8,268 bases of DNA, taken from the NCBI GenBank assembly GCA_003559395.1, contig PWLL01000007.1, forward strand, positions 1 through 8,268. The letters run 5' to 3'. How positions within the stretch are numbered: the first letter of the stretch is position 1; each line of letters opens with the position of its first letter. The notes under the pieces were generated by a model. The model worked only from the letters and a program-made list of their open reading frames with translations, was not told the origin of the DNA and did no database searches. Positions 1 to 8,268 of this stretch are shown piece by piece. Source of the stretch: Candidatus Iainarchaeum sp. Lineage in GTDB: Archaea > Iainarchaeota > Iainarchaeia > Iainarchaeales > CSSED10-239. A program made the position numbers and the translations under genes.

Positions 1-70
1 AGAGGTCAAGACTCTGGCTGACTTTGGGCTATAACTCTAAGGATTGGAGGTATTTATGATTTAATGGAAA

Positions 71-106
71 GTTATATAACCTTACATATCATATATTATA
101 TGTAAG
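71..106. promoter_or_regulatory. AT-rich palindrome cluster in the leader upstream of the first gene; candidate operator, TATA-like promoter element or origin-like structure
   Basis: GTTATATAAC (71-80) is a perfect 10-bp palindrome. It is followed directly by the 9-bp inverted repeat CTTACATAT (81-89) / ATATGTAAG (98-106) with an 8-nt spacer. It lies in the only sizeable non-coding leader (1-187/193). There is no T-tract after the hairpin, so it is not a classical intrinsic terminator. The function is inferred. Confidence 0.3.
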
Positions 107-143
107 AAGTGCCCCCGATGATGCTTCGGTGGAGGGGTATTTG

Positions 144-177
144 GAAAAACAGATTGGATAGCTACTTGAAAAACAGA
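144..177 (+). repeat. Direct repeat GAAAAACAGA x2 (24-nt period) just upstream of the first gene's RBS; possible regulator-binding site
   Basis: The 10-mer GAAAAACAGA occurs at 144-153 and 168-177, each preceded by TTG. AGAAGG (181-186) and ATG 194 follow. Only the sequence repeat is observed; no function is shown. Confidence 0.25.
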
Positions 178-193
178 ATTAGAAGGTTTGGAT

Positions 194-1348
194 ATGTCAG
201 ACAAGAAATTCAACGATGTAAAGAAGTCATTAGAGAAAACTTCCGAATGGAAGAACCTTGACGAGGAAACGGCAACCAGAGTATTAAATGAAACGTATGG
301 GAAATATAAAGACCGATACGGCGTTCCCACTATTGTGTCGTTTATTCGTGGAAAACTCCGTAATGAGAAGAAATCAATTGATGCAGAAAGTGTAACCGGA
401 TTTACTCTTGGTGGGTGTGATAGAGAAGGAAAGAAACTTCCCGTTTCTCACGTTCTTGTGAAGAGCGATAAGAAAATGGAGAAGATTGTTGCTTGGAAGC
501 CGGGTATTATTCCATCGGGTGCGCACATTGTGACAATTAAAGGCACTTTCAACGATTCTTTTATGAATTACCAGATTGAAGAACTCGTTGAGGCAAAGCC
601 CGTTGATGATTTAAGTAAAATTTCGTCTGCGGCTTTGACAATAAACGATGAATCACAGTTTGAGAATTATCTTGGTGCTGGTTCTCCGTGTATGGTAAAG
701 GGGCGTATTGCATACGTTAATCCTGTTTTTAACAAGGATGATGAGGGCAACCGTGCCGATGCAAACCCAATTCTCTTCAATGGGAACCTCACATGCGAGA
801 TTGTTCTGGAATATGACGGTCTGGTATCTCTGAATCTTCGTTTGAACCCACAGAATAAGGGGAAACCCTATGTTGGAATATCGGATATTGACAATCTTGT
901 CGAAGATGCAATGACCGATTTTGAAACCGCCGAAGATCAGGCGAACTTCCTCCAGATGGCACTACAGGGACGGATGGTTCTGGCAACCGGAGATATTATG
1001 AATATCTCTGAGAGATTCACCAAAGAAGGTGAGAGGAAACTTCCGGTCTACATCAGTGTTGGTGGGATTATTGAAATTCCAGAAGAAGCACAGACTGTAG
1101 ATAAGCCAAAAGAGGAGGAAATTGAGAAGGAATTTGAACAGGATGCGGTTCCTGTCAATTCTAAGACAATTAACGCTCTTGCCGAACAGATTGTAGAATT
1201 CTGCAAAACGGTGAATAAAACGCCAACAATGGTATCACCAACCTCGCTTAAGAAAGCCGGAATCGGTGAGGGATACACAAACGCAGGTATTGAACTCGGT
1301 ATTCATAAGGCTAAGTCGTTATATGATAACGGCGCAAAACAGGCGTGA
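194..1348 (+). CDS. Hypothetical protein (384 aa from ATG 194); possibly an OB-fold ssDNA-binding or recombination accessory protein
   Basis: Long ORF. The track start at 188 is TTG; the first ATG at 194 lies 7 nt after AGAAGG (181-186). Stop is TGA 1346-1348. I see no nameable catalytic motif. Two beta-rich segments (about nt 383-592 and 680-1078) are followed by an acidic linker EEAQTVDKPKEEEIEKEFEQD (about 1076-1147) and a small C-terminal helical domain. The gene sits directly upstream of a Sak4-type ATPase. The functional guess is inference only. Confidence 0.6.
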   Translation: MSDKKFNDVKKSLEKTSEWKNLDEETATRVLNETYGKYKDRYGVPTIVSFIRGKLRNEKKSIDAESVTGFTLGGCDREGKKLPVSHVLVKSDKKMEKIVAWKPGIIPSGAHIVTIKGTFNDSFMNYQIEELVEAKPVDDLSKISSAALTINDESQFENYLGAGSPCMVKGRIAYVNPVFNKDDEGNRADANPILFNGNLTCEIVLEYDGLVSLNLRLNPQNKGKPYVGISDIDNLVEDAMTDFETAEDQANFLQMALQGRMVLATGDIMNISERFTKEGERKLPVYISVGGIIEIPEEAQTVDKPKEEEIEKEFEQDAVPVNSKTINALAEQIVEFCKTVNKTPTMVSPTSLKKAGIGEGYTNAGIELGIHKAKSLYDNGAKQA

Positions 1349-1352
1349 TCTT

Positions 1353-2135
1353 ATGGCTGTATTCAAAAAGAGCGTTCGTCATCAGAAGAAATTGAAGATG
1401 TCTATTGTTGGGCCAAGTGGGAGTGGGAAAACCTACTCATCCATTTTGCTTGCTAGAGGGATTGTTGGAGAAAAGGGTAAGATTGCTTTCGTAGATTCGG
1501 AAAATCGCTCTTCTGAATTATATTCCGACTTAACGGAATTTGATACCGCACAGTTGAGTGAGAAAATAACTATAGAAGAGATAGAGGACGCTGTAAAATC
1601 AGCTATTGATGGAAACTACGATATTCTGGTAATTGACACAATCACTCCTGTCTGGCATACCATGTTAGAGATCCATGAAAAATATGCACGACAAAGCGGT
1701 AATTCCTTCACTGCTTGGAATAAAGTGACTCCTTTATACAATAGGTTCGTAAACGGGATTGTTCGGGCAAATATCCATATTATCTTCACCATTAGAGCAA
1801 AGACCCAATATGATGTTGTTGTTGGTGATGATAAAAAAATGACACCGAAAAAAATGGGTATTGGTCCGGTTTTCCGACAAGGTATTGATTATGAGCCTGA
1901 TATTGCCTTCGATATGCACTTCAATGGCGAATCTAATGTCGCAATGGTCACTAAAAGTAGGATTAAAGTTCTCCCATTAGGTCATGAATTCATACCTTCT
2001 ATCGAAATTGGAGAGAGTATTAGCGCGTGGTTAAGCGGTGGCGCTGTAGAAGAGATAGAATCAGAAACAAAGCCTGTAGAGCAGAAACCAAAAAGAGGAA
2101 AGACGGTATCGAAGGGAGATGAAAATCTATGGTGA
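1353..2135 (+). CDS. RecA-fold P-loop ATPase, AAA_24 / Sak4-like phage recombination ATPase
   Basis: Walker A GPSGSGKT (nt 1410-1433) lies near the N-terminus. A Walker B-like strand YDILVIDTIT is present, and the size is about 260 aa with a basic/acidic tail. The track start at 1266 would overlap the upstream gene by 83 nt. ATG 1353 lies 4 nt after that gene's stop; ATG 1398 (MSIVGPSGSGKT) is an alternative. Stop TGA 2133-2135 overlaps the next start (ATGGTGA). Confidence 0.7.
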   Translation: MAVFKKSVRHQKKLKMSIVGPSGSGKTYSSILLARGIVGEKGKIAFVDSENRSSELYSDLTEFDTAQLSEKITIEEIEDAVKSAIDGNYDILVIDTITPVWHTMLEIHEKYARQSGNSFTAWNKVTPLYNRFVNGIVRANIHIIFTIRAKTQYDVVVGDDKKMTPKKMGIGPVFRQGIDYEPDIAFDMHFNGESNVAMVTKSRIKVLPLGHEFIPSIEIGESISAWLSGGAVEEIESETKPVEQKPKRGKTVSKGDENLW

Positions 2136-3544
2136 TATCAGTTAAAATCACAAATCCTCCGGGATCTGGGCTTTGTTTCATCAATGTGGGTAGAGGTGCA
2201 ATTCCTCCCTATGTTTTTGAGAATTTGGATAATACACTCTCAGATTACGTTAAAAATTTTGAATGGACAGAGAAGTTCAAATCAGGAGAATGGGATGGGA
2301 AATACCATCTTTTCAAGAAAGCGTCCAGTGGCTCTTGGTATTTTCCAATTGGTTACTTAAATGAGGTCGTTTCATATCTTCAATCTGAAAATATCGAAAT
2401 AGACGCAATTAACCTCCAAAAGCCGAACTGGACTAAAAAACTTGATATTTCGTGGAATTCTGATAAGATTGAGCTTAGAAAGTATCAGCGTGATATTATC
2501 GAAAAAATAATCGATTACAACGCACCATGCACGATTCAGATACCAACTGGTGCAGGAAAAACGGCAATTGCGTTAAATTACGCTTCGATATTGAAAAGAC
2601 CGTTTTTAGTGGTCGTTCATCGAAAAGAACTCCTGTATCAATGGAAATCAGAAATTGAAGCAATGTTTGGAGTTACACCAACTATTATTGGCGATGGTCG
2701 AAAGGATTGGTCTGGTGACATCGTTGTCGCAATGGTTCAAACTTTGCACAAGATTGTTAAATCGGGCGTTAAACTGGCGTTTCCGTTGATAATTTTTGAC
2801 GAGTGTCACACATTACCCGCTAGCGAGGCATATTCAACGGCAATGTCAATTGGAGCAAGGTGGAGGCTAGGATTGTCTGCAACAGCACGTAGAGAGGATA
2901 ATAAAGATAAAATGCTGTGGGGTGCGACTGGATCGATAATTTGTTCACTTACTGTGCCGGATTTGGTTAAGAAAGGATACCTGATAGAACCCATATTCAG
3001 GCTCATAGAAGCCCCTTATCCTTCACACATCATTGGAAATAGGGAGAAATACGCAAATGTCTACAAATATGGAATTGTCCATAACTCTGAACGAAACAAG
3101 AAAATCTTTGATGAAGCGAGAAAAGGTGTATTAGATGGGAGAAAAACCTACATCCATGTTAGACACATCAGACACGGAGAATTATTGAATAGAGAGATAA
3201 ATGGGTCTGTATTCATTCATGGTAACAGTAAAGATAGGGAATCGGCATTAGAAGCGTTTAAACGTGGTGAAATTCCTTGCCTCATCTCTACATTGTTAAA
3301 AGAGGGAGTAAACGTGCCTATAGCCGACAAATACATAAATGCGGCTGGTGGGGCTTCATATATCTCAACAATCCAGACTGCGGGGAGGACTCTTAGGACT
3401 GCTGAAAACAAAGAAAATACAATTATTGTGGATTTTATTGATAATGCACACAAATTTCTGGAAGAACACACCAGAATGAGGTTTGATGCGTATAAAGAAG
3501 TTTATGAAGAGTATTTTGACAATGCAGAAGTTATAGGTGGTTAA
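2129..3544 (+). CDS. Superfamily 2 DExH-box DNA/RNA helicase (ResIII-type N-lobe plus helicase C-lobe) with an N-terminal domain of about 115 aa
   Basis: Motif I IPTGAGKT (PTGAGKT = nt 2543-2563). Motif II FDECH (DECH = nt 2798-2809). Motif III-like GLSATARR. Motif VI QTAGRTLR near the C-terminus. KYQRDII lies upstream of motif I. AAGGGAGA precedes ATG 2129. Stop is TAA 3542-3544. Confidence 0.85.
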   Translation: MVISVKITNPPGSGLCFINVGRGAIPPYVFENLDNTLSDYVKNFEWTEKFKSGEWDGKYHLFKKASSGSWYFPIGYLNEVVSYLQSENIEIDAINLQKPNWTKKLDISWNSDKIELRKYQRDIIEKIIDYNAPCTIQIPTGAGKTAIALNYASILKRPFLVVVHRKELLYQWKSEIEAMFGVTPTIIGDGRKDWSGDIVVAMVQTLHKIVKSGVKLAFPLIIFDECHTLPASEAYSTAMSIGARWRLGLSATARREDNKDKMLWGATGSIICSLTVPDLVKKGYLIEPIFRLIEAPYPSHIIGNREKYANVYKYGIVHNSERNKKIFDEARKGVLDGRKTYIHVRHIRHGELLNREINGSVFIHGNSKDRESALEAFKRGEIPCLISTLLKEGVNVPIADKYINAAGGASYISTIQTAGRTLRTAENKENTIIVDFIDNAHKFLEEHTRMRFDAYKEVYEEYFDNAEVIGG

Positions 3545-3545
3545 A

Positions 3546-3896
3546 ATGGGTTTAGATATTAAGTTATTTAGGGTTTTACAGTGTGTTTGGGACGGAGGAA
3601 CGACACACAATATGGTTAAAATGGCAAATGAAATACCTGTTAGATGTATTAAAGATAAGCCTATAACAGCGTTTTGTTACATTTGGGACCCACACAATCT
3701 GGGAATCTTTCTCGCAAAGGATATGATTGAGCCATTGCATATAATAATATCAAGTATGTTATTAGAATATGATTCTCTGATTAAATTCAATCCTGAGAAC
3801 GGATGGGGAAGTTATAACGTATTCCTTCGGTTTTTGGTTGATTATTTCCTTGCTTGTAAGGAAAACCCAGAATCATATATTGAGGTGTATATATGA
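3546..3896 (+). CDS. Hypothetical protein (116 aa)
   Basis: The track start at 3537 is GTG, inside the helicase 3' end. ATG 3546 lies 5 nt after GGTGG (3536-3540) and 1 nt after the helicase stop. Stop TGA overlaps the next ATG (ATGA at 3893-3896). I recognise no domain. Confidence 0.7.
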   Translation: MGLDIKLFRVLQCVWDGGTTHNMVKMANEIPVRCIKDKPITAFCYIWDPHNLGIFLAKDMIEPLHIIISSMLLEYDSLIKFNPENGWGSYNVFLRFLVDYFLACKENPESYIEVYI

Positions 3897-4267
3897 AGCC
3901 AATTCAGCATCAACGGTATTTAAATTATATCCCGAAAGAGGAAATGGTAAAGAATGGAGAAATAAGGATGGATATTGTTATAGGAGGAACATATCGTGTA
4001 AATGATGAGGTTACATTCATAAACGGGTTATATGCCAATAATGTGTTAAAACGGGCTAGGATCGCCACCATTGAGCCATTATATATGGATAAATCTGGAG
4101 TCTATACGGTCATTGGGTCTGAACAAATACTGAATGTATGGAATAGTGAGTTTGTTAATTCTCTCGCATTGGAGTATGGGTTACGTGATTGGAAGGAATT
4201 TAAATTTCTATTCACTAAATTACACGGATTACAAGCAAAAATGAAATATCAGGTTATTCGATGGTGA
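3893..4267 (+). CDS. Hypothetical protein, weakly ASCH/PUA-like
   Basis: GAGGTG lies 5 nt upstream of ATG 3893. The C-terminal half (ARIATIEPL...LALEYGLRDWKEFKFLFTKLHG...YQVIRW) resembles the ASCH-domain pattern of a beta-barrel strand, an EGF-like segment, then a terminal strand. The N-terminal motif is not clear. The family assignment is tentative. Confidence 0.55.
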   Translation: MKPIQHQRYLNYIPKEEMVKNGEIRMDIVIGGTYRVNDEVTFINGLYANNVLKRARIATIEPLYMDKSGVYTVIGSEQILNVWNSEFVNSLALEYGLRDWKEFKFLFTKLHGLQAKMKYQVIRW

Positions 4268-4274
4268 TTGAAAA

Positions 4275-4664
4275 ATGTTAAGAATTGCACACGATTTGGA
4301 TTATACTATCCTCTGGTCGGATGTTATGCCAAAACCAGCTAGGATTTGTGCCGATTCAGCACCGTATCTGAAAGAATGTTATATCGGGAAGGAGAAGGAC
4401 ATTAAGATGATTATTACAGGACGACCAGAAAGCGAGCGACCAGAAACAGAGGATTTATTGAGGAGTTTTGGAATTGATGCAAAATTAATCATGAATCCTA
4501 TAGAAAACTTCAAAATGGAGCATATTGCTACAATAAAGGCTCAATATTTGTATGTTAATCTAATTAGCTTCTATGTGGAGGATAATGATTTCTACCGTAA
4601 AGTAATGTCCGAATATTGGGATGGAAAATGTATTAGTAGCGAGGAATGGATGAATTATGTTTGA
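4275..4664 (+). CDS. Small HAD-superfamily phosphatase (polynucleotide 3'-phosphatase / nucleotidase-like), with no kinase domain
   Basis: HAD motif I DLDYT (DxDxT, nt 4293-4307) follows a hydrophobic strand. Motif II is IITGR. A conserved Lys sits in ATIKAQY. Motif IV is the acidic FYVEDND. The order and spacing resemble the phosphatase half of phage Pnkp-type enzymes. GGTGAT lies 6 nt upstream of the ATG. Confidence 0.6.
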   Translation: MLRIAHDLDYTILWSDVMPKPARICADSAPYLKECYIGKEKDIKMIITGRPESERPETEDLLRSFGIDAKLIMNPIENFKMEHIATIKAQYLYVNLISFYVEDNDFYRKVMSEYWDGKCISSEEWMNYV

Positions 4665-4902
4665 AAGTAACAAGAAACACAAATTAAACACTAGAGCGGC
4701 GATTTCCCAGAGTTTATCGGAAGGGAAATCAATAACCCTTAAATCTTCGGTTAATTCAAGAGAAACCGTTGTATTTGTGTTTAATTCAACAACAAACCTA
4801 GTAAATGCTTATGGTGCTAGGTCTTTCAGAGAAATGAGTACATATACCTTAAACCAAGCAGGAGATTACATATATAAGAATTATAACCGTATAATCTGGT
4901 GA
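4657..4902 (+). CDS. Hypothetical protein (81 aa)
   Basis: ATG 4657 overlaps the upstream stop (ATGTTTGA) and GAGGAA lies upstream. Stop is TGA 4900-4902. No recognisable domain. Confidence 0.6.
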   Translation: MFESNKKHKLNTRAAISQSLSEGKSITLKSSVNSRETVVFVFNSTTNLVNAYGARSFREMSTYTLNQAGDYIYKNYNRIIW

Positions 4903-4903
4903 T

Positions 4904-5317
4904 TTGGTGAGTAAATGGATAAATGACGATGGATATTACAATATTCGTATAAACGGGCGTGTAATGTTAGAACATCGTCACATCATTGAGCAAAAAATAG
5001 GGAGGGAATTAAAAGAAAAAGAGCGGGTTCATCATATAAATGGGGATAAATTAGATAATAGACCAGAAAATCTGGTTATTTTATCTAATAGAAGACATAC
5101 AGCATATCATAATACGGGGAAATTAGAGCCTATATGGGCATTTACTACCTGTTTATACTGTGGAAAAGTAATTGAACGAAGAATTAAGAAAATGAAAGAA
5201 AGACCACATTCTTTCTGTAACAGGGAATGTTATCGGTTAGGAGCGCATTTAGCACCCGGAAACAATCGGAAGGGAATTAAGAAAGCAAAAACAAGTTTGG
5301 GGATTAAAAATGACTGA
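4904..5317 (+). CDS. HNH homing-type endonuclease (HNH_3-like) with a C-terminal zinc ribbon
   Basis: The core is EHRHIIEQKIGRELKEKERVHHINGDKLDNRPENLVILSNRRHTAYH (H-N-N-H spacing). The N-terminal KW..DGYY.I.INGR strand is typical of phage HNH_3 proteins. The C-terminal part is CLYCG...FCNRECY. There is no in-frame ATG before the domain, so the start must be TTG 4904 or GTG 4907, just after GGTGA (4898-4902). Confidence 0.85.
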   Translation: MVSKWINDDGYYNIRINGRVMLEHRHIIEQKIGRELKEKERVHHINGDKLDNRPENLVILSNRRHTAYHNTGKLEPIWAFTTCLYCGKVIERRIKKMKERPHSFCNRECYRLGAHLAPGNNRKGIKKAKTSLGIKND

Positions 5318-6143
5318 TTTGACAAAAGAATGGCTAACACCACCAGAAATAATTAATCTAGTATTAGAGGTTTTTGGTGGTGAAATAGACCTTGATCCAT
5401 GTTCCAATCTGGGAATACCCAATATTCCGGCAAAGAAACACTACGATATTTATTCAGACGGATTGAAACAGAAGTGGAAGGGCAAAGTATTCCTTAATCC
5501 TCCATACGGGCTTGATGTTAATAATTGGGTCAATAAACTTATCAGAGAAATGGAAAATTTCGATGAATTGATACTAGTTGTGGCTGCACGAACAGACACG
5601 AGATGGTTTAAGAAATTAAACAAGTTTCCGTGGTGTGGGGTTAATGGGAGAATTAAGTTTATTAAATACAATTCCTTAACGAAAACTCAATATGAGAATC
5701 AATCCTCTCCTGAATTCCCTAGTGCGATATTCTATATCGGTAAAAATCTTCAGAAGTTTATATCGGTATTTTCACGAATTGGCCCGATTTGGATTAATTA
5801 TACTACCACAACGAATGAAAACAAAAACGATTCCAACTTCAAGGTTTGTTCCGAATGCGGATTGATAAAATCAATGGAATCATATTATTTCAAAGCGGGA
5901 AAACCATTCAAACAATGCAAGTCCTGTATAGCGAGGTTAAGGAAAACTAAGCGTAAAAAGCAGATATATAAGAATACGACTATCATAGATCCTGACGATT
6001 TACGAAATATGTTTAATGAAGAGAATCTATCCGTTTCAGAAATAGCGTATATTATAGGAAGAACACCGAAATCTACGGGAGCATTATTGAGAAGATTTGG
6101 GGTTGATACACATGCTAGAAGGGGAAAGTATCAGAGGGACTGA
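5310..6143 (+). CDS. Phage Dam-family DNA N6-adenine methyltransferase fused to a C-terminal zinc ribbon and an HTH DNA-binding module
   Basis: The N-terminal EWLTPPEII..V.EVFGGEIDLDPCS signature and the catalytic NPPY (nt 5496-5507) match the phage Dam family (PF05869-type). ARTDTRWF and GRIKF also match that family. After about residue 165 come CSECG...CKSC (about nt 5847-5927) and an HTH, LSVSEIAYIIGRTPKSTGALLRRFGV (about nt 5994-6107). ATG 5310 overlaps the HNH stop. Confidence 0.85.
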   Translation: MTDLTKEWLTPPEIINLVLEVFGGEIDLDPCSNLGIPNIPAKKHYDIYSDGLKQKWKGKVFLNPPYGLDVNNWVNKLIREMENFDELILVVAARTDTRWFKKLNKFPWCGVNGRIKFIKYNSLTKTQYENQSSPEFPSAIFYIGKNLQKFISVFSRIGPIWINYTTTTNENKNDSNFKVCSECGLIKSMESYYFKAGKPFKQCKSCIARLRKTKRKKQIYKNTTIIDPDDLRNMFNEENLSVSEIAYIIGRTPKSTGALLRRFGVDTHARRGKYQRD

Positions 6144-6498
6144 AATTAGTAGGTGTGAGGTTTGTGGAGAATTTATCACACACGGTTCAAAATGTTGTCG
6201 GAATTGTTATCAAAAAGTTCCAAGAATCTATAAGCGTTCAAATGATATATGTAACGAGATTAATTCGATGATTCAACCATATTTAAAGTCTGAATTGGTA
6301 TCTCCTTTATATATATCGAAGGAAATTTCAGAAAGGATGATAACAACATCACATAAGCCAACGATAGCCAGATTTGTAAGGATTTTGTTAAAAGACTACG
6401 GATACATAAACGATCCCAATTGCACGGCAAAACGAAACAGATTAATGATATTCGCTGGTCTGGATGGAGAAAATAATGAAAGGAAAAAGACCGTGTAA
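6112..6498 (+). CDS. Hypothetical zinc-ribbon protein (128 aa from ATG 6112)
   Basis: N-terminal CEVCG...CCRNCY (CxxC...CxxC). The track start at 6097 is TTG. The first ATG at 6112 still overlaps the methyltransferase gene by 32 nt. Stop is TAA 6496-6498. The C-terminal half is unassigned. Confidence 0.55.
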   Translation: MLEGESIRGTEISRCEVCGEFITHGSKCCRNCYQKVPRIYKRSNDICNEINSMIQPYLKSELVSPLYISKEISERMITTSHKPTIARFVRILLKDYGYINDPNCTAKRNRLMIFAGLDGENNERKKTV

Positions 6499-6664
6499 AT
6501 TGGGGTGTATTTTCTTTGTTGAAGAAGATATGGGGATAGTTATAATATGGTCGTGTAGATTGATGAATAAACAAATTGGGTATGAAACAGACGGTGATTT
6601 GTTAGATCCTCCGGGGTGTGATCACTGGACTGATGGTGCTTGGGATATGCGAGCAATTCCTTAA
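6476..6664 (+). CDS. Small Cys-rich hypothetical protein (62-66 aa)
   Basis: The ORF spans 6464..6664. ATG 6476 lies 5 nt after GGAGA (6466-6470), and ATG 6464 is the alternative. It overlaps the upstream gene by 23-35 nt. It contains CKLGC...C...GCDHW. Coding status is supported mainly by the tight operon context. Confidence 0.45.
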   Translation: MKGKRPCKLGCIFFVEEDMGIVIIWSCRLMNKQIGYETDGDLLDPPGCDHWTDGAWDMRAIP

Positions 6665-6696
6665 AAGACAATTTAAAATCGTTTGGTAGGTGAATT

Positions 6697-6981
6697 ATGT
6701 GTAAAGTATCGCGCGATTATGAAAAACTGAATGATTACTACTGGTTATACACACAATATGTTGTTAAAGGGCGTTCATCAACAAAAATAGCGAACGAAGT
6801 TGGTTGTCACAAATATACCGTAATTAATGCACTAAAAAAACACAAAATTGAAATTAAACCACGTGGTGGTTATCATGGGGTTACTCGCGGTAAGGCAATC
6901 TCATTGCGCCCTGCAATGTATAGTATGCCAGAAGAACTCGCTAAAGTGCTTAAATTACCATCAAATAAGGAAGAAAGATGA
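6697..6981 (+). CDS. Helix-turn-helix DNA-binding protein, paralogous to the C-terminal HTH of the methyltransferase
   Basis: AGGTGA lies just upstream of ATG 6697. The segment DYYWLYTQYVVKGRSSTKIANEVGCHKYTVINALKKHKIEIKPRGG aligns position for position with DPDDLRNMFNEENLSVSEIAYIIGRTPKSTGALLRRFGVDTHARRG of the preceding methyltransferase. Shared positions are S..(E/K)IA...G....T....L(K/R)(K/R)...R.G. Confidence 0.7.
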   Translation: MCKVSRDYEKLNDYYWLYTQYVVKGRSSTKIANEVGCHKYTVINALKKHKIEIKPRGGYHGVTRGKAISLRPAMYSMPEELAKVLKLPSNKEER

Positions 6982-6997
6982 AATTAGGTGATATGAT

Positions 6998-7204
6998 ATG
7001 GGTTATGATGAAAGTGTCTTTAAAAGGGCTGTAGATTCATATGGTAGTGATATGCAGCAGATTGTTTGTGTTGAAGAACTTTCAGAGTTAATACAGGCTT
7101 TATGTAAAGAAATGCGACCACATCGAAGAAATATGTTAGTTTGTCGTAAACAAGACATATTATCAATCGCGGAGGAATTATCTGATGTTGAGATAATGTT
7201 GTAG
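6998..7204 (+). CDS. MazG-like nucleoside triphosphate pyrophosphohydrolase, N-terminal 68 codons up to an in-frame TAG (likely continues to 7357)
   Basis: AGGTGAT lies 5 nt upstream of ATG 6998. It contains the paired acidic helices typical of small phage MazG-like proteins: VEELSELIQALCKE (EExxE) and IAEELSDVEIML (EExxD). The ORF ends at TAG 7202-7204 in the middle of the expected helix. Confidence 0.65.
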   Translation: MGYDESVFKRAVDSYGSDMQQIVCVEELSELIQALCKEMRPHRRNMLVCRKQDILSIAEELSDVEIML

Positions 7205-7357
7205 CAAATCAAGTATGTTTTCGATAATAAGACTCAATCGGGAGTTAGATTCTCTGAATTGGTTAAAAGCCTAAAAGAGATGAAAATTGAGAAGTTAGAG
7301 AACAATATTACCGATTATAACAACAAAATGGAATCTTTTTCATCTATGGTGGATTAA
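7205..7357 (+). other. In-frame, stop-free continuation of the MazG-like ORF beyond the TAG (50 codons, ends TAA 7355-7357)
   Basis: The same frame reads QIKYVFDNKTQSGVRFSELVKSLKEMKIEKLENNITDYNNKMESFSSMVD. The other two forward frames stop at 7225-7227 and 7272-7274. No independent start preceded by an SD exists. The terminal TAA abuts the next ATG (7358). Whether it is translated depends on how the TAG is decoded. Confidence 0.5.
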
Positions 7358-7624
7358 ATGGGATTTATTGGAAGATTATTGGGAAAAGAGGGTAATAATG
7401 AATTTATCCTCAAAATATCGTTAATTAACGATATGGGTGAAGTAATATCGTTAAATCAATATCCTGTTACAGATGGGTGTGTAATAGAGTATGATTGTAA
7501 ATTGGAAACTAATGTGGAACATATATCCGAAACTATCTGTATAATGATGTCACACATTATGTTCTCCAATCTGGACAGGGTAACGAAAGTAGAGTTTGAA
7601 ATAGTGAGGAAATACCATGTTTAA
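7358..7624 (+). CDS. Hypothetical protein (88 aa)
   Basis: GGTGGA lies 5 nt upstream of ATG 7358. Stop TAA 7622-7624 overlaps the next gene's start (ATGTTTAA). No recognisable domain. Confidence 0.6.
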   Translation: MGFIGRLLGKEGNNEFILKISLINDMGEVISLNQYPVTDGCVIEYDCKLETNVEHISETICIMMSHIMFSNLDRVTKVEFEIVRKYHV

Positions 7625-8219
7625 TTGGCTTATAAAACTAATTTGTCCGGCAAATGACGATAATGAGAAGATTACGGCTCTTAAAGATGAGGTATTTGAA
7701 GCTGAGATTAAAATCAATGAATTACAAGACCAGCTCAACGAATGTATGGATATAAAAGACGCCAGTATATCGGTGTATTCTGAATATAAAGATATTCTTG
7801 GAGCGTATTTCTGTAAATTTGAAGATAAAAGACAGATTACAAGAAAAGAGTGTATGACGGCATTTAAGCCGTTGATTTTAACCGACACAATACAGGCGTT
7901 TGCGGATAATCTGTATAAAACAGTCAGTAAAAGTGATATGGAAAAATTCTTGGTTAAGGATAAAACAAGCCTCAGAAAATATTATGTAACGGAGTTCTTT
8001 GATTGTGACGATTTTGCTTTCAGGCTTAAAGGGAACATAACAACCCAGAATAACGCCGATATTGCATTTTTTATCGTATGGACATCAACACACGCATTTA
8101 ATGCGTTCATTGACCATAACCACAAAGTATGGTTCATAGAACCACAAACAGACGAGATTCTAGACCCTGTTGATACTCACCATCATTATTATAATGGATT
8201 GGCGGTTATTATAGGTTAG
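7617..8219 (+). CDS. Coiled-coil protein with a C-terminal transglutaminase-like / papain-fold Cys-His-acid domain (putative cysteine peptidase or isopeptidase)
   Basis: GAGGAA lies upstream of ATG 7617. The N-terminal part is a heptad-like helix (ITALKDEVFEAEIKINELQDQLNE). The C-terminal part, FDCDDFAFRLKG...THAFNAFIDHNHKVWFIEPQT, matches the transglutaminase-core pattern C-x-D-[FY]-A ... H-A-[WF] ... W-x-x-x-[DE]-P-x-T. The candidate residues are Cys at nt 8004-8006, His at 8091-8093 and Glu at 8139-8141, with Glu 16 residues after His. The ORF ends at TAG 8217-8219. Confidence 0.55.
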   Translation: MFNWLIKLICPANDDNEKITALKDEVFEAEIKINELQDQLNECMDIKDASISVYSEYKDILGAYFCKFEDKRQITRKECMTAFKPLILTDTIQAFADNLYKTVSKSDMEKFLVKDKTSLRKYYVTEFFDCDDFAFRLKGNITTQNNADIAFFIVWTSTHAFNAFIDHNHKVWFIEPQTDEILDPVDTHHHYYNGLAVIIG

Positions 8220-8268
8220 AGGCGATCATTATATTCCGATATAAAAATGGTAAAATATGGGTTAGAAA

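Follow-up and report, generated by a model that had tools for sequence, protein, structure and literature searches.

An in-frame TAG in a MazG-like gene of a tailed phage: nonsense mutation or sequence error rather than stop-codon reassignment

The stretch of DNA analyzed here (8,268 bases, hereafter the window) contains a MazG-like gene whose reading frame meets a TAG and then runs on, open, to the start of the next gene. We asked whether this TAG is decoded, as happens in phages that have reassigned a stop codon, or whether it simply ends the protein. The first-pass annotation had preferred decoding, through codon reassignment, suppression by a tRNA, readthrough of a programmed kind or pyrrolysine; its alternative was a newly arisen nonsense mutation (GAG, CAG or AAG to TAG in one step) or an error in base calling. 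We conclude that the TAG is an ordinary nonsense mutation or a sequence error and not a reassigned stop codon.

Gene layout around the interrupted frame

The window has a G+C content of 37% and about 15 tightly packed genes, all on the forward strand. It is the early, replication and nucleotide-metabolism module of a tailed phage, with genes for an AAA_24 ATPase, a ResIII/DEAD helicase, an HNH_3 endonuclease, a Dam methylase and the MazG-like pyrophosphohydrolase. Farther downstream, a relative from a JGI metagenome (see below) encodes an exonuclease of the PD-(D/E)XK type (PHROG 298), a protein of 1,067 aa that weakly matches a primase and a PAPS-reductase-like protein; portal and terminase genes were found on a related contig of the same JGI sample.

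We then looked into the reading frames at the interrupted gene (Table 1). The open reading frame at 6998-7204 encodes 68 residues and stops at the TAG in 7202-7204, past which the same frame holds 50 open codons up to the TAA in 7355-7357, and this TAA is followed, with zero spacing, by the ATG at 7358. The two remaining forward frames are closed soon after the TAG, at 7225-7227 and 7272-7274, and inspection of 7205-7357 by eye revealed no plausible start codon with a ribosome-binding site. The junctions between the other genes of the window are overlaps or gaps of at most 32 nt. Rereading of the sequence thus confirmed everything that the first-pass annotation had reported of the TAG, the open frame, the abutment of TAA and ATG, the ribosome-binding site, the closed frames and the gaps. 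The probability of at least 50 open codons after a stop is about 0.017, given the base composition, and in the window itself, 4.8% of the intervals from stop to stop, counted over all three forward frames, reach at least 50 codons. Open runs of this length are common enough by chance that openness alone is only suggestive.

Table 1. Positions in the window of the interrupted MazG-like gene, its signals and the genes that follow it
Feature	Position	Strand	Evidence
Ribosome-binding site AGGTGA of the MazG-like gene	6986..6991	+	Read from the sequence; 6 nt upstream of ATG 6998
MazG-like gene, codons 1-68, with EExxE (E26, E27, E30) and EExxD (E59, E60, D63)	6998..7201	+	ORF list, translation, PHROG 2245
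Premature TAG, codon 69; GAG (Glu) in three near-identical assemblies	7202..7204	+	Single G-to-T at 7202; L001, L002 and L003 read G; P0002 has E69
MazG-like gene, codons 70-119: end of helix 3, loop, helix 4; Q70, K96, R99	7205..7354	+	Family HMM, conservation table, AlphaFold model
GGTGGA ribosome-binding site of the 88-aa gene, inside the end of the MazG-like gene	7348-7353	+	Read from the sequence
Native TAA of the 119-codon gene, abutting the ATG of the next gene	7355..7357	+	In L001, L002 and L007, the called 119-aa gene has this stop
Downstream 88-aa gene	7358..7624	+	Called identically in relatives
TAG as genuine stop of the 200-aa gene 7617-8219	8217..8219	+	P0153 and P0154 end at the same ...IG residue, with TGA

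Several neighboring genes have features of their own. The first ORF of the window (188-1348, 386 aa, listed with a TTG start) has no Pfam or PHROG match and, as mechanically called, overlaps the ORF of the AAA_24 ATPase (1266-2135) by 83 nt; given this overlap, the true starts probably lie further downstream. The exact sequences of the ATPase and HNH proteins, as called from the first start codon, are absent from the protein collection, which suggests that the depositor used different start codons. The HNH_3 endonuclease gene (4904-5317) is placed among the replication genes, and the 94-aa protein encoded at 6697-6981 matches only the noncatalytic part of two HNH-endonuclease families (PHROGs 8446 and 7545); a helix-turn-helix remnant and a DNA-binding domain that stands alone are both conceivable. 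In the JGI relative (L007, 11378-13631), a 485-aa protein that has a Pfam SSF (sodium:solute symporter) match on record and that matches PHROG 20720 (unknown function) with an E value of 2.8e-87 is followed by the PAPS-reductase-like gene (PHROG 424). Such a pair is not usual where a phage replication module ends, and the two are possibly auxiliary metabolic or DNA-modification genes.

The frame downstream of the TAG and the MazG-like protein

We then analyzed the sequence encoded downstream of the TAG. Against PHROG 2245 ("nucleoside triphosphate pyrophosphohydrolase"), the 68-aa part scored 54 bits and the joined product 76 bits over residues 4 to 112 (E value of 6.5e-21). The 50-aa extension alone scored 20.8 bits against a family HMM built from homologues only, with the query left out, while five shuffled versions of it scored 4 bits or less and the other two frames less than 0 against the same HMM. 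An exhaustive HMMER search recovered 1,895 homologues with E values of 1e-3 or better; the best 150 of them are mostly 90 to 120 aa long, and most of their alignments cross position 69.

The alignment of 63 homologues from which we derived a conservation table points the same way. None of the 63 ends before column 95. Three of the best-conserved residues, the invariant K96 and the nearly invariant Q70 and R99, are encoded 3' of the TAG. At column 69 itself, the homologues carry mostly Glu (37 of 63), then Asp (9), Asn (4), Ser (3), Ala (3) and Gln (2). An AlphaFold2 model computed on the homologue alignment (mean pLDDT, 95.7) predicts four helices, at residues 5 to 15, 17 to 38, 47 to 76 and 85 to 118; residue 69, where the TAG stands, falls within the third helix, and the helix at 85 to 118 would be lost upon termination there.

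Among the relatives described below, the codon for Ile97 varies between ATT and ATC, with T at window position 7288 in L001 and C in L002. This polymorphism is synonymous and thus fits a frame that is translated and under selection in the relatives. The JGI assembly (L003, L007) has an N at the same site, so the sister population is polymorphic within the MazG-like gene.

The sequence at 7205-7357 is real coding sequence, the C-terminal part of the same MazG-like gene, as judged by homology. The first-pass annotation had assigned the stretch to this gene and had expected a stop after ...EIML to truncate the fold; both statements are upheld, the former by the gain in PHROG 2245 score, the 63-homologue alignment and the family HMM, the latter by the structural model. 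It had also considered that homologues might end naturally at ...EIML, which none of those aligned does, and had asked which residue they carry at the column of the TAG, with the answer given above. Accordingly, 6998-7357 should be annotated as one interrupted MazG-like gene and not as a 68-aa gene followed by a 153-nt spacer.

The assignment to the MazG-like family, which the first-pass annotation had made from the EExxE and EExxD motifs, agrees with the PHROG match and with the conservation of these motifs: E26, E27, E30, E60 and D63 do not vary, and 58 of the 63 homologues have E59. Other searches gave weaker signals. A Pfam search with the protein itself yielded no match to MazG (PF03819), only subthreshold chance matches, and PF03819 gave weak matches in 8 of 63 family members. 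When compared with PDB chains, the family profile matched 5ie9, 2gta and 2q73 weakly (E values of 0.0015 to 0.02), and a wider list comprising 5ie9, 2gta, 2q73/2q5z and 4qgp extended to an E value of 0.24. A single-sequence search of the PDB returned only chance matches to IL-10. Foldseek found no significant match in the PDB, with DCTPP1, 1vmg, 2yxh and 3cra among the top structures at E values of 0.3 to 2.4 and TM scores of 0.42 to 0.56. Since the protein lacks a Pfam MazG match of its own, PF03819 is recognized weakly in few of its relatives and the Foldseek matches are not significant, we read it as a distant branch of the MazG-like superfamily, for which a similar way of working is well supported as a prediction and strict Pfam membership is not.

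Codon 69 in near-identical genomes: nonsense allele or sequence error

We then searched for genomes that carry the same gene. Clustered at 90% identity, the 68-aa product falls together with a protein of 119 aa (P0002), which is identical to it save for a Glu at position 69 and is encoded on two Logan contigs, from SRA runs SRR490129 and SRR490128. A pattern scan with N at the variable base yielded one match in the JGI metagenomes, SL_3KL_010_SEDDRAFT_10001792 (19.6 kb). The relatives compared were thus the two Logan contigs and the JGI contig (L001, L002 and L003), with a 13.8-kb stretch of the JGI contig (L007) used for gene content. L001, L002 and L003 align to the window without gaps at 99.6 to 99.7% identity over 2.5 to 5.9 kb. 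Given that one protein (P0154) was found in both JGI sample 3300000563 and SRR490128, the three very likely stem from one sampling project and represent one sister population, not three independent ones. No relevant publication turned up in a literature search on their run and sample identifiers.

In all three near-identical assemblies, the codon at 7202-7204 is GAG where the window has TAG, and the 119-aa protein is otherwise identical. The stop is therefore one base step away from a sense codon that near-identical genomes carry, and its ancestral state can be inferred. As GAG is found in all three relatives and Glu is the family consensus at this column, sequence comparison indicates that the ancestral codon 69 is GAG and that the TAG of the window is derived by a one-step G-to-T change. 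The TAG form itself was not encountered again. An exact look-up of the 68-aa product on contigs showed that no other contig on record encodes it, and the same look-up for the helicase returned nothing on record. Scans of the viral_contigs and genome_contigs collections with the sequence that surrounds 7202, in which the variable base was set to N, gave no match, nor did a megablast search of the whole window against GenBank phages; a word-indexed protein search with the joined product recovered only the window's own 68-aa ORF.

We propose, with a probability of about 0.55, that the TAG is a true nonsense allele that arose very recently and belongs to one strain variant. The MazG-like gene would natively comprise 119 codons (6998-7357), and a single G-to-T transversion at 7202 would have turned the ancestral GAG (Glu69) into TAG. 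Translation would then end after residue 68, in the middle of helix 3, and the product, devoid of helix 4 and of Q70, K96 and R99, would for that reason most likely be inactive. The leftover 153 nt would be an intact but untranslated remnant of the gene; a remnant of a recently interrupted gene is expected to have a frame that is still open and still ends exactly at the ATG of the next gene. That the T is present in the DNA, and is not an error, we infer from the variation around it. Compared with L003, the window differs at 17 called bases in 5.9 kb, plus one site where L003 has an N, and its differences in 2363-5546 are mostly synonymous. The window is thus a distinct haplotype and genuine strain-level variation exists, which counts in favor of a real allele.

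The second reading, which we hold to be less probable and still quite conceivable, is that the deposited contig is wrong at 7202, through an error of sequencing, assembly or consensus calling or through damage, and that the real phage has GAG and a complete gene of 119 aa. G stands at this position in all other assemblies of this genome, and the TAG variant is confined to this one NCBI contig, which speaks for an error and against a real allele. A G-to-T change is also the classic signature of 8-oxoguanine. Moreover, each of the seven window-specific differences in 5547-8268 alters a protein, a pattern that random errors would give, against 1 nonsynonymous and 10 synonymous among the other differences (Fisher P = 2.5e-4). 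The frame downstream of the TAG is free of any decay, as it would be if the stop did not exist, but this is equally expected from a very recent real mutation. An error also sits less well with a window that is clearly a separate haplotype, whose differences in 2363-5546 are mostly synonymous, and with the nature of the window-specific changes, five of seven being A/G transitions, which are also typical of real mutation. The GAG of the relatives and the standard use of TAG described below thus bear out the alternative that the first-pass annotation had named, a fresh GAG-to-TAG mutation or a base-call error, with the nonsense allele as our preferred form of it.

The seven differences unique to the window, in the part that all three relatives cover (5547-8268), lie at 5935, 6093, 6148, 6262, 7202, 7398 and 7691 and correspond to R/K, R/G, S/G, N/D, stop/E, N/S and E/D, respectively. 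In four of the seven, the window has A where the relatives have G. Of the polymorphisms among the relatives and the differences in 2363-5546, taken together, 10 are synonymous and 1 is nonsynonymous. Contig errors, selection that is relaxed or positive, or changes that arose in the sister population could each account for these seven protein-changing differences; only for 7202 is it established which state is derived.

Use of TAG elsewhere and comparison with known systems

We then evaluated how TAG is used in the rest of the genome. The 200-aa gene at 7617-8219 is terminated by a TAG, and two homologues of its product, P0153 (48% identity) and P0154 (58%), both end at the same ...IG residue, where their genes have TGA stop codons. 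As these diverged homologues stop with TGA at the same residue, the TAG at 8217 is a real terminator, and TAG is, on this comparison, a genuine terminator in this genome. The 23 genes called in L007 are tightly packed under code 11 and, over 4,418 codons, contain no internal stop of any kind; they end with TGA (11 genes), TAA (9) or TAG (3). In the window genes, the only internal TAG is the one at 7202. A search with ARAGORN found no tRNA gene in the window, L001 to L003 and L007, that is, in about 22 kb of an incomplete genome. The code in use is the standard bacterial code.

The TAG at 8217 was itself considered as a second candidate for readthrough, since the frame stays open for 40 codons after it, and was rejected: the homologues terminate at this residue with TGA, and the extension has no aligned counterpart. 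In the relatives, this TAG precedes a gap of 150 nt (window 8220-8268; L001 2674-2823; L007 5858-6007), the largest intergenic gap of the module, in which the frame is open for those 40 codons and which holds a candidate 31-codon ORF with an ATG start (MVKYGLEIFLG...). A scan for promoter and terminator consensus sequences around the two gaps detected no more sites than in shuffled sequence. The 200-aa protein has a strongly conserved C-terminal half (DCDDFAFRLKGNITTQ...HAFNAFIDH..KVW.IEPQ), weak Pfam matches to Agglutinin_C and Lectin_C_term and no PHROG match; a word-indexed search found very few homologues, all in Logan and JGI metagenome assemblies.

These results make it improbable that the TAG at 7202 is decoded to give the full-length 119-aa protein, be it through a suppressor tRNA of phage or host, a code-15-like reassignment, pyrrolysine or leaky readthrough. 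Such decoding would account for the intact downstream frame that ends exactly at the next gene, and a suppressor tRNA may sit outside the roughly 22 kb of the genome that was seen. Since phages may restrict recoding to their late genes, a missing signal in an early module is no absolute proof. Against decoding, the site is not kept as TAG or CAG in the near-identical genomes, which have GAG in three of three cases, and nothing conserves the stop. Programmed readthrough, which would go with a conserved stop and context, is likewise not indicated, as the context is identical in the relatives but for the sense codon that they carry. The conserved C terminus of the 200-aa protein is terminated by TAG, and TAG ends 3 of the 23 genes of L007 while being internal to none of its 4,418 codons. 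Neither the window nor the 13.8 kb of L007 yielded a tRNA gene. The inference preferred in the first-pass annotation is thus not supported: the relatives have GAG and TAG terminates at 8217, and of the signs of recoding that it had proposed to look for, other genes interrupted only by TAG are lacking in the window and among the 23 genes of L007, and no tRNA, with a CUA anticodon or any other, was found by ARAGORN in the 22 kb. Decoding keeps its small share of probability only because the genome is incomplete; every test that was run went against it.

Slightly fainter still is the prospect that 7202 is truly a T and that partial suppression of the amber codon takes place in the natural host, by a host or phage suppressor tRNA encoded outside the sequenced part or because the host decodes Pyl. 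The strain would then still make some full-length MazG-like protein, and the phage would be one that tolerates an in-frame TAG of recent origin, which might be an initial step toward stop-codon recoding. That the 68-aa ORF is a natural short form, with 7205-7357 as a noncoding spacer or a separate small gene, is barely credible: the 68-aa part does have both acidic motifs and reaches its 54 bits to PHROG 2245 alone, but the lengths of the homologues and the family HMM score of the extension, which is homologous to the family C terminus with its invariant K96, refute it in practice; the 119 aa encoded by close relatives speak against it as well, and no plausible start with a ribosome-binding site was noticed in 7205-7357.

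The preferred reading, a recent nonsense allele, carries little biological weight, as does its closest rival: one copy of a small phage accessory gene has a one-base premature stop or a sequence error, and the finding is ordinary and of an already known kind. Its value is methodological. A lone in-frame TAG with a frame that is open to the next gene mimics recoding, and a fresh point change looks identical. Such cases are quickly settled by checking two things: which codon near-identical genomes carry at the site, and how the genome in question uses TAG at other places.

Compared with the MazG-like all-alpha NTP pyrophosphohydrolases (PF03819; 1vmg, 2yxh, 5ie9, 2gta and human DCTPP1), the protein is alike in being small and all-helical and in its acidic motifs; it differs in having no Pfam MazG match of its own and Foldseek E values of 0.3 or worse, and its activity and substrate are predictions from sequence. 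With the TAG-to-Gln recoding (code 15) of crAss-like, Lak and other gut phages, the locus shares an in-frame TAG in a conserved gene whose frame continues to a proper end. In contrast to those phages, there is here a single TAG, the relatives have GAG (Glu), TAG is a true stop elsewhere, no suppressor tRNA was found and the coding density of the relatives is already maximal under code 11. The closest parallel is a phage accessory gene that has recently acquired a nonsense mutation and is a pseudogene in the making (or a single-base consensus error): the change is one base step, the frame is intact and there is no other sign of recoding, so that the locus does not differ in kind from such cases.
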